Shown in pieces: positions 1 to 55,227 of a DNA stretch of 55,227 nucleotides. The position numbers were made by a program, and so were the translations under genes. The notes beneath the pieces were generated by a model. That model saw nothing but the letters and a program-made list of their open reading frames with translations. It did not search any database and was not told where the DNA came from. The stretch spans positions 1 through 55,227 of the IMG/VR virus record IMGVR_UViG_2718218434_000004, one strand, 5' to 3'. Position 1 is the stretch's first letter. The number at the start of each line of letters is the position of its first letter. This DNA comes from a virus. Its lineage: Duplodnaviria; Heunggongvirae; Uroviricota; Caudoviricetes.

Positions 1-282
1 CTACCTTTGCCTCTTGCCGCCATTTAACCGGAAGGCGTTACCGTTCGGTTGCGCTATCCCCATGCGGTGTTGCGTTTCGGTAACAGCTTTATGCAGGTCG
101 CCAAATTCCTCAACCTTCACGGGCGGGCGCTTCACGTTCTCCAGACACGTTTCACGGCGGCGCTTTATCCATTCCCGATCATCGTCCTCGGTGCATAACA
201 GCATGACTTCCATCCATCGTGCGGCAGCTCTCCGGTATAGCCCTTTTGACTCCAGCTCTTCAGCTTTCCTGTCCCTTATCAT
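1..282 (-). CDS. PerC-family transcriptional regulator-like protein
   Basis: 93-aa ORF, TAG stop at 1-3; EELESKGLYRRAAARWMEV motif shared with ORF 45139-45633 (EELESRGLYRRAATVWMAAF). Confidence 0.5.
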   Translation of the reverse strand: MIRDRKAEELESKGLYRRAAARWMEVMLLCTEDDDREWIKRRRETCLENVKRPPVKVEEFGDLHKAVTETQHRMGIAQPNGNAFRLNGGKRQR

Positions 283-318
283 TTCTGCCTCTCAGATTAT
301 ATAGATAAGCAAAAAGGT

Positions 319-439
319 GTTGGTTCAGTTGGTTCAGTTGGTTCAATTTGTAAAGAGTATTGTTTTTAAAAGAATTATTCGCAAAAAGTGAACCAACACA
401 CCCCATTTTTGAACCAACAAAAAGAGGCCGTGAACCAAC
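319..439. repeat. Iteron cluster: 3 tandem GTTGGTTCA (319-345) and 3 inverted copies TGAACCAAC at 21-bp phasing (389, 410, 431)
   Basis: Perfect 9-mers read directly from the sequence in an intergenic region; the 21-bp spacing puts sites on one face of the helix. Confidence 0.6.
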
Positions 440-513
440 ACGCCGTTTAAAAACCGCTAATTATGAGGGACATTCACCAGCACAGGGCTTGTCTAGTGCT
501 GGTTAGGTGCTGC

Positions 514-732
514 TCACCGCGCACGGAGCGGCGCTGGTTTGCTCCAGCGATATGCGGGGCTGGTCATCATTTCGCGGTACCGCCTGGCTATTACAGGGCC
601 CTCTGCCAGCTGGCGCCTTAATTCCCGCAGTTCTGCCGGGCTGAGCTGGTGGCCGCCATGCTCCAGCTTGGCAATGGTCAGCAGCTCGATTTCTCGTGGT
701 GTCATGGATTCCCCTCTGATGGTGATCGGCAT
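514..732 (-). CDS. hypothetical small protein
   Basis: 72-aa ORF next to the iterons; start may be the internal Met (MTPREIELL...). Confidence 0.3.
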   Translation of the reverse strand: MPITIRGESMTPREIELLTIAKLEHGGHQLSPAELRELRRQLAEGPVIARRYREMMTSPAYRWSKPAPLRAR

Positions 733-956
733 TATATTGCTAGCCAGGGTGATTCTTCACTGGCCAGAGCCGTTGTGCGTGAAGTCTATGCGTGAACTCC
801 ATATGCTATGTGTTAAGTTACAGCTCAAAATGTCCTGTTCCGGTGGTAACTTTTTGGTAAACAGCGTTTTGGTGGATACCAACATGGATACCTCGCTTTT
901 GGATACCACCCAAAGCCAGATTGTCACTATGCTTAATCTAAAGCAGAGGAGCCTCT

Positions 957-1142
957 ATGCGCCTTATCAAATTAAGCGAAGTCATGCTCAGAACGGGCTT
1001 CAAGAAAACGGCAATCTACTCATGGGTTAAGACGGGCACGTTTCCACAGCCAGTTAAAATTGGTAGATCAGCTAGATGGTCGCTTGAGGAGGTTGAAGCT
1101 TGGATCCAGAACAAACTTGATTCGCGGGCTGGCAACCAATGA
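957..1142 (+). CDS. alpA: AlpA-family phage transcriptional regulator
   Basis: 61 aa, MRLIKLSEV...TGFKKTAIYSWVKTGTFPQPVKIGRSARW typical of AlpA/Xis-like HTH; AGAGGAG RBS upstream. Confidence 0.65.
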   Translation: MRLIKLSEVMLRTGFKKTAIYSWVKTGTFPQPVKIGRSARWSLEEVEAWIQNKLDSRAGNQ

Positions 1143-1775
1143 TTAGCTTTAATATCGAGTGGTGGATAGTCCATGGACAAGCTGATGGGCGCACTCGACG
1201 AAAACGATGCGCCAGGCGGACTGTGTCGCTCATAAACCGGGAGTTGGCCAGAGGACTTAGTTGTCCTTTGCAATTCTGCAGGTTCGCACGTGAAAGTAGC
1301 CAAAACCCTGCGAACCTGAGTGCAAACCTGCAACTGCGAACCACTGAGGTGGCCTCTCATAGCTGGTGGTCATACTGGATATTAATCAGGCCTGCCACAA
1401 CCATAACAATCCATAACAGACGCATCGCACCAACAATTACTAATAGGTCCGCTCGCAACACTAATTTTGACTAAGCCTGAACGCAATGCTCAGAAAGAAC
1501 GAAGAATGGAATGAATCGTACCATCATGTTGCTCCATGATTTTTACGTTCAAGACAGTTGCTTAATCTCGCCTCGCAATTCAGCCCCCTTGCCGTTATCG
1601 AGAAGTCTTTCTCCTTACGGTTAATGCTATCGGTCTTCATATTACCAGCAGCATACGCCATCCGATTATTTCGATGCTACGCGCGCGTACTTGTCGCAAA
1701 ATACCAGGCAAAGGCCAGATTCAGAACGTCGTGATAACCACCAGTACAACATGAGAGGTCATGTAACGCGATTTA

Positions 1776-2156
1776 TCACACCAGATACATGTGATTGGTG
1801 TACCCGCATAAAACATCGTCATAGCGCGTCCTGTGCGCATATACGCCGATAATCAACACATCACCACCACTCTGTCTCATGTAGAGAACAGTTTTATGGT
1901 ATCCCCCCGCCATCGTGTGCATACTGGTCGGACGTAGTTGCAAAATTTTTTGCAACTGATACCCCTCGCGCGCGTACTTGTCTCGAAATTGGTGTTTTGC
2001 TGTGGCAGTGATATCAGAAAAATCTTCCTGTTTCACATAAAGCGGATATGCGCGTACTGTAACGGCCCCATCAACGGGGATCGGATTTGAAATCCCGACC
2101 CAAGCTATGTACCAAATGCCATGTCTTGGATATATGATGATTGCCATTCTAAACAA
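1776..2156 (-). CDS. hypothetical protein (doubtful; may be a decayed gene)
   Basis: 126-aa ORF in a coding-poor stretch; a 16-bp segment of it (1967-1982) is duplicated at 1680-1695. Confidence 0.2.
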   Translation of the reverse strand: MFRMAIIIYPRHGIWYIAWVGISNPIPVDGAVTVRAYPLYVKQEDFSDITATAKHQFRDKYAREGYQLQKILQLRPTSMHTMAGGYHKTVLYMRQSGGDVLIIGVYAHRTRYDDVLCGYTNHMYLV

Positions 2157-2175
2157 CGCTAAAGGGAGGGTTGGT

Positions 2176-2574
2176 GTGAATCAATTGAAGCGATTGGTTG
2201 TCTCCGGTTTATTATTTGCTTCTTTTGGAGCGAACGCTGAATGCTGGATTATTGGTGATCTGAAAGGACAAGAAGCCTCAAGTTCAGATGGGTATAACTA
2301 TAAGTTATCATCTATACCAGATACATTTCATTTGGTAATAAGTAAAGAGAAGGCGGATCTTATCTTGGCAAAAGATGGTATAGGTGGAGGTATTGATTAT
2401 TACCCGCTATCTCCGAATGCCATGATGGGAAGAAGCTATCGAGATGGTCAACTGACGCTTGTCACATGGGCAATCTCAAATGACGGAAAAGTGATCCATA
2501 CACGAACAATTAGTCGATCTGATATAGGCTCATTTACAGGCTCATTTGTCGGCAATGTTAAAGGCAAGTGTTAA
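2176..2574 (+). CDS. secreted protein of unknown function (signal peptide)
   Basis: AGGGAGG RBS then GTG at 2176; N-terminus NQLKRLVVSGLLFASFGANA is a signal-peptide pattern. Confidence 0.45.
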   Translation: MNQLKRLVVSGLLFASFGANAECWIIGDLKGQEASSSDGYNYKLSSIPDTFHLVISKEKADLILAKDGIGGGIDYYPLSPNAMMGRSYRDGQLTLVTWAISNDGKVIHTRTISRSDIGSFTGSFVGNVKGKC

Positions 2575-2635
2575 TGTTCATAACTATTTGAAAAAATACT
2601 AATTACTATTATAACCAACCATCCATGGTCATCTG

Positions 2636-4741
2636 TTATTGAGCTTCCTTTTGCGATGCTTGTGCTGCTGTGGTCAGTGATTGTGTGACCGTACTGATCG
2701 CTCTGTCATATGCTGTGCTACCTTTTGGCGTATTTGCCAGACGTAACAAGGCATTTCGTATAACAGGGCTTTCGTATGCCTTCGCTGCTCCGCCTACGGC
2801 ACCAGCAGCAGGAACAACAAACGCAGCCGTTTTTAGCATCCCCGCTAATACTGCTGCGTTTATGATGCCACCACCAACTAACAATCCATAAAGCTGCTGA
2901 CCATTTAAGTTTTGAACGTTCGCTTTTGCCGCGTGTCTTGTATCGTTGAGGTATTTAATAACGCCGTCCAGTTCCTTTCCATGTACGCCTTTAAAGAAAG
3001 TTGCTGATTGCTTCCTGTTCCGGTGTAACGCATTAATAAACTTCTCAACACTGATATTTCCAGACGGATCAGTCGCCTTATCTACAGCATTCTGAACTAT
3101 GGCTGCTCGTGCGTTTTGCCTACCATTGTCATCCAGAAGCCTGTAAAGCTGAGAACGTTCTGATGGGCTTTGGCTAAAAACGAGTTTTGTTACATCCTCA
3201 GGCGTGGCCTTGCCGCTGGCTATTGCCTTTTGAACGCGCGTTCTTCCCATCATGTCATTGAATTTAGACCATGAGCGATCAACCCTTGCCATATTAATGG
3301 CTTCGTCTGCTCCAAGATTTTTGGCTACGGCTTTTTTCATATCCGCCGTATATGCCTTGTAGATAATATCGCTGGCTTTCTGGAGCGTATCTTTATCAAC
3401 AGTGTCAGATGACGCCATAAATCGCTTTCGAAGATCGGTTCTGTTTTCCCTCGCCAGACGCAGGTCATTTGGTCCGCTGGTGATATCGTCTTTAAATTGC
3501 TGCAAGACTTTTACCGCGGCTCTATCCTGAGATTTGCCCGGGCGGCTTAACACGGCAATCTGATTGTCGATAGCTTTTACCGTGTTTGAGAGATCGACAG
3601 GGGTATCCCCCATAGCGTCAATTATGCGGTTATATCGCTTTCCTGCTGCCTCAATGAATTTTTGTTGCCCTTTAGTCGCAGATTCATAAAGCTGTTTATC
3701 AGAAATGCCACCCAGACCATCGCTAAATGTTCTGACTAAATTTTCTCGTGCTTGTTGTTGATTCAGCCGATTCTTACCGGTTCCAAAAAAAGGAACTCTT
3801 TCGCCTAATGTCTGAGCCTGACTCTGCATAAAGGTTTTATCTTTCAGCATGTCACTGGTCATTAACGGCAGATTTCTTTCCGATGCAAAGTTGACAGCAG
3901 CCTTTGCTTCAGGCGACATATCACCACGAACAGCCCTCGAAACCGCACTCGCTGTATTTTCCAGCCCCTTACCAATACCACCAATGCCAGCAGAAATTAC
4001 CGTTTGTAACGGATCAATATCTTCTCCACCAGCAAGGCTGGTGGCTCCCTGTAGTGCTAAATCTGTAGCTGCTGATTTTCCTATGGCACCAAGCACCGTT
4101 CCAGCCCTGCCCGCTGGTGTAAACGCCAGCGCATTAGCCAGAAACGATGCCACGTCTTGCGGCGATAAACCCGGCTTGTTCAGAGCATAATCACCGGATG
4201 GCAGGGAAACGATAGTGTTACCCTTCTCATCCTGCCTTAATTTCGCTCCCATGCTCTGAAGAATCTTTTCCTGAGATGCGTCAGAGCCGAAAAGTTGAGA
4301 CCATCGAGCTTTTAGAGCATCCATGCTGAGTGAGGTTAACTCTGGGGCAAAGTCGACATTTTGCAGTCTCTCCATCTCTGGAGTCATTCGGCTTTCGCCT
4401 GTTATAGCATCGCGCATAGCAGCCCCAAGACTGGCTCCCTGTTCTGCTGAACGCTCAAGCCCCTCTCTTTGCTGAGTAGCTAACTTTGCATACCCTGACG
4501 CAAGAGAATTATCAGATGATGTATGTTGAATATTTTGAGTTGCTGATTGGGATCGGTCTATTTCATTCGTTGATGGTAGTGGATAGGCAGCATAAAAAGC
4601 CTGCTTAGCCTGCTCTACACTTTCTCCGGCTTGCGGGGCAACGACTTCATTGAAGTATTGCTCCTGAGCCTGCGCTTTTTGTTCTGGTGCTAACGCCTGA
4701 TACTGTGGAGAGGCGATAACATCTTTCCATGCTTTAGCCAT
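2636..4741 (-). CDS. uncharacterised 701-aa helical protein with C-terminal Gly/Ala-rich hydrophobic segment
   Basis: Long ORF translationally coupled to the upstream 246-aa ORF; no Walker A motif; segment LLVGGGIINAAVLAGMLKTAAFVVPAAGAVGGAA near the C-terminus. Confidence 0.6.
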   Translation of the reverse strand: MAKAWKDVIASPQYQALAPEQKAQAQEQYFNEVVAPQAGESVEQAKQAFYAAYPLPSTNEIDRSQSATQNIQHTSSDNSLASGYAKLATQQREGLERSAEQGASLGAAMRDAITGESRMTPEMERLQNVDFAPELTSLSMDALKARWSQLFGSDASQEKILQSMGAKLRQDEKGNTIVSLPSGDYALNKPGLSPQDVASFLANALAFTPAGRAGTVLGAIGKSAATDLALQGATSLAGGEDIDPLQTVISAGIGGIGKGLENTASAVSRAVRGDMSPEAKAAVNFASERNLPLMTSDMLKDKTFMQSQAQTLGERVPFFGTGKNRLNQQQARENLVRTFSDGLGGISDKQLYESATKGQQKFIEAAGKRYNRIIDAMGDTPVDLSNTVKAIDNQIAVLSRPGKSQDRAAVKVLQQFKDDITSGPNDLRLARENRTDLRKRFMASSDTVDKDTLQKASDIIYKAYTADMKKAVAKNLGADEAINMARVDRSWSKFNDMMGRTRVQKAIASGKATPEDVTKLVFSQSPSERSQLYRLLDDNGRQNARAAIVQNAVDKATDPSGNISVEKFINALHRNRKQSATFFKGVHGKELDGVIKYLNDTRHAAKANVQNLNGQQLYGLLVGGGIINAAVLAGMLKTAAFVVPAAGAVGGAAKAYESPVIRNALLRLANTPKGSTAYDRAISTVTQSLTTAAQASQKEAQ

Positions 4742-5481
4742 TAATCACCCCATAGTGAAGAAAAGTTACTGCTGGCTGCTGGCTGTGATACCTGCTCAGA
4801 TTGCGGCAATGTCTGCGACGAAGAAGAAGTTCCTCTGTCAACTGCTGAAATAACCCGCAAAGCATCATAAGCTCGACCAGAAGCAGCTTTCAGCGAATTG
4901 AACTGGTTTTCCATCTTCCGGCGCTTGGTATCAATGGTTTTTGTGGAGTCGCCAGGCTGAGGGAAATACATTTGATAATATTTTGACATTTCAGCAGGTG
5001 CGATAGCTGCCCCTGTTTCCTGACGGAGTATTGCCATTATTGCGTCATTAGCATTAACAACGTATTGCTGCTCTGTTGGGCTGAGCGTTAAGTTAGCCAG
5101 CGTCCCATTACCCAAAGCATTATTAATGATCGCCACTCGCTGTGGGCTAAGCTGGTCTTTCAGTGTATCTATTGAATCAAGAGCATCCCTAACCCTGTAT
5201 GCAAATCCAGCAGCTTTTTTAGCCCCTTCTGGCGACTTTTCCATGATCTTTTGGGCTGTTGGCAAAGCTATTGGACGAAACCCATCTCCAGATATTGGCT
5301 GGTTTAGTTTTCCCTGCTCTTCACTTCCGTCTGTGTAGTATTTTGTGACAGTGCCATCATCGTTTTCTCTAACACTCATTAATTTTTTGGCGTTTGTATT
5401 AATTCCAGCCGCTGCCGCAAATGCCGCCGCCCCCTCTGGATCCGCCTTTAACATTTGAGCGTACTGATTGTAATTCTGCAT
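4741..5481 (-). CDS. uncharacterised 246-aa protein, same operon as the primase
   Basis: ORF starts 27 bp after the primase stop and overlaps the start of the 701-aa ORF. Confidence 0.55.
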
Positions 5482-5507
5482 TGCTGCTGTTGGTGCATAT
5501 GCTGACG

Positions 5508-6857
5508 TTAACGCATTTGCTCGGCTACCCCACCAGCTTTAAGTGTGCGCCATCCTTCACGTTCACCAATATCAGCCAGTGGAATGGCAGCGGTTGTCGG
5601 CGTTTCAGAACCAAACGACAGCCAGCGAAGAATGAGATACTGGTCTTTATCGTCTCTGCCAGTACCGATAACGCTTAACGGAGAACATAACCAGCTTTCG
5701 TTATTGATGATTTCTCCACTCTGGCTGTCAGCTCTCGGAGATACCCAATAAATACCATCCTCGCGGCTTTCTATTCTTGGTTTCAGTGGGTCGGTATCCA
5801 TAACCTTAAAATCGCTTCCCTCAATGGTCTGTGGCTCCTGTTTCACGCCATTACCCTGTGGTTGGTACATTGACTTATTGAACGCTTCTGTGGCGCATTT
5901 AATGCCGTGTTTTTGGTGGTAATCATTCCAGTCTGCTTTGTGATCTGTCGGGGGTAATGCCACCCATCCAGAAACAGATAAAGCTGCTTTTTCTGCTGCT
6001 ATTCTCCCCGTGTTTTGTCTTCCTTCGCTGTGGTCGTTATCCGCAGCAATGATGATTTGTGCTGAAGGAAATTTATCCCGCAGTACCTGGGCGACATATA
6101 ACAGGTTCCCGGCATCAATCGCCGCCACTGTCAGCGCCTCTGGACGAATTAAATGGGCAGATAATGCCGTTGCCAGCCCTTCTGCGATTAAGATGCTCTG
6201 TGTTGTTTCTGGCGCGTTTATGGCGTGATATGCCCCCCGCTTTGCTGAACCTGTCAGGAGTCTTTTTTCACCATGTGATGTAATAGTCTGTGCTGCTGTG
6301 ACTGCGCCGGATTTATCCACCAGCGCCAGCAACAGAGATCCATCGGGCAACACGGGGAATGTAAAATCACCTACCCCTTTCGCAACCAGATAATCAGATT
6401 TGCCGTTTACAGCCTTTCTGCGCATGTCATCAAACTGACGGGAAAACGTATCCCGTCTTTGTTGTTCGTCCTTCTCTGCTCTTTTCAGGCGCTCCTGTTC
6501 GCGTCGCTGGCGCTCGGTTTCCAGTTGTTCCCGTTTCTGGCTGGTGGCTTCTGGTGTTTCCGTTGTCCGGTAATCAATACCCAGAACATCAGCGGCAAGA
6601 AGCGCCGCCTCTGTTGTGTCGCAGTTATTTACGCGTTTAATTAAATCCAGCCCATCACCAGCGCCGCACTGATTACAGATGAAGCTACCGCGCCCGTTGT
6701 CATCGAACCGGAATCGATCTTTGCCCCCACATGCAGGGCAGGGAGCATGACGGCGCGGAGAGTCAGGGACATTTATGTTCAGGCAGCCCAGCACATGAGG
6801 CCAGTTGTTTTCAGACGCACTGATAACCTGACGGATAAGATCAATGTTTCGCATCAC
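5508..6857 (-). CDS. DNA primase (zinc-ribbon plus Toprim, P4 alpha N-terminal-like; no helicase domain)
   Basis: [14 protein letters not shown]...[12 protein letters not shown] zinc-binding motif and Toprim-like [17 protein letters not shown] in a 449-aa ORF. Confidence 0.7.
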
Positions 6858-7212
6858 CGTACCCCACGTGGTCTATAGCGTTTGCGATATGGCTAACCAG
6901 CATCTGCCACTTGGTTATTCCGTAATCAGTCAGCATGCCATCATTGTTTAGCCACATATCAAATTCAGCGGTTGTCGCAAGTTTCCACTTATCGCCGTGG
7001 ACAGTCCTCATTGCTGGGTACATGAATGCGCAAATCAGATCACAAACATCTGACGGCTTCAGAGATGTAGTAATGGTGCGTCCCTCTGGCGTCTGAATTG
7101 CCATTTTCTCTTCACCAGTAGAATGAAGGTTATGAATCCACACAGCACCAGCAATCTTTGCCACCTGCTCTCCGATTGCGGAGCTAAGCGCCATTTCTGC
7201 ATTTTCACGCAT
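6841..7212 (-). CDS. hypothetical protein
   Basis: 123-aa ORF in a tightly packed same-strand array upstream of the primase. Confidence 0.4.
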   Translation of the reverse strand: MRENAEMALSSAIGEQVAKIAGAVWIHNLHSTGEEKMAIQTPEGRTITTSLKPSDVCDLICAFMYPAMRTVHGDKWKLATTAEFDMWLNNDGMLTDYGITKWQMLVSHIANAIDHVGYGDAKH

Positions 7213-7546
7213 GAGAACCTCCCGCTACAGTTGCGCCCATGTCATTAACCATGCTTTGCCATATCTCACGCCCGACGTCAGTCAATCCGTCCTTAGTGAC
7301 GCAACGCTCAAGAAGCTCGATCCCCACGGTTTCCCACTGCGGGTAGAACACTTTCATGGCTGCCAGTGTGTAGCTATCGATCAGGCTGCGAACGCCTTTT
7401 ACTCCATTAACGATTTCCACACGTACGGCCTCGCCGTCCGCATCAACCATGAAATAGTCCCCGCCGCTGGTGGAGGTAATGTGGTTATACAGTGCCGACG
7501 CATACTTATTTGCCAGCGCATTCAGTCGGAAATTTTTAGTAATCAT
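7205..7546 (-). CDS. hypothetical protein
   Basis: 113-aa ORF, overlapping gene junctions typical of phage operons. Confidence 0.4.
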   Translation of the reverse strand: MITKNFRLNALANKYASALYNHITSTSGGDYFMVDADGEAVRVEIVNGVKGVRSLIDSYTLAAMKVFYPQWETVGIELLERCVTKDGLTDVGREIWQSMVNDMGATVAGGSHA

Positions 7547-7556
7547 GGCTCCATCC

Positions 7557-8159
7557 TCAGTGCGTCACTGGTTCCGCTGGCATGCCGTTTTCATTCAGTT
7601 CAGCTATAAAGCTGTTGTGAAGTTCAGCAAGCGTTTCACGACCAAATGGAGTCAGTGCTCCTTGTTCCACATCCATCATGGCTCTGTAGAAAATGATGGC
7701 GCGTTCTGTGCCAGACTCGATGCCAAAACGTTCTATCATCGCTCCCTCAATGTTGTTTGCCATAGCGAGGCGCTCTGCTACTGGATACAGCGGCATGGCG
7801 ACGATGCCGTTGGAATAAACAGCCACTTCGGAAGGATTGCCAGTATCATCAATGATGCTGACAGTGCCGTTTTCCTCTCTCATTTCCAGCATGAATACTG
7901 TTGCGATCAGCCATCTCCACATAATGACGTTATGCTGTGATGTGTAATCGAAATATCCCTGGTTGCCGCCATCGGCAATAGCGAGATGTATTGACATACC
8001 TTCATCTGGTTTATCGTCATAATCCCCGGCATCCAGACGATTTACGGCATCAATATATGAGACGGCCTCAACGCGTTCTGTCATGCCATCGTTGCTGCGG
8101 TACATGATGTTTACGCCGTCAGGCGTTGCTTCTGTATGGAAAGTTAAGAAATTATTCAT
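7557..8159 (-). CDS. hypothetical protein
   Basis: Start set at internal ATG (MNNFLTF...) just after the upstream gene's stop; the longer ORF would overlap it. Confidence 0.4.
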   Translation of the reverse strand: MNNFLTFHTEATPDGVNIMYRSNDGMTERVEAVSYIDAVNRLDAGDYDDKPDEGMSIHLAIADGGNQGYFDYTSQHNVIMWRWLIATVFMLEMREENGTVSIIDDTGNPSEVAVYSNGIVAMPLYPVAERLAMANNIEGAMIERFGIESGTERAIIFYRAMMDVEQGALTPFGRETLAELHNSFIAELNENGMPAEPVTH

Positions 8160-8373
8160 GTTTCGCCTCGCCTGAATGATTCTGTAACTCATATTTGCCC
8201 AACAATTCGTCCGCTTCATGAATAGCTTCTGGTACGCCATTGAGCAGTGACATAACCGCGCCAATCATTAACTTGTCTCTGTTGCTGGGGCTGGCCCCTT
8301 CAAGCCAGAACCCTAAAACAGTCTGAACCTGTTCGATGCGACATTGCGCTTCAATGAGCTGGATGTTGGTCAT
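8152..8373 (-). CDS. hypothetical small protein
   Basis: 73-aa ORF in the same-strand array. Confidence 0.35.
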   Translation of the reverse strand: MTNIQLIEAQCRIEQVQTVLGFWLEGASPSNRDKLMIGAVMSLLNGVPEAIHEADELLGKYELQNHSGEAKHE

Positions 8374-8633
8374 TTCGCACTCTCCACATCGATTAAACCG
8401 ATATCTATCAGGGAGGTAACTTTTTGTAGCCAGCTATTGATTACTGTCGCCTGTTCCCCGCCCACCGAGGGAACAATCTCATTCATCACATGAACCAGAC
8501 CTGTGCGCGCTCTGGTAAGCCGTTCAGTCGCGCAATCTGCGGGAGTGAATGTGTCTGGATATGGCTCTTCACGCCCCAGCAATGATTCAATTTCCAGCTC
8601 ACACGGATGACGATAAATTAAGTTGATATTCAT
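8370..8633 (-). CDS. hypothetical small protein
   Basis: 87-aa ORF, 4-bp overlap with neighbours. Confidence 0.35.
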   Translation of the reverse strand: MNINLIYRHPCELEIESLLGREEPYPDTFTPADCATERLTRARTGLVHVMNEIVPSVGGEQATVINSWLQKVTSLIDIGLIDVESAK

Positions 8634-8824
8634 TTTTCACCACCAAGAATTACCAGCTCTGCACGGGCATCGTTAACCAAAGATGAGCACGCTTTAATCG
8701 CATCCACGACATCAGCAGCGTCCATTTCTTCAGCCGAAAGACTGACAGCAACCAGGACAGCCGCTGCTTGCTCGATTAATTGAAGTGCGGACGTAAGGCG
8801 AGGGGTATTAATTGAGTTATTCAT
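8630..8824 (-). CDS. hypothetical small protein
   Basis: Start set at MNNSINTPRL; overlaps the stop of the upstream gene. Confidence 0.35.
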   Translation of the reverse strand: MNNSINTPRLTSALQLIEQAAAVLVAVSLSAEEMDAADVVDAIKACSSLVNDARAELVILGGEK

Positions 8825-9035
8825 TGGTTGCCCCCGTTTTGCATGGCATTTGTCCACCTTCCAGCAGGAAATGAACGTCACGAACGGCGAGGTCCAATAT
8901 CGCGAGTAACGCCTTCAGTTTTTCGTCTCGTGAGGGAGAGTTGCTCACCAGAATGTCATTAATCACTTCTGTCAGTGTGATGATCTGGCTTGTGCGTTCG
9001 AGGGGGTCCATATGCACATCGTAGGTTTTAATCAT
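8817..9035 (-). CDS. hypothetical small protein (C-terminal part of the 355-aa ORF)
   Basis: Internal ATG at 9035 preceded by a GGAGGTGG RBS; downstream 72 aa look protein-like. Confidence 0.4.
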   Translation of the reverse strand: MIKTYDVHMDPLERTSQIITLTEVINDILVSNSPSRDEKLKALLAILDLAVRDVHFLLEGGQMPCKTGATNE

Positions 9036-9884
9036 GTGCCACCTCCATGCGGATACGACCAGCAAAAAAGCAGATGTGATCGCGCACCAGAGAACGGCGA
9101 GCATCGCGTTCAGACTCGGCAGCAATATGATGAATTTTGGCGGTAATTGTCGGGCAATCGCGGCGAACTGCGGCGATAATCCAGATAAATTGCGTTTTTT
9201 GGGTAGGGGTAGTAGCCAGCATGTGGCAGCCTCCTTCAGATAGCAGGTTACGCTACCACCGGAAACGCCAATTTCGCTGGTGGTAGCCCAGACAGGGTTG
9301 GCGTAACCGGCTCTGAAGGATACCGGCGCTTCCGAAGAAGCCCCCGCCTGAGCCACCATTGATTGACAAAGGCGCTGGATTATACACCAACGCCCAAAAA
9401 ATGGGTGAGTCAGACCTACGACATAAAAAAAGACGCTCGGCGCGTCATATGTCGCCTTCAGAATTTTCAGGACGCCAATCCCGGCACCCGTTTTATGAGG
9501 TGCCTTATAACCATAAACCGTGTTGCCGCATAACGGCAAGCTCTTTTTTATGGACTCCGAAAACTCACTATTGGAAGAACCAGAAGCACAGTACATCGCG
9601 CTCATTTCGTTAACGTCACGCGCGTGGACGAAGGTTTTTGTGGAGTCACTACACGAGCAGAGAAAGCCATCTACGACCAGAAATTCTCTGGCATAGCCGC
9701 TGACCTTCTCAACGCTAACACCATCGACCGTAATTTCTGACATAGTTAAGGCATCCGCTCCTACCACCAGCAAATGATAAACTTTGCTTGTATCTGCTGT
9801 ATTAATGTCTGACTTTGCTGTCATATTGCTGGATTTTGGCGACATACCAGCCAGTGAAAATATCTTCTTCTGGGCGGTTAGCAT
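9036..9884 (-). CDS. hypothetical protein, 3' boundary uncertain (possibly frameshifted)
   Basis: N-terminal about 160 aa of ORF 8817-9884 look protein-like; the central part is Cys/Trp/Pro-rich like out-of-frame translation. Confidence 0.25.
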
Positions 9885-10147
9885 TTGTTAACCTCCGCGA
9901 ACTCCTTCATGAAACGTGCCAGCGGTTGTACGCATGGCGATTGATACCCGTCGCGATAAAACGTCACTCGGTTGTGAGACACGCTTTCGACAGTAACGAG
10001 TGCTCCGTGGGCATCTTTGTAGCGTTTTTGAGGTTGTGGTGTTCCTGTCGGCTTAAACATGGACCGCCTCCAGACGCTTGGCGAGCCAGCGTTGCGACAG
10101 GCGGGTGAGTTCTCCTTTGCGCTGCTCATATTCCATGCCCATATCAA
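9878..10147 (-). CDS. hypothetical small protein
   Basis: 89-aa ORF between the antirepressor and the small-gene array. Confidence 0.3.
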   Translation of the reverse strand: MIWAWNMSSAKENSPACRNAGSPSVWRRSMFKPTGTPQPQKRYKDAHGALVTVESVSHNRVTFYRDGYQSPCVQPLARFMKEFAEVNKC

Positions 10148-10886
10148 TTAACGTGATATTGGTGCTTTCGAGATATGAGAGGTGCTCAAGCTGTTCTGCG
10201 TTCATATGGTCGCGAGGTTCGCCAGAATAGCCATTTATCCGCGCCCACTGCTTAGCAGTTAGCCCACCAAGAACGATACGAGAAATCATATTGCTCTCGT
10301 TTGTGTAGTGGTGTTGCTGCGTCGTTTTCCCCATCTCGGCACGGGCCATATTCAGCGCATCGCACATTGGCTTAAAGTTGTTTGCGGCACTGATACGGGC
10401 TTTTAGCTGGCGACGATAGCGGGCGGCGATTTCAGGCACGCTACGCTGTAATTCTTCCTCGCACTGGATGAAATAACGACGGATAGCGCGACCCTGATCA
10501 TTGCGTTCGATCATTGCCAGTTCTTTCGCCATTCCGACACTTAACAGATAGTCTTTGCCGGGTCTGCCAGACTGCTTAATCTTGCTGTAAGCCGCGCCAT
10601 TCGGGCTTTTCCCCAAATTTGGGGAAATTGTTTTATGGACTGAGTAATCGTGCCCAATGGTGAAGTCATATTCAGAGATGCGATCAGTGATCCATGTAGA
10701 GAAGTCTTTTCCCACGCCCAACGCTTTGTGTAACGCTTTTGCGCTAACAATATTGGTTTCACGCCCACCGATATGACCAGGAATAACCGGGACAATTGCG
10801 GCAAATTCATTACCGTTAATTGTGCCCAGAGAGGCGTTCAGATGAGGGGCAGCCTCAGAAATTAATCTGCTTTTTTCGATGTTCAT
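10053..10886 (-). CDS. phage antirepressor (AntA/AntB N-terminal plus KilA-C type)
   Basis: 277-aa ORF; sequence pattern consistent with Ant/KilAC antirepressors (recalled, not searched). Confidence 0.55.
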   Translation of the reverse strand: MNIEKSRLISEAAPHLNASLGTINGNEFAAIVPVIPGHIGGRETNIVSAKALHKALGVGKDFSTWITDRISEYDFTIGHDYSVHKTISPNLGKSPNGAAYSKIKQSGRPGKDYLLSVGMAKELAMIERNDQGRAIRRYFIQCEEELQRSVPEIAARYRRQLKARISAANNFKPMCDALNMARAEMGKTTQQHHYTNESNMISRIVLGGLTAKQWARINGYSGEPRDHMNAEQLEHLSYLESTNITLIDMGMEYEQRKGELTRLSQRWLAKRLEAVHV

Positions 10887-10898
10887 TTTCAGTCTCCG

Positions 10899-11330
10899 TT
10901 AGGCGGCGTTAAACGCGTCCGGGTAGAGTTTCAGAATGTCGGCAATTTCCTGCTGAGAAAGTCCGTTGTGATCATTTATGTTCGCAAGATGGTTAATATG
11001 AGTGATCACTTTCAGAACATCACCACGGCAGGAGAAACGGTAGCGAAGGTGTGTTCCGATACCATCAGGATTCTTTTCGTCGATACGCTCCAGAGTGATT
11101 CCAAGCTGGCGTTCTAACTCTGTTGCATAGTTACGACCAGAAGACAGACGGCAGTAGCGAAGAATGTCGTTTTCTGTCCATCCCTCTATACCAGTTCGCA
11201 GCATATAGACTCGGGCACGATGCTTTTTCGGTGTGCGCTTTGGTGCTTGAAGGGATTTTGTAAGGGGCGTAATATCAGATACGCGAATATCTGAATTAGC
11301 CGCCTGTAATGGGCGGTTTTTCTTTTCCAT
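10899..11330 (-). CDS. hypothetical protein (basic N-terminus, possible DNA-binding regulator)
   Basis: 143-aa ORF immediately downstream of alpA in the same operon. Confidence 0.4.
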   Translation of the reverse strand: MEKKNRPLQAANSDIRVSDITPLTKSLQAPKRTPKKHRARVYMLRTGIEGWTENDILRYCRLSSGRNYATELERQLGITLERIDEKNPDGIGTHLRYRFSCRGDVLKVITHINHLANINDHNGLSQQEIADILKLYPDAFNAA

Positions 11331-11533
11331 CAGGCCACCTCGTCTCTAGATTCTAATATACACTTCTCAATCCATTCATCTATTTCAGACTCAACAAAAG
11401 CAATAGCCCGACTTCCAATTTTTACCTGTTTAGGGAACCTCCCCTGACTAATAAGACGATAAATCCATGCTTTGCTATAACCAGTTCGCCTTTGAACTTC
11501 AGAGAGACGAATTAATGAATTGTAATTAGCCAT
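11330..11533 (-). CDS. alpA: AlpA-family transcriptional regulator / excisionase-like
   Basis: 67 aa, LIRLSEVQRRTGYSKAWIYRLISQGRFPKQVKIGSRAIAF; sits beside a P4-type integrase as in CP4-57. Confidence 0.65.
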   Translation of the reverse strand: MANYNSLIRLSEVQRRTGYSKAWIYRLISQGRFPKQVKIGSRAIAFVESEIDEWIEKCILESRDEVA

Positions 11534-11622
11534 TTATTAATATCCTGTACTAATGACGCAATAACCCCCTCCTGCAACGAATGGCGAGAGTTTTATTTGC
11601 GTCAAATGTCGAATACGCCAAA

Positions 11623-11662
11623 GACCACAATATGAAAAACATATTGCGGTCTTTTATAAAAG
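11623..11662 (+). terminator. hairpin plus T-run (terminator-like) in the int-alpA intergenic region
   Basis: GACCACAATATG-aaaaa-CATATTGCGGTC followed by TTTTATAAAAG; no plus-strand gene upstream. Confidence 0.3.
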
Positions 11663-11960
11663 ATAGTCAGATTGTTTTGGTTTGTTTGCTCCACAAGGGT
11701 AGAGCTACCCTGCATTTCGGCAGGATCACGCTATTAGGCGTGACATCCAGTAGTTTTAAAGAACAATTGCGCTTTGTCAGCGCCAAAGCCTGTTAAAGAA
11801 CATTCCGCTTTTCAGCAGCGTAGAAGGCTCAATACACCTTCGTTTATAAAAGAGCGATTGCCCTTCTCCAGGGCTAACTGTTAAATAGCAATCCTCTGTG
11901 AGTTTTTATCAATCTACTCCCCTATACTTTAGTAAACCTCTGTATACTTGTCCAGTTGTT

Positions 11961-13175
11961 TCATGCGTGTTTTTCAAACACCATATGCACCACATTTCCG
12001 CCATGCTCGAGAGAATCCATATAGTCGGCATACCATTGAAGCATCTCCCGCCTTCCATCCAGATATTGCGCATGGTTGTATGTGCCACGAATTGAGTTCT
12101 TATCAACGTGAGCGAGCTGAGTTTCTATCCACGCAGTGTTATAGCCCTGCTCATGCAAAATCGTACTCATAGTGTGCCGGAACCCATGACCAGTTACACG
12201 TCCAGCGTAGCCAATGCGCTTAAACACTTGGTTTATGCTGGCCTCACTCATTGTTTTCCTTGGATCATTGCGCCCGGGAAACATAAGAGGGTAATTGCCT
12301 GTTATTTCTCTAATCTTCCCAATAAGCGAAAGAGCCTGCTCAGACAATGGCACAATATGAGGCCGCCGCATTTTCATACGTGAAGCGGGTATCTCCCAGA
12401 TAGCCTTGTTGAAATCAATTTCATCCCATAATGCGCCACGTAGTTCGCCAGTTCGCAAGCCGGTGATAATCAGTAGACGAGCCGCCATAACAACCAATGC
12501 GCTTCCTGAGTAACTGGACAATGCCTTGAAAAAATCAGGTAATTCTTTGGCTGTAAGGAAAGGGTAATGATTAGATTCATGGCCTTGCATCGCGCTAGTA
12601 AGGTCTGGTGCAGGGTTATACTCTGCGCGACCAGTGACTATTGCATAGCGGAAAACTTCCCCGCACCGCTGCCTCACTTTTTTGGCTTTTTCTGTAGCAC
12701 CTCGCCCCTCGATGCGCCGCAGCACATTCAGAAGTTCAAGTGGTTTGATTTCGGCGATTGGTTTTTTGCCAATGTAAGGGAACACATCTTTGTTGAAGGC
12801 TTCGAGGATGTCTGAAGCATAACCAGCAGACCATTTTTTTAATTTGCTGCTGTGCCACTCAAGGGCAATATCTTTGAAGGTGTTGTTTAACTGCGTTTCC
12901 CGGGCAATCTTTTCCTCTCGTTTCGCTTCCATCGGATCGATACCACCAGCGATACCTCTTTTCGCATCTTCACGTTTTGCCCGAGCATCGGCTAGAGTAA
13001 CCTCAGGATACACACCTAGTGCCAATAGCTTCTCTTTACCAGCTACACGATATTTAAGTCGCCAGTATTTACCTCCATTAGGTTTTACCAAGAGATACAA
13101 ACCGCCACCATCGGCCAGCTTGTAAGCCTTCTCTTTTGGCTTGGCTGTGTCTATTTGACGGGCATTGAGTTTCAC
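11961..13175 (-). CDS. int: P4-family tyrosine integrase
   Basis: 404 aa; N-terminus MKLNARQIDTAKPKEKAYKLADGGGLYLLVKPNGGKYWRLKYR is the P4/CP4-57 integrase signature; C-terminal R..H..R..Y catalytic region. Confidence 0.85.
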   Translation of the reverse strand: MKLNARQIDTAKPKEKAYKLADGGGLYLLVKPNGGKYWRLKYRVAGKEKLLALGVYPEVTLADARAKREDAKRGIAGGIDPMEAKREEKIARETQLNNTFKDIALEWHSSKLKKWSAGYASDILEAFNKDVFPYIGKKPIAEIKPLELLNVLRRIEGRGATEKAKKVRQRCGEVFRYAIVTGRAEYNPAPDLTSAMQGHESNHYPFLTAKELPDFFKALSSYSGSALVVMAARLLIITGLRTGELRGALWDEIDFNKAIWEIPASRMKMRRPHIVPLSEQALSLIGKIREITGNYPLMFPGRNDPRKTMSEASINQVFKRIGYAGRVTGHGFRHTMSTILHEQGYNTAWIETQLAHVDKNSIRGTYNHAQYLDGRREMLQWYADYMDSLEHGGNVVHMVFEKHA

Positions 13176-13240
13176 TTGGGGGTACCTCCACTAAACCGAA
13201 CAGCAAATACCCCCATAAGTACCCCCATCTGACCGTAGAT

Positions 13241-13323
13241 TTTGAGGGACTTTAGTAGACGTCAAAAGACGAACGGGGCTTTAATACGCGGATTATAATG
13301 GGTTTTGAAAGACTTTAGTAGAC
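13241..13323. repeat. two 20-bp direct repeats TTTGA(G/A)(G/A)GACTTTAGTAGAC (13241-13260, 13304-13323); putative integrase arm sites
   Basis: Near-identical repeats 63 bp apart between the integrase start and the att core. Confidence 0.5.
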
Positions 13324-13338
13324 TTGGGGAGATGTTTG

Positions 13339-13386
13339 AATGGTGCCGATAATAGGAGTCGAACCTACGACCTTCGCATTACGAAT
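13339..13386. repeat. att site: 48-bp direct repeat of the thrW 3' end (junction between element A and prophage B)
   Basis: Identical to 53782-53829; sequence diverges immediately outside both copies. Confidence 0.85.
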
Positions 13387-13779
13387 TATAAGAATCCACT
13401 TCTAATTCAAAGCATTACCCCATCAACACTGCGCTCACACGTCCCACCACATCAAAACATGTAAAGCCTTGCAAGCCATTGCGAGGCCTTATGTGTCTCA
13501 GTTTTGTCCCACCTTGTATTACGACTTGCATAGCCAATGAAGATAAACGTGACGACAAACGGCGCAGCAGTCTTCTTTTCCTTCATACTTTCCCCACCCA
13601 GCATGCATACCTTTATGCCATAACTGAAGTTTATGTCTGTTATGAGCGATGAGCGGAAGTTCACTACTTCATGACTAACATTGAAGTGTCCTAAGCAACG
13701 GGGAGCAGCTCAAGGAGTGTGTTAGTGCAATTACACTAACACAGCTACTAAAAATAAAAATACCAAAACTACAGTTATT

Positions 13780-15246
13780 CTATGCGCCTGGATTGGGTTC
13801 GATCATACTCAGCGTTTTTGCTATTTTCTTAATCTCATCATCATTATCCAAAAAAGAGGCGTCTTTTATTACCACAGTACGCTCTTCTTGTAATAGCTCA
13901 CCTATTTTTTCTTCTATAAAATCTAAGGTTGGCATTATAATCTGGATGTCTCGAGAAAAAGTAGTTTTTGCATCTTCTATACTGTTGAATCCATTATGTA
14001 TATGAGTGAATATTCTCTTTTTAAACTGTATGTCTTCTGGATTTCCCACTAACTGACTGAAATCTCCTTTCATAACTCTTTCGCTTGTTTCAAAGAGCTG
14101 TATTGCTATCGAGTCGATTAATTCCTTTTTGGACAGAGATGCTTGTTCATAAAATTTGGTGACTAACTCTGTTGGCAACTTTCTTGAGACGACTTTAATG
14201 GACAGTCTCTGAAATAGGTAAGGTGCCACCACGCCCACACTGAAAGGGTGAATCCTCCCTGGATTTAATAATTTTATTGTGACGTTTTCAAAAACTAGCT
14301 CATTGATTTTACTATTTATGAATTCCATTAAATACTTATCTAATGATAATGTTACCGACGCAACCGCTTCTATCACTTGTTTAAATGGCTCGCCTTTCAA
14401 GGATTTAAAAAACTCTTTGTTATAACCAAAGAAATCCACAAAACCTAAATTTATTCGATTTTCTTCTTTAGTATTTGAAATGCGAATTTGAAGTTGTTTT
14501 AAGTCTTCATCGGTCAAGTATTTTAAACCATAGTCATCAAGCGCGTTACGTATAACTTTATCTGCAGATTCTAAGTCGATTACAGTTTTTACATTAAAAA
14601 ACAATGATAACAATGAATCATACTTATGAACTCGCAAGGTTAAATCTGTTGCATTTGATGCGGTTACATTTATCCGTCTCAAAAGATCAATAACTTTACT
14701 AATTGGTAGGCTGTTTTCAAAAATTTTGAATGACTCGTATTCAGATACAACATCTTTTATATACTTACTGATAGTATCAGACTTTATTTCCACCTCAACT
14801 TCGGTTGAGTAAGAATGAATTAGTGAGTTTGTAGTTTCAGCGATGTCATTTGATACATACAACTTATATTCGAAACAATCAGGAGCGGGAAGCAAACTAT
14901 TATCAATAATGGAAAACAATAAAAATTTAATTATTTCTCTTAATGCTTGCGGTCTAGTTATTCTACCTTGCATTTTTTTACATTGTATTAAACCACTTAC
15001 AACACCGTTATGGTATAGCACGCAGTCGCGTCCTCTTTCAGAAACTCCTTGCATTAAAGATATTGAGGATATATTTTTATGCTTTCCATCTTCAATTTCG
15101 TTCTTTACTAACAAATAACATAGCAACTCAAATTCTCGATCACCTAATTCTGAAAAGGGAAGCAATCCGATACCAGAATCTATAGTCCATGGTCTATATC
15201 CTGATTGAGCCTCGATATTAATTTGTTCGTCACTGATTTTTTTCAC
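13780..15246 (-). CDS. Mrr-cat-like PD-(D/E)xK nuclease domain fused to a roughly 380-aa uncharacterised domain (candidate restriction/defence protein)
   Basis: AT-rich 488-aa ORF; N-terminal FELLCYLL...GVSERGRDCVLY...GLIQCKK matches the Mrr catalytic-core pattern. Confidence 0.6.
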   Translation of the reverse strand: MKKISDEQINIEAQSGYRPWTIDSGIGLLPFSELGDREFELLCYLLVKNEIEDGKHKNISSISLMQGVSERGRDCVLYHNGVVSGLIQCKKMQGRITRPQALREIIKFLLFSIIDNSLLPAPDCFEYKLYVSNDIAETTNSLIHSYSTEVEVEIKSDTISKYIKDVVSEYESFKIFENSLPISKVIDLLRRINVTASNATDLTLRVHKYDSLLSLFFNVKTVIDLESADKVIRNALDDYGLKYLTDEDLKQLQIRISNTKEENRINLGFVDFFGYNKEFFKSLKGEPFKQVIEAVASVTLSLDKYLMEFINSKINELVFENVTIKLLNPGRIHPFSVGVVAPYLFQRLSIKVVSRKLPTELVTKFYEQASLSKKELIDSIAIQLFETSERVMKGDFSQLVGNPEDIQFKKRIFTHIHNGFNSIEDAKTTFSRDIQIIMPTLDFIEEKIGELLQEERTVVIKDASFLDNDDEIKKIAKTLSMIEPNPGA

Positions 15247-15561
15247 TTAAATCTCCTTCTAATCTTATTGACCTACTCCCTACATTGTAACAGGGGATGA
15301 TGATAAGGTGTATCTTTCGAGCTATAAGCACGATAAATAAGTGATTAAAAATGACTCTTTAAACTATTTTAATTTAAAAAATTAATTGTTAGTTCTAATT
15401 ATGGTATGAGGGCATTTTCGGCATAGTTCTAACCATATACTTTGGTAAAAATGACTGTTACGGAACAGACCATAGTAATGCCTGCTATTGGCACGGAGCG
15501 GGCTGCCTGAGCGCCGTGGGGTCTGCAAACGGTAAGCATACCGATAACTATACGCTTGGCC

Positions 15562-15981
15562 TTAGTAACTTTTGCTCCCCTCAATAAATCCGCCATCTTT
15601 TATCGGACTGCAATGTCCTTCTTCATCAATCAGTTGCTCGTCTTTCAGGTAGGTATATCGATAGATAATTGAGCCATTATCCATCTCACCATTGGTTCGT
15701 TTCATTAGGAGAGTAAAATGTAACGGGCTGTCCCTATATCGAGCTATTCCATGAATATTGGCAAGTACCTCATATTGACGCTCAGGTGATAACCCTTTAA
15801 ATACATCGAGATATCCATGGAATGTTCCATAGAGTGAAGAAGTGTAGATCAGTCGCTGCTCTGGACCAGTAACTTTAAGAGTAATTTGTTCACCCGTATT
15901 ACAGGTTAGCTTGGCGGGAAATGTCTCAGCCTGAGCAGAAGAAATAGTCAAGCTTAAAATTATCAGGTAGCAATATTTCAT
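15562..15981 (-). CDS. secreted protein of unknown function
   Basis: Start at ATG 15981 (MKYCYLIILSLTISSAQA-ETF) gives a signal peptide; AT-rich, own intergenic regions. Confidence 0.5.
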   Translation of the reverse strand: MKYCYLIILSLTISSAQAETFPAKLTCNTGEQITLKVTGPEQRLIYTSSLYGTFHGYLDVFKGLSPERQYEVLANIHGIARYRDSPLHFTLLMKRTNGEMDNGSIIYRYTYLKDEQLIDEEGHCSPIKDGGFIEGSKSY

Positions 15982-16389
15982 GTGATTAGAATGTCCAAAA
16001 CTAACATGTATACTCGGGATTCTATAACTAGTTGGATGTAGACCCAAGATGTATTGGACTATTCTTCGGTTGTAGTTGGTCAAATCATATATTTTATGTC
16101 AGCAATGTCTACTTTTGGCACATAGCAGACCAGAGACACTGGCGTAAAGCCATGGAGGATCGGTGGGAGGAGGTAAAAATCCTCTCATGCAAAAAATACG
16201 CAAAATCGATAACAGTTGGAAATCATTCAATACTCGCACTATCGGAAGTTCACCAGCCAGTCGTAGCACGTTCTTGCATATGACGTGGCTACGGGTTTCG
16301 AGACCGACCCGATCATCAAACGAAACATAAAATTAGCTCACATTATGAGGAAAGGTATCTTTTTGCGCTATGTAAATTCAAAGGGTTAG

Positions 16390-17259
<870 letters not shown>

Positions 17260-17319
17260 GTCTTTAAGTGATAAGCATAAACCGCAGCACGATCTTCTTG
17301 CATACGACGTGCTACGGTT

Positions 17320-17874
17320 TCATTTATCTCCGACCGGAAACTTCTTATACAGTGTCGATATACCAACATCATAGATGATCGCCACCTTCTGGCGAGGAAC
17401 GCCTGATGCAATTAATCGCCCGGCCTGCGCCCATTGTTCTGGTGTAAGTTTGGGACGACGTCCACCAATTCGTCCCTGTGCGCGAGCAGCTTCCAGTCCA
17501 GCTTTTGTTCGTTCAACAATCAGTTCTCGTTCCATTTCAGCCAGGGCACCCATGACATGAAAAAAGAAACGGCCCATTGGGGTACTGGTATCAATACTAT
17601 CAGTCAGGCTTCGGAAATTCACGCCACGCTGGCGCAACTCTTCTATCAGCGTAACAAGATGCCGCATACTGCGCCCTAACCTGTCCAGCTTCCAGACAAC
17701 CAGAGTGTCACCTGCCGATAATGTCCTGAGCAGTTTTTTCAGTCCGGGCCTTTCGGACTTCGTACCGCTTATCTTGTCTTCAAAAATCAGTTCACATCCT
17801 ACACAGTTCAACGCATTACGTTGTAGATCGGTGTTCTGGTCATTTGTTGATACGCGTACATAGCCAATAAGCAT
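17320..17874 (-). CDS. pin: DNA invertase, serine recombinase (Pin/Gin/Hin family)
   Basis: MLIGYVRVSTNDQNTDLQRNAL... resolvase N-terminus plus C-terminal HTH; 184 aa. Confidence 0.85.
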   Translation of the reverse strand: MLIGYVRVSTNDQNTDLQRNALNCVGCELIFEDKISGTKSERPGLKKLLRTLSAGDTLVVWKLDRLGRSMRHLVTLIEELRQRGVNFRSLTDSIDTSTPMGRFFFHVMGALAEMERELIVERTKAGLEAARAQGRIGGRRPKLTPEQWAQAGRLIASGVPRQKVAIIYDVGISTLYKKFPVGDK

Positions 17875-17900
17875 GGTGGATCTCCCTGACAAAAGCAGGA

Positions 17901-18473
17901 ATGATGCCATTTGCTCGTTATTTCTGCATTTTCATAAACGTTGGTTTGGGAGAAGGTGCTCCAGCTATTGGCGTTCCGTTCTTCTGGCCGTCCGCCGCAA
18001 TGCCAAATACTGTAATCGACAGTTGGTCCAGTATGGTGTTTTTGAAGTTCAACGGCGCGAAATTCTCTGCCACTGATTACCCTGTGCTGGCGAAAGTGTT
18101 TCCGGCGCTAGCATTACCTGACGCACGGGGTGATTTCATTCGTATCTGGGATGATGGGCGCGGGATTGATGTCGGACGTACCCTACTTTCAGGGCAATCA
18201 CACACAATTATGGATCATGCACACAATATGGAATTGTGGACGGGGGACGGGCTTGCCGCAGGAAGTGCACGGGAAGGAGTAAACCCAGGAATACTGGCTA
18301 CATACGGTGACGGGGGAATAGTTAAAACGGACGAACCCGGTCTTAAGGTGCCTTCCTCACTACGAGCTCTTAGCTCTCGTAGTGTTAAACGTTATGGTGA
18401 AATTAGTGGAAATGTAGATACAGAAACCCGTCCACGAAATATTGCATTTAACTTTCTGGTGAGGGCTAAATAA
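17901..18473 (+). CDS. alternative tail-fibre C-terminal segment (silent orientation)
   Basis: ORF begins at the crossover site and runs opposite to the active tail-fibre gene. Confidence 0.5.
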   Translation: MMPFARYFCIFINVGLGEGAPAIGVPFFWPSAAMPNTVIDSWSSMVFLKFNGAKFSATDYPVLAKVFPALALPDARGDFIRIWDDGRGIDVGRTLLSGQSHTIMDHAHNMELWTGDGLAAGSAREGVNPGILATYGDGGIVKTDEPGLKVPSSLRALSSRSVKRYGEISGNVDTETRPRNIAFNFLVRAK

Positions 18474-19066
18474 TGATACCTGTTTTTGATGAAAATGGGC
18501 TGGCTACAGTGCCGGGCGATATGCGTTGTTTTTATTATAATGCAGTAACGTATGAATATACCGGCTGGTCTGATGAATATATTAATACTGGCGTAAGTAT
18601 ACCCGCCTGTTCCACTGGTATTGACCCGGGCGAAAACATCCCGGGAAAAGTGGCAGTATTTACGGGTAAGGGATGGAGCCATGAAGAAGACCATCGCAAT
18701 GAGACCGTTTACTCAACTGAAAATGGCGCAGCTGTTACAGTGGATTATATCGGTGCCATCAAAGACGGTTATGTCACGCTTTCACCGTTAACGCCATACG
18801 ATAAATGGGATGGTGAGAAATGGGTGACGGATACCGAGGCACAGCATAGCGCCGCAGTAGAAGCGGCAGAAGCACAGCGCCAGTCGCTGATTGATGCTGC
18901 AATGGCTTCCATCAGTCTGATTCAACTGAAATTACAGGCTGGGCGGAAGCTGACGCAGCCAGAAAACACCCGACTTAACGCTGTGCTGGATTACATTGAC
19001 GCGGTGACGGCAACAGATACCAGCACAGCGCCGGACGTCATCTGGCCTGAACTGCCGGAGGCGTAG
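18473..19066 (+). CDS. tail fibre assembly protein (alternative copy)
   Basis: 197-aa ORF within the invertible segment, paired with the alternative fibre tip. Confidence 0.6.
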   Translation: MIPVFDENGLATVPGDMRCFYYNAVTYEYTGWSDEYINTGVSIPACSTGIDPGENIPGKVAVFTGKGWSHEEDHRNETVYSTENGAAVTVDYIGAIKDGYVTLSPLTPYDKWDGEKWVTDTEAQHSAAVEAAEAQRQSLIDAAMASISLIQLKLQAGRKLTQPENTRLNAVLDYIDAVTATDTSTAPDVIWPELPEA

Positions 19067-19481
19067 ACCATTCAATATCTGGCGCACCGGAAGTATCGAC
19101 CAGTTCCAGTGCGTCCAGATAATCCAGCCACAAATTATATTGCGCCAGTTCCTCACCTTTCAGACGACCAATTGATGCTTTACCTGGCCATTGTTTACTG
19201 TTTATGTATTCGTTGGCCTGGTTAATCAATTGCTGCTTTTTAGTTTCGGCTGATGCAATTTGTTCTTCACGTGTTGGTGGAGGAATATCTGCCCATGCAG
19301 GCAGTCCATCCTCTCCGACACATCTGTATTTTCCTTCTGGTGGTGTATCATAGAAATATTCCCTGAAAATTACTTCGTCTATATCAACACCTTTTTCTTC
19401 AGGCCATTCACCTTTTTCAACATAAAGAGACTGAAGTTCGTAAGGATATGCCAGGTTGTTTACGTACAGATATTTCATCAT
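19038..19481 (-). CDS. tail fibre assembly protein
   Basis: 147-aa ORF directly downstream of the tail-fibre gene, same strand. Confidence 0.65.
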   Translation of the reverse strand: MMKYLYVNNLAYPYELQSLYVEKGEWPEEKGVDIDEVIFREYFYDTPPEGKYRCVGEDGLPAWADIPPPTREEQIASAETKKQQLINQANEYINSKQWPGKASIGRLKGEELAQYNLWLDYLDALELVDTSGAPDIEWSTPPAVQAR

Positions 19482-20104
19482 TACCAGCCCTTAGCGAAAA
19501 ACGCACCACCTTCAAGACCATAATTGCAGTGAGCTATGAAGCCGGTAGTGCTCCAGTTGGTCGCCCCCCACATATTCCCGCCCCCGAAACCACCATCGCA
19601 CACAATTACAATGCCCGGTGTCTGTGTAAATGGAATCGGGAATGAAACATTGGCGGATACAGGCCCGTGTTCACCAGGAAAACTAATTCGTCCCCACTGT
19701 TCAATTGAACCATCTGGCATTTTTCGCCAGCCTGAACCTGATGCATATGATGACATATCAGGTATCTGATTTTCCCCTGTTCCCACATTCCGTTTTGCCG
19801 CTTCTCCCAAACCAAGGTTTTCGAGAGCCGTTTTCACCGTGCCATCCGATTTGATATCGCCAAACGGATTCTTGCGGCTTAACAGCAGCGCACGAAGCGC
19901 TGTAAGCAGCTGGTCATGCCGCCCCTTCTCTAGGCTGGCACCGGATGCCTCCACAACACTGCAAAGTTCCTCCTGCAACATGTCAAAGTAGTCATCATCC
20001 AGATCGGTGGCAGGTGTGCCGGTCTGGGGGTTACCACGGGTAAAACCGTTCTTACCCGCGCCGAACTTATCCTTCTGCGCGGTTTTCGTGTCTATACGAT
20101 GCAT
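19481..20104 (-). CDS. side tail fibre protein (constant N-terminus plus invertible C-terminus)
   Basis: 207-aa ORF; the crossover site lies about one third into the gene, as for e14 StfP/Mu S. Confidence 0.65.
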
Positions 20105-20107
20105 GGA

Positions 20108-20692
20108 TTACTCCGGATATTTAAAAATTACGTAGGTATGCGACGGGCAGAGTTTGTTAAGCACACATTCGACAACGGTGTCGCCCCAGATACGCAGCGC
20201 GGAATCACAGGGATCGCCACATGTCATCCAGGTGGTGTTTGTGGCGGCTGGCATGTTGACCTGCCAGTAATACCGCCATTCCGGCGCATTCACCGCGTCA
20301 GTACAGACCGATGAGCAGGTGAACGTGCTTTTGTCGTATCGCGTGATGTTGGCATCTGGTCTGCCCAGGGCAGCAAGCTGTGCAAGGTAAAAATCCTCAT
20401 TGATGCCGCCCGCCAGATTAACCTTCGCATCCAGCCGTTGCTGACGCTGGCGAAGGGTCTGCGTCCCTGCCGGAATACATTCATCCGGCAGGCCGCACAG
20501 ACGCTCCCAGCGGTTTATCAGTTCAGTGGTGGTGCGCGGATCCAGCTCCCGCATCAGGGCATCCGCACGCTGATGAACACGGGTTAATGACGGTGCCGCA
20601 CCGGCAATCGCCGGATCGCTGGCTGACCACGCCGGACCGGGGGGCAACAGTGCCGACAACAGACGGATGTAATCATCGTTTGTCACGTCCAT
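20108..20692 (-). CDS. phage tail protein, YmfQ/DUF2313 (Mu gp48-like)
   Basis: 194 aa, same length as e14 YmfQ; position between baseplate J and tail fibre. Confidence 0.55.
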
Positions 20693-21741
20693 GAAATCGT
20701 CCCCAGAACCGCCAGTTCATTTTTTGCAATGGAGATATTGTCTGTCGGTGCAAGCAACTGATGGCTGTATTCCCCGTTCGCACCGGAAATCGCCTCACTG
20801 ATACGCGATACCTTCAGTTCTCCCTGCGGATAACCATCACGCAGCAGGAACGAACGCAACTCCGCGGTGATGGCAGCCCGTATTTCCGGTGTGTCCGGCG
20901 TCACGCGGATATGAAAATCCACCGTATGTGCCACCGGCCTAAACACATACAAATCAGAGCCTGCCACCGGGGCCAGTGGCTCGATATGTTGTCTTGCCGC
21001 CGTTTCCGTTGATTCTTCCGGAATGGGATTAATCAGGTCACTGCTGGCAATCATCACACCGACAGTTCCCGTTCCCATCCAGTGACGGTATGTCCATGCG
21101 CGGGTAATGCCGGGCACTTCTTTAGCCCAGACAACATAGTCCCCGTCAGCCCCGCCCTGCGGCGTCCAGTAATACCGCTCAATGACGCGGGCGCGCCACG
21201 TTTCCAGCTCTTCAGTATCAAATCCGCCTGTCAGGGTGTCAGCCACACCGGAAGACGGCAGACCATTCACCGGCGTGACCAGGATTAATGCCGTACCGTC
21301 GTCAGCGTTACCGACCGCACCTGCACTTGAGCAGGCGATCGGCACGCGCAGGACACCACCGGAGCTGGTTGCATCGTCAGTTGTCGTGTACTGCACCAGG
21401 TCATCGCGCTGAATAACACTCCCGGCGGTCACCTTCAGGCCATCGCTGACACCTTCCCAGCGCATATACCCACTGGCAGCCGTGGCTCCCTTGCGCGGAC
21501 ACCGTTTCATCGCAGCATGTCGCGCCAGCCAGGACTCATCGCACAGGTCAGGCAGCATGTTCATTGCCAGATAATCGATGTAACCGTAAACCGTATGCAG
21601 CGCCGCCGCATACACCTTTGCCCGCACGTCTTCATCCATGCGCCGGAGCGTGTCGCTGACGTCCAGCCTGGCGAATAAATCGTTACGGAGCATACTGATA
21701 TTTTCTGCCAGCGTCGGGCGCTGAAATTCACTGTCCGCCAT
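20683..21741 (-). CDS. baseplate J-like protein (Mu gp47-like)
   Basis: 352-aa ORF in conserved Mu-type baseplate order. Confidence 0.6.
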
Positions 21742-22156
21742 GCGTTATCGCACTCCACAGATCATCAAAAGAAATCATTACCGGTCCGTCACGACGCCAG
21801 AGAGTGATACTGTTACCCAGGTCATTAATCCCGGTGCGGCGGATATCCAGATCAATACGGGACACCACGCCGTCATCAATCATCCATTGCAGGCATTCGC
21901 GGATATACCCCCTTACCGTCTGCACCAGCTGATTGGTCAGTTTGCTGCGCTGAAGCAGCCACAGTCGGGAGCCGTAACGGTCATTCTGTACCGCAGGCCA
22001 GGTATCCCCCCACCATCCCATCGGGACGTCGGCATTGTCATCAGGTTCAGCCCGCCGCCAGGTGAACAGGGAAATCACCACGGCACGGGTCAGCGGATCC
22101 ATCGGTGCGCTGGCACAGGTGCGTTTACCGTTCACCGTCAGCCACAGTTCCATCAT
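21728..22156 (-). CDS. baseplate protein (Mu gp46 family)
   Basis: 142-aa ORF between the spike and J-like genes. Confidence 0.55.
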   Translation of the reverse strand: MMELWLTVNGKRTCASAPMDPLTRAVVISLFTWRRAEPDDNADVPMGWWGDTWPAVQNDRYGSRLWLLQRSKLTNQLVQTVRGYIRECLQWMIDDGVVSRIDLDIRRTGINDLGNSITLWRRDGPVMISFDDLWSAITHGGQ

Positions 22157-22701
22157 GCCTCCATCGCTTTATCAGGTTTGTCGGTGTTACTGCCCTGACC
22201 GTTCTCTCTGTGACGATGCCCGTTATAGGCAAGCCGCATCGCTGACATGGTGGTGCCGCTGGAGTCGCACAGGTCTTTCACCTGTCCGGTCACTTCCAGG
22301 TCCATTTCAAAACGAGCCTTAGGCGCATTGCGAAACGTGATCGTTTTACCTGCACCGTCCACCACGATCCCCGCCCGGGTCAGCGTCACGGACTGCCCCT
22401 GATCGTCATAGACAGCCACCTCACCCGTCTGCAGCCCTTTCAGGCGGTAGCGTCGGTCCGACACCGTAACAACCACCGCATGAGAACGGTCACCATCCGG
22501 AAACAACACCACCGCTTCCGCACCGCTGTTTGCCCTTGCGGTAAAACCGTAGGGTTCAAGATGTTCAACCCCGGCTTTGGGTTCACCGGCAATCAGGGAC
22601 ACATCCACGGTCTGACATTTCGTGGCGGCACTGATGCTTTTCACCACCGCCCGCCCAATCAGGCCGAGGAGTTGTCGCTGTATGGTTTCAATCGCCTTCA
22701 T
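22153..22701 (-). CDS. baseplate assembly protein V / spike (Mu gp45-like)
   Basis: 182-aa ORF at the gpV position. Confidence 0.55.
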   Translation of the reverse strand: MKAIETIQRQLLGLIGRAVVKSISAATKCQTVDVSLIAGEPKAGVEHLEPYGFTARANSGAEAVVLFPDGDRSHAVVVTVSDRRYRLKGLQTGEVAVYDDQGQSVTLTRAGIVVDGAGKTITFRNAPKARFEMDLEVTGQVKDLCDSSGTTMSAMRLAYNGHRHRENGQGSNTDKPDKAMEA

Positions 22702-23780
22702 CAGAACGGGTCCTCCTGTACTCTGGTTTTTTTCTTTTTCCGCGCGCCGGGGGCTTCGGGTTCAGGCAGATAAGCATCAGGTGGGCCGACACGGATTTCC
22801 GTCAGGGTGCCATTCTGGTCCTGAGTAAACGTGACTTCCGAGACAAGCAGTTCGGTATTGTCGAAACCACAGACCGGATCGAAGACAATCACCCGCTGGT
22901 TGGGCTGCCACAGCGTACCGTTACCCTGTCGCCAGCCCTGCACCACATAGGTGGTTTCATCCGTCCGCGCCGCCCGTTGTCGGGCTTCAAAGTCAGCACG
23001 CGCAATACAGCCTGCCCCCGTAGCCTGCCCTGTCTGCCTGATATACATCGGACGGTAACGGGCAATAAATGCATCCTCTGTGCGGGCCCGCAGCACGGTG
23101 GTGGTGGCCTCACCGAAATCATCGTCGTTTCCGGCACGCTGCCCCGCCACCTGGTAAACTGAAAACCGCTCCCGGATACTCTTCTCCGTATCACAGGAAA
23201 GGATGTTTTCCCCAAGTACCAGCGCGGTATGTGCCCGCGTTGAGCCAATACCACCAATCACCAGCCTGCCGTGCGGGTCGTCATAAGCCAGCGCCTGCTG
23301 CTGACCGAGTATTTTGTTGATCACCTCGATCACCGTTTCACCGTGATCAGGCTGGACATCCGGAATAACACCCGACGGCGCATCGCTGTTCACCACCTCA
23401 ATGCCGAAAGGCGCAGCAAGCGCCTGCGCAATCTGTACCAGCGATCGTCCGTTAAACTGTGTCGGTTCGGCTGCACAGTCAATCAGGTCAGCAGTCAGAC
23501 TACGTCCGGCAATACCGGTGCTGACCGAACGGGCATCGTAACGAACGGGGGTCGCCTCCACCCAGCCGGTGATCACCAGCTCATCACCAATCAGCACTTC
23601 CACTTTTGAACCATTTTTAATGCGCGGCTGAAGCGTGGTGATACCCTCATCTCCCGGCCACTGGCGGGTGATCTCCACGCTGAAATCCCGCGCCAGCCGT
23701 TCAATACCGGCACCGATGCGCACCGATGTCCAGCCATTCCACTCCCGGCCATTTACCCGTAGCGTGACATTGTCGTTCAT
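22701..23780 (-). CDS. baseplate hub / Mu P-like tail protein (gp44)
   Basis: 359-aa ORF directly downstream of the DNA circulation gene. Confidence 0.5.
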   Translation of the reverse strand: MNDNVTLRVNGREWNGWTSVRIGAGIERLARDFSVEITRQWPGDEGITTLQPRIKNGSKVEVLIGDELVITGWVEATPVRYDARSVSTGIAGRSLTADLIDCAAEPTQFNGRSLVQIAQALAAPFGIEVVNSDAPSGVIPDVQPDHGETVIEVINKILGQQQALAYDDPHGRLVIGGIGSTRAHTALVLGENILSCDTEKSIRERFSVYQVAGQRAGNDDDFGEATTTVLRARTEDAFIARYRPMYIRQTGQATGAGCIARADFEARQRAARTDETTYVVQGWRQGNGTLWQPNQRVIVFDPVCGFDNTELLVSEVTFTQDQNGTLTEIRVGPPDAYLPEPEAPGARKKKKTRVQEDPF

Positions 23781-25111
23781 TGCACTGGCACCTTCAGAGG
23801 GATTACCGGCACAAAGCCGGGATGCGTAATGGCATTACGCCGGATAATGTCCGCGTCACGCGCCGCGTTATCAAACCAGGTCGCCGCCAGCACCAGCGCG
23901 GGTAAAACCTCATCCGGCGTGCGCTGAATGATCCGAGCAGACTGTTCAAGGCGCGTGTTGATATCCGCATTCAGATCTGCTTTCACCCGGCGCAGAGCCA
24001 GAAACAGCGCATCACTGGTTGTACGGGACAACTCCTTATCAATTGCCGTATTCAGTGTGTCGCGAATGTCGGTCAGTTCTTCCCACGTTGGCAGGTCAAC
24101 CGTGTTTTTCACCGCCGGTGCATTGTTCAGCACCGGATGCGTGACGGCAGGCCAGCCGGAGCTCTGCGCGGGTGTTGTTGACTGCCCCACTGCGGCATTC
24201 TGCATCACCGCAGAAGTTGTTGGCGCAGGCAATCGGGTAACGGCATACGCCGCTTCGCTGATTGCAGTCGTACGAAGGGTGCTGGCAACCATGTTACGCT
24301 GCTGCGTCGCTGTGGCGGTGGTTTTACTGTCCGTTTTCCAGACGCCGCGCGGTTGCAAATCGCTGCCGAGGCTGACACCAGAAAGCGTTTTGATCATGGT
24401 GACCAGGTCGCTGGCGTTACCATAAAGGCGTTTCCCGGTACGCCACATTTTCTGCACCTGCTCAACGAAATTTTTGCCTGACGATGGCGGCGGCAGAAGT
24501 ACCGAGATATCCCCCTGCAACAGCCTGGCGGCATCCGATACGGCAGAATCCACCACTTTCATCGCATCAGAAACATACCCCAGCATTATGCTGGCATTAC
24601 CGATAACGTCGTTCTGCACGAAATCCGCCACACCATCGATACTGAAACCGCTGAAGCTGTCACTGATGCAGTCATCCAGTGCAGAACAGGATGACATCAG
24701 CGTCAGCGCCGTCGCCGCACCTGATGTGGGGTAAGAGAGTTCTCCTGCTTCGACAAACTTCAGGTCAAAGCGGACAATACGCCCTTCACTTTTCGATGTG
24801 CTGACCCGAACTTCCCCGTCAACACAGACTTTCAGCTCACCATATGTCGGGTGGACAAGCGTGCCGGGACCGGGTTTATTCAGCGCTTCAATCAGGCGAT
24901 CGCGCTGGTCAAAGCAGTCATCTCCCACCACATAAGCTGTGATGGACGGGCGGAAAGTGACTTTTCCCAGATCTTCGGTATAGGGCTTGTCGCGGTTCGG
25001 GTATTCATGTGTTTCCACACGGCGACCGGTTCCCGCACTTTCTTCTTCAACCTTAAACGGCACACCTCGAAATGACGCATCCTGAAGCCTGTCTTTCCAC
25101 GTCATATACAC
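23777..25111 (-). CDS. DNA circulation protein (Mu gp43-like)
   Basis: N-terminus MYMTWKDRLQDASFRGVPF matches the DNA circulation N-terminal pattern. Confidence 0.6.
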   Translation of the reverse strand: MYMTWKDRLQDASFRGVPFKVEEESAGTGRRVETHEYPNRDKPYTEDLGKVTFRPSITAYVVGDDCFDQRDRLIEALNKPGPGTLVHPTYGELKVCVDGEVRVSTSKSEGRIVRFDLKFVEAGELSYPTSGAATALTLMSSCSALDDCISDSFSGFSIDGVADFVQNDVIGNASIMLGYVSDAMKVVDSAVSDAARLLQGDISVLLPPPSSGKNFVEQVQKMWRTGKRLYGNASDLVTMIKTLSGVSLGSDLQPRGVWKTDSKTTATATQQRNMVASTLRTTAISEAAYAVTRLPAPTTSAVMQNAAVGQSTTPAQSSGWPAVTHPVLNNAPAVKNTVDLPTWEELTDIRDTLNTAIDKELSRTTSDALFLALRRVKADLNADINTRLEQSARIIQRTPDEVLPALVLAATWFDNAARDADIIRRNAITHPGFVPVIPLKVPVQ

Positions 25112-25116
25112 TCCGA

Positions 25117-25150
25117 AAATAAAAAAGCCACCTATTAGAAGGTGGCCTTG
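25117..25150 (-). terminator. rho-independent terminator downstream of the moron gene
   Basis: Minus strand: GGCCACC-ttctaata-GGTGGC followed by TTTTTTATTTT. Confidence 0.5.
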
Positions 25151-25166
25151 TAATGAATTTTATTAA

Positions 25167-25697
25167 TTAGCGAGTCAGAAACAACGAATCTTTATACTTT
25201 TGCTGTTGTTCATTTAAATACTTAGCTGTTTCATCGCTGGCAAATGGAAATATTACCGTATTTTTAGGCATGGTAATTTCTTTTTTGTCCAGCGTCAGAG
25301 TAAACATAGGAACATACTGAGCAGAGTAACGCACCGCAGAAACGAGCTCTAGTTTAGACTCTTCAATAACACTTAAATTATCCAGGCTAACTTTCTCTTC
25401 ATCTTTTTTCTTTGACGCATTTAAAGTTTTTATTACTTTATTTAATTTCTCCTGAAAATCCTCCTTAAAGTTTTCAGGATTGCCGTCGACAACAAGAATC
25501 TGTTCACCCTGATTATCTGGAAAAATAATCTTTGCACTTATCAATTTATTTTCTTTATAAACATCACCAAGTTTTATGGCTCCTCCAGATAACTGAATAA
25601 TATGTTCATCTTTAAAGGAGATGTTGCCAGAGATTATGAGAGATGAAAAAATAGCCGCTGCTCCAAGAATTACACTTGCTGTGATATAGCCTTTCAT
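25167..25697 (-). CDS. moron: membrane-anchored or secreted 176-aa protein of unknown function
   Basis: AT-rich ORF inserted between tape measure and DNA circulation genes; hydrophobic N-terminus MKGYITASVILGAAAIFSSLIISG. Confidence 0.55.
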   Translation of the reverse strand: MKGYITASVILGAAAIFSSLIISGNISFKDEHIIQLSGGAIKLGDVYKENKLISAKIIFPDNQGEQILVVDGNPENFKEDFQEKLNKVIKTLNASKKKDEEKVSLDNLSVIEESKLELVSAVRYSAQYVPMFTLTLDKKEITMPKNTVIFPFASDETAKYLNEQQQKYKDSLFLTR

Positions 25698-25788
25698 TTT
25701 TCGCCTATTAACATTTTTCTAAATGTGCATTAATTCTATCACTCTATTTATGACTTACAACCAGCAATACCTGTGAGGGGAATCCTGG

Positions 25789-27621
25789 CTACCAAAATCG
25801 GGTATAGCCAACATCGTGATTTATATCAATGCCACTGGAGCGTGTTTCCGTAACCCGCATATCTGGTGGCATATTTATAAATGATACCTTGATCTCACCA
25901 TCAACTTTTGGCGCGGTAGCTTTATTAATCATGAAGGGATTCGAGCCTGTGGCATCGGAGGCGTTGTTTGCCTGAGCCGGATCCACCGCCGGATAAGGAG
26001 TGTATCCCCGTGCCGGTATTCCCGTCCCATAAGCATCATAAGCACCCGCGCCCCACTGCGCCGAGTTAATGGCATCGACCGTGTCACCGGAACTGTCGGT
26101 AAACCATTCAATAATCGGCTTCAGCTTATCCCACATATCCTGAAACCACTTAACAACCGGTCCCCAGTTATTGATCACCATCCCCAGCGGCGACCAGGCA
26201 AAAACCTTCTTCAGAAGTTCCCAGCCAGCCTCAAAATAAGGACTAATGGTTTCCCAGAGTTTCTTAAAATAAGGTCCGACAACATCCCAGTTAGTGATAA
26301 TTAATCCCGCAGCCAGGGCAATCGCCGTCGCAATCATGCCAATCGGCGTCATCGACATGATCCTGCTGACGATACTGATGGCACTGCCCACGCCCATCAA
26401 TCCCAGTTTCAGAATCGCAAGACCGGCAGCAAGCCCGACGACGCCGCGAATAACCCGGGGATTTTCATCCGCAAACTTCGTGAATTTCTCCCCCAACTCC
26501 CCCAGCCATTGCGTGATATTTTTGGCGTCACCAGAAAATGCGCCGCCAATAGCCGCAAGGCCGTTAGTTGCGGTCCCCGTCATTGCCTCCCACAGGTTGG
26601 ACAGCGTACCAAGCTGGGCCTGAACACGTTTATTCAGGCTGGCCTGTTTATTCATCTTCTGCTGGATCTGATCGTAGCCATCCTTTCCTTTATCGATTAG
26701 TGCATTGACCACCTGAAGGGTTTCGGCATCATCACCAAATATTGCCTTAAGTACACCTGTTCGCTTAACGTCGGTCAGTTTTCGCAGCTTTGCCAGTTGC
26801 CTGAACATGTTATCAAGACCGCCAAAACTTCCTTTGCCGTCAGTAAAATCGAGCTGTACCCCGAGTTTCTGGCGGGCCATGATTTTATTGACGTCCCTGA
26901 TTTTCTTAACGCTTAATCCGGACTGGATAACTTTTCGCAGGGCATTACCTGCCGACTCCCCGTTCATCCCCATCTGATCCATCATGACGCTGATGGGGGC
27001 AAGGCTCTGTGCAGCCTGAAGACCGTCCTTGTTCACCATCTTCAGAACAGAACTGGTTTTAGTGAAGAAGGACAACATGTTGGTATCGTCAACGCCCAGA
27101 TAAAACGCCTTCTGGATAGTGTCGAACAGCCCCATCATGTCTTCTGACGCCGTTCCGGTAGCATCCTGCATCTTTGCAGCAAACTCAGCAGCCGCTTCCG
27201 GTGTTTTTTTCAGTTGTACCGCAAGATAAGCTGTCGCTTTACCCACACCGCCAAGAATGTTTTCTGCCGGGATCCCCTGACGCACCAGCATCTGCATCAT
27301 GTTCTGGAAATCAGCCGTTGTACCGGGTAGCTGGTTACCCAGGCCAATAGCCAGTTTATTGATGTCCTGAAAGCTCTTTCCAACCTCGCCATTCGCATCC
27401 ATCATGGCGACTTTCAGCCCGGTGGCGGCGTTTTCCTGATCGGCATAAGATTTCAGGGAAAGCGTCAGACCCGCTGCCAGTCCGCCACCAAGCGCCAGCC
27501 CACCCTGTGACGCTTCTTCCGCCTGGCGTTTAAATCCCCGGATTTTCTTTTGCATTTTCGACAGCGCGGGAGAAAGCCTGTCGACACCGGTGATCAACGC
27601 CTTAAGCTCAAATTCAGCCAT
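25789..27621 (-). CDS. tail tape measure protein
   Basis: 610-aa helical ORF with Gly-rich hydrophobic segments, placed after the chaperone pair. Confidence 0.75.
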   Translation of the reverse strand: MAEFELKALITGVDRLSPALSKMQKKIRGFKRQAEEASQGGLALGGGLAAGLTLSLKSYADQENAATGLKVAMMDANGEVGKSFQDINKLAIGLGNQLPGTTADFQNMMQMLVRQGIPAENILGGVGKATAYLAVQLKKTPEAAAEFAAKMQDATGTASEDMMGLFDTIQKAFYLGVDDTNMLSFFTKTSSVLKMVNKDGLQAAQSLAPISVMMDQMGMNGESAGNALRKVIQSGLSVKKIRDVNKIMARQKLGVQLDFTDGKGSFGGLDNMFRQLAKLRKLTDVKRTGVLKAIFGDDAETLQVVNALIDKGKDGYDQIQQKMNKQASLNKRVQAQLGTLSNLWEAMTGTATNGLAAIGGAFSGDAKNITQWLGELGEKFTKFADENPRVIRGVVGLAAGLAILKLGLMGVGSAISIVSRIMSMTPIGMIATAIALAAGLIITNWDVVGPYFKKLWETISPYFEAGWELLKKVFAWSPLGMVINNWGPVVKWFQDMWDKLKPIIEWFTDSSGDTVDAINSAQWGAGAYDAYGTGIPARGYTPYPAVDPAQANNASDATGSNPFMINKATAPKVDGEIKVSFINMPPDMRVTETRSSGIDINHDVGYTRFW

Positions 27622-27796
27622 GTGTGCGTTTCTCCTGCTCTATCCTGTTTGCCTGACTGACCAGCAAGGGAATTTCACTGATCGGCATATTCAGCAATTC
27701 GAAGGGATTAATGCGCCAGTAGCTGGCGCAATCAAAGAAGCGATCAGTAAGGTATTCAGCCGTCAGGCCTGGAGGAAAAAACCAGCCACAAGCCAC
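27614..27796 (-). CDS. -1 frameshift extension of the tail assembly chaperone
   Basis: Overlaps the chaperone 3' end in the -1 frame; slippery T TTT TTC at 27774-27780 (minus strand). Confidence 0.4.
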   Translation of the reverse strand: MACGWFFPPGLTAEYLTDRFFDCASYWRINPFELLNMPISEIPLLVSQANRIEQEKRTHG

Positions 27797-28032
27797 GCCG
27801 CTGCATTCAGGTCTGCCGGAGACATCTGGTCGACAGAGCTTTGCGGCACTTTCGCCAGCCGCACAATATATTTCGATACCACATGCGCCAGAAGTCTGAC
27901 GGACTCATCCTGATTCATCTGGTAGGGATACCCCAGCTCGCGGACATCTTTCCCGGTGGGCTCATCAAACTCCAGTACGGAGAGTGTCTCGCCATGAGCG
28001 GTAATCGGTTTCTTTAACTCAAGCTCTTTCAT
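27763..28032 (-). CDS. tail assembly chaperone (Mu gp41-like)
   Basis: 89-aa ORF between tail tube and tape measure, the conserved chaperone position. Confidence 0.5.
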   Translation of the reverse strand: MKELELKKPITAHGETLSVLEFDEPTGKDVRELGYPYQMNQDESVRLLAHVVSKYIVRLAKVPQSSVDQMSPADLNAAAWLVAGFFLQA

Positions 28033-28388
28033 TACTGGTAATCCCCTTCTTCACCGTGGAACTCAAGATCGACCGTGCCTTCTTCGGCATTATGGTTCGC
28101 TTCGCCGTGCAGCCAGGCAGACGACAGTACATAGACCTGACCGTTCGCCAGCTCGGCAGTGATGGTCATCTCATCAGACGAGGTGATTTTGCTCACCGGA
28201 AAATTCTTCGGCACCTTGAAGGTCCCTTTGACATAAGGCGCACGGTGAGTTTCCTTGCGGTCCACTGAACCGTCCAGGCCGATGATGTCATCATTGACCG
28301 TCCTGTTCATGGGCACCTCAATGCCGCCGGTCAGCGATAGCTGCTGACCGTCAATTTTGAAATAACAGGTTCCCCCGATACGGGCCAT
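28032..28388 (-). CDS. tail tube protein
   Basis: 118-aa ORF directly downstream of the sheath gene. Confidence 0.6.
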   Translation of the reverse strand: MARIGGTCYFKIDGQQLSLTGGIEVPMNRTVNDDIIGLDGSVDRKETHRAPYVKGTFKVPKNFPVSKITSSDEMTITAELANGQVYVLSSAWLHGEANHNAEEGTVDLEFHGEEGDYQ

Positions 28389-29884
28389 TATGCAGACTCC
28401 TCTGAATACTGAAGACGGAACTGGTTAACCACGGCAAAGACACGCAACTGGTTAACATAGTCAGGCGGGAACAGCGTGTTCAGGCGGTTCGGATCGCTGG
28501 CATCACGCTCCACAACCAGGTACTGCTTGAACAGTTCGTAGTTTTCCACGATCCCCGCACGCTCGAGCTGACGGTAGGTTGCCAGCAGTTCCCCTTTGAT
28601 CACCGCCGGGGTGACAATCGCCTGACCGGGACCAAAGCGGGTACCGTCACAGGCAAGCTTGTGACGCCCGTACTTACTGGTAATGACGGATTTCAGTTTG
28701 CGCAGTACATACGCACTGGTATGCAGCGTCTCGCTGTCGAGGTAGCTGTTATCCGCAACCCCGTAAGCATTTTTCCTGTACGTGGTGACATCACGCTGAA
28801 TGCGCAGCACCCCGCTTTCGACATACGCCGTTGCCACGCCATGAGACAGCAGGGTCTGCTGCTCGGTCATCGTGAACCGTTTCCCCTTCGGCGCAGGCAG
28901 CATACCCACCAGCTCACCGGTCTGCGTGGGACGTGCCGGATCGTTGCGGATAAACACCGCTGCGCGGGCGGTACGGCTTGCCGCCAGCTCGTCGGCAGGC
29001 GTCTGGGTCTCTTTTTCGTACCCCGCCAGGGTGATGTGCTGCTGGTTAAACTGGTCACCTGCGGTCACCAGTTCTGACAGCGTGCCGATCTTTGCCGTAT
29101 ACACATGACCATACAGCTGACGCGCATAGCTCCAGCGACCGCTGGTATCGTTCATCTCGGTCACCAGCGTGTTAACGGAGGCCGTGTCGTTGAACGGCAG
29201 ACCGATATAATCAAACGGCTCATCCGCCATTGCAGCCACCGCACCGGTGAGAACCGGAGCGCCCGTTCCGGCGGTCCCCGTCGCCACGGCAATCTGTACA
29301 CCCGCTGGCAGCACTTCGCCCCCACCAAAGCCGTAGTAATTGAGGCTGACAGGAATTTCATTCCCGCAAAGCCCCTTATGACGCGCGGTCAGTGTGACCA
29401 CGCCTGCCGAAGATGAGGCCGTAAACGGCAGGGCCGGAACGGCATTGATGGCATCTTTGATACTGCTGGCAATCGTCGTGACGTTATCGCCGTTGGTCAC
29501 CGGTGCCTGCACGCGGGTACGTCCCACATACACATTCACCGTGCCGGTTTCGGTTGCTGCTCCGGTCACCGTCAGCGTAACCGTTGCCGCCGCGCCTGTG
29601 GCTTCCGGAACGGCAATCACATACAGCTCGCCAAACGGGTCGGTCTGGCGATAAGCCTCGACCATACGCGCCAGCTGACTTCCCGCACCACAAATCTGGC
29701 GTGCATAGTCTGCCGACGGCATCAGCACCAGACTGTTGGCAACAATCTCTGCACCGTTATTGGCATGACCAATCAGCAGCGATGCTCCGCTGTCCTGTGC
29801 AGTATTCGCCGCCTGGTTATCCATTTCCGCATAAAACAGCGGAACCAGCGTATTCGACGGAATGGTGTTAAAGCTTATCGTCAT
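28388..29884 (-). CDS. contractile tail sheath protein
   Basis: 498-aa ORF at the sheath position of a Mu-type tail cluster. Confidence 0.75.
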   Translation of the reverse strand: MTISFNTIPSNTLVPLFYAEMDNQAANTAQDSGASLLIGHANNGAEIVANSLVLMPSADYARQICGAGSQLARMVEAYRQTDPFGELYVIAVPEATGAAATVTLTVTGAATETGTVNVYVGRTRVQAPVTNGDNVTTIASSIKDAINAVPALPFTASSSAGVVTLTARHKGLCGNEIPVSLNYYGFGGGEVLPAGVQIAVATGTAGTGAPVLTGAVAAMADEPFDYIGLPFNDTASVNTLVTEMNDTSGRWSYARQLYGHVYTAKIGTLSELVTAGDQFNQQHITLAGYEKETQTPADELAASRTARAAVFIRNDPARPTQTGELVGMLPAPKGKRFTMTEQQTLLSHGVATAYVESGVLRIQRDVTTYRKNAYGVADNSYLDSETLHTSAYVLRKLKSVITSKYGRHKLACDGTRFGPGQAIVTPAVIKGELLATYRQLERAGIVENYELFKQYLVVERDASDPNRLNTLFPPDYVNQLRVFAVVNQFRLQYSEESA

Positions 29885-30038
29885 CGGTGTTCACCTTTTT
29901 ATTCACGCGCCGGATATCACCCGCTGCTTCACGGCGCAGCCAGTAGTTGTTCTCGTCAACATTTCGCCCTTCGGCGGGCAAAAGGTCACCGCGGGCAGGG
30001 TCAGGCACTGACCGCCCTTTAACAGGTTTCACAAACAT
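29868..30038 (-). CDS. small hypothetical protein (56 aa), overlaps sheath start
   Basis: ATG at 30038, stop at 29868; below the ORF-track size cut-off; MFVKPVKGRSVPDPARGDLLPAEG... Confidence 0.35.
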   Translation of the reverse strand: MFVKPVKGRSVPDPARGDLLPAEGRNVDENNYWLRREAAGDIRRVNKKVNTDDDKL

Positions 30039-30046
30039 GAAGATTC

Positions 30047-30607
30047 TCAGGAAGGAAGGGTTATTTCGGTGTGATGTTCGATATCGCCGTCAGGCCCGTT
30101 ACCGGGATCGAGATAATCAACATCAATCGCCAGCGTTCGCAGTTCATCCAGACTGTTCAGGTCATCCTGCTGGCGGGTATCGTCTTCAGTCAGCTCGCTG
30201 ATGACCGAAAAATCGAACTGATAAATCAGCTCATGACGATTCAGATCCAGCAGCGTGCCGCCGTCATAGTTAATCGGGTTACCGCACGCTTCCGGGTTCC
30301 AGCCCAGCAGGGCCTTAAAGAGCATCTGCCGGACATCGTCCACCACATCATACGAAGCAAACTGACCGCGCTCATCACGCCCGTTACTCAGTATGACAAC
30401 CACGGAGAAGCCCTCTTTCAGCTCCTGCCAGTAGTCGGTCTGGCTTTTGTTTTCTCCCGGAGAATCATCCCCCGGTACCACATACGCCGCCGGGAGTCTC
30501 AGCTTTCCGACCTCCGGCAGATTTTTGAACTGTGCCGCGCCTGCCACCCGGTTTTCAAAATACGGGCAGCGGGCACGCAGCGCAGCAATAACAGGCGTCA
30601 GTTTCAT
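30047..30607 (-). CDS. tail/virion morphogenesis protein (Mu gp37-like)
   Basis: 186-aa ORF between head-tail joining genes and the sheath. Confidence 0.45.
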   Translation of the reverse strand: MKLTPVIAALRARCPYFENRVAGAAQFKNLPEVGKLRLPAAYVVPGDDSPGENKSQTDYWQELKEGFSVVVILSNGRDERGQFASYDVVDDVRQMLFKALLGWNPEACGNPINYDGGTLLDLNRHELIYQFDFSVISELTEDDTRQQDDLNSLDELRTLAIDVDYLDPGNGPDGDIEHHTEITLPS

Positions 30608-31110
30608 CTGTGTCGTCGCTCCGGCTTCAGTGATTTACGCAATTCTCGCGCCAGAAAATAGCGTGTCCAGCTGCGGTTCTTTTCAAGCGTTTCCACCATG
30701 AAGTTATTACGTGGAGCCAGTCGCCAGCCGCTGCCACCGGATGCACCACGATGATGGCTGCGACGACGCTTTGCCCCTCGCCTCACGCCATAGAACAAAA
30801 AAGCCGGATAAAAATCACCGGTGATACGGCGGTTTCCCTCTCCATTACGCTGGTTAGGGGCTATACGTGCCATAAAACCAGGGCGATGTTTACTGGCTCT
30901 GGGTACCATGTAACCAATCGAACGAGCCAGGCGTCCGGTCTGATAACCGGGGTTTTCACCCGGTGCCGACCGCGCACGGCGCATCACCAGCCGACGGGCA
31001 TCACGCATATGACGCTGACCAATCGTGACAAACGCCCGCCGGACACGGGCGCGGTTAAAGCGCATCTCCGCGGGCTGCTGAAAATCAACGTGCAAAAAGG
31101 AAGTCGTCAT
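30604..31110 (-). CDS. HK97 gp10-family tail-completion protein
   Basis: 168-aa basic ORF in the head-tail joining block. Confidence 0.5.
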   Translation of the reverse strand: MTTSFLHVDFQQPAEMRFNRARVRRAFVTIGQRHMRDARRLVMRRARSAPGENPGYQTGRLARSIGYMVPRASKHRPGFMARIAPNQRNGEGNRRITGDFYPAFLFYGVRRGAKRRRSHHRGASGGSGWRLAPRNNFMVETLEKNRSWTRYFLARELRKSLKPERRHR

Positions 31111-31495
31111 TGTTGCCTCCGTGACTCTGCCTACATTCGCCCAGCTCCGTACACTCCAGCAGCAGAAAGCGCCGCGCCCCGTTCAGATCGCGCTGACGTT
31201 TCACCCGGTACACACTGTCACCGCAGACCACCTCATAATCAGCGGTGATCCCCCGGCGGTAACGAATGGTGATGTAATGGGTGATGGCGTCCCCGGTCTG
31301 CGCGGTTTCCTGCCAGGTGGTGGCACTGGTCTGGACAACCTTCGCCCATGTCCGGAACGCAACCGGGTATTGAGGCTCCACGCCAAAGTTATCCGCGGGC
31401 ATATCCACCCGCTGGCGGATCAGGACGCGTTTATTCAGTTCACCGGGGTCCGGCAGAATGTAGGTTGCGCTGGTCTGCGCCTGACGAATTTTCAT
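31085..31495 (-). CDS. head closure / head-tail adaptor protein
   Basis: 136-aa ORF in the head-tail joining block. Confidence 0.5.
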   Translation of the reverse strand: MKIRQAQTSATYILPDPGELNKRVLIRQRVDMPADNFGVEPQYPVAFRTWAKVVQTSATTWQETAQTGDAITHYITIRYRRGITADYEVVCGDSVYRVKRQRDLNGARRFLLLECTELGECRQSHGGNNDDFLFAR

Positions 31496-31815
31496 TGCGG
31501 GAAATACCTGTACGGGCCGACAAGCCAGTTAAAGCTCATTGGCAACTCCATTTTCTCAACGTCTGTAACCGACGAGCGATTTTCGTAAAAATGGCTGATA
31601 AGCATCAGCATCCCCAGACGAATATCATCCGGCAGGTGCAGCCCGTCCGGATCGCTGTCCGGAATGGTTTCATCCGGAGCATAGAGCTTCCGGTTCAGAT
31701 ACGTTTCCGTCCGCTTTTGCGCCGCACAGGCCAGCAGTTGCAGATGGCGGTCATCAGCATCGAAATCCTCATCCAGCCGGAGTTGGGCTTTAATCTCTTC
31801 CATTGTCAGAAGCAT
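31492..31815 (-). CDS. head-tail connector protein (gp6-like)
   Basis: 107-aa ORF directly after the capsid block. Confidence 0.5.
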   Translation of the reverse strand: MLLTMEEIKAQLRLDEDFDADDRHLQLLACAAQKRTETYLNRKLYAPDETIPDSDPDGLHLPDDIRLGMLMLISHFYENRSSVTDVEKMELPMSFNWLVGPYRYFPQ

Positions 31816-31817
31816 AC

Positions 31818-32018
31818 TCAGCCCTCTTTACTGGTCGTGGCTTTTTTCTCTTTTGTCGCTTTACTGCTTTTTGCACTGGTTCCGCGCTCTGCTAACCCGG
31901 CCTGAAGTGCAATCTCCTGCACCCGGGCAGGAAGCGCCCCGTCGTCATACTCACCGGCCCGAATGACCTCAACACGCATACCGTCCGGTGACCATTTCAG
32001 ATCTTGTTTCAGGATCAT
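31818..32018 (-). CDS. small hypothetical protein downstream of the major capsid gene
   Basis: 66-aa ORF with Lys/Ser/Thr-rich tail. Confidence 0.35.
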   Translation of the reverse strand: MILKQDLKWSPDGMRVEVIRAGEYDDGALPARVQEIALQAGLAERGTSAKSSKATKEKKATTSKEG

Positions 32019-32067
32019 GATTCTTCACCCGTCAGAACAGGGGGCGCGGTTCCGCGCCCCTGAGTGA

Positions 32068-33273
32068 TTACGCCGCAGCAATCTTCAGCAGTTTGATGGC
32101 CTGCGAATCGACCAGCATGCCGCCGGTGCGCTTGGTGGTATAAAAACCGACAAACGGTTTATTGGTGTACGGATCGCGAAGAATGCGGGTACCGATACGG
32201 TCAACGATGGTGTAACCCCGTTTGAAGTTACCAAATGCAATGGCTTTCGCATCCGCGGCAATATCCGGCATCTGCTCGTTTTCAGCGATACCGTAACCCG
32301 CCAGAGAGGATGGCTGCCCCAGTTCCAGCCCAGGACGCCACAGATAGTTACCCTCGGTGTCTTTCAGCAGACGGATGGCAAACAGGCTGTTGTTGTTCAT
32401 CATGAACTTCGCGCCAGTGCGGTGTGCCTTACGCAGCGTGTAAATCAGTTTGATAATGGCGTCTGCGGTCACCGCGGTCGCTTCGCCGGATACAATATGC
32501 TGAAGTTTGCCGAACGCCCGGACCTTGTCGGTTTCATCAGTGGATTCATACGCCAGGAACCCTTTCGGCTTCTTGGTGCCATCGCCTGAGGTAAAGGCAA
32601 TTTCTTCCTGTTCGGCAAATTCGGTTGCCAGCTCGCTGTTGATCCAGGCCTCCACGTTGAAGAAGGCATCGTCCAGCATTTTCTGGGTAGCCTGCGGGTT
32701 GCCGTAAATTTCCCCCATGAGAGGTTCAATCAGCTCCAGTCTGGAGGTGGCAGTCTGGGATCGCGTATCCGTTTCCCCCACCCATCCGGAAGCCGTACCG
32801 CCCAGATTCACCAGTTTTTTGTAGTCGGAACCGCCAACGGTGATCACCGTGGCTTCCTGACGCATCACCACTTCATCTTTCAGCAGGTTAAGAATGTTGC
32901 GATCCAGTTCTTCCGGCACGGCGTAGCCACCGTCTTCATCGGTACCCACCTGCAATGCCTTACGCTCCAGATCGCGCAGACCGTCTTCACGGCCTTTACG
33001 CAGGAAGCCCACAAACGCCTCTTTATGCTCGGTGGCCAGTTTATTTTGCGCTCCACCAGCCGGACGTTTCAGCTCAAGCAGCTCTTTTTCAAGGTCGCTT
33101 TTGAGATTTTCCAGCTCGCTGAGTTTCCCGTTCAGGGTTTCCACCTGCCCGGCAAGCTTGCCTTTTTCCTGCTCAATCGCATCCACGCGCTTGTCGTTCT
33201 TTGCTTTGAAGTCGTCAAACTTCTGCTGCAGCTCCTGCGCGACCTGTTCGACATCTTTAATATCAACCGCCAT
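32068..33273 (-). CDS. major capsid protein, HK97 family
   Basis: 401 aa; coiled-coil N-terminal delta region then HK97-fold core; follows the prohead protease. Confidence 0.85.
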   Translation of the reverse strand: MAVDIKDVEQVAQELQQKFDDFKAKNDKRVDAIEQEKGKLAGQVETLNGKLSELENLKSDLEKELLELKRPAGGAQNKLATEHKEAFVGFLRKGREDGLRDLERKALQVGTDEDGGYAVPEELDRNILNLLKDEVVMRQEATVITVGGSDYKKLVNLGGTASGWVGETDTRSQTATSRLELIEPLMGEIYGNPQATQKMLDDAFFNVEAWINSELATEFAEQEEIAFTSGDGTKKPKGFLAYESTDETDKVRAFGKLQHIVSGEATAVTADAIIKLIYTLRKAHRTGAKFMMNNNSLFAIRLLKDTEGNYLWRPGLELGQPSSLAGYGIAENEQMPDIAADAKAIAFGNFKRGYTIVDRIGTRILRDPYTNKPFVGFYTTKRTGGMLVDSQAIKLLKIAAA

Positions 33274-33287
33274 CGTATTTCTCCTGA

Positions 33288-33974
33288 TTAGAAGTTCAGA
33301 TTTTTCAGTGCATTCAGTGCAGAGCCCACATCCTCAGCGTCGCGCAGGGACAGTGCGCCATAGCCCCCGGCCATGAATGCTTTGGCCTGGGTACGGGAGA
33401 GTCCGACATCACGCAGGACTCTTTCGATTTTTTTCTGTTCGGGGATTTCCCCGCGGGCCAGTGCGTTCTTGACGTCGCTGATCCGCGCCTCGTCGTTAGA
33501 CGGGAACGTCACCAGGCTGACTTCCCAGAGGTCGATTTCTTTCAGCAGAAAGGCTTCTTTGCTCCGGTCGTATTCCCAGTCTTTCAGGACGTACCCAATA
33601 GAAAGGCCGGTTAACGAACCGGCCTTCATGTGTGCATGTGCGCGTTTTGCGAGGGGATCATCATCAATAAGCAACCGTCCCCTGACGTAAAGCCCGACAT
33701 CGTCTTCCTTCATTTCGGTGTAAACACCGATGGGTTCATCCATGCGGTGCTGCCAGAGCAGCGCAGGTAACGCTTTTCTGTCACTCCACGCCCGCAGGGA
33801 AGCAGCAAATGCCCCGGACATCACCACATCATCGTGGCTGTCCTTTACACCAAAGACGGAGCCATACCCTTCAAACTCACCGGAGTCACTGACAGATTTC
33901 AGACTCAGCGGTACATCAAGACGTTGTTTCGTCTGCATTGGCGTTATCCTTCTGCTTACCGGCTTTACTGCCAT
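33288..33974 (-). CDS. prohead protease, HK97 family
   Basis: 228-aa ORF between portal and capsid genes; EFEGYGSVFGVKDSHDDVVMSGAF motif. Confidence 0.8.
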   Translation of the reverse strand: MAVKPVSRRITPMQTKQRLDVPLSLKSVSDSGEFEGYGSVFGVKDSHDDVVMSGAFAASLRAWSDRKALPALLWQHRMDEPIGVYTEMKEDDVGLYVRGRLLIDDDPLAKRAHAHMKAGSLTGLSIGYVLKDWEYDRSKEAFLLKEIDLWEVSLVTFPSNDEARISDVKNALARGEIPEQKKIERVLRDVGLSRTQAKAFMAGGYGALSLRDAEDVGSALNALKNLNF

Positions 33975-35157
33975 CGGAGGGTTTCGTGGTCATGTTCATC
34001 GGTGTGAGATAGACATCACCACCGGGACGCGGATTCATATCTTCCAGGTCGCGGCAGTCATTGGGAGAGTAAATTCCCCAGTTGATCCCGGTGGCGTAGG
34101 CTTCAAAACGGGACTTCATATCCCCGCGCAGTAACGCCCCGGCGTTAAATTTGGCGTAATAAACGCCCTGCTTACTTTTTCGTACCAGTCCGGTGTTGAT
34201 CCGCTGTTCGATGCGGGTCAGATACGGCACCAGTGAATAGTTGATAAATCCGAGCCCCAGTTCTTCGATATTGTTGAAGGTGGCGCGATCGGTGTTCTGC
34301 ACCATGTGCAACGGTACCCGGAACAGACGACAGATTTCTTCAAGCTGAAACTTGCGGGTTTCCAGGAACTGGCTGTCCTCGGCGTTCAACGCCATCGACT
34401 TCCAGTCCAGCCCCATCTCAAGGATCATCGGGCGGTGAGCATTACCAAGCCCGGTGTGACGCTCCTCAAAATCTTTCTTCAGACGCTCATAAGCCTGATC
34501 CGACAGCGTCTGCTCTGTACGCAACACACCGGACGTCACCGCACCATTGCTGAACAGTCTGGCCCCGTGCTCTTCGGTCGCCGCTGCCAGCGATATTGCC
34601 TCGCGGGCATAGGCGATGGGATTCAGTCCCACCAGACCGTCCAGCGTCAGCGTGCGCACATGCCAGATATCTTCCTGGCTCAGTACATCCGTGGAGCCGT
34701 CCGGGAATGTGACCTGATAGATCGGCTCCCAGCGACTGTTAAGCTTCGGTACCACACAGCCGGGATCGACGGGCAGCAGTTCAGCCACTTCGCCAAATGC
34801 TTTCACTTTGTAGGCGTAAAAGTTTCCCCGCAGGCACAGACAGGTGACCACCAGCTCCCAGAACTCCTGCGGCGTCATATAGCCATTGGGATGCGTGGAG
34901 ATCAGCTTATGCAGACGTTCGCCAGTGGCTCTCTGCTTCAGGCTGCCGTTCAGGTGATACAGGTTGCAGGGCAACATCCCGACCGACTCCGCCAGCACCC
35001 TGACACAGGAAAAAACCGCCGTCAGTCGCATGGCCCGCTGGCTGCTGATATGCTTTCCGGTATAGGTGTCGTAGGACAACCCGATAGCCTCCGCCAGCTC
35101 TGCTGGCGTGGTCATCGGTGCGTCACTTTTTCGTTGAAATAATCCCGAAAAGAACAC
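33916..35157 (-). CDS. portal protein (HK97 family); true start may be the internal Met at about 35115
   Basis: 413-aa ORF between terminase and protease. Confidence 0.8.
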   Translation of the reverse strand: MFFSGLFQRKSDAPMTTPAELAEAIGLSYDTYTGKHISSQRAMRLTAVFSCVRVLAESVGMLPCNLYHLNGSLKQRATGERLHKLISTHPNGYMTPQEFWELVVTCLCLRGNFYAYKVKAFGEVAELLPVDPGCVVPKLNSRWEPIYQVTFPDGSTDVLSQEDIWHVRTLTLDGLVGLNPIAYAREAISLAAATEEHGARLFSNGAVTSGVLRTEQTLSDQAYERLKKDFEERHTGLGNAHRPMILEMGLDWKSMALNAEDSQFLETRKFQLEEICRLFRVPLHMVQNTDRATFNNIEELGLGFINYSLVPYLTRIEQRINTGLVRKSKQGVYYAKFNAGALLRGDMKSRFEAYATGINWGIYSPNDCRDLEDMNPRPGGDVYLTPMNMTTKPSDGSKAGKQKDNANADETTS

Positions 35158-35339
35158 TATTTACCTCCGCCGACAGACGACTGTGTACGGTCAAGATATC
35201 GCGCCACCAGCCACGACCAGAACAGGCACAACGCCCCGGCAACAACAAACCCCGCCGGGGGATAAATCAGCCAGGCACCATACGCCAGCAAAAGCGCCCC
35301 CAGCACGCCCACCAGAGGCGCGAGAATCAGCATGATCAT
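35157..35339 (-). CDS. small two-helix membrane protein
   Basis: 60-aa hydrophobic ORF between terminase and portal genes. Confidence 0.3.
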
Positions 35340-35350
35340 AATTACCTCAG

Positions 35351-37084
35351 TTAAAGCGAGCGGATCCCGTAGGACTCAATGTGGTCGGACAGCGTGTCTT
35401 CTTTCTCATACAACATGGCTCTGCCAACCGCCATAATCAGCGCAACTGCACCATCGATTTTGTTTTCCGCCTGCTCTTTGACGGGCTTCACCACATCATC
35501 GTTACCCGGAATGGTTTTGCCGACCACGTTGCCGATACACCAGGTCATGATGGGATTGCCATCATGATGAAAGCGCCCCGATTCAATCGCCGCTTCCAGT
35601 TCTTTCATCGGGTCGGACATGTTGGTGTAGTTCTGAATGATAGTGATGGGGTTCAGGTCTTCATCAGCAAGGTCATGTGAGAGCCCGGTCGCCCCGAAGG
35701 GGTCGATGGGTGACTCGCTGACCGGGCTGATTTTGTTCGCCGCTTTGGCCTCCTCGAGGATGTAGCGATAATCCACCTCCGCACCATCGGTAACGGTCAG
35801 AACGCCCATTTCCACCCATTTCTGAAAGCGTTCGGCTGTCCGTCGATCTTCATTTTTCTCGACGCTGTACACCGTGTCATACGGTACCCAGAAACGCGGG
35901 GCCACACTGTAGTAATGCGTTTTACCGTCAATCTCGCGGGTATAAAGTCGCGCCATGCTGTTCATATCCAGCTTACGCGCCAGGTCAAAGGCCAGAATGC
36001 ACGGCTGCCCCTCGAACTGCTCAAGGGTCAGTGATTTATCCTCGCAGCTCTGCCAGCTCACCAGGTTGAAATACGCAGAACGCGCCGACACCCAGATATT
36101 GAGGTGTTTTGTTTTAAAGACGTTTGCCAGACGGGCGTTATTTTTCGCACGCTGCTGCTGACTTAACAAAAATTCGCGATAAACCGACACGCCAATATTT
36201 GGATTGGCTTTTTCCAGCACCTGCGGGTCGGTCCAGTCGTCACCTTCATCAACGGTATAGATGATCCCGAACAGTTCATCGTTAGGCACCGAGCCGTTGA
36301 GCATCTCGATGACTTCCCGCCGCTTGTCGTAGCACGGCCCCTCAATGTTGTACCCGGCGGTGGTGATAGCCCACATCAGTGGCTGACGTCGCGCCCCCAT
36401 CCCGGTAAGCATCGTGGTGTAAAGCGCATCGGTGGCGTGCTCGTGATATTCATCCACCACCGCACAGTGGGGTGATGAACCATCACCGGGGTTACCGATC
36501 AGCGGTTCAAACCGCGCGCCATCCTCCGGACGGTTCATGTTTGAGGCGTTAACCTCAATTCCGAACGCTTCCGTCAGCATTGGTGTGCGTTTACACATCA
36601 GTCGCGCCGGGCGAAAGACTTCCCATGCCTGTTTCTCCGTCGTGGCACCGGAATACACTTCCGCGCCGAACTCGTTATCACAGGCAAAACAATACAGGGC
36701 GACACCGGCAGAGATTGCCGATTTGCCGTTCTTACGGGGGATTTCGGTATACACCTCCCTGAAGCGGCGCAGCCGGGAGCCTTTATTGACCCAGCCAAAC
36801 GCGCAGCAGATCACAAAGAGCTGCCACGGCTCCAGCGTGATGGGCATCCTCTTGAATGCCCACTCCCCCTTGGTGTGCGGCAACAGCTGAATAAATTTGG
36901 CAGCCCGTTCAGCCAGGTCCTTGTCGAAGCGGTAACGAAACGACTTACTTTTTTCCGCCATCAGGTCATCAAGATGGCGCTGGCAGGCCTGAATCACAAA
37001 CTGGCAGGCCACAATCTTTCCGCGCACGACATCACGGGCATACTGATTGGCAGCATTTACGTTGGGGTAAGATTTCCGGCTCAT
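35351..37084 (-). CDS. terminase large subunit
   Basis: 577-aa ORF with ATPase and nuclease regions, between the small subunit and portal. Confidence 0.85.
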
Positions 37085-37575
37085 GATTCGATAATTTTCA
37101 GAAACGGGTTAGTGGCTTTCTTCTGCCCCGCCAGGCCAATCAGACGCTGGCGGCTGCTGGGGTCGAGTCCGAGCATTGCCCCCGTACTGCTCATCTCGGA
37201 CTCCTGTTCTTTTTTGGCGGTCAGCTCCGGATTTTTGACCATACCGCCCATTGCACCGGTGATGGTGTTGCCCTGTCTGGCAATATTTTTCACGGCACGT
37301 CGCCAGAACTCATAGGCCACGCACCACCGCTCAAGTACCGCCAGGTCAGTCACGCACAGCAGGCCCTGACCGCAGAGTTCTTTGGTTGTCAGTTGCCACA
37401 TGATCGTGGCGAGAGGGAGATCTTCTTCAGCGAACCACTCCGGTGGGTCAACACCTTTGATGGGCGTAAAAACAGGTTCATCTTTATTCAGGGCTCGCTT
37501 GCCGGGGTTTCCGGCCAGCGCCTTGCGCGCCGTTGGCTTGGGGCGACGCCCGGAACGCCCCGCCGTTCCAGCCAT
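37081..37575 (-). CDS. terminase small subunit (P27 family)
   Basis: 164-aa ORF, 4-bp overlap with the large subunit. Confidence 0.7.
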
Positions 37576-37701
37576 ATGCGGCTCTCCTGGTTAAATTTCA
37601 TTTTTCGCGGGTATAAAAAAACGATGGGGCGGGCGGTCCGGAAGGCGCGCGGTCGCAGAGATTTGACCTCCCCCTCCCCAGGCTGATGATGACATTAATT
37701 C

Positions 37702-38052
37702 TCACTTGAGCCGCTCGCGCGCGGTCTTCGCTGCGTGACACGACCAGCACAGGCTCTCAAGGTTGCTGTCTTCATCAGTACCGCCGTGGGCCTTCGCCTT
37801 GATGTGGTCAACGGTTGTGGCTGCGACAGCACGTCCAGTACGCAGGCAGTTCTGACACAGATGATTATCACGCTTCAGGATGCGGGCGCGTTTGATATCC
37901 CACTTGCTGCCGTAGCCACGCTCATGGCGACTCTTACCCTGCTGATGCTGCTGCCAGCCCTCATTGCGATGCTGCTCACAGTAGCCTGAACGGTCCGTAG
38001 TCGTGCCAGGACAACCACGTTTGCGACATGCGCGGGGTATTAAAGTTGGCAT
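37702..38052 (-). CDS. HNH endonuclease (packaging-associated)
   Basis: 116 aa with Cys pairs and the HNH His/Asn motif; directly upstream of the terminase genes. Confidence 0.8.
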   Translation of the reverse strand: MPTLIPRACRKRGCPGTTTDRSGYCEQHRNEGWQQHQQGKSRHERGYGSKWDIKRARILKRDNHLCQNCLRTGRAVAATTVDHIKAKAHGGTDEDSNLESLCWSCHAAKTARERLK

Positions 38053-38063
38053 ACATGCTCCGC

Positions 38064-38094
38064 AAAAACACCAGCCAAAGCTGGTGTTTTTTTA
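38064..38094. terminator. bidirectional rho-independent terminator
   Basis: ACACCAGC-caaa-GCTGGTGT flanked by an A-run and a T-run. Confidence 0.5.
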
Positions 38095-38154
38095 TTCTTA
38101 TGTAACTCTAAAATTTAGAGATAACATGTAGGAATGATTTGATAATTTGTAAGA

Positions 38155-38718
38155 CTACCCAAATCGAATAGCGCCACCCAACATTTCATTTTTGATTTTT
38201 GCCCTCGAATTTATCCTCTGGCATACATCATTATTATCCTTCATCCGCTCAACCCACTTAACTACCGCATCGCAGATATCATTAGATAAATTAATAACAC
38301 TTAACTGAAGCACACCGTTAAACATATTCATGTGCGCAGAAGAGTGCGTAAGTTGAATTTTTTGTAACTTAGTACTATCAGATGCCTCATGCAAAAATGC
38401 ATTTCTTAAAGCCCAGTAGCTTTCATGGTCAAAGCTTACCAATGGTTTTTTTGTTTTTAAATCATCGATTAAGTATTGAGGCATTTTATCTAATTGCTCG
38501 GGAAAGTTAGCCAAAAACGTCTCATAAAGATTATCTGCAAAATATTTATCCTTAAGGTTATCCTTAAACCATCTTTTTGCTCTTGGCCCGTTCCGCTCTT
38601 CAGGAGTTTCAAGTTTCCCACATATATCAGGAAGAGATAAGGCAATAAACAATGCAGCCTCATAATTTTCATCTAATAAAGATTTTCTTACTGACTCAAC
38701 AAATTCAAGCATTTGCAT
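38155..38718 (-). CDS. HEPN-motif protein (candidate abortive-infection RNase or toxin), low-GC moron
   Basis: 187-aa AT-rich ORF with R-N-x-x-x-H (ALRNAFLHEASD), the HEPN Rx4-6H pattern; followed by a terminator. Confidence 0.5.
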   Translation of the reverse strand: MQMLEFVESVRKSLLDENYEAALFIALSLPDICGKLETPEERNGPRAKRWFKDNLKDKYFADNLYETFLANFPEQLDKMPQYLIDDLKTKKPLVSFDHESYWALRNAFLHEASDSTKLQKIQLTHSSAHMNMFNGVLQLSVINLSNDICDAVVKWVERMKDNNDVCQRINSRAKIKNEMLGGAIRFG

Positions 38719-38792
38719 TTACTCCCCCAGTTAATTAACTAGGGAAGAATATCATAAGCACATAATTAAAACCTGCTGTAGCTCCTAATTCA

Positions 38793-39023
38793 TTAGGAGA
38801 AGGAGATACCCAAATCAACCAGCACAGCTTTCTTTTTCTCTATGCGGTGATCAAGCTCAGCAACAGCATGCGGGCGTATGGCCTCAAGAAAGGCATCGTC
38901 TTGATAGGTAGACTGGATTGTCACACCAAGCCCAGCACCACTTTCCAGTATGGTTTTCTGTCGCTGTAGCTCTTTCATCTCGTTATAGATGTAATGCGCG
39001 TTACTTAGGTTCTCTACGTTCAC
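38793..39023 (-). CDS. hypothetical small protein upstream of the HEPN-motif gene
   Basis: 76-aa ORF, same strand, 74 bp upstream of the next gene. Confidence 0.3.
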   Translation of the reverse strand: MNVENLSNAHYIYNEMKELQRQKTILESGAGLGVTIQSTYQDDAFLEAIRPHAVAELDHRIEKKKAVLVDLGISFS

Positions 39024-39243
39024 GACCTGGATCCTTCATGCAGTTAGCCTGCGCTGATTTGTTGTGCGCCAATATGTCCCGCTTCGTCTGTTTATCCAGC
39101 ACGGCAATATCGTGCTCAGTAAGGTAGATGATGCTTACCCAGTCACAGGCCGTGTCCGTTACTTCAGGTTTTGCGGGTAAATTTTTCGCGCAACTCACGG
39201 TCAACATCGTCATCAGGAAGATGGTTAACAGTCTGCTGTACAT
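39001..39243 (-). CDS. outer-membrane lipoprotein, probable o-spanin (Rz1-like)
   Basis: Lipobox LTVSC; overlaps the 3' end of the preceding i-spanin-like gene. Confidence 0.5.
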   Translation of the reverse strand: MYSRLLTIFLMTMLTVSCAKNLPAKPEVTDTACDWVSIIYLTEHDIAVLDKQTKRDILAHNKSAQANCMKDPGRERREPK

Positions 39244-39433
39244 CCCTGGCTCCTTTTGTTGTTTCTACCCGGCGTTCTGCAACGGCTTCAGTAGCTGCTG
39301 CGCGTTCTTCAGTGCGTTGCTGGTTCGCTTGTGTTTCTGCGATGCTTGTACCGCGTGATTTACCCAGACCAAAAGCACCTGCAATTGCAGCCAGCACAGC
39401 AACAGCCAGGCCGATAATCATTTCAAGTCCCAT
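39164..39433 (-). CDS. probable i-spanin (Rz-like)
   Basis: Start at MGLEMIIGLAVAVLAAIAGAFG (N-terminal TM) 8 nt after the endolysin stop. Confidence 0.45.
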   Translation of the reverse strand: MGLEMIIGLAVAVLAAIAGAFGLGKSRGTSIAETQANQQRTEERAAATEAVAERRVETTKGARDVQQTVNHLPDDDVDRELREKFTRKT

Positions 39434-39440
39434 TGCGACC

Positions 39441-40055
39441 TCATACCAGTGCGGTTTTTGCTTTGGCGTAACGTTCACGGCGGTCTTTAATGCCGTTCTG
39501 CCCGCCGTTAATAATCTGCGTGACGCGCTCAACATCCCCCGAATATAGAAGGCAACCACGTAACGTGAAGTACCATGCCGCCGAACGGGCCGCATGTCGC
39601 TCTTGCGTCAAAAGTTCTGGCGTACTGATCAGATCAAGGTTCAGCGCTGTACCGCATTTGGTGTAGTTCTCACGACCAGTGATTTGCAGCAGGCCACGAC
39701 CGCGATATTTCCAGCCATCACCCTGACTGTTATTCCCCATGCGGTCACCATAAACCAGATTGGCTATTTGTGGCTGGTGAGCGACCTGTTTACCATCGAC
39801 ACGCCCCAGCATTTCGCACTGATACGGCGTCAGGCGCTTACCAAAGGTTTTCTTCAGCCCTTCAACCGAGTAGTTAAAATTCTCTACCAGCGAGGTAAAG
39901 CCATTGGATTCATGCCCAACTTGTGCAATGAACATGGCCTGATCATTAATCGATGTAATTCCAAACTCTTTCATTGCCGCATCAATGTGCGGAAACCAGC
40001 GCGCAGAAAGCCCGGCGCTGATACCAGCCGCCTGCTGAAATTGTGATTGGTTCAT
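39441..40055 (-). CDS. endolysin, glycoside hydrolase family 19 (chitinase-like lysozyme)
   Basis: 204-aa ORF directly downstream of the holin genes. Confidence 0.75.
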   Translation of the reverse strand: MNQSQFQQAAGISAGLSARWFPHIDAAMKEFGITSINDQAMFIAQVGHESNGFTSLVENFNYSVEGLKKTFGKRLTPYQCEMLGRVDGKQVAHQPQIANLVYGDRMGNNSQGDGWKYRGRGLLQITGRENYTKCGTALNLDLISTPELLTQERHAARSAAWYFTLRGCLLYSGDVERVTQIINGGQNGIKDRRERYAKAKTALV

Positions 40056-40336
40056 TATTGCCTCAGATGATCAACCAGACGTGCAACGTTGCCTCTGACG
40101 GACACCAGCACGGAAAGAAAAATAGTATTAGCCACGATAATGGGCCATGAGGAATGGGGATAAATCCCACAGAGATAGGCCAACGGAACAGCACTGTATG
40201 TAACAGTAATCAGCCAGGCTAAACGTGAAACCCAAGGACGATGCCGCGAATCACCACGACGATAAAACATCAGAGTAATAACAACACAAGCACATAACAG
40301 CGCATTTATAGTTGCTGTCGGGTCATTTAGCTCCAC
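40055..40336 (-). CDS. holin
   Basis: 93-aa membrane protein immediately upstream of the endolysin. Confidence 0.6.
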   Translation of the reverse strand: MELNDPTATINALLCACVVITLMFYRRGDSRHRPWVSRLAWLITVTYSAVPLAYLCGIYPHSSWPIIVANTIFLSVLVSVRGNVARLVDHLRQ

Positions 40337-40709
40337 CTGAACCTCCCCGGCGCGTTATGAGCGCCACCAGCGAGCCGATATCCTGATTATTCAGGAACGT
40401 CAGGATTTTAACGGCTAAAGCAGAGACGATTACGGCACCAATAGCATCCAGAGGTTTATCACTGTATCCGGTCAAGTTCGCCAGCTTGGAGCCAACCAAC
40501 CCAGAGCAAAGGATCCCGGCAATATATGACACGATAAAATATGCCAGTCGGCGCGATGCACTCAGATCTGCTGCTGTTGCTATGTAGAATACAGCCCCTG
40601 CAAATGCGCCAAATACAACGCCGTAATCAGTTCCGGTCAGCAGTCCATAAACACTGGCACCCGTCAGGGCACCACCAGCCAGCCCAGTACCGGAAATCGG
40701 ATCGGACAT
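40323..40709 (-). CDS. holin-like membrane protein
   Basis: 128-aa Gly/Ala-rich multi-TM ORF at the start of the lysis cassette. Confidence 0.5.
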   Translation of the reverse strand: MSDPISGTGLAGGALTGASVYGLLTGTDYGVVFGAFAGAVFYIATAADLSASRRLAYFIVSYIAGILCSGLVGSKLANLTGYSDKPLDAIGAVIVSALAVKILTFLNNQDIGSLVALITRRGGSGGAK

Positions 40710-40788
40710 TTAGCCCCCTCTTAATTGCTGTTGGTCCTCTCAGATATGAGGGGAAGGGATCTTAATGACAGTCTGTTTATTATTTCAG

Positions 40789-41046
40789 TCAAACACTACC
40801 CTGTTGATGATTTCTCAGAAGCGAACTTGACTCCCAAGGGAAACTCAACTTTCCGTTAAAACCACCAGCAGACATTCGTTCAATTTCCACAGAAATATCA
40901 CTGAGCCGTTCTTCAAGCTCTGCTTTTTCTTTTACCAGACGGTTATAGCGGCTTAGATGAAGCTTTTGCTGCTCCAGCCAGTCTTCAAGCTGTTCAACAG
41001 TCATACAAGGGTTAAAAAAATATGGCTGCTGCTTTTCGCCTTGCAT
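40789..41046 (-). CDS. hypothetical protein, first gene of the late operon
   Basis: Start at ATG 41046 with GGAGG RBS; the longer ORF start would span the tR'-like terminator. Confidence 0.4.
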   Translation of the reverse strand: MQGEKQQPYFFNPCMTVEQLEDWLEQQKLHLSRYNRLVKEKAELEERLSDISVEIERMSAGGFNGKLSFPWESSSLLRNHQQGSV

Positions 41047-41057
41047 TATTGACCTCC

Positions 41058-41088
41058 AGAAAAGCAAAAACCCCGCCGAAGCGAGGTT
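41058..41088 (-). terminator. tR'-like rho-independent terminator downstream of Q
   Basis: Minus strand: CCTCGC-ttcg-GCGGGG followed by TTTTTGCTTTT. Confidence 0.5.
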
Positions 41089-41136
41089 TGTTATGATTTC
41101 GTTAACGGCAGACATACAAAGCCCATCGTTAGGAGA

Positions 41137-41165
41137 ATCCTAACCAGATTTTTTGAAAAATGCAA
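41137..41165 (-). promoter_or_regulatory. putative late promoter PR' (TTGCAT-17-TAGGAT)
   Basis: Sigma70-like hexamers just downstream of Q and about 60 nt upstream of the terminator. Confidence 0.35.
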
Positions 41166-41196
41166 GAATCATGTCGCCATCTTCGGCGAAAATCAT

Positions 41197-41955
41197 TTAT
41201 CTCGTCACTTTTCTTAATTGCGCCTCAGCATATGCTTCTTCCTGCCAGCACTTTGTAACCAGTTTATCAATGACATCTGCATATCCTTTGTACCACTGAT
41301 AATCCGTCAGGTCTGGTACCAGCTTCTGGACATGATGCCGCGCCAGTGTGGTTGGTAAACGGCTAAACCGGTTTCCATTGCAACGCCCACAAATCTTATA
41401 AACAGGCGTGCCATGAAGCCGGGTCCTTTTTTCATCCAGGACAATACCTTTACCCTTACACCCTCTGCACGCTGTGCTGACTTCTCCCTTACCATGACAA
41501 TGCTGACATAGTTCCTTCACCCACTCCTCCTTGATAACAGATTCACCGCTTCTGGAGTGTTTCAACACTTCGCGCAATACATTATGAAATCCAGTACCAG
41601 CACAATGCTCACAGCGAGCCTTACTTGCCGCAGACCTGGAATAATCAGCAAAGGCAAAATTCACAAGGTAAGGGATGATCTGTAACCGGGTTTCTTCACT
41701 CAATTTATTCAATGTCGGGTTATCCAGTGCCATCGCGTAATTGAGCAGACCTTCAATCGCAAACTGAGGATCCTGAACACCAACTTTTGCCAGGAATAAG
41801 GCAAAACCCAGTGGTGCTTTCGACTGCACCATCCCCTGCGCAGCCATCACATCCGTAATCGTTAAACCACCAGAGCCTGTCGCCGGTGCGTCATCGCTCA
41901 ATTTTGGAGATTTTGGGGAGTAATATTTTGGTAAGGCTTCAAGGTTCATGCTCAT
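41197..41955 (-). CDS. antitermination protein Q
   Basis: CEHCAGTGF...CQHCHGKGE...CRGCKGKG zinc-binding motifs; position just before PR'/lysis. Confidence 0.75.
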   Translation of the reverse strand: MSMNLEALPKYYSPKSPKLSDDAPATGSGGLTITDVMAAQGMVQSKAPLGFALFLAKVGVQDPQFAIEGLLNYAMALDNPTLNKLSEETRLQIIPYLVNFAFADYSRSAASKARCEHCAGTGFHNVLREVLKHSRSGESVIKEEWVKELCQHCHGKGEVSTACRGCKGKGIVLDEKRTRLHGTPVYKICGRCNGNRFSRLPTTLARHHVQKLVPDLTDYQWYKGYADVIDKLVTKCWQEEAYAEAQLRKVTR

Positions 41956-41962
41956 TCTCCAC

Positions 41963-42958
41963 TTACGCCAGTACGCCTATTGCCAGCGCACGATCGATAA
42001 AACGAAATATCAGCTCCAGCTGGGAGCCATACTTCTCTTCAAATGCCACGGTATCCGCATGCAGCTCGTCGTGATGCTTTCTGCACAAAGGCAACACAAA
42101 GAGGTCATGCGCTTTTGTACCCATTCCGCCCTGACCGTGACCTGTCAGGTGGTGGGGATCATCAGCAAGTTTTCCACAACATGCGCACGGCTGCGTCTTA
42201 ACCCATCGCGTGTACTTTTCATTAACCCAGCGGCGACGTTTGGGGCGTAACATAAAAGACTCCGGCGACTCCGGATCCACTTTCAGCGCCAGCACCTTTT
42301 TCGCTTTATCCTGGATGATGCTGGTGGCAGGAACCGAAGGCACAAGGTCACTTTCCCGGGTAACAGACGGCACAACAGGCTTCGGTAATCTCAGTGCCTT
42401 ACGGGCTGCACTTTCCGGTAAGGCATCCGCCAGGTCATTACGAATCAGCCACCAGCACAGTTCCGGCATTGTCACAACGTGACTGTCATCAAAACCGAGA
42501 TCCCGACGCACGACAGATAACACCCACCGGGCACAGTTATCCGTTGCCATTGATTCCAGCCGTTCCGTGAACTGATCGCGCAGTTGGTTATCACAGTGCC
42601 AGCACAGACGGATTGCGCCCGGCGCGTGTCGCATTGTGGTCATATTCTCGCTGTGCCAGCCGGAATGAGGCCACTGGCAGCCTGTTTCACGAAGTAACCA
42701 GCTCTCAAGGCATTCCACGCCCCCCGCCCGACGGATCACAGCCTCATTGCGGAACACGGCCCGAATGGCAGGATCATCCGCCAGCGGTTGTGATGCCGCC
42801 GGAACGGCACCACTGGCAAAAGATGAATAACGTTCCGGCTCAGGCTCCAGCAGGACACGCCCCTGCATAAACAGGGGCATCAGCTCTGAACCTGGCCTGA
42901 ACAATACGATCCCCATACGCGGGGCAATTTCAGGGGTCAGTAGTGCTCTCACGGTCAC
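41963..42958 (-). CDS. DUF968-like lambdoid early protein
   Basis: 331-aa ORF with Cys-rich C-terminus, upstream of Q. Confidence 0.5.
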   Translation of the reverse strand: MTVRALLTPEIAPRMGIVLFRPGSELMPLFMQGRVLLEPEPERYSSFASGAVPAASQPLADDPAIRAVFRNEAVIRRAGGVECLESWLLRETGCQWPHSGWHSENMTTMRHAPGAIRLCWHCDNQLRDQFTERLESMATDNCARWVLSVVRRDLGFDDSHVVTMPELCWWLIRNDLADALPESAARKALRLPKPVVPSVTRESDLVPSVPATSIIQDKAKKVLALKVDPESPESFMLRPKRRRWVNEKYTRWVKTQPCACCGKLADDPHHLTGHGQGGMGTKAHDLFVLPLCRKHHDELHADTVAFEEKYGSQLELIFRFIDRALAIGVLA

Positions 42959-42959
42959 C

Positions 42960-43757
42960 TCAATGAACGGTATCGAGCAGCTTTAACAGCTCAGGGAATC
43001 GGGATTCGAAGAAATGCGGCTGCGTCTCGCGCGGATTTGCAGGACTGGTGATGTTCTTGCCGAACATGCAGCCTTTCGCCGTCAGCGACCAGAATTTTTT
43101 GATGTTGTTAATCGCGGTACGGCTGTATCGTTCGCGCTGCTCGACGATCCCCAGCTTCACCATCTGGTGATATACCTGATTAGCTGTCAGGCGGATACCA
43201 TACTGCTTCAGCAGTGCACTCAGTGACAGCGTGGGGCGGCTTGAGCCATCAGGCGCGTCAGCAGGAGCATCAATGGCATAGCGCGGTGCCAGATTCGGTA
43301 AGCCAACAGCCTCCTGGAGTTTCTGACAGGCACCAAGCACTGAAGAGTTAGACAGGTTTAATTCCCGGCGCATAAAGTCCAGCAGAATCACACCAGCCTG
43401 CATCTTGTCAGCAGCCTGTCCGGATAATTTTTCCGGTGCGCTGGTTACCATGTCGAAAGTACGGATCACCTTCAGATGGAATGACGGGCTGATCCACATT
43501 GCATAGGCATACACCAGTTCTTTGCAGACATACGTCCCCTGGTTATTTCCGCCACGAATAACGTTAACTGGCTCTATATTGACCGAGTTGCAAATCTGCA
43601 ACTCGCTTATTAAACGCTCAGTTTGCTCATTGCGGAGCCAGAATGCAGGCTTATGCTTATCCAGAGAACCAGCAGCCCTGTGCAGATCGTTCAGGCTGTA
43701 ACGCCCATAAGCATCACGACGAACTTCAATACCATCAATGACCATCAGATTATTCAT
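42960..43757 (-). CDS. KilA-N domain protein
   Basis: Start at MNNLMVIDGIEV with AGGAG RBS just after the rusA stop. Confidence 0.55.
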   Translation of the reverse strand: MNNLMVIDGIEVRRDAYGRYSLNDLHRAAGSLDKHKPAFWLRNEQTERLISELQICNSVNIEPVNVIRGGNNQGTYVCKELVYAYAMWISPSFHLKVIRTFDMVTSAPEKLSGQAADKMQAGVILLDFMRRELNLSNSSVLGACQKLQEAVGLPNLAPRYAIDAPADAPDGSSRPTLSLSALLKQYGIRLTANQVYHQMVKLGIVEQRERYSRTAINNIKKFWSLTAKGCMFGKNITSPANPRETQPHFFESRFPELLKLLDTVH

Positions 43758-43776
43758 ACTTCGTTTCTCCTCTTGA

Positions 43777-44166
43777 TCAGGCGGCTGCACCCGCCGTTTT
43801 CTCGTACTTACTGATAGTGATCTCGACCTTCCCTTCCGGGATAACCGGTCCCCACTCCACCAGCATTCTTTTCACCTGACTGTCGTCTTCCCACACCCCC
43901 GCGTGGGTCAGGGCGTCAAACAGCGCCTTGTTATAGTTGTCCAGATCGCGGCTCCTGTTATCCGGAGGAAACAACACGATCTCCACTGAAGCAGGTGCCG
44001 ACGTTGGTTTCGGCAGACGACGTAACTGCTCAACTATTGCTGCGCACGCCGCGCTCTGGAATTTTCGCCCCGCCGCGCTTATCAGGCTCTTACCAGCAAA
44101 CGCCCCTTTGTTGGGGTGTCGCCAGTACGTGTTCACACTGGGCGGAAAAGGCAGGATCAGCTTCAT
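43777..44166 (-). CDS. rusA: RusA-family Holliday junction resolvase
   Basis: 129 aa, MKLILPFPPSVNTYWRHPNKG... canonical RusA N-terminus. Confidence 0.8.
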   Translation of the reverse strand: MKLILPFPPSVNTYWRHPNKGAFAGKSLISAAGRKFQSAACAAIVEQLRRLPKPTSAPASVEIVLFPPDNRSRDLDNYNKALFDALTHAGVWEDDSQVKRMLVEWGPVIPEGKVEITISKYEKTAGAAA

Positions 44167-44489
44167 ACTTTCAGGCCCCTCTCATGTAACCAGTGGGCTG
44201 CACGCAGCCTGGCGTTTTCCTCACCGGCAAGCAGTGAGCGGATAATCCCGACCGCCTCGCTGTCGTCGTCCTTCACCACGGTATGAAGCGTTATCCCCCG
44301 GGCCACGCCACGCTTTATCGTGATGACGCCTTTTTTCTCCAGTGCGCGAAGATGCTCCACTGCTGCATTCACTGAACGATATCCCAGCATGGTTGCCACC
44401 TCCTGATTGGTTGGCGGGAAGCCACGTTCTTTCTGGTAAGAAATCAGCATATCCAGCACCTGCTGCTGGCATTGAGTTAACGTCGTCAT
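44163..44489 (-). CDS. LexA-family DNA-binding protein (N-terminal domain only)
   Basis: 108 aa; QQQVLDMLISYQKERGFPPTNQEVATMLGYRSVNAAVEHLRALEKKG resembles the LexA winged HTH. Confidence 0.55.
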   Translation of the reverse strand: MTTLTQCQQQVLDMLISYQKERGFPPTNQEVATMLGYRSVNAAVEHLRALEKKGVITIKRGVARGITLHTVVKDDDSEAVGIIRSLLAGEENARLRAAHWLHERGLKV

Positions 44490-45139
44490 GCCGCCATCTC
44501 CCTGACCAGTTTTTCCGCCTGCTGGCGAACCTGCGCCAGAAAGGCCTCACCACATGCCTCAAGTTCATCGCGCCCGATGTAGCTGATTGCCGGTCCCTTC
44601 CAGGTCTTGTCGAAAACAGCAATAGCACCAGCGAAGAAAGCGCCTGTCGGCACCTGCTTCTCATCCTTCGGGATAAACCAGGCAGGCAGTTCAAAACCAA
44701 TACGCCCGCGAATAAAAGCAATATGGTCTGCGTCTTCCGGCCACCATACTTCGCTGGTGGCAGCTTTGATCAGGAAAACATAGCGCCCGCCTTTATCACG
44801 CATGACACTGGCATGCTTCATGATGTAACGCATGCCGGTGATGTATTGCCCCTCATGCTGACTGGCGCGGCTGTATGGGGGATTAACAAAGGCAGCACCT
44901 TTAAGCTCCGCAAGACGTTCTGACCAGTCATGCGCCAGCGCGTTGTCTTCCGCCGTGTAATACGCGGCACATTTGGCGTTATCACCGTCAGTGAACAGAT
45001 CCAGAACAAACGGGCCAAACAGGGTGTTAATTCCCCAGAAAATGTTGTCCGGCGTGCGCCACTGATCGCCCACTTCCTTCAGTTCATGGGCTGGTTTGTT
45101 CCGCAGTTCCACCAGCGCCTGGCAATATTTATTACTCAT
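44486..45139 (-). CDS. phage N6-adenine DNA methyltransferase
   Basis: Start at MSNKYCQ; NPPYS catalytic motif. Confidence 0.7.
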   Translation of the reverse strand: MSNKYCQALVELRNKPAHELKEVGDQWRTPDNIFWGINTLFGPFVLDLFTDGDNAKCAAYYTAEDNALAHDWSERLAELKGAAFVNPPYSRASQHEGQYITGMRYIMKHASVMRDKGGRYVFLIKAATSEVWWPEDADHIAFIRGRIGFELPAWFIPKDEKQVPTGAFFAGAIAVFDKTWKGPAISYIGRDELEACGEAFLAQVRQQAEKLVREMAA

Positions 45140-45633
45140 TAAGCCCCCACGTAATTCCCTGACAGATACCACTCTTCACCCGATGCAGCGCGCTTGCTGC
45201 TTTTCCGTAAGCACCGCTCACGACGCGCCAGAAAATTGTTTCGCTCTTGCTGGGAGTGGCTTTCACGGAATGCCGCCATCCACACCGTTGCAGCACGACG
45301 GTATAAGCCCCTGGACTCCAGTTCTTCCGCCTGGCGGGTCAGGCACAAAATCTCCCGCGGGTCGTTAGTGCCGACATAGAAATTGCGCACAGGTCTGGTT
45401 TCACGAACTGGTTGCGGTTCCGCCTCCTGCGTTCTCTCAGTCAGGCGCGGGAAATGTCTGCGTGTATCCCCTTCACAACGGTGAGCCACACGACCACTCT
45501 GACGTAACTTGCTTGCTGACTGCAGAACGCGCTGCCGTGAGTAACCTGCAAAAGCATCCGCAATGTCTCCGGAAGTACACCCCGGATGGGCTTCAATGTA
45601 TTTCTGAACTTCATTCAAAAGACTCATGCTCAC
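45139..45633 (-). CDS. PerC/ANR-like transcriptional regulator
   Basis: AEELESRGLYRRAATVWMAAF motif shared with the gene at 1-282. Confidence 0.45.
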   Translation of the reverse strand: MSMSLLNEVQKYIEAHPGCTSGDIADAFAGYSRQRVLQSASKLRQSGRVAHRCEGDTRRHFPRLTERTQEAEPQPVRETRPVRNFYVGTNDPREILCLTRQAEELESRGLYRRAATVWMAAFRESHSQQERNNFLARRERCLRKSSKRAASGEEWYLSGNYVGA

Positions 45634-46571
45634 CCCCTGAATCCTGCCGGGATCTGGCTGTAGTCCACGTTGTCGTAACTGGCTTTGAAGTACGGGTCTT
45701 CGCGTTTTTCGGTGTACGTGCTGACGGACGGCGATAAGCGCAGGGAAAGCTCATCCCATTTTTCCCGCAGCTTCGACGGGCTGAGCACGTTACGGCACCA
45801 GAACGGATCGCGGCTGACGCGGCTGTACATCTCGCAGATTTGTTTGTGAGTACGACCATCCTGCACACACATCAGGCGAATTTCGTTTGCCCAGGCTGTC
45901 CAGTTCGGTTCTTTGGGACGAACCACCTCGCCGTCACATTCGGCGGCCTGCTCGTACAGGGCGATGATTTTTTTCCAGAGCCACTGTGCGCAGGTCAAAT
46001 CATCCTGCGTTCCCCACTGGCGCTTTTTAGGGCTGAATACAACCGCATCAGGATGGCGAGTTAAAAACTCCTGTTCAGCCGTCTGCGTGTCCGGTTGCGA
46101 AGCGTCCGGACGAGAAGTTTTTTTATCTGACGGATCATGTTTTGATTTTACTGACGGATCCCCGCCAGATTCTGACGGGTGAAAACCCGCTTTTTTACCA
46201 GATTTCGACGCATCAAATTTTGACGGGTCAGATTTTGATGCGTCAGATTTTGACGGGTCAGAATCTGACAGTTGAGAAAATGCCGCTGCCTGAAGCTTCG
46301 CAACGTTAAGCTGATAAACATTCGACGCATTGCGGTTACCCTGGCGACGCGCCTTACGCGTTAACCAGCCTTCTGCTTCCAGCCGTGCGATAGCCGTTCT
46401 GACGGTACTCATCCCCGCGCCAATCTGACGGGCAATGGTTTCAATTGATGGCCAGCACACACCTTCGTCATTACTGAAATCAGCCAGGCGGGCCATAATT
46501 GCCACGCTGGATAATTTCATGCCTGACGCAGCGCAACCATCCCATACATAGCCGGTTAATTTAGTGCTCAT
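45630..46571 (-). CDS. replication initiation protein (HTH N-terminus, internal iterons)
   Basis: 313 aa; repetitive SDSDPSKSDASKSDPSKFDASKS segment encoded by DNA iterons. Confidence 0.65.
   Translation of the reverse strand: MSTKLTGYVWDGCAASGMKLSSVAIMARLADFSNDEGVCWPSIETIARQIGAGMSTVRTAIARLEAEGWLTRKARRQGNRNASNVYQLNVAKLQAAAFSQLSDSDPSKSDASKSDPSKFDASKSGKKAGFHPSESGGDPSVKSKHDPSDKKTSRPDASQPDTQTAEQEFLTRHPDAVVFSPKKRQWGTQDDLTCAQWLWKKIIALYEQAAECDGEVVRPKEPNWTAWANEIRLMCVQDGRTHKQICEMYSRVSRDPFWCRNVLSPSKLREKWDELSLRLSPSVSTYTEKREDPYFKASYDNVDYSQIPAGFRG
46140..46275. repeat. replication-origin iterons inside the replication gene
   Basis: About 7 copies of a roughly 18-bp unit (TCAGATTTTGACGGG / GATGCG variants) in tandem. 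Confidence 0.6.
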
Positions 46572-46919
46572 GACCGACCTCTATTTCCCTGAATTTACGA
46601 CGAAACTGTTCGAGCGGGCTGAAGCACTCATGCTCATAGTCTTCGCGGAGGTAGATAACCCGTTGTGTTTCCGGCTCCCAACGAATGACTCTGACGGGTA
46701 CTCCGTAGTGATCTTTGAACCAGCGGTTAACTTGTCGCAAAGGACTGTCTCCTTCTGCCGGTTGAAATCACCCACAGCCCACTCTGCAAAGCTGTGGGTT
46801 ACAATTTCCCTGTCACCTAGTACATTCACTGCATAGCAATATTCCACCTTCGCTTTTCCACCCGGTACAGGAAGCGCAATCAGTTGCGAGCGACGGTAGT
46901 GTGTTGTTAAACTGTTCAT
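46564..46919 (-). pseudogene. hypothetical early gene with apparent frameshift
   Basis: N-terminal 70 aa protein-like in one frame; protein-like continuation ([33 protein letters not shown]...) is in another frame ending at 46561. Confidence 0.3.
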
Positions 46920-47485
46920 GCGTTAGTTTCTCCACAACCAGAAGCAATCGACGCCACGACGCCCGGAGCTGCACACTCGCGGGCGTCATTACTTTCTGAA
47001 ATGCAAAAAATTTTGTAGACAAGTGCTGCATGCTCCTGCAGCTTCGAAATTGAGAGATACAGCTCGTCGTTAATTGCTGTCTTCTCATGCGGTTCCACTA
47101 CACCGTCTTCGATTGCTGAACGAATCTGTTTTGAATAACTGCCGATCTGTTCAATGACTTCCAGCAGACGCTGGTTAATATCGGCGTTGTCCACATCCTC
47201 GACGTCAGGAAGAGACACAAAGACGCCATTTGCAGACTGCGCCACAGCATCAGCAATGAAGTGAGTGCCACCAGCACGCTGTAAAACCATTGCCCATCCC
47301 AGCGGGAAAATCTGATCGCCATCTGCACGAAGGCGGTTGAATAAAGCGTTTTCTGTTACATCGAGCCAGTCAGCCGCTTCAGCGTAACCACCCGGCAACG
47401 CCGCGATAGTTTTTCTGACAGCTTTCACGTACCACTCAGGCTGTTTTTCTATTTTCCAGTGATGCTTACCCACGATTAGCCTCAT
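46916..47485 (-). CDS. CII-position early regulatory protein (tentative)
   Basis: 189-aa ORF directly downstream of the cro-like gene. Confidence 0.35.
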
Positions 47486-47516
47486 CGTTCTGTGGTTAAA
47501 AATTGAAAGTGTTCTG

Positions 47517-47717
47517 CTAATCTTTCGGATAGATATCCGGTCTTAAGTCAGATTTCGTAATTGCACCTGACGTGCATTGCTCAAGTTTTTTAGCCAGCAC
47601 AAAACTGGCTTTTTTATAGCCATTGAAAACCAGCCGTAAGTAGCCAGGTGTTGAGCCAACTTTTCCGGCCAACTCGCCCTGCTGTTCTTTGGTTAAAGAG
47701 TCCCAATACGCTTTCAT
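47517..47717 (-). CDS. cro: Cro-like HTH regulator
   Basis: 66-aa ORF from internal ATG at 47717, divergent from cI across the operator region. Confidence 0.55.
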   Translation of the reverse strand: MKAYWDSLTKEQQGELAGKVGSTPGYLRLVFNGYKKASFVLAKKLEQCTSGAITKSDLRPDIYPKD

Positions 47718-47721
47718 ACAA

Positions 47722-47792
47722 TATGTACCTCCGGTGTACATATTACATGATTGAAATGAACCTTCAAGATACTTGTACCTTAACGGTACAAG
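47722..47792. promoter_or_regulatory. OR-like operators between cro and cI
   Basis: ATGTACC-tccggt-GTACAT (47722-47741) and CTTGTACC-ttaac-GGTACAAG (47772-47792) share TGTAC...GTACA half-sites. Confidence 0.55.
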
Positions 47793-47807
47793 GGTTTTAA
47801 TTTCGTT

Positions 47808-48482
47808 ATGAAAACAATCCATGACATCCGGCGGTCTAACGCCAGAAAACTGAGAGATGGTGTTGGCGGGAATTCTTCCTTTGCCACTATGATTGATCGC
47901 GAGCCAACCCAGACCAGCAGGTTTATGGGAGATGGTGCTACTAAAAATATCGGTGACAGCATGGCACGACACATCGAAAAATGTTTCGACCTGCCTGTCG
48001 GATGGCTCGATCAAGAACACCAGACAACGAACATCACAAAAAAACCTGATGTTTCAATCACTAATAAACAAATCACATTAGTCCCTGTCATATCATGGGT
48101 ACAGGCCGGAGCATGGAAAGAAGTTGGATATTCTGAGGTTGATTTGAGCACAGCAGAAACGTATCCCTGCCCTGTCCCCTGTGGGGAAATGACTTATATC
48201 TTGCGGGTGATAGGTGATTCAATGATTGATGAGTACCGCCCGGGAGACATGATTTTTGTCGATCCTGAAGTACCTGCCTGCCACGGTGACGACGTTATTG
48301 CATTGATGCACGATACAGGTGAAACCACCTTCAAAAGGTTGATAGAAGATGGGACACAGCGTTATCTCAAAGCGTTAAACCCAAACTGGCCTGAGCCTTA
48401 CATTAAGATCAACGGTAATTGCTCTATAATTGGTACAGTGATTTTCTCAGGAAAACCAAGAAGATACAAAATCAAAGCCTAA
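47808..48482 (+). CDS. cI: CI-like repressor (HTH plus S24 LexA-like peptidase domain)
   Basis: 224 aa; C-terminal GDSM...KR S24 autocleavage region; divergent from cro. Confidence 0.8.
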   Translation: MKTIHDIRRSNARKLRDGVGGNSSFATMIDREPTQTSRFMGDGATKNIGDSMARHIEKCFDLPVGWLDQEHQTTNITKKPDVSITNKQITLVPVISWVQAGAWKEVGYSEVDLSTAETYPCPVPCGEMTYILRVIGDSMIDEYRPGDMIFVDPEVPACHGDDVIALMHDTGETTFKRLIEDGTQRYLKALNPNWPEPYIKINGNCSIIGTVIFSGKPRRYKIKA

Positions 48483-48493
48483 TCAATGTTTAT

Positions 48494-48518
48494 GAACCTG
48501 CTTCGGCAGGTTTTTTTA
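48494..48518 (+). terminator. rho-independent terminator after cI
   Basis: ACCTGC-ttcg-GCAGGT followed by TTTTTTT. Confidence 0.55.
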
Positions 48519-48521
48519 TAC

Positions 48522-48549
48522 TTGACAATGTACCTTTGAGATACATAAT
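48522..48549 (+). promoter_or_regulatory. PL-like promoter (TTGACA-16-CATAAT) with overlapping operator ATGTACC...TACAT
   Basis: Near-consensus hexamers; the ATGTACC half-site matches the OR operators. Confidence 0.5.
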
Positions 48550-48716
48550 GTACCCAAGAGAAACAACAAACAGGCAGGACGTCCACGAAGTAGCCCCCTG
48601 GAGCATATGAAGTCCAGGATGATTCGTTAGCAACAAAAAAGCGCCCTACAGGACGCTTAGCTCTTTAACAATCTGGTCCCCATCAACAAGTAACTGATAA
48701 CTTGAGGAGGTGTGAA

Positions 48717-48923
48717 ATGCACAAAACAGAACCCAAAATCGTCGCGCCTGGCTACACAGATGAGGAAATTTATGAGTGGATGACAAAGAAGCTGGCAGCT
48801 ATAAACCAGCTTCGTGAAGTGCTGTCTTATCGACAGGAAACAATAGACTCCTTAAAAAAACTGGATCAGGAAATCACGGTTTTATCACAGGATGTTACTT
48901 TAGATATTGTGCAGACAAATTAG
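48717..48923 (+). CDS. small coiled-coil protein, first gene after the PL-like promoter
   Basis: GAGGAGG RBS 6 nt before ATG; 68 aa; no Arg-rich motif. Confidence 0.45.
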   Translation: MHKTEPKIVAPGYTDEEIYEWMTKKLAAINQLREVLSYRQETIDSLKKLDQEITVLSQDVTLDIVQTN

Positions 48924-49329
48924 GATCCCATTCATTTTCGTCAAAATCATCAAAGTGATGAATTTGTGATCTCCAGTCTCGATAATCTAAAAATTTCTGG
49001 GCGGTTACGCTTATTTTATCAAGTGTGAGTTCATCCTGAATTGAAAGAAGAAGTTCATCAAATTTCATCTCATTAATCTTTTTTGGCATCCAGTGATGCT
49101 TCATCAGAATAAGGTGAACCAGAGCCTTTTTCCCATTCAACTGATTATAGGGAGTGCCGAATTTCTTCCGGTGCTCATGTAAGACAAGATCCAGAAGAGT
49201 AAGTAATGTTGCCCTTGATTCCACTTTGCTTATTTCGACTGATGACACTACCCCACTGATTTCAATGCCCCGATACTTTCCAACATTTTCACAGTGGGAT
49301 TTGTACAACGTGTAGATATTACCGGACAT
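48895..49329 (-). CDS. AT-rich 144-aa hypothetical protein, antisense to the leftward operon
   Basis: Low-GC ORF converging on and overlapping the 48717-48923 gene; repeats in its upstream region. Confidence 0.5.
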   Translation of the reverse strand: MSGNIYTLYKSHCENVGKYRGIEISGVVSSVEISKVESRATLLTLLDLVLHEHRKKFGTPYNQLNGKKALVHLILMKHHWMPKKINEMKFDELLLSIQDELTLDKISVTAQKFLDYRDWRSQIHHFDDFDENEWDPNLSAQYLK

Positions 49330-49344
49330 TTCTTTTCCTTTTGC

Positions 49345-49396
49345 GTTGTTGGGGATAACCAGATTAACCGAATCCTTGTTGTTGGGGAATAACCAG
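49345..49396. repeat. direct repeats GTTGTTGGGGATAACCAG (49345-49362) and GTTGTTGGGGAATAACCAG (49378-49396)
   Basis: Two near-identical 18/19-mers 33 bp apart, just upstream of the 144-aa gene start. Confidence 0.45.
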
Positions 49397-49599
49397 GTCC
49401 ACCTCGCCTGATGTGGCTAAAAGCAGGCACATAACAGCTAAGTATTTTCAACCAGAGAGAATCCTTAGCGTTGTGGTGAATGCTGCTCAGCGCACGCGGG
49501 TTAAGGTTGAGGCTGACAGTCGACCTTCTGTGGATACCCACCCGCCTGGTGTGCAACCTTCGCCAGGCACCGGGAGGCACCCGGCACCCGGCACCACAA

Positions 49600-49760
49600 C
49601 TTTATGCTGTGTGTAGTCCTGGCGGTACCAGCTTGTACCCTTGCTTCCGGCTGGTACCGTCCTTTTTACAAAACAGAGAAGAGCATCACCGGACGACGGG
49701 CTCATAACCCAATCCATCCGGGCGGCTGCCACCGCAGGTGTTCTTCTCTGTTTTGTGGAG
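49600..49760 (+). other. GC-rich structured region with nested inverted repeats (candidate leader, terminator or ncRNA)
   Basis: 15-bp perfect inverted repeat ACAAAACAGAGAAGA (49668-49682) / TCTTCTCTGTTTTGT (49742-49756); 9-bp pair GGTACCAGC/GCTGGTACC (49624-49632, 49650-49658). Confidence 0.3.
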
Positions 49761-49804
49761 AAACTAATCGGCCTTGCAGGGTCGATATGATGAGGAGCAG
49801 CAAA

Positions 49805-50167
49805 ATGGCTAGCGAACGCAGTACTGATGTGCAGGCATTTATCGGGGAGCTGGACGGCGGCGTATTTGAAACCAAAATCGGCGCAGTTCTCAGTGAAGTC
49901 GCTTCCGGTGTGATGAACACGAAAACCAAAGGTAAGGTCTCAATCAACCTGGAAATCGAACCATTTGATGAGAACCGTGTGAAAATCAAACACAAACTCT
50001 CATATGTTCGCCCGACTAACCGCGGGAAAATTTCCGAAGAAGACACCACCGAAACGCCGATGTATGTCAATCGCGGTGGTCGCCTGACTATTCTGCAGGA
50101 AGACCAGGGACAGTTACTGACTCTTGCCGGTGAACCTGACGGAAAACTCCGCGCAGCAGGTCGTTAA
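49805..50167 (+). CDS. yfdP: YfdP-like hypothetical protein
   Basis: GAGGAG RBS then ATG at 49805 gives 120 aa, the length recalled for YfdP; precedes the yfdQRST-like genes. Confidence 0.45.
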   Translation: MASERSTDVQAFIGELDGGVFETKIGAVLSEVASGVMNTKTKGKVSINLEIEPFDENRVKIKHKLSYVRPTNRGKISEEDTTETPMYVNRGGRLTILQEDQGQLLTLAGEPDGKLRAAGR

Positions 50168-50232
50168 TATCGTTTTTAATTAACTGATTATTTATCTCAT
50201 CACTGAATATCTTTATATAGTGAGGACTTATT

Positions 50233-51057
50233 ATGTCTCAGAACTTAGACGCAACCGCAATTAATCAAATCCATGCCCTTATTTCTGCTCAGGGTGTTAA
50301 TGAAATTATCAGTAAGATTGGTGCCGATGCTGTGGCATTGCCTGAGAATTTCCGCATTCATGATCTGGAAAAATTTAATTTAAATCGCTTCCGTTTCCGT
50401 GGTGCGCTTTCCACTGCCAGCATCGATGACTTTACCCGTTATTCTAAAGATCTTGCAGATGAAGGCACCCGCTGCTTTATCGATGCTGATAATATGCGTG
50501 CCGTCAGTGTGCTTAACCTGGGTACTATTGATGAACCAGGTCACGCAGATAACACCGCCACACTCAAACTGAAAAAGACAGCACCGTTCTCTGCTCTGTT
50601 GTCTGTTAACGGCGAGCGTAACTCCCAGAAGTCACTGGCAGAATGGATTGAAGACTGGGCCGACTATCTTGTGGGCTTTGATGCTAATGGTGACGCTATT
50701 CAGGCAACAAAAGCGGCTGCGGCTGTCCGTAAAATCACGATTGAAGCAAACCAGACCGCTGATTTTGAAGATAATGACTTCAGCGGCAAACGCTCCCTGA
50801 TGGAGTCTGTCGAAGCGAAGACCAAAGACATTATGCCAGTGGCATTTGAATTTAAATGCGTTCCGTTTGAAGGTCTGAAAGAACGTCCGTTTAAATTACG
50901 CCTTAGTATTATCACTGGCGATCGTCCTGTACTGGTTCTGCGCATTATTCAGCTGGAGGCGGTGCAGGAAGAAATGGCTAACGAATTTCGTGATCTGCTT
51001 GTTGAGAAATTCAAGGACAGCAAAGTAGAAACCTTTATTGGTACTTTCACCGCCTGA
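50233..51057 (+). CDS. yfdQ: YfdQ-like protein (DUF2303)
   Basis: 274 aa, matching recalled length and order of CPS-53 yfdQ. Confidence 0.55.
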
Positions 51058-51184
51058 TTTCATTACTGCAAATGCCCCTGCGGGGGCATTTATGGAAACG
51101 TAATTTACTCAATAATCGCCGGATGGTGAGGGATTCTTTTTACCAGAATTCAGCGCGGTGCAGCGCATATACGTGGAGAACAAA

Positions 51185-51721
51185 ATGTCATTTATAAAAA
51201 CTTTTTCCGGGAAGCATTTTTATTATGACAGGATAAATAAAGACGACATCGATATTAACGATATCGCGGTTTCCCTTTCAAATATCTGTCGCTTTGCCGG
51301 TCATCTTTCGCACTTCTACAGCGTCGCCCAACATGCGGTTCTTTGCAGCCAGCTGGTGCCGCAGGAATTTGCTTTTGAAGCGTTAATGCATGATGCAACA
51401 GAAGCGTATTGCCAGGACATTCCCGCACCACTGAAACGCCTTCTTCCTGACTATAAACAAATGGAAGAAAAAATAGACGCCGTAATCCGTGAGAAATACG
51501 GGTTACCCCCAGTTATGAGTACGCCCGTGAAATATGCCGATCTCATCATGCTGGCAACCGAACGCCGCGATCTCGGGCTTGATGATGACTCTTTCTGGCC
51601 TGTACTGGAAGGTATCCCGGCAACAGAGATGTTCAACGTGATTCCACTGGCACCGGGCCATGCCTACGGGATGTTTATGGAACGCTTTAACGAGTTATCG
51701 GAGTTACGCAAATGCGCATGA
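51185..51721 (+). CDS. yfdR: YfdR-like HD-domain phosphohydrolase (5'-deoxynucleotidase)
   Basis: 178 aa from MSFIKTF; H..HD metal-binding pattern (AQHAVLCSQ...ALMHDATEAY). Confidence 0.6.
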   Translation: MSFIKTFSGKHFYYDRINKDDIDINDIAVSLSNICRFAGHLSHFYSVAQHAVLCSQLVPQEFAFEALMHDATEAYCQDIPAPLKRLLPDYKQMEEKIDAVIREKYGLPPVMSTPVKYADLIMLATERRDLGLDDDSFWPVLEGIPATEMFNVIPLAPGHAYGMFMERFNELSELRKCA

Positions 51722-52074
51722 ATGTTTTCGAAATGGAAGGGTTTCTTCGTGGGAGATGTGTACCGCGAGATCTGAAAGTAAATGAAACAGATGCTGAATA
51801 CCTGGTGCGTAAATTCGATACGCTTGAAGCTAAATGTGCAGCACAGGAAAACAAAGTAATACCAGTGTCAACTGAACTGCCACCAGCAAATGAAAGTGTT
51901 TTGTTATTCGATGCTAACGGAGAAGGCTGGCTAATTGGCTGGCGTTCTCTCTGGTACACCTGGGGACAAAAAGAAACCGGAGAATGGCAGTGGACATTTC
52001 AGGTCGGGGACCTTGAAAACGTCAATATCACTCACTGGGCAGTAATGCCAAAAGCACCGGAGGCTGGAGCATAA
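51712..52074 (+). CDS. yfdS: YfdS-like protein (DUF551)
   Basis: 120-aa ORF; Trp-rich C-terminus. Confidence 0.45.
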   Translation: MRMNVFEMEGFLRGRCVPRDLKVNETDAEYLVRKFDTLEAKCAAQENKVIPVSTELPPANESVLLFDANGEGWLIGWRSLWYTWGQKETGEWQWTFQVGDLENVNITHWAVMPKAPEAGA

Positions 52075-52379
52075 TGACCACTTTTACCGACAAAGAACTG
52101 ATTAAAGAAATTAAAGAGCGTATCAGCAGCCTTGACGTGCGAGACGATATTGAGCGCCGTGCTTATGAAATCGCACTCCTATCTCTGGAAGTAGAACCAG
52201 ATGAACGCGAAGCTTATGAATTATTCATGGAAAAGCGTTTCGCTGACTTAGTAGATCGTCGGAGAGCAAAAAACGGCGATAACGAATACATGGCATGGGA
52301 TATGACTCTCGGTTGGATCGTCTGGCAGCAACGAGCTGGTATCCATTTTTCAACAATGTCACAGCAAGAGGTGAAATAA
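52074..52379 (+). CDS. yfdT: YfdT-like hypothetical protein
   Basis: 101-aa ORF immediately upstream of xis. Confidence 0.4.
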   Translation: MTTFTDKELIKEIKERISSLDVRDDIERRAYEIALLSLEVEPDEREAYELFMEKRFADLVDRRRAKNGDNEYMAWDMTLGWIVWQQRAGIHFSTMSQQEVK

Positions 52380-52729
52380 TGGAGCCATACAGCCTCACAC
52401 TCGATGAGGCCTGTCATTTTCTCAAGATATCCAGACCGACTGCCATTAACTGGATACGCACAGGGCGTCTTCAGGCAACACGCAAAGATCCCACTAAGAA
52501 TAAATCTCCTTACCTCACAACACGACAAGCCTGCATTGCGGCGCTTCAGTCTCCGCTGCATACTGTCCAGGTGAGCGCGGGTGATGGCATAACAGAGGAA
52601 AGAAAATGTCACTCTTCCGCAGAGGTGAAATATGGTACGCCAGTTTCACATTGCCGAACGGTAAAAGATTTAAACAGTCTCTTGGAACAAAGGACAAAAG
52701 GCAGGCGACAGAACTCCATGACAAGCTAA
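52379..52729 (+). CDS. xis: excisionase (P22 Xis-like)
   Basis: Start at [37 protein letters not shown]; overlaps the integrase start. Confidence 0.7.
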
Positions 52730-53769
52730 AGGCTGAAGCATGGCGGGTCAGCAAACTTGGTGAAATACCTGATATAACGTTCGAGGAAGCGTGTGTCAGG
52801 TGGCTTGAAGAGAAAGCACATAAAAAATCACTGGACGATGACAAAAGCCGGATCGGATTCTGGCTTCAACATTTCGCAGGAATGCAACTAAGAGACATTA
52901 CTGAATCAAAAATTTATTCAGCAATGCAGAAAATGACGAACCGGCGTCATGAGGAAAACTGGAAACTCAGGGCAGAAGCATGCAGAAAAAAAGGGAAACC
53001 TGTTCCAGAATACACGCCAAAACCAGCGTCCGTTGCAACGAAGGCTACGCATCTTTCATTTATAAAGGCCCTACTAAGAGCCGCAGAGCGTGAATGGAAA
53101 ATGCTGGATAAGGCACCAATTATTAAAGTGCCTCAACCAAAGAATAAACGGATCCGCTGGCTGGAGCCCCATGAAGCACAAAGGCTGATTGATGAATGTC
53201 CGGAGCCATTAAAGTCTGTTGTTGAATTTGCACTGGCAACAGGCTTAAGACGCTCGAACATCATCAACCTTGAATGGCAACAAATAGATATGCAGCGCCG
53301 GGTGGCATGGATAAACCCGGAAGAGAGTAAATCAAACCGCGCAATTGGCGTTGCGCTGAATGATACTGCATGTCGCGTATTGAAAAAACAAATCGGGAAT
53401 CATCACCGTTGGGTATTTGTGTACAAGGAAAGCTGTACCAAACCAGACGGAACGAAAGCGCCAACAGTAAGGAAGATGCGGTATGACGCAAACACAGCCT
53501 GGAAAGCGGCGCTGAGACGGGCTGGTATTGATGATTTCAGATTTCACGACTTGAGACACACCTGGGCAAGTTGGCTGGTTCAAGCCGGAGTCCCGTTGTC
53601 AGTTTTACAGGAAATGGGAGGCTGGGAGTCTATCGAAATGGTTCGTCGATATGCTCACCTTGCACCTAATCACCTTACCGAACACGCACGGCAAATAGAC
53701 TCGATCCTGAACCCATCGGTCCCAAATTTGTCCCAGTCAAAAAATAAGGAAGGTACTAATGATGTGTAA
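52606..53769 (+). CDS. int: tyrosine integrase (P22-type, thrW-specific)
   Basis: 387 aa; [35 protein letters not shown]-terminus; C-terminal [10 protein letters not shown]...Y region; ends 15 bp from thrW. Confidence 0.9.
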
Positions 53770-53781
53770 CTTATTGATTTT

Positions 53782-53829
53782 AATGGTGCCGATAATAGGA
53801 GTCGAACCTACGACCTTCGCATTACGAAT
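53782..53829. repeat. att site: 48-bp thrW 3'-end repeat (tRNA-proximal copy)
   Basis: Identical to 13339-13386. Confidence 0.85.
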
Positions 53830-53859
53830 GCGCTGCTCTACCAACTGAGCTATATCGGC
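53784..53859 (-). tRNA. thrW: tRNA-Thr (anticodon CGU)
   Basis: 76-nt reverse complement GCCGATATAGCTCAGTTGGTAGAGCAGCGCATTCGTAATGCGAAGGTCGTAGGTTCGACTCCTATTATCGGCACCA folds as a cloverleaf with CGT anticodon and CCA end. Confidence 0.9.
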
Positions 53860-53973
53860 CCTGAAAGGACATGTTCACGAACGTGAATCACGGTGGACAA
53901 GGTTAAAACTAACCGGGCGATGCGTCAATGGCCTTGTGAATCAAATGGCTACTTTTGCATCACCCGGTTTTAT

Positions 53974-55227
53974 TTACGCACGAATGGTGTAATCACCAAT
54001 GCCGATCCACTTGTAAGTGGTCAGTGCTTCCAGCCCCATTGGGCCACGTGCGTGCAGTTTTTGTGTGCTTACCGCCACTTCCGCACCCAGTCCAAACTGG
54101 CCGCCGTCGGTAAAACGCGTAGAGGCGTTAACGTAAACAGCGGACGAATCCACTTCGTTAACAAAACGCTGGGCGTTGCGCATATCGCGGGTCAGGATCG
54201 CATCGGAGTGTTGCGTGCCGTGTTCACGAATATGGGCGATGGCATCGTCAAGATCGCTGACGATTTTGACGTTCAAATCTAATGACAGAAACTCATCGTC
54301 ATACTCTTCGGCTTTAACCGCCACCACCTTCGCGGGGCCTGCCTGCAACTGTGTCAGCGCAGCTGCATCTGCGTGTAATGTCACGCCGCTTTCCGCCATT
54401 TGTTTGCTTAATACGGGCAGGAAGCTATCGGCGATGTTTTTATTCACCAGCAACGTTTCTACCGTATTACATGTGCTCGGACGCTGAGTTTTGGCGTTGA
54501 CGATCACTTTTAATGCTTCAGCGATCTCTGCACTTTCATCAACGTAAATATGGCATACGCCTATACCACCTGTGATCACCGGGATCGTCGACTGTTCGCG
54601 GCACAGTTTATGCAAACCAGCGCCACCACGCGGGATCAGCATGTCGATGTATTTATCCATACGCAGCATTTCACTGACCAGCGCACGGTCAGGATTATCA
54701 ATCGCCTGCACGGCACCCGCCGGTAAGCCGCAGGATTTCAGGGCGTCCTGAATCACCGCCACCGTTGCAGCGTTAGTGCGACACGTTTCTTTGCCACCGC
54801 GCAGGATCACCGCATTACCGGTTTTCAGGCACAGCGAAGCGACATCAACCGTCACGTTCGGGCGCGCTTCATAAATCACGCCAATAACCCCCAGCGGTAC
54901 GCGACGACGCTCAAGACGCAGGCCGCTGTCCAGTACGCCGCCATCGATTACCTGCCCCACCGGATCGGCGAGGTTGCACACCTGACGTACATCGTCGGCA
55001 ATGCCTTTCAGCCGTGCGGGCGTCAGTGCCAGACGGTCAAGCATCGCTTCGCTAAGGCCATTGGCTCGCGCGTCAGCAACATCCTGGGCGTTAGCGTTGA
55101 GGATGATTTCGCTTTGTGCTTCCAGTTCATCGGCGATTTTTTCCAGCACGCGATTTTTTTCGCGGCTGGAGAGTTGCGCTAATTTATACGAGGCTTGCTT
55201 CGCGGCAATGCCCATTTGTTCCAGCAT
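53974..55227 (-). CDS. proA: gamma-glutamyl phosphate reductase
   Basis: 417 aa, [38 protein letters not shown] is the ProA N-terminus; thrW lies immediately downstream as in E. coli. Confidence 0.95.

What the first reader, a model, noticed from the sequence alone, without database searches (positions are those of the whole stretch)
38155..39023. HEPN-motif gene with a small upstream partner between the lysis and packaging modules
The 187-aa low-GC ORF carries R-N-x-x-x-H (ALRNAFLHEASD), the HEPN RNase signature. It lies with a 76-aa upstream ORF between the spanin genes and the HNH endonuclease and is followed by a strong bidirectional terminator. This arrangement is typical of toxin-antitoxin or abortive-infection morons.
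Basis: partly seen in the sequence, partly recalled or inferred. Interest (0 to 1): 0.55.

Follow-up and report, generated by a model that had tools for sequence, protein, structure and literature searches.

The report
Solo HEPN nuclease gene in prophage
A foreign, low-GC single-gene cassette in the late region of an E. coli lambdoid prophage encodes a predicted HEPN-type RNase. It belongs to a large, unannotated family, has no partner gene, and is probably another stand-alone phage-exclusion nuclease rather than a toxin-antitoxin pair.

Summary
A 187-aa ORF (38155-38718, minus strand; probably 185 aa from the ATG at 38712) has 35.6% GC against about 58% in the neighbouring HNH gene. It carries R105-N-A-F-L-H110, lies between the spanins and the HNH/terminase genes, and is followed by a 12-bp hairpin terminator.

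The "small upstream partner" idea fails. The 76-aa gene belongs to the phage backbone. It occurs in 229 E. coli genomes without the HEPN gene. It is absent from the other 24 distinct homologue loci examined. Homology with related prophages breaks exactly around a one-gene cassette (about 38053-38771).

Best reading: a solo HEPN RNase moron, functionally closest to HepS, Tha or AbiV. A defence role and RNase activity remain untested. This is a new member of a known kind, of moderate interest.

The parts
38053..38771 (.). Low-GC replaceable cassette (moron): leader, one gene, spacer and terminator.
   Evidence: blastn against related E. coli prophages L002 and L003 loses homology exactly at 38052 (the HNH start codon) and at 38772-38797 (just past the stop of the 76-aa gene). 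GC is 31-36% inside the cassette and 47-58% outside it.
38155..38718 (-). Gene for a predicted solo HEPN-fold RNase (187-aa ORF; probable start at 38712, giving 185 aa, 21.4 kDa, pI 6.1).
38389..38406 (-). R105-N-A-F-L-H110, the putative catalytic Rx4H motif at the C-terminal end of core helix 3 (model helix 98-111).
   Evidence: R105 and H110 are invariant in 19, 60 and 32-sequence alignments. The position matches the published HEPN description, 'at the end of helix-3' (PMC3710099). The same placement is seen in the model of a 30%-identical relative: R81..H86 at the end of helix 74-85.
38626..38631 (-). P30-D31 within the LS[LI]PDICG motif in core helix 2. This is the candidate for the conserved acidic residue of the HEPN active site.
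   Evidence: P30 and D31 are invariant across 60 diverse family members. Helix 2 (residues 19-37) is the most conserved segment, with 81% mean pairwise identity in the enterobacterial clade. HEPN families often carry a conserved acidic residue in helix 2 near the Rx4-6H motif (PMC3710099).
38064..38091 (.). Intrinsic-terminator hairpin closing the cassette. It is symmetrical, with an A-run and a T-run on either side.
   Evidence: Every enterobacterial homologue examined is also followed within about 20-70 nt by a GC-rich hairpin plus T-run of unrelated sequence.
38717..38752 (-). Leader hairpin (11-bp stem) that pairs the GGGGGAG Shine-Dalgarno sequence. No convincing sigma-70 promoter lies in the 74-nt leader.
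   Evidence: z -3.75. Similar SD-pairing hairpins occur in L004, L007 and L011. However, the SD pairing probability is not above the background of 47 neighbouring phage genes. The promoter scan finds nothing of 9/12 or better here.
38793..39023 (-). 76-aa gene (phrog_5415, unknown function). It is a phage backbone gene and not a partner of the HEPN gene.
   Evidence: It is present in 238 E. coli genomes against 9 for the HEPN gene. It is kept next to other cargo or next to HNH. It is absent from all other HEPN-homologue loci. It overlaps the o-spanin ORF by 23 nt and has 46.8% GC. It has no Pfam, NCBIfam, PADLOC or PDB match.

Best explanation
The window carries a lambdoid (HK97-like packaging) E. 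coli prophage. A foreign one-gene cassette of about 720 bp sits in a variable cargo slot between the end of the lysis region and the HNH/terminase genes.

The cassette's product is a stand-alone HEPN-fold protein of a large, so far unannotated family.

Inferred mechanism: like other HEPN enzymes, it dimerises or forms a higher oligomer. Two Rx4H motifs (R105, H110) then face each other, helped by D31 of helix 2, and form a metal-independent endoribonuclease site.

Because it has no cognate protein inhibitor, it is probably made in a latent form. It would be switched on by a phage-derived trigger. It would then cut tRNA, rRNA or mRNA and so stop the replication of a competing phage, by abortive infection or exclusion.

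The variable insert between helices 2 and 3 is the likeliest specificity or sensor element.

Shown here: the cassette structure, the solo status, the family conservation and the predicted fold.

Inferred only: oligomerisation, RNase activity, latency, the trigger and the defence role.
For: Fold:
- The AlphaFold model has pLDDT 88.2. An independent model of a 30%-identical relative has pLDDT 90.4 and the same topology.
- The best Foldseek hit, though not significant (E 0.38), is AbiV.

Active site:
- R105, H110, P30 and D31 are invariant in 60 sequences with 27% mean column identity.
- The motif lies at the end of helix 3, the Asp in helix 2, and a variable insert between helices 2 and 3, exactly as described for HEPN (PMC3710099).
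- Regional identity is 81% in helix 2, 66% in helix 3 and 30% in the insert.

Solo cassette:
- Homology breakpoints bracket one gene.
- There is no conserved neighbour.
- All six independent enterobacterial and ECP1 contexts place the gene after the lysis genes and before the terminase. In each of the four enterobacterial downstream contexts read (window, L004-6, L007, L011) it has its own terminator.

Precedent:
- Solo HEPN defence proteins on prophages are established: HepS (PMC13043305) and Tha (PMC11087260). Both have an RNxxxH motif.

Association:
- One distant member sits directly after Gabija GajA/GajB.
Against: - No sequence-profile link to any curated HEPN family exists in Pfam, NCBIfam, PADLOC or PDB sequences.
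- No promoter was found in the cassette. All prophage homologues are co-oriented with the late operon. Expression in the lysogen, which a defence role needs, is therefore unproven, and the gene may be a late gene.
- Most distant family members lie among housekeeping genes. At least one of the 15 non-enterobacterial loci (L028, Gabija) has a known defence neighbour. A DRT-model (RTasHel) match elsewhere in the pooled scan was not traced to a locus.
- One homologue sits next to an anti-defence gene (Acb2/Tad1 type).
- Nothing here tests activity or toxicity.
Confidence: 0.5

Rival explanations
1. Late-expressed phage RNase. The gene would be transcribed mainly as part of the Q-antiterminated late operon. 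It would serve the phage's own lytic cycle, for example host RNA turnover or shut-off, interference with a co-infecting or co-induced competitor, or counter-defence, rather than protecting the lysogen.
For: - All six independent prophage or phage contexts have the gene on the late-operon strand. Other cargo in the same slot (YfbU, the L003 genes) is on the opposite strand.
- No sigma-70 promoter of 9/12 or better lies in the window's 74-nt leader.
- In L006 the upstream neighbour is an Acb2/Tad1-type anti-defence gene.
Against: - The gene-plus-terminator architecture and foreign GC are typical of morons expressed from the repressed prophage (established knowledge: Juhala et al. 2000, not re-read here).
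- L011 and L007 have passable promoters, TTGCAA-18-GATAAT and TTGAAT-16-TATTGT.
- Co-orientation is the general rule in phage genomes.
- The known prophage solo HEPN proteins are defence effectors.
Confidence: 0.2
2. HEPN-like fold without RNase function. The protein could be a nucleotide- or ligand-binding or regulatory protein. The conserved R/H/D residues would then serve binding or a different chemistry.
For: - No sequence-level match to catalytic HEPN families.
- Most of the family has R-C rather than the usual R-N/H/D after the arginine.
- An extra near-invariant H129 and Cys33 are not standard HEPN features.
Against: Strict invariance of both R and H with fixed x4 spacing, at the canonical structural position, plus the helix-2 Asp, is the signature of the catalytic HEPN families.
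Confidence: 0.12
3. Type III-like toxin-antitoxin, as reported for AbiV. A structured RNA encoded in the cassette's own leader would bind and inhibit the HEPN RNase.
For: - AbiV, the best Foldseek hit, is reported to need an upstream RNA (abiV2) with a small hairpin that inhibits it (bioRxiv 10.1101/2024.05.05.592566).
- The leader here has a stable 11-bp hairpin (z -3.75). Leaders of homologues also form hairpins.
Against: - The leader is only 74 nt.
- The hairpins have unrelated sequences and all overlap the Shine-Dalgarno sequence, which points to translational control.
- Their pairing probability equals the background of 47 neighbouring phage genes.
- There are no tandem repeats and no Rfam match.
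Confidence: 0.08
4. One reading: a type II toxin-antitoxin or abortive-infection pair. The 187-aa protein would be the HEPN toxin and the 76-aa protein its antitoxin.
For: The genes are adjacent on the same strand, 74 nt apart. HEPN toxins commonly come with small upstream antitoxins (PMC3710099).
Against: - The 76-aa gene occurs in 229 E. coli genomes without the HEPN gene.
- It lies outside the homology breakpoints of the cassette.
- It has backbone GC and overlaps the o-spanin ORF.
- It is absent from the other 24 distinct homologue loci.
- It has no MNT or any other domain.
- The upstream neighbours of homologues are all different.
Confidence: 0.03

Closest known systems
HepS (STM14_3211), the solo HEPN abortive-infection protein of Salmonella prophage Gifsy-1 (PMC13043305; PDB 9OIJ/9OIK)
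   Same: - A single HEPN-domain protein about 190-210 aa long, encoded on a lambdoid prophage.
- An RNxxxH motif near residue 100 (HepS R100-N101...H105; here R105-N106...H110).
- No conserved partner or inhibitor gene.
   Different: - No detectable sequence similarity. A profile of the family finds no PDB chain of HepS at E<=10.
[quoted passage not shown]
- The trigger (tail-tip J), tetramer state and tRNA anticodon cleavage of HepS are untested here.
AbiV (Lactococcus), HEPN RNase with an RNA antitoxin abiV2 (bioRxiv 10.1101/2024.05.05.592566; PDB 9BJ5/9BJ7)
   Same: - A small HEPN protein of similar size used against phages.
- It has an Rx4-6H catalytic motif.
   Different: - No match to AbiV models in Pfam or NCBIfam.
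- AbiV needs an upstream RNA of about 180-300 nt. Here the leader is 74 nt, with no conserved RNA element.
- AbiV is chromosomal, not a late-operon moron.
Tha-1/Tha-2 with Ith (Staphylococcus aureus prophages; PMC11087260)
   Same: - A prophage-borne HEPN RNase with an RNxxxH motif (R265NSIMH270).
- It is activated by phage structural proteins.
- It raises the same self-immunity problem for the carrying prophage.
   Different: - Tha is 301 aa with an N-terminal sensor region and a C-terminal HEPN domain. It is controlled by a small overlapping antisense gene (ith).
- Here the protein is HEPN only, plus inserts.
- Antisense open stretches are short and are explained by the conserved sense sequence.
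HepT/MntA (HEPN-MNT) type II/VII toxin-antitoxin systems (e.g. SO_3166/SO_3165; PDB 5YEP, 7AE2)
   Different: - No adjacent minimal nucleotidyltransferase.
- No RX4HXY tyrosine (here H110-E-A).
- No match to DUF86/HepT models.
- The gene is solitary.

Membership tests
HEPN superfamily | [quoted passage not shown] | tested here: met
HEPN superfamily | Conserved Rx4-6H at the end of helix 3, often with a conserved acidic residue in helix 2. | tested here: met
   R105, H110, P30 and D31 are invariant in 60 diverse members. The positions match the description in PMC3710099. The distant member P0220 shows the same placement.
HEPN superfamily | Significant sequence-profile match to a curated HEPN family. 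| tested here: not met
   No hit in Pfam-A, NCBIfam or PADLOC for the protein or for 60 relatives. No PDB sequence hit with single-sequence or profile searches. A profile-profile search (HHpred) was not available.
HEPN superfamily | Dimer with a composite active site and metal-independent RNase activity. | not testable with these tools
HEPN-MNT or other two-gene protein toxin-antitoxin system | A cognate antitoxin gene that co-occurs with the toxin gene. | tested here: not met
   The two genes are decoupled in both directions. No shared neighbour exists in 16 loci. The 76-aa protein has no MNT or other domain.
HepS family | Sequence or close structural homology to HepS (9OIJ). | tested here: not met
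HepS family | Self-sufficient single gene on a prophage, without a partner. | tested here: met
AbiV (type III toxin-antitoxin) | Upstream non-coding RNA antitoxin. | tested here: inconclusive
   A leader hairpin is present, but it is not conserved in sequence and not above background. There are no repeats and no Rfam match.
Moron (extra transcription unit in a late operon; Juhala et al. 2000, from my own knowledge) | Inserted between genes that are adjacent in related phages, with deviant base composition. | tested here: met
   Breakpoints lie at 38052 and 38772-38797. In L033 the 76-aa gene is followed almost directly by HNH. GC is 35% against 47-58%.
Moron (extra transcription unit in a late operon; Juhala et al. 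2000, from my own knowledge) | Own terminator. | tested here: met
   The hairpin at 38064-38091. Homologues also carry terminators.
Moron (extra transcription unit in a late operon; Juhala et al. 2000, from my own knowledge) | Own promoter. | tested here: inconclusive
   No sigma-70 match of 9/12 or better in the window's leader. Weak to moderate candidates exist in L007 and L011.

The most novel reading that the evidence does not exclude
The 187-aa protein may be the first noticed member of a large, entirely unannotated HEPN family (about 2,700 clusters at 50% identity, spread across many bacterial phyla and several temperate phages).

The family would act as a partner-less, trigger-activated RNase.

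In Enterobacterales it would have become a dedicated late-operon cargo. It would be expressed with, or alongside, the phage's own late genes. This would imply a self-immunity or timing solution different from both HepS (a silent tail-tip variant) and Tha (the antisense Ith inhibitor).
Probability: 0.35. Interest if true: 0.6.

Novelty: new member of a known kind. Interest (0 to 1): 0.4.

Why it matters
If confirmed, this adds a new, widespread HEPN family to the set of single-protein, prophage-borne RNase defences. HepS and Tha were described only in 2024-2026.

It also identifies the slot between the lysis genes and the HNH/terminase genes of HK97-like prophages as a cargo site. That site exchanges candidate defence and anti-defence genes.

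The family is missing from Pfam, NCBIfam and PADLOC. Current defence-finding pipelines would therefore overlook it.

Its constant sense orientation inside the late operon raises a concrete, testable question. How does a prophage avoid being cut down by its own nuclease when that nuclease is co-transcribed with the structural genes?

The finding does not reveal a new principle.

Tried and rejected
Searches that found nothing:
- Sequence searches of the 187-aa protein and of 60 relatives against Pfam, NCBIfam, PADLOC and PDB sequences gave only noise.
- Foldseek against the PDB gave nothing significant. The best hit was AbiV at E 0.38.
- Foldseek against BFVD gave only two uncharacterised viral homologues.
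- The AFDB50 library was not available.
The A1 pattern gave only 14 loci, so the sample of genomic contexts is small.
- No tandem repeats and no Rfam family were found in the region.

Ideas rejected:
- The 76-aa gene as partner is rejected on co-occurrence, homology breakpoints and base composition.
- An SD-sequestering leader hairpin looked like a conserved control element in four clades. Its pairing probability is no higher than for 47 neighbouring phage genes, so it is not counted as evidence.
- An antisense small-gene inhibitor, as in Tha/Ith, is not supported. The antisense open stretches are only 40-98 codons. The single recurring one lies opposite the most conserved coding segment and is explained by that.
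- Enrichment of defence genes around distant family members is not established. The pooled PADLOC scan of 91 neighbours returned GajA/GajB (in L028) and one DRT-model match that was not traced to a locus.

Could not be done:
- I tried to obtain the HepS sequence from Gifsy-1 of LT2 (NC_010392), but that copy has no ORF with R100/H105. The paper's supplements are not held. A direct HepS comparison was therefore impossible.

Full report
**1. What is in the sequence**

The window holds a lambdoid E. coli prophage whose late genes run on the minus strand.
- From right to left around the finding the genes are:
  - a Q-type antiterminator (41197-41955; PF03589);
  - two holins and a GH19 endolysin (39441-40709);
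  - i- and o-spanins (PHROG Rz-like spanin);
  - the 76-aa ORF (38793-39023);
  - the 187-aa ORF (38155-38718);
  - a hairpin terminator (38064-38091);
  - an HNH endonuclease (37702-38052; PF01844 at 2.4e-15);
  - P27-family TerS and TerL.
- The identical 931-bp stretch occurs in 9 complete E. coli chromosomes, where all three genes are annotated 'hypothetical protein'.
- GC content is 35.6% in the 187-aa ORF and 31-35% in both flanking spacers. It is 58.4% in HNH and 46.8% in the 76-aa ORF.
- The motif R105-N-A-F-L-H110 is encoded at 38389-38406.
- The terminator has a perfect 12-bp stem flanked by an A-run and a T-run. Folding gives -20.4 kcal/mol, z -4.2.

Two refinements apply.
- All homologues start at the position of Met3, and the GGGGGAG Shine-Dalgarno sequence fits that ATG better. 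The protein is probably 185 aa.
- The motif by itself is weak evidence. Shuffles of the same protein contain Rx4H in 17% of cases and Rx4-6H in 44%.

**2. The unit is one gene, not two**

- blastn against two related E. coli prophages loses homology exactly at 38052, the first base beyond the HNH start codon. It loses homology again at 38772-38797, just past the stop codon of the 76-aa gene. The exchanged segment is about 38053-38771. It contains a 74-nt leader, the 187-aa gene, a 102-nt trailer and the terminator.
- The 76-aa gene (phrog_5415, unknown function) lies outside this segment. It has backbone-like GC and overlaps the o-spanin ORF by 23 nt.
- The 76-aa gene is found in 238 E. coli genomes. 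Only 9 of these have the 187-aa gene.
- In the relatives, the slot between the 76-aa gene and HNH holds one of three things:
  - a YfbU-family gene on the opposite strand;
  - two unrelated hypothetical genes on the opposite strand;
  - only a 77-aa ORF abutting HNH.
- Conversely, tblastn with the 76-aa protein finds nothing in any other locus that encodes a relative of the 187-aa protein.
- The upstream neighbours of the enterobacterial homologues all differ. They are a 65-aa ORF, a 45-aa ORF, an Acb2/Tad1-hairpin protein, the Rz gene itself, or an opposite-strand ORF.
- In 16 loci from Nitrospira, Methylomonas, Planctomycetota, Cyanobacteria, Firmicutes and others, an all-against-all blastp of neighbours within 3 kb finds no shared neighbour family at all.

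**3. What the protein is**

- It has no match in Pfam-A, NCBIfam or PADLOC. It falls in PHROG 18591, which has unknown function.
- Close homologues (43-89% identity, 182-186 aa) are confined to Enterobacterales.
- A profile search of 1.84 billion cluster representatives finds 2,698 clusters at E<=1e-3 and 132 at E<=1e-30. Typical members are 160-180 aa.
- None of the 120 proteins listed from a second database search has a name or a Pfam domain. A Pfam scan of 60 members gave only scattered noise. This is a sizeable family with no annotation.
- Across 60 diverse members (mean column identity 27%) the invariant residues are P30, D31, R105 and H110. Near-invariant residues are N18, A22, L23, L27, I32, C33, W50, L109, H129 and W155.
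- Most of the family reads DCYALRCAxLHEG, while the enterobacterial clade reads WxLRNAFLHEASD.

**4. Fold**

- AlphaFold2 with the family alignment gives a confident model (pLDDT 88.2, pTM 0.84). Its elements in order are:
  - helix 2-15;
  - helix 19-37, carrying P30-D31;
  - a mainly helical insert at 45-87;
  - helix 98-111, with R105 to H110 at its end;
  - a small beta insert at 120-140;
  - helix 141-159;
  - a short, lower-confidence C-terminal part.
- A second model was built for a 30%-identical, 173-aa member from Methylomonas (pLDDT 90.4). It has the same order. R81 to H86 lie at the end of helix 74-85, and a beta hairpin replaces the enterobacterial helical insert.
- This matches the published description of the HEPN domain. 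That description has a four-helix up-down bundle with frequent inserts between helices 2 and 3. [quoted passage not shown] A conserved acidic residue, when present, lies in helix 2 next to the motif (PMC3710099).
  - AF0298;
  - YutE;
  - Las1;
  - Csm6;
  - ST0689;
  - 4nqf;
  - sacsin HEPN;
  - TTHA0636;
  - AbiV;
  - TT1696;
  - LsoA;
  - the KNTase/LinB/ANT(4') C-terminal domains.
- Foldseek finds nothing significant. Its best hits are AbiV and three archaeal HEPN proteins.
- Within the enterobacterial clade, pairwise identity is 81% in helix 2, 66% in helix 3 and 30% in the insert between them. This pattern fits a fixed active site and a variable specificity region.
- I therefore accept the HEPN fold with about 85% confidence. 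The evidence is a predicted structure plus conservation, with no sequence-profile support. HHpred could not be run.

**5. Context of the homologues**

- Every enterobacterial homologue examined lies in a prophage, downstream of the lysis genes and upstream of the terminase, on the late-gene strand. This covers Enterobacter, Pantoea (two types), Citrobacter and the temperate Hendrixvirinae phage ECP1, where the gene is unannotated.
- In each of the four enterobacterial downstream contexts read (window, L004-6, L007, L011) the gene is followed within about 20-70 nt by a GC-rich hairpin plus T-run of unrelated sequence.
- Other phage copies sit next to the integrase of Acinetobacter phage TCUAN1 and in a Bacillus SPbeta-like phage.
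- This is the classical moron layout: foreign composition, insertion between backbone genes, and an own terminator.
- One element is missing. I found no convincing sigma-70 promoter in the window's 74-nt leader. The L011 and L007 leaders have moderate candidates.
- Distant chromosomal members are solitary genes, mostly between housekeeping genes such as ilvD, aconitase, chorismate synthase and clpP.
- One distant member, in Enterococcus, directly follows a Gabija pair: GajA at 1.5e-237 and GajB at 4e-203. The pooled scan also returned a DRT-model (RTasHel) match, which was not traced to a locus.
- That is too few loci to claim defence-island enrichment.

**6. Most likely mechanism**

- Shown here: a one-gene foreign cassette; a HEPN-type predicted fold; invariant R, H and D at the canonical positions; no partner gene.
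- Inferred from HEPN biology (PMC3710099; PMC13043305; PMC11087260; bioRxiv 10.1101/2024.05.05.592566):
  - the protein oligomerises so that Rx4H motifs from two subunits form a metal-independent RNase site;
  - because no inhibitor is encoded, it rests in an inactive state;
  - a phage product activates it;
  - RNA cleavage arrests translation and aborts the replication of the triggering phage.
- HepS of Gifsy-1 is the closest functional precedent. It is a solo HEPN protein on a lambdoid prophage with R100-N101...H105. It is non-toxic when over-expressed, is activated by the tail-tip protein J, and cleaves tRNA anticodon loops.
- Tha of S. aureus prophages is a second precedent.
- I put the whole chain at about 0.5. 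The fold is at about 0.85, catalytic RNase activity at about 0.7, and a defence or exclusion role at about 0.5.

**7. Rivals**

- (a) A late-expressed phage RNase serving the lytic cycle or counter-defence. The constant sense orientation, the missing promoter and the Acb2/Tad1 neighbour in L006 speak for it. I give it 0.2.
- (b) A HEPN-like protein without RNase function, at 0.12.
- (c) An AbiV-like type III arrangement with a leader RNA inhibitor.
  - AbiV needs an upstream RNA hairpin. The leader here has an 11-bp hairpin that pairs the Shine-Dalgarno sequence, with analogues in three other clades.
  - The hairpin sequences are unrelated. The pairing probability equals that of 47 neighbouring phage genes.
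  - I give it 0.08.

**8. Comparison with known systems and novelty**

- The protein works like a solo HEPN effector of the HepS, Tha or AbiV kind, but it is not a demonstrable member of any of their families.
  - No sequence or profile match to them was found.
  - HepS structures are not among the listed structural hits.
  - Its size and architecture differ from Tha.
  - It has no MNT partner and no RX4HXY tyrosine, unlike HepT.
- It is best described as a new family within the HEPN superfamily and another instance of a known kind of system.
- The points of interest are the size of the unannotated family, its absence from defence-finder libraries, and its fixed position and orientation inside the late operon. 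The last point poses a self-immunity question that differs from the HepS and Tha solutions.
- Interest is 0.4.

Noticed in passing
window 16435..17259 (+): A 274-aa ORF matches the single-gene defence system PD-T4-3 (PADLOC E 2.7e-140, full length). It has a LEM-3-like GIY-YIG domain (Pfam 2.4e-14). It is a known anti-phage gene and lies outside the prophage late region.
   Followed up: partly
window 11961..16100: A tyrosine integrase lies at 11961..13175 (-), with Arm-DNA-bind_3 and Phage_integrase domains. Next to it is a very low-GC stretch (32-38% GC at 14-16 kb). That stretch holds a 488-aa ORF (13780..15246, -) and a 173-aa ORF (15562..16083, -), both without any Pfam or PADLOC match. 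Together with PD-T4-3, this looks like an integrase-linked island carrying unknown cargo.
   Followed up: partly
window 25167..25697 (-): A 176-aa ORF has low GC (the 25-26 kb kilobase is 38.7%) and a hydrophobic N-terminal segment, with no Pfam or PADLOC hit. It is wedged between the tape-measure-like gene (25789..27621, PhageMin_Tail) and a DNA_circ_N tail gene (23777..25111). This is a second moron-like insertion in the late operon and a possible membrane-anchored exclusion protein.
   Followed up: partly
L006 1116..1415 (Logan SRR31617696 contig): A 99-aa Acb2/Tad1 hairpin-domain gene (Pfam 1.6e-16) lies directly upstream of a 51%-identical homologue of the 187-aa protein. Acb2/Tad1 proteins are known anti-CBASS/anti-Thoeris sponges. 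The post-lysis slot therefore carries anti-defence cargo as well.
   Followed up: no
L028 1896..6516 (Candidatus Enterococcus huntleyi): A distant family member (180 aa) lies 144 nt downstream of a complete Gabija pair (GajA 1.5e-237, GajB 4e-203).
   Followed up: partly
L004 5953..8558; L011-L013 5711..7796; L030 (phage ECP1) 5232..7264: In several phages the HEPN-like gene is followed by a gene of about 485 aa with weak Glycos_transf_2 similarity, plus a gene of about 200 aa. ECP1 annotates these as glycosyltransferase and glucosyltransferase, and HNH genes are often interspersed. This pair is absent from the window.
   Followed up: no
window 38717..38752 (-) and leaders in L004, L007, L011: An 11-bp hairpin sequesters the Shine-Dalgarno sequence of the 187-aa gene (z -3.75). 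Hairpins of unrelated sequence do the same in three other clades. The pairing probability is not above that of 47 neighbouring phage genes, so its significance is doubtful.
   Followed up: yes
L030 4001..4429 (Escherichia phage ECP1, NC_049926.1 8611..9039): The ECP1 homologue (32% identity over 90% of the query) is not annotated as a gene in either the GenBank or the RefSeq record.
   Followed up: no
L002, L034-L036 (E. coli prophages), slot between the 76-aa gene and HNH: The commonest alternative cargo in this slot is a 179-aa YfbU-family gene on the opposite strand. It has no PADLOC match, and its function in prophages is unknown.
   Followed up: partly

What the first reader, a model, noticed from the sequence alone, without database searches (positions are those of the whole stretch)
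48494..49400. Immunity-region cargo: PL-like promoter, small coiled-coil gene, and a convergent AT-rich 144-aa gene
Directly after the cI terminator lies a near-consensus promoter overlapped by an operator resembling OR. Its first gene is a 68-aa protein with no Arg-rich motif, so it is not a recognisable N. A 144-aa AT-rich gene lies antisense and overlaps its 3' end, with paired 18-bp direct repeats in its own upstream region. This is the position where lambda carries rexAB, a classic defence or exclusion slot.
Basis: partly seen in the sequence, partly recalled or inferred. Interest (0 to 1): 0.55.

Follow-up and report, generated by a model that had tools for sequence, protein, structure and literature searches.

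The report
Swappable prophage cargo slot behind PL
Just downstream of this prophage's repressor-controlled early promoter sits a conserved "plug-in" slot that here holds a two-gene module of unknown function: one gene faces against the lytic operon, and its small partner is read with it.

Summary
The sequence features are real. The window is an SfIV/e14-type lambdoid prophage: cI terminator, a near-consensus PL with two cI operators, a 68-aa gene in PL sense, and an overlapping antisense 144-aa gene.

The lambda rexAB analogy is positionally wrong, because the cargo lies downstream of PL, inside its leader.

The slot is a conserved exchange site. In more than 100 viral contigs with at least eight immunity types, the same two boundaries flank at least four unrelated cargo types, always in one orientation:
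- PL side: hairpin, then a boxA identical over 13 nt to the rrnB leader boxA, then AATCTGG.TATCC.
- Far side: GGATA.CCAGATT in inverted orientation, present twice.

The 144-aa protein belongs to the NCBIfam "ECs1072" family. It has about 76 clusters, is soluble and all-alpha, and matches no Pfam family, no PADLOC defence model and no solved fold.

The 68-aa protein belongs to a partner family (hhalign 96.6%). That family lies convergent to and usually overlapping ECs1072 genes in PL, PR and late operons of unrelated phages.

Most likely this is a lysogen-expressed accessory (exclusion-type) gene. On induction it would be silenced by head-on lytic transcription and neutralised by its partner. 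That function is inferred, not shown. A partner-only copy lies at 40789-41115.

The parts
48494..48520 (+). Intrinsic terminator of the cI (ymfK-like) gene
   Evidence: Stem-loop 48494-48513 plus a T-run. The same feature is annotated as a terminator in SfV and Ayreon.
48522..48549 (+). PL promoter (TTGACA-16-CATAAT)
   Evidence: Matches 11/12 consensus positions and scores 13.0 on my PWM. It is 100% identical to K-12 e14, where the first PL gene ymfJ and intE are induced late in the SOS response under CI-like control (PMC11002266).
48529..48565 (.). Two cI operators (OL1 48529-48545, OL2 48549-48565) overlapping the PL spacer, -10 and start region
   Evidence: Repeat families D1, D7 and D12 link them to the three OR sites at 47724-47790.
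48597..48618 (+). Conserved PL-leader hairpin 1 (stem 48597-48602 / 48613-48618, loop GCATATGAAG)
   Evidence: In alignment A5 (46 distinct leaders), 18 cells change on both sides of a pair, 0 of 500 shuffles reach the observed score, and slid controls are low. The hairpin is also present in e14 and SfV.
48633..48658 (-). Hairpin 2 (48639-48645 / 48651-48658). On the minus strand it is followed by TTTTTTG and acts as an intrinsic terminator for the antisense cargo. On the plus strand it is the hairpin immediately preceding boxA.
   Evidence: Terminator scan. It is conserved at the 3' end of every cargo type, with stem variants that keep the pairing.
48660..48672 (+). rrn-type boxA (GCTCTTTAACAAT) in the PL leader
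   Evidence: It is the only match with at most one mismatch to TGCTCTTTAACAA in the window. The 13-mer is identical to the E. coli rrnB leader and shows the same hairpin-then-boxA order. It is the most conserved block across 71 distinct leaders; in the 46-leader A5 alignment GCTCTTT is invariant and the remaining positions are nearly so.
48670..48690 (.). Left boundary repeat (AATCTGGTCCCCATCAACAAG), the inverted copy of the right-hand repeats
   Evidence: I5, I16. The equivalent ...GGATATCCAGATT|GTTAAAGAGC junction ends every cargo type.
48704..48923 (+). SD plus the 68-aa partner gene (PHROG 1744), first ORF of the PL transcript and part of the cargo
   Evidence: PHROG hit and 54 homologue clusters. 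Diverged copies keep the ORF next to diverged ECs1072 genes. One family with the PR-type and late-type partners: hhalign 96.6%, E 5e-10. AF2 predicts a long helix.
48788..48813 (-). Possible first terminator of the 144-aa mRNA (9-bp stem, weak U-tract)
   Evidence: Terminator scan only.
48895..49329 (-). 144-aa ECs1072-family gene, antisense to PL
   Evidence: NCBIfam NF033230, 157 bits against a cut-off of 70; PHROG 5286. 76 clusters at 50% identity, all about 145-155 aa. AF2 gives pLDDT 80 and an all-alpha model. No Pfam, PADLOC, PDB or BFVD relatives.
49343..49403 (-). Conserved cargo platform: two direct repeats (49346-49365, 49379-49398). Cargo begins immediately after ...CCCCAACAAC. The best, but weak, promoter candidate is TTCCCC-17-TAATCT (-10 at 49366..49361).
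   Evidence: 54 distinct upstream sequences share the block. The PWM score is 5.4, below the shuffled-maximum median of 7.7, so a promoter is not established.
49399..49428 (.). Conserved pseudoknot-like element (CCAC..GCCTG..GTGG..CAGGC) shared with e14 and SfV
   Evidence: Alignment. One contig (L037) changes both helices compensatorily, read by eye. Its function and its active strand are unknown.
49448..49670 (+). STnc100-like structured RNA ending in an intrinsic terminator (stem 49621-49632 / 49650-49661, T-run 49663-49667), upstream of yfdP
   Evidence: Rfam RF02076 at 32 bits, below the gathering score of 47, E 1.6e-4. It lies outside the finding, but the PL transcript must pass through it.
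40789..41115 (-). Second, orphan partner-family gene (108 aa, PHROG 3501) between Q and holin, with no ECs1072 gene beside it
   Evidence: In Serratia (L148) and in L141 the same site holds the full two-gene module.

Best explanation
Region 48494-49440 is the PL control region and leader of an SfIV/e14-type lambdoid prophage, and a dedicated cargo-exchange slot is built into that leader.

Order on the plus strand:
1. cI terminator
2. PL with two cI operators
3. conserved leader hairpin
4. a second hairpin followed directly by an rrn-type boxA
5. left boundary repeat
6. cargo
7. right boundary repeat (present twice) and platform
8. structured RNA with a terminator
9. yfdP and the rest of the early-left operon

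The cargo here is a two-gene module. One gene encodes a 144-aa soluble all-alpha protein of the ECs1072 family and is read against PL. The other encodes a 68-aa long-helix partner and is read with PL. The two genes converge and overlap by 29 nt.

Proposed operation:
1. In the lysogen cI shuts PL. The 144-aa gene is transcribed at a low level from the platform and stops at the hairpin just before boxA, so its RNA is antisense to the whole partner gene.
2. On induction PL fires. Nus factors load at boxA and make the polymerase resistant to Rho across roughly 880 nt of untranslated, antisense-oriented RNA.
3. The partner is the first protein made, and head-on transcription plus duplex RNA shut off the 144-aa gene.
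4. The 144-aa protein most likely provides a lysogen-specific function directed at other phages (exclusion or abortive infection). The partner most likely neutralises it so that the prophage's own lytic cycle is spared.

Shown here: the anatomy, the conservation of the slot with swapped cargo, and the conserved pairing and orientation of the two gene families.

Inferred: transcription of the antisense gene from the platform, boxA function, partner-effector antagonism, and the anti-phage role.
For: Slot.
- The same platform and the same hairpin-boxA boundary flank at least four unrelated cargo types in about 110 IMG/VR contigs, always in one orientation.
- At least 8 different PL/operator types lie upstream of the same leader.
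- SfV, PhiR29_1, Ayreon, Stx2c phages and Kati break homology exactly at these boundaries.

boxA.
- The 13-mer is identical to the rrnB leader and shows the same hairpin-then-boxA order.
- It is the only match of that quality in the window.
- It is the most conserved block of the leaders; GCTCTTT is invariant in the 46-leader alignment.

The leader hairpin covaries.

PL.
- The sequence is identical to K-12 e14.
- In e14 the first PL gene ymfJ and intE are induced late in the SOS response under CI-like control.
- The equivalent convergent pair ymfI-ymfJ is listed as an excludon from RNA-seq.

Module.
- ECs1072-family genes lie antisense inside PL, PR, early or late operons in every context examined: the window, L008, L009, L052, L115, L130, L138/139, L140, L141/142, Sakai Sp4 and Serratia L148.
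- 59 of 65 family ORFs in the loci I hold have a convergent partner-family ORF at their 3' end.
- PL-type and PR/late-type partners are a single family: hhalign 96.6%, E 5e-10; PHROG cross-hits.
- Partner-only copies exist, as expected of an antidote.
- ECs1072 gave a significant signal on a microarray of uninduced Sakai cells.
- Low GC and a terminator of its own fit a moron.
Against: - No sigma-70 promoter for the 144-aa gene reaches significance. The best candidate scores 5.4, against a shuffled-maximum median of 7.7.
- Nothing links either protein to a known defence family or fold, so the anti-phage role rests on context alone.
- e14 and SfV use the same PL and leader without a boxA or the boundary repeats, so boxA is not indispensable for expression of distal PL genes.
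- Two ECs1072 homologues, in L008 and L140, have no recognisable partner.
- The 59/65 co-occurrence count is dominated by near-identical E. coli copies. Only about 10 arrangements are independent.
- The role of the boundary repeats is unexplained. The inner part of the 3' copy does not covary with the 5' copy.
Confidence: 0.5

Rival explanations
1. The module regulates the prophage's own life cycle rather than acting on other phages. The 144-aa protein would stabilise lysogeny or delay early-left functions, and the PL-encoded partner would lift that block after induction.
For: The orientation logic is the same: effector antisense, partner in operon sense. The modules always lie next to regulatory nodes, namely PL, PR/cII or Q. 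There is no match to any defence model.
Against: The module is dispensable. Closely related phages with the same immunity region carry unrelated cargo or none. It occurs in three different operons, which is hard to reconcile with a single specific regulatory target. Orphan partner genes fit an antidote against foreign effectors better.
Confidence: 0.2
2. One reading: a rexAB-like exclusion cassette sitting in the rex position of the immunity region.
For: It is adjacent to cI, AT-rich and variable among relatives.
Against: It lies downstream of PL and is not co-transcribed with cI, because cI has its own terminator at 48494-48513. There are no RexA/RexB or PADLOC hits. The 144-aa protein has no membrane segment; its maximum 19-residue hydropathy is 0.84.
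Confidence: 0.03
3. The 68-aa protein is this phage's N-type antiterminator, acting at the boxA/hairpin nut site just upstream of it.
For: It is the first ORF after PL and lies 45 nt downstream of a boxA.
Against: It has no Arg-rich motif: 0 Arg in the first 25 residues and pI 4.8. It is absent from phages with the same PL, leader and boxA but other cargo. Its homologues sit in PR and late operons, always paired with ECs1072 genes.
Confidence: 0.03
4. The boundary repeats are the ends of a mobile or invertible DNA cassette (MITE-like element, or invertase or recombinase sites), and cargo exchange is site-specific rather than by homologous recombination in conserved flanks.
For: Inverted copies of AATCTGG(A/T)TATCC bracket every cargo, and the breakpoints between phages fall at them. 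The repeats travel with an ECs1072 homologue into an unrelated prophage, L008.
Against: None of about 110 contigs shows the cargo in the opposite orientation. No uninterrupted palindromic empty site exists in IMG/VR; the 4 exact hits are unrelated coding sequence. No recombinase is linked to the slot. The repeats overlap functional RNA and promoter elements.
Confidence: 0.1
5. One or both ORFs are non-functional reading frames in a fast-evolving intergenic leader.
For: Many database copies of the 68-aa ORF are frameshifted at the A7 run 48854-48860. There is no functional annotation anywhere.
Against: Both are families with members down to about 20-35% identity that keep length and conserved residues. 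The 144-aa protein gives a confident AF2 model. The 68-aa ORF has a strong SD.
Confidence: 0.04

Closest known systems
P22/lambda sieB-esc-sas (superinfection exclusion B with an escape function and an antisense RNA; Ranade & Poteete 1993, from my own knowledge)
   Same: A lysogen-expressed accessory gene embedded in the early-left operon near PL. The phage avoids harming itself through a second product and antisense RNA made during its own lytic growth.
   Different: There is no sequence or Pfam relationship. SieB is a membrane protein, and Esc is an in-frame internal product of the same gene. Here the effector is soluble, it is read antisense to PL, and the putative escape factor is a separate convergent gene.
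HK022 nun / put (N-less lambdoid phage)
   Same: The first gene after PL is not an N. An exclusion gene occupies the N position, and antitermination relies on cis RNA plus host factors rather than on N.
   Different: Nun is Arg-rich and read in PL sense. There is no similarity to the HK022 PL-nun region. The cis element here is an rrn-type boxA, not put.
E. coli rrn antiterminator (boxB hairpin - boxA - boxC; NusB/S10/NusA/NusG/SuhB)
   Same: The 13-nt boxA is identical, and a hairpin lies immediately 5' of it, as in the rrnB leader. It sits at the start of a long untranslated transcript.
   Different: No boxC-like GU-rich element was recognised. The context is a phage early operon. Function is untested, and relatives such as e14 and SfV lack it.
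Phage morons and P2/P4 cargo hotspots (Juhala 2000, from my own knowledge; Rousset 2022, PMC9122126, seen but not read)
   Same: Conserved flanks with interchangeable, low-GC accessory genes that carry their own terminator. Presence or absence varies among close relatives.
   Different: The slot lies inside the PL leader directly after a boxA. The cargo is always antisense to the operon, and the boundaries are inverted repeats. None of the cargo matches catalogued defence systems.
Excludons (convergent overlapping transcription units; ExcludonFinder, PMC12288877)
   Same: Convergent genes with overlapping 3' ends and expected mutually exclusive expression. The e14 equivalent, ymfI-ymfJ, is on the published E. 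coli list.
   Different: Transcript overlap was not measured for this module. Here the pairing of two specific protein families is conserved across unrelated loci, which suggests a protein-level partnership as well.
BstA-aba (prophage defence with cognate self-immunity; PMC8585504, seen but not read in detail)
   Same: A prophage defence gene next to the repressor locus, with a built-in way to spare the resident phage.
   Different: The proteins are unrelated. The self-immunity element of BstA is a DNA site (from my own knowledge), whereas here it would be a protein plus antisense transcription. The defence role here is unproven.
lambda rexAB
   Same: An accessory, AT-rich locus in the immunity region.
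   Different: The position is different (rex is upstream of PL and transcribed from PRM), there is no homology, and there is no membrane component.

Membership tests
NCBIfam NF033230 'ECs1072 family phage-associated protein' / PHROG 5286 | Whole-protein score above the curated cut-off (70 bits) | tested here: met
   157.1 bits, E 2.8e-46, covering 141 of 142 profile positions. PHROG 5286 E 4.6e-90. The family name carries no function.
lambda RexAB | Located between cI and OL/PL and co-transcribed with cI from PRM | tested here: not met
   cI ends at 48482 with its own terminator at 48494-48513, and PL follows at 48522. The cargo is downstream of PL.
lambda RexAB | Homology to RexA/RexB; RexB is a polytopic membrane protein | tested here: not met
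   No Pfam or PADLOC hit. Maximum 19-residue hydropathy is 0.84, so there is no TM segment.
N-type antiterminator | N-terminal arginine-rich motif | tested here: not met
   0 Arg in residues 1-25, 2 Arg in all, pI 4.8.
N-type antiterminator | Conserved together with its nut site among phages sharing the leader | tested here: not met
   Phages with the same leader and boxA but other cargo lack the 68-aa gene.
SieB superinfection exclusion | Pfam SieB domain / membrane protein | tested here: not met
   No Pfam hit at E<=0.1. No TM segment.
Catalogued anti-phage defence systems (PADLOC-DB 2.0) | Match to any of the 5027 models | tested here: not met
   No hit at E<=1 for either protein. The other cargo types give only insignificant hits.
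Type II toxin-antitoxin | Two co-directional, co-transcribed genes forming an autoregulated operon | tested here: not met
   The genes are convergent and overlap at their 3' ends. Toxicity was not testable.
Excludon | Convergent (or divergent) genes whose transcripts overlap | tested here: inconclusive
   The ORFs overlap by 29 nt, and the minus-strand terminators lie within or beyond the 68-aa gene. Transcripts were not measured. The e14 counterpart ymfI-ymfJ is a published excludon.
Moron (independent transcription unit inserted in a phage operon) | Own terminator, deviant base composition, variable presence among relatives | tested here: met
   Terminator 48658->48639 plus a T-run. GC 37.9% against 49.8%. 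Alternative cargo in relatives.
Moron (independent transcription unit inserted in a phage operon) | Own promoter | tested here: inconclusive
   The best candidate, TTCCCC-17-TAATCT, scores below shuffled controls. Some variants carry TATAAT at that place.
rrn-type / nut-type boxA antitermination site | boxA consensus sequence in the promoter-proximal transcript | tested here: met
   GCTCTTTAACAAT at 48660-48672 is identical to the rrnB leader 13-mer, is about 105 nt from the inferred PL start, and is the most conserved block across the leaders.
rrn-type / nut-type boxA antitermination site | NusB/S10 binding and terminator or Rho readthrough | not testable with these tools
   Requires biochemistry, or reporter assays in nusB/nusE mutants.
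Rfam RF02076 STnc100 | Score at or above the gathering threshold (47 bits) | tested here: not met
   32 bits, E 1.6e-4 at 49448-49670. A true STnc100 in Sakai Sp4 scores 138 bits and lies downstream of Q.

The most novel reading that the evidence does not exclude
The ECs1072-family gene and its small convergent partner form a previously unrecognised, widespread prophage two-gene system: an effector expressed only in lysogeny, and an antidote wired to lytic promoters. Phages plug it, always antisense, into PL, PR or late operons. In SfIV/e14-type phages it occupies a purpose-built exchange site in the PL leader. There an rrn-type boxA licenses RNA polymerase to drive through any antisense cargo, and a split inverted repeat marks the cassette boundaries. 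Orphan partner genes, such as 40789-41115 here, would then be counter-defence against the effectors of rival prophages.
Probability: 0.3. Interest if true: 0.75.

Novelty: new variant of a known kind. Interest (0 to 1): 0.55.

Why it matters
If the reading holds, it adds a new small effector/antidote family to prophage-encoded inter-phage warfare. Its self-sparing would come from promoter wiring and head-on transcription rather than from operon co-expression.

It also points to a compact, portable cargo dock in the PL leader of very common E. coli/Shigella prophages. Parts of this region occur in 2868 of 5426 complete E. coli genomes. The other cargoes found at the same dock are unannotated candidates for the same kind of function:
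- a coiled-coil protein with CxxC motifs;
- a Pro-rich peptide followed by a 2-TM protein;
- small Pro-rich ORFs.

The rrn-identical boxA placed immediately before antisense cargo is a testable example of a phage borrowing the host ribosomal antitermination signal to keep an operon running across untranslated, oppositely oriented inserts.

If the function turns out to be mundane, the practical value is better annotation. The partner ORF is unannotated in O157 Sakai, and 'ymfH'-type ORFs overlie a structured RNA.

Tried and rejected
2. Empty-site hypothesis: cargo inserted into a boxB-like palindrome AATCTGGATATCCAGATT. The only 4 exact hits in IMG/VR lie in unrelated coding sequence.
3. HK022 put-like leader: no similarity to the HK022 PL-nun region.
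4. Invertible cassette: no inverted cargo in about 110 contigs.
5. Canonical promoter for the antisense gene: none in the window or in a TATAAT-bearing variant.
6. RNA clamp between the 5' and 3' repeats of the cargo mRNA. The MFE does pair them, but the fold is no better than shuffles (z -0.7), and the inner repeat halves do not covary. I left this unexplained.
7. SfV's published P4-like termination immunity (C4/isrK RNAs). It lies on the PR side of SfV/Ayreon (L005:478-666) and is absent from this window, so it is not relevant here.
8. Literature searches for ECs1072, the protein accessions and the PHROG ids returned one microarray table and nothing else.
Full report
**What the window is.** The region belongs to an SfIV/SfV/e14-type lambdoid prophage of E. 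coli/Shigella.
- Stretch 48400-49850 is 97.7% identical to Shigella phage SfIV and about 98.5% identical to many E. coli chromosomes. Parts of it occur in 2868 of 5426 complete E. coli genomes.
- RefSeq annotates the neighbours as ymfL (cII-like, PF06892), ymfT (cro), ymfK (LexA-type cI), two hypothetical proteins, an 'ECs1072 family phage-associated protein', and yfdP/yfdQ/yfdR.

**Checking the observation.**
- The cI gene (47808-48482) ends in a stem-loop with a T-run at 48494-48513.
- It is followed by TTGACA-16-CATAAT at 48522-48549. This matches 11/12 positions and is the best promoter-like site in the 2.9 kb scanned. My PWM score is 13.0, against a shuffled-maximum median of 7.7.
- Two 17-bp sites, 48529-48545 and 48549-48565, resemble the three OR sites around 47724-47790. 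One of those, TGTACCTTAACGGTACA, is a perfect palindrome.
- The 68-aa ORF (48717-48923) has a GAGGAGG Shine-Dalgarno sequence, no Arg in its first 25 residues and pI 4.8. AF2 models it as one long helix, residues 15-67, at pLDDT 90.
- The 144-aa ORF (48895-49329, minus strand) overlaps it by 29 nt and has 37.9% GC, against 49.8% for the window.
- The two direct repeats lie at 49346-49365 and 49379-49398. A third copy, in inverted orientation, lies at 48670-48690.
- Stretch 48461-48580 is 100% identical to K-12 e14. In e14 the first PL gene ymfJ and the distal intE are induced late in the SOS response, and the authors attribute this to the CI-like repressor (PMC11002266). PL function is therefore supported by published data on the identical sequence.

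**The position is not the rex position.** By established knowledge, lambda rexAB lies between cI and OL/PL and is transcribed with cI from PRM. Here cI terminates and PL follows at once, so the cargo is inside the PL leader. That is the place of nutL/N in lambda and of nun in HK022.

**The slot is a conserved exchange site.** Pairwise comparisons show where homology breaks:
- SfV shares the window up to 48628 and again from 49399.
- PhiR29_1 shares it up to 48676 and from 49345.
- Ayreon and the Stx2c phages share it up to 48579 and from 49620.
- Kati, which has a different immunity region, shares it from 48565 onward.

I scanned IMG/VR for the right-hand repeat and obtained 120 stretches. In about 110 of them the block ...CCCCAACAACAAGGATTCGGTTAATCTGG(A/T)TATCCCCAACAAC is followed immediately by a Shine-Dalgarno sequence and a start codon. 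The genes that follow fall into unrelated types:
- the ECs1072 family (47 loci);
- a 156-173-aa coiled-coil protein with two CxxC pairs (39 loci, 25 distinct sequences; PHROG 1244);
- a 26-28-aa Pro-rich peptide followed by a roughly 150-aa protein with two hydrophobic segments;
- small Pro-rich ORFs.

None of these matches Pfam or PADLOC significantly.

At the other end every cargo type stops at ...GGATATCCAGATT|GTTAAAGAGC, followed by a GC hairpin and a T-run. The cargo orientation is the same in all contigs. No uninterrupted 'empty' palindrome exists in IMG/VR. At least eight different promoter/operator types precede the same leader, so the dock moves between immunity groups.

**The PL-side boundary read as RNA.** On the PL strand the boundary reads: hairpin (48639-48645 / 48651-48658), one nucleotide, then GCTCTTTAACAAT (48660-48672).
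- That 13-mer is identical to the boxA of the E. coli rrnB leader, which is likewise preceded by a hairpin.
- It is the only match with at most one mismatch in the 55-kb window.
- It is the most conserved block of 71 distinct leaders; in the 46-leader alignment GCTCTTT is invariant.
- Upstream of it a second hairpin (48597-48602 / 48613-48618, loop GCATATGAAG) shows compensatory changes. Eighteen cells change on both sides, 0 of 500 shuffles reach the observed score, and slid controls are low.
- The same GC hairpin read on the minus strand is a good intrinsic terminator for the cargo.

From the end of the 68-aa gene (48923) to yfdP (49805), the PL transcript is about 880 nt of untranslated RNA. 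This includes an STnc100-like structure with its own terminator. A Nus-factor/boxA complex that protects against Rho is therefore a sensible inference. It is not shown, and e14 and SfV manage without boxA.

**The 144-aa protein.**
- It scores 157 bits against NCBIfam NF033230, whose cut-off is 70.
- The word-indexed search found only 14 clusters. An exhaustive profile search found 76 clusters at 50% identity, all single-domain proteins of about 145-155 aa.
- Conserved positions are L50, R54, L64, G66, A69, H72 and W134.
- AF2 gives an all-alpha model with pLDDT 80 and pTM 0.80.
- It has no membrane segment.

**The partner, and the module.** Distant ECs1072 genes in the same slot (L052, L115) have a diverged small ORF with a strong SD in the same convergent place. 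In other contexts the ECs1072 gene is again antisense and has a convergent, usually overlapping, operon-sense ORF:
- the PR operon between cII and the replication genes, in O157 Sakai Sp4 (the family's namesake; its partner ORF is unannotated), L130 and L139;
- the late operon between Q and holin, in L141/142 and Serratia quinivorans L148.

These partner ORFs share the motif (E/K)P-x-I-x-A-x-x-(L/Y)-(S/T)-x-x-E-(L/I)-x-x-W-(L/M).

Supporting statistics:
- A profile built from the PL-type partners ranks the other partners at the top of 17,265 background ORFs.
- Profile-profile comparison of PL-type against PR/late-type partners gives 96.6% probability, E 5e-10.
- PHROGs 1744 and 3501 cross-hit.
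- In the loci I hold, 59 of 65 ECs1072-family ORFs have such a partner at their 3' end. This set is redundant and contains only about ten independent arrangements.
- L008 and L140 lack a recognisable partner.
- Partner-only copies exist in L124, L126, L048 and in this window at 40789-41115, between Q and holin.

**How it most likely works.**

What is shown:
- the anatomy;
- the cargo exchange at fixed boundaries;
- the conserved antisense placement of the ECs1072 gene;
- the conserved convergent partner.

What is inferred:
1. In the lysogen PL is repressed. The 144-aa gene is transcribed weakly from the platform and terminates at hairpin 2, or possibly at the weaker site 48813-48788. Its RNA therefore covers the partner gene in antisense.
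2. After repressor cleavage PL fires and Nus factors load at boxA. The partner is translated first, and head-on transcription and RNA duplexes silence the 144-aa gene.
3. The partner protein neutralises the existing 144-aa protein.
4. The 144-aa protein serves a lysogen-specific purpose. The most likely one is exclusion or abortive infection of other phages, by analogy with sieB/esc/sas, nun and BstA.

Indirect support:
- The ECs1072 probe gave a significant signal in uninduced Sakai cells.
- ymfI-ymfJ, the e14 pair in the same place, is a published excludon.

Weak points:
- No significant promoter was found for the antisense gene.
- There is no biochemical clue to the activity of either protein.
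- The boundary repeats are unexplained. The cargo mRNA MFE pairs them, but not better than shuffled sequences do, and the inner halves do not covary.

**Comparison with what is known.** This is a member of the catalogued but uncharacterised ECs1072 family. It is not RexAB, N, SieB, a type II TA or any PADLOC system; the defining features were tested and not met. It behaves like a moron in a cargo hotspot and like an excludon. I found no paper on the family, the partner or the dock.

**Verdict.** The thing itself is a new variant of a known kind, with a moderately interesting and experimentally tractable hypothesis attached.

Noticed in passing
window 40789-41115 (-): A 108-aa ORF between the Q-like antiterminator (41197-41955) and the holin (40323-40709) belongs to the partner family (PHROG 3501; BLASTP E 2e-13 to the L141 partner). 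It has no ECs1072-family gene beside it. In Serratia L148 and in L141/142 the same site holds the full two-gene module.
   Followed up: partly
window 49448-49670 (+), terminator stem 49621-49632/49650-49661: A GC-rich (about 57%) structured region gives a sub-threshold Rfam STnc100 hit (32 bits against a gathering score of 47) and ends in a strong intrinsic terminator upstream of yfdP. In K-12 e14 the homologous stretch is annotated as the protein gene ymfH, and in RefSeq UPEC as a frameshifted pseudogene. It is more likely an RNA element of the PL operon.
   Followed up: partly
window 49399-49428: A conserved element, CCAC..GCCTG..GTGG..CAGGC, could form an H-type pseudoknot on either strand. 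One contig (L037) changes both helices compensatorily. It is shared with e14 and SfV, which lack the boundary repeats.
   Followed up: no
window 49668-49692 / 49732-49756: A 25-nt inverted repeat (84% complementary, 39-nt loop) lies directly after the PL-operon terminator and before yfdP. Its function is unknown.
   Followed up: no
window 48854-48860: An A7 run lies inside the 68-aa gene. Many database copies are frameshifted exactly there (variants ending ...LKKTGSGNHGF...). These could be sequencing errors or slippage-prone phase variation.
   Followed up: no
window 48998-49013 (+): A weak terminator-like hairpin with TTTTAT on the PL strand lies 75 nt after the 68-aa stop codon, inside the antisense 144-aa coding region.
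   Followed up: no
L144 (O157:H7 Sakai Sp4) 19168-19677 (+): An unannotated 169-aa ORF (PHROG 8304) carrying the partner motif converges on and overlaps ECs1072 (now ECs_5703, 19361-19816) in the PR operon, between cII and the replication gene.
   Followed up: partly
L137 (K-12 e14) 4998-5585: In e14 the same PL and leader are followed by a different convergent, overlapping pair: ymfJ in PL sense and ymfI antisense. There is no boxA and there are no boundary repeats. SfV orf33 plus an unannotated minus-strand ORF starting at L002:3215 is another such pair.
   Followed up: partly
L004, L024, L035, L030, L015, L126 (IMG/VR and PhiR29_1), cargo downstream of the platform: Other cargo occupies the same dock: a 156-173-aa coiled-coil protein with two CxxC pairs (PHROG 1244), a 26-28-aa peptide M..YEERHMPPFKRPEPPPKP followed by a roughly 150-aa two-TM protein, and 43-55-aa Pro-rich ORFs. 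All are of unknown function.
   Followed up: partly
L005 (phage Ayreon) 478-666 (-): C4 antisense RNA (80.7 bits) and isrK (58.9 bits) lie in the 'immunity region' gene on the PR side of the SfV/Ayreon-type phages. This second, RNA-based immunity module is replaced by other genes in the window.
   Followed up: no
L144 (Sakai Sp4) 15570-15719 (-): A second sub-threshold STnc100-like hit (33.6 bits) lies next to DicF in the PL operon. The true STnc100 (138 bits) lies downstream of Q and the tRNAs.
   Followed up: no

Follow-up and report, generated by a model that had tools for sequence, protein, structure and literature searches.

Genomic Setting of the Leader

The window, i.e., the whole stretch of 55,227 nt that was analysed, holds a prophage whose + strand carries, in this order, a repressor gene, a PL-like promoter, a 68-aa ORF, a reversed moron, a GC-rich structured region, yfdPQRST, an integrase gene and a tRNA (Table 1; Pfam and Rfam assignments). 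CII, the replication genes, Q and the holin run opposite to this early-left operon (CII, Q and holin by Pfam). A first-pass annotation had described a GC-rich, highly structured stretch upstream of yfdP at 49400–49790 and had suggested that it could belong to the leftward operon. Both points were confirmed, with a GC content of 0.575–0.585 across 49400–49700 versus 0.34–0.43 in the adjoining moron, and with folding beyond that of shuffled sequences. The element extends a little further, over approximately 49399–49804, and this segment is the untranslated leader of the prophage early-left (PL) operon. The strong PL-like promoter lies directly past the repressor gene and its terminator, an identical promoter sequence follows cI in SfV, and this promoter is the likely source of the transcripts that cross the element; no sigma-70 promoter-like site was found directly 5' of the element, either by promoter scan or by eye. 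Q and the holin are located 8 kb from the element with no copy beside them, and a search with the covariance model R1 (described below) with filters off found no second copy in the prophage, including the PR and late leaders. ARAGORN found no tRNA-like or tmRNA-like element in the region. The CPS-53 prophage of K-12 is devoid of the element.

Table 1. Positions of the leader, its parts and the neighbouring genes in the window.
Feature	Position	Strand	Basis or remark
Holin gene	40323–40709	opposite to PL operon	Pfam
Q gene	41197–41955	opposite to PL operon	Pfam
S24 repressor gene	47808–48482	+	Pfam
Repressor-gene terminator	48494–48513	+	
PL-like promoter, TTGACA-16-CATAAT	48522–48549	+	Promoter scan, 11/12 matches
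68-aa ORF, PHROG 1744 (unknown function)	48717–48923	+	No Pfam match
144-aa moron, PHROG 5286	Between 68-aa ORF and structured region	reversed	
Small hairpin GCCUG...CAGGC (49406–49410/49424–49428), then ACAUAAC	49406–49435	+	Fold
Flanking hairpin Y, CAUAAC-GCUAAG...CUUAGC-GUUGUG	49430–49475	+	Fold
Core RNA domain, 131 nt	49470–49600	+	Five helices and pseudoknot, STnc100-like
Core P1, 9-bp closing stem, GUUGUGGUG/CACCACAAC	49470–49478/49592–49600	+	
Core P2	49481–49494	+	
Core P3	49496–49501/49540–49545	+	
Core P4	49546–49549/49563–49566	+	
Core P5, CCGGG-AGGCA-CCCGG	49570–49584	+	
Pseudoknot, AAGGUUG with P4 loop CAACCUU	49503–49509/49554–49560	+	
7-nt tandem duplication CACCCGG	49585–49591	+	
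Conserved linker UGCUGUGUGUAGUC, core to terminator	49605–49618	+	
Intrinsic terminator, 10-bp stem CGGUACCAGC/GCUGGUACCG, 17-nt loop, UCC, UUUUU (49663–49667)	49623–49667	+	Predicted
Long hairpin Y', 25-nt arms 49668–49692/49732–49756	49663–49761	+	
Small hairpin	about 49767–49786	+	Fold
Shine-Dalgarno GAGGAG	49792–49797	+	
yfdP start codon	49805–49807	+	K-12 yfdP annotation begins at the homologous ATG
yfdP	49805–50167	+	
yfdQ (DUF2303), yfdR, yfdS	3' of yfdP	+	
Integrase gene	52606–53769	+	Pfam
tRNA	53787–53859	+	Rfam

Fold and Covariation

The + strand of 49440–49800 folds with −155.4 kcal/mol (z = −4.39), a value that 0 of 100 shuffles equalled, and the − strand gave z = −3.60. The repeats reported on first reading are all present. 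The 15-bp perfect pair said to be 60 bp apart was found as ACAAAACAGAGAAGA (49668–49682) and TCTTCTCTGTTTTGT (49742–49756) with 59 nt between them, and is the perfect part of the two 25-nt arms of Y', which are 84% complementary. For the 9-bp pair, two candidates were found, namely GTTGTGGTG/CACCACAAC at the position of P1, and a 10-bp pair, CGGTACCAGC/GCTGGTACCG (49623–49632/49650–49659; inverted repeat I3). The direct repeats of the type GCACCCGG correspond to the 7-nt tandem duplication inside GCACCCGGCACCCGGCACC (49577–49595).

Folding and covariance analysis across homologous prophages had been proposed as a check, and compensatory changes were observed in both the helices and the pseudoknot. 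In a 46-sequence, model-fitted alignment, from which the nested-helix statistics were taken, 92.8% of cells pair, versus 35–46% when the partner columns are slid, and both sides change at 14 pairs versus 7.8 ± 1.4 in shuffles, with compensatory changes in P1, P2 and P4. In a broader set of genomes, the outermost 5 bp of P1 are paired at 3.79 of 5 positions versus 2.99 ± 0.07 with shuffled partners, in 23 distinct fully paired combinations. The pseudoknot, formed between the segment right after the P3 5' strand and the P4 loop, is absent from model R1, and 6 of its 12 pairs are altered on both sides, as in the change from A-U to G-C at three positions. Unrelated sequences form this pairing in the various subfamilies (AGACUGACA/UGUCAGUCU, AGCUGGC/GCCAGCU, AAGGCUG/CAGCCUU and many others). 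P5 and GGUGAAU served as search anchors, so their invariance is partly a matter of ascertainment, and divergent members of the mEp460 type have another P5 hairpin. The RNA was assigned to the + strand because its frequent G-U pairs would become A-C mismatches on the other strand, and the U-tract likewise fits the + strand only. The element is a genuine, conserved structured RNA, and the earlier suggestion of a structured ncRNA is thus upheld by covariation across relatives together with a reciprocal covariance-model match to STnc100.

The small hairpin at 49406–49435 resembles the last hairpin and 3' closing strand of an upstream core copy; the block around it is near-identical in Cronobacter phiES15 and similar in SfV, and Klebsiella-type relatives have a hairpin followed by CACACAAC at the equivalent position. 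The base of hairpin Y shares the 5' strand of P1, so that the Y and P1 pairings are mutually exclusive. Hairpins equivalent to Y and differing in sequence are found in ST64B, phiES15 and Klebsiella-type loci, and among 162 contexts, 26 contain an exact upstream complement of 6 nt, versus about 3% expected by chance. The closing-stem sequences CACAAC and GUUGUGG recur around variable hairpins, and in the long Klebsiella-type leaders every GUUGUGG is able to pair upstream or downstream.

Relationship to STnc100 and PasD

The Rfam search that had been suggested yielded a match to STnc100 (RF02076) of 32 bits (E = 1.7 × 10−4 in a 3-kb search) at 49448–49670. This score is below the gathering score of the family (47 bits) and came from the E-value Rfam scan, the gathering-threshold scan of the whole window having given no RF02076 match. 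The match covers model positions 1–206 of 206, including the terminal hairpin, and GGUGAAU and CACCGGGAGGCACCCGGCACC are among the matched motifs. With the same model, the counterparts in phiES15 and ST64B scored 40.6 and 35.1 bits. In the opposite direction, about 57 relatives, mostly of a Klebsiella-like type, emerged when viral contigs were searched for the 5' motif of the core, and the covariance model R1 was built with a hand-drawn structure solely from Klebsiella-type relatives (n = 19). This model found the window element at 49470–49602 (53.3 bits, E = 4.9 × 10−12), as well as those of phiES15 (81.2 bits, E = 2.7 × 10−19) and ST64B (66.7 bits, E = 1.6 × 10−15). SfV, which is without the 7-nt duplication, presented 68.5 bits versus 53 bits for the window. 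R1 also detected the canonical STnc100 located 75 nt after stx2B in the O104:H4 Stx2 phage P13374 (32.1 bits, E = 1.5 × 10−6), a second Stx phage (25.6 bits) and mEp460 (18 bits, E = 0.0072), and gave no hit in HK022. The relationship is reciprocal but distant, since R1 and RF02076 find each other's members, and the core is securely placed as a divergent, differently located member of the STnc100/PasD prophage RNA superfamily.

The window element shares with STnc100 and PasD the closing stem, GGUGAAU and several internal hairpins ending in CACCGGGAGGCACCCGGCACC, as well as a terminator that follows the core in the window type and a prophage-borne, sense-oriented location inside a phage operon. 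PasD1 and PasD2 are abundant, northern-validated, Hfq-bound sRNAs related to STnc100, and the canonical place of STnc100/PasD is the late region, between Q and holin or after stx2B (bioRxiv 10.64898/2026.05.13.724894). In contrast, the window copy lies in the PL leader, after the repressor and before yfdP, its linker or seed sequence is not the same, it is accompanied by long flanking hairpins and its score remains below the gathering threshold (32 versus 47 bits). The STnc100/PasD family is thereby extended from the late region to the early-left leader and gains a covariation-supported, five-helix pseudoknotted fold; no mention of a pseudoknot in STnc100/PasD was found in the cited sources. 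Annotation pipelines leave this region blank or place spurious ORFs there. Two other identities were considered and rejected, namely DicF (15.9 bits, E = 4.9, which is chance level) and PasB, which sits within structural genes, unlike the window element.

Distribution and Modular Organization

Of 5426 complete E. coli genomes, 1609 carry 80% or more of the 481-nt leader. The leader is modular: part A, the core, is common to SfV, SfII, SfIV, ST64B (83% identity) and Cronobacter phiES15 (72%), and part B (terminator, Y' and the start of yfdP) is 92–96% identical in many other lambdoid and Stx2c phages, whose upstream part differs. Searching one genome per species gave at least 120 loci in Escherichia, Salmonella, Klebsiella, Kosakonia, Pantoea, Erwinia, Rahnella and other genera. 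Across Enterobacterales, the relatives occupy two main positions, after the repressor (PL leader) and after Q (late leader).

When 183 arrays were classified by the upstream gene on the same strand, a cI-type repressor preceded 41 of them, followed by early-left genes, and Q preceded 20, followed by holins or a KdgM-porin moron. In 8 of the 41 PL-leader arrays a terminator was detected past the core, and in the other 33 it was not; among the late-leader arrays, 14 of 20 have one, at a median of 49 nt. The Q proteins of the late leaders belong to three families (PF03589, PF06530 and DUF1133). Tandem copies (two or three) were found in 12 of the 183 arrays, and one viral contig (L007) holds a copy in the PL leader together with two tandem copies between Q and holin, the first of which begins just past a TAAAAT −10 box. 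Because it consists of core, linker and terminator, the window copy resembles a late-leader form transplanted to the PL leader. In ST64B and in Klebsiella-type leaders, terminators also lie 5' of the core.

Linker, Terminator and Hairpin Y'

The linker UGCUGUGUGUAGUC is kept in SfV, ST64B, phiES15 and another relative (L107) although the terminators after it differ. By inspection it is unpaired between helices, and the minimum-energy fold of 49601–49672 (−26.3 kcal/mol, z = −3.94) pairs its last few bases. It is considered a candidate seed for base-pairing with a target; a search of the window for a phage-internal target complementary to it returned chance-level matches only.

The first-pass annotation had also raised a terminator as part of the element, and one is indeed predicted at 49623–49667. 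It is atypical, with its 17-nt loop and a U-run that begins 3 nt past the stem, and the consensus terminator scan overlooked it, its loop being longer than 8 nt. At the equivalent place, the stems of ST64B and phiES15 are unrelated in sequence and each is followed by a U-tract, which argues that termination here is a selected feature and that the downstream genes need read-through. In phiES15 the terminator ends about 20 nt upstream of the kil ribosome-binding site, and kil is therefore reachable by read-through alone.

Hairpin Y' folds with −51.2 kcal/mol (49660–49765, z = −7.76), and in the minimum-energy fold it is lengthened by pairing of the terminator U-tract with GGAGA (49757–49761). 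The stem stays paired in ST64B, with one G-C to A-U change and two wobble changes. Y' is a plausible candidate for an RNase III processing site ahead of yfdP.

Proposed Function as an sRNA Source and Attenuator

The reading favoured here, with an estimated probability of about 0.55, is that the element makes a lytic-phase sRNA and at the same time attenuates early-left expression. Once the repressor is inactivated, transcription from PL would cross the 68-aa ORF, the antisense of the moron and then the core, and a fraction of the polymerases would halt at the predicted terminator, giving an RNA of about 200–240 nt. The 3' hairpin and U-tail of the released RNA would form the usual Hfq-binding module and the linker would act as its base-pairing seed, with the 5' end probably arising by processing in or near hairpin Y, since no promoter is evident there. 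Polymerases that read through would pass Y' into yfdPQRST-xis-int, and the 25-bp stem of Y' could serve as an RNase III site that splits the sRNA from the mRNA. The early-left genes of lambdoid phages are dispensable for lytic growth and partly toxic, and attenuation without dedicated antitermination is therefore coherent. The element would offer a handle on the control of toxic early-left genes in lambdoid phages that are devoid of N.

Each step of this scheme has a described counterpart, the Hfq-bound PasD1 and PasD2 among them. Lambda LPR1, which is specific to the lytic cycle, has its 3' end at tL2a within the PL operon, and Hfq also binds lambda 6S RNA (bioRxiv 10.1101/2024.10.31.621285). 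StxS is made by termination of PR' transcription at tR' (PMC7547250). LPR1/PreS, 6S and StxS share with the proposed RNA a short transcript that ends at an intrinsic terminator in or at the head of a PL or PR' operon, where the same terminator restricts transcription further on until polymerases pass it (bioRxiv 10.1101/2024.10.31.621285; PMC7547250). They differ in being 60–190 nt long, in that no sequence or structural homology was found or expected, and in that a conserved multi-helix pseudoknotted domain is not described in the cited sources; additionally, read-through in lambda and the Stx phages is provided by the N and Q proteins.

Some observations run counter to the sRNA view. An RNA started at PL would be about 900 nt long unless its 5' end is processed, and a five-helix pseudoknotted core with near-invariant segments exceeds what a base-pairing sRNA needs. 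The atypical terminator, the want of a seed target in the window, the 33 of 41 PL-leader relatives in which no terminator was detectable after the core, and a duplication that may impair the window copy belong here as well.

Alternative Roles in Transcription Control

A broader possibility, judged unlikely, is that the core does more than supply a base-pairing sRNA: as a leader domain widespread among Enterobacterales phages, it could bind a small ligand, RNA polymerase or a Nus-type factor and control elongation or termination where the PL and PR' operons begin. If so, it would be an RNA that takes the place of N by a mechanism other than that of put, and the alternating CACAAC-hairpin-GUUGUGG modules of long leaders would form a chain of mutually exclusive helices that sets the switch. 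Were the core to act on the transcription machinery, phages would have a second kind of antiterminator RNA.

A processive antiterminator was regarded as rather doubtful; here the core would work in cis like the put RNAs of HK022, staying on the polymerase to let it pass the terminator at 49623–49667 and later ones, and would replace N. The element does occupy the nutL/putL position, i.e., the PL leader, with a terminator and a long operon after it, in a prophage with no N-like gene; its relatives are found in precisely the two leaders, one past cI and one past Q, in which lambdoid phages establish antitermination, its fold is complex with near-invariant segments, and phiES15 kil and similar downstream genes need read-through of a terminator. 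A structured RNA in the early-operon leader of a lambdoid phage lacking N, with a terminator after it, is likewise what HK022 presents. However, neither sequence nor model similarity to putL/putR was found, and homology to HK022 put was ruled out: blastn against the HK022 immunity region gave just 9–17-base matches with E of 0.9 or more, and R1 gave no hit on the HK022 sequence L001, which holds putL and should hold putR. HK022 put consists of two stem-loops in about 70 nt and begins close to PL (PMC9378689), in contrast to the five helices and pseudoknot found here. HK022 also has copies in both early operons, whereas the window prophage has one and none in its PR operon. In relatives such as ST64B and the Klebsiella-type leaders, terminators can precede the core and would be beyond its reach; late-leader copies coexist with Q proteins of three families that already supply antitermination, and family members accumulate as free Hfq-bound RNAs.

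The related idea of a nut site, which had been offered on first reading, did not hold. Lambda-type N/nut was rejected, as the prophage encodes no N-like protein and no boxA-boxB pair is present in 49400–49790, where a boxA search allowing up to 2 mismatches gave no match. The only ORF between PL and the element is the 68-aa PHROG 1744 ORF, which by inspection has no arginine-rich N terminus, and the sole perfect boxA (48660–48671) is about 800 nt upstream of the element and part of a different cassette. Position in the PL leader and a terminator to pass are what the element has in common with lambda nutL/N; the N-like protein and the boxA-boxB pair set the two apart. The flanking hairpins were also considered as carriers of an rrn-type boxA in their 3' arms, which was discarded as a family feature, with GCTCTT in only 6 of 162 contexts. 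A few relatives carry GCUCUUU in these arms.

A riboswitch-like sensor, in which the core would bind a metabolite, an ion or a host factor, set the efficiency of the terminator and gate early-left or, in relatives, late genes, was considered improbable. Its build is aptamer-like, combining a multi-helix junction, a pseudoknot, conserved junction nucleotides and covarying stems, a terminator follows about 25–50 nt past the core in the window type and in the 14 late-leader arrays, and tandem copies also occur in some riboswitches. Against this, most PL-leader relatives are without a terminator after the core, the associated genes (yfdP, kil, holins and porin morons) share no metabolic theme, and inspection by eye across three terminator types revealed no conserved alternative pairing between core and terminator, so that a conserved antiterminator of this kind was discarded.

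Coding Potential and the Seven-Nucleotide Duplication

It was earlier stated that no protein-like ORF is present. In fact, ORFs of 67–187 aa overlap the region, but none is conserved as coding. PGAP reports a "frameshifted hypothetical protein" over 49473–49790 in a near-identical genome. The open frame upstream of yfdP differs between SfV and ST64B, which use different frames on homologous nucleotides, and the 7-nt indel, which breaks the ORFs of the region, is tolerated; a protein-coding reading was ruled out on these two grounds. The reading that denies the region any RNA function, and takes it for a leftover of GC-rich sequence, a site acting as DNA (for instance to bind a protein or to mark a recombination boundary) or a short gene for a protein, is scarcely credible: hypothetical ORFs are called there by PGAP and some phage records, and the short conserved words CACAAC and GTTGTGG border variable cassettes as module boundaries might, but the compensatory changes in P1, P2, P4 and the pseudoknot, the tolerance of G-U pairs on the + strand only, the unconserved reading frames with their tolerated indel and the detection of the family across Enterobacterales by structure-aware models all speak against it. 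The coding and DNA-level readings were rejected on the grounds of covariation, of reading frames that disagree between SfV and ST64B, and of the indel being tolerated.

The CACCCGG duplication is a rare allele. None of the 21 relatives aligned with the window carries it. It either adds 7 nt between P5 and P1 or widens the P5 loop, and it may impair the window copy. Among the 20 E. coli matches listed, the leader spans 474 nt in 19 and 481 nt, as in the window, in one.

The Early-Left Leader

In the leader of the early-left (PL) operon, the rrn-type boxA was the single occurrence of this motif at 0 mismatches in a motif scan of the whole window, and it is placed between a hairpin immediately 5' and the 68-aa ORF 3'. 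Among the ~250 loci searched, a perfect boxA on the strand of the STnc100-like core was found in one E. coli locus only, where it lies 815 nt upstream of the core, the same distance as in the window. This boxA could bring in Nus factors and so shield the ~880-nt untranslated stretch to yfdP from Rho. The initial ~80 nt of the PL transcript are conserved in SfV (L127) and ST64B (L002), and in ST64B this start runs on as a 290-nt GC-rich untranslated leader with its own terminator at the end, upstream of the structured element. The 68-aa ORF (PHROG 1744, +) and the reversed 144-aa moron (PHROG 5286, −), named 'ECs1072 family phage-associated protein' in RefSeq, are convergent, and the minus-strand terminators of the moron lie within the 68-aa ORF or past it. 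Two direct repeats are found directly upstream of the moron start codon, and a closely similar pair was seen in the viral locus L112 beside a putative reversed ORF that by eye appears to be a different one. A portable promoter or 5' UTR motif for morons is one possible reading of these repeats.

Features located in the window (positions in nt; L127, SfV; L002, ST64B)
Feature	Position	Strand	Details
Start of PL transcript	48556-48630		AACAGGCAGGACGCCCACGAAGUAGCCGCC...; L127 960-1040, L002 2160-2240
Perfect rrn-type boxA	48660-48671	+	GCTCTTTAACAA; ~110 nt downstream of PL
Overlap of 68-aa ORF and moron	48895-48923	+/−	29 nt
Direct repeats (two)	49345-49403		GGGGATAACCAG...; ~19 nt each, 34 nt apart
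Tandem duplication CACCCGG	49585-49591		7 nt; within 49577-49595
C4 antisense RNA	9276-9363	−	Rfam, 79.9 bits
isrK	9426-9503	−	Rfam, 67.8 bits
boxA-like near matches (three)	11790-11889	−	motif scan; 2 mismatches each, cluster of <=100 nt

Core Copies and Leader Modules

Three STnc100-like copies, at 262-686 (−) and 10175-10296 (+), were present in a single phage contig (L007), with closing stems that covary among them (ACUACGGUG, GCUGCGGUG and GUUGUGGUG). Two are arranged in tandem between a gene for a PF06530 Q protein and the ORF that follows, putatively a holin on inspection, with a terminator after the second copy, and the remaining copy sits in the PL leader. Inspection of the 500-nt stretch preceding the core in Klebsiella-type loci (L022, L035, L044, L062, L099 and L101) revealed PL leaders of untranslated modules, 0.5-1 kb in total, ordered as a small conserved ORF (~45 aa), a GCUGUGU and terminator unit, and alternating CACAAC-hairpin-GUUGUGG units. 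The latter surround differing structured domains, among them an mEp460-type core, a divergent relative, followed by an STnc100-type core.

Annotation of the Leader

Upstream of yfdP, its frame is free of stop codons across ~100 codons of the structured leader in SfV (L127 1641-2321) and ST64B (L002 2597-3235), with the two differing in frame on homologous nucleotides, an arrangement prone to spurious N-terminal extensions or hypothetical ORFs in annotation. The CACCCGG duplication in the core is a rare allele, present in 1 of 20 among the E. coli matches listed, and in the genome sharing it the region is labeled 'frameshifted hypothetical protein' by PGAP.

The c4-ant Module

Elsewhere in the window, the C4 antisense RNA and isrK adjoin an Ash-family ORF, and this region is a P1/P7-type c4-ant module. 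isrK is also present in ST64B, close to its immunity region.
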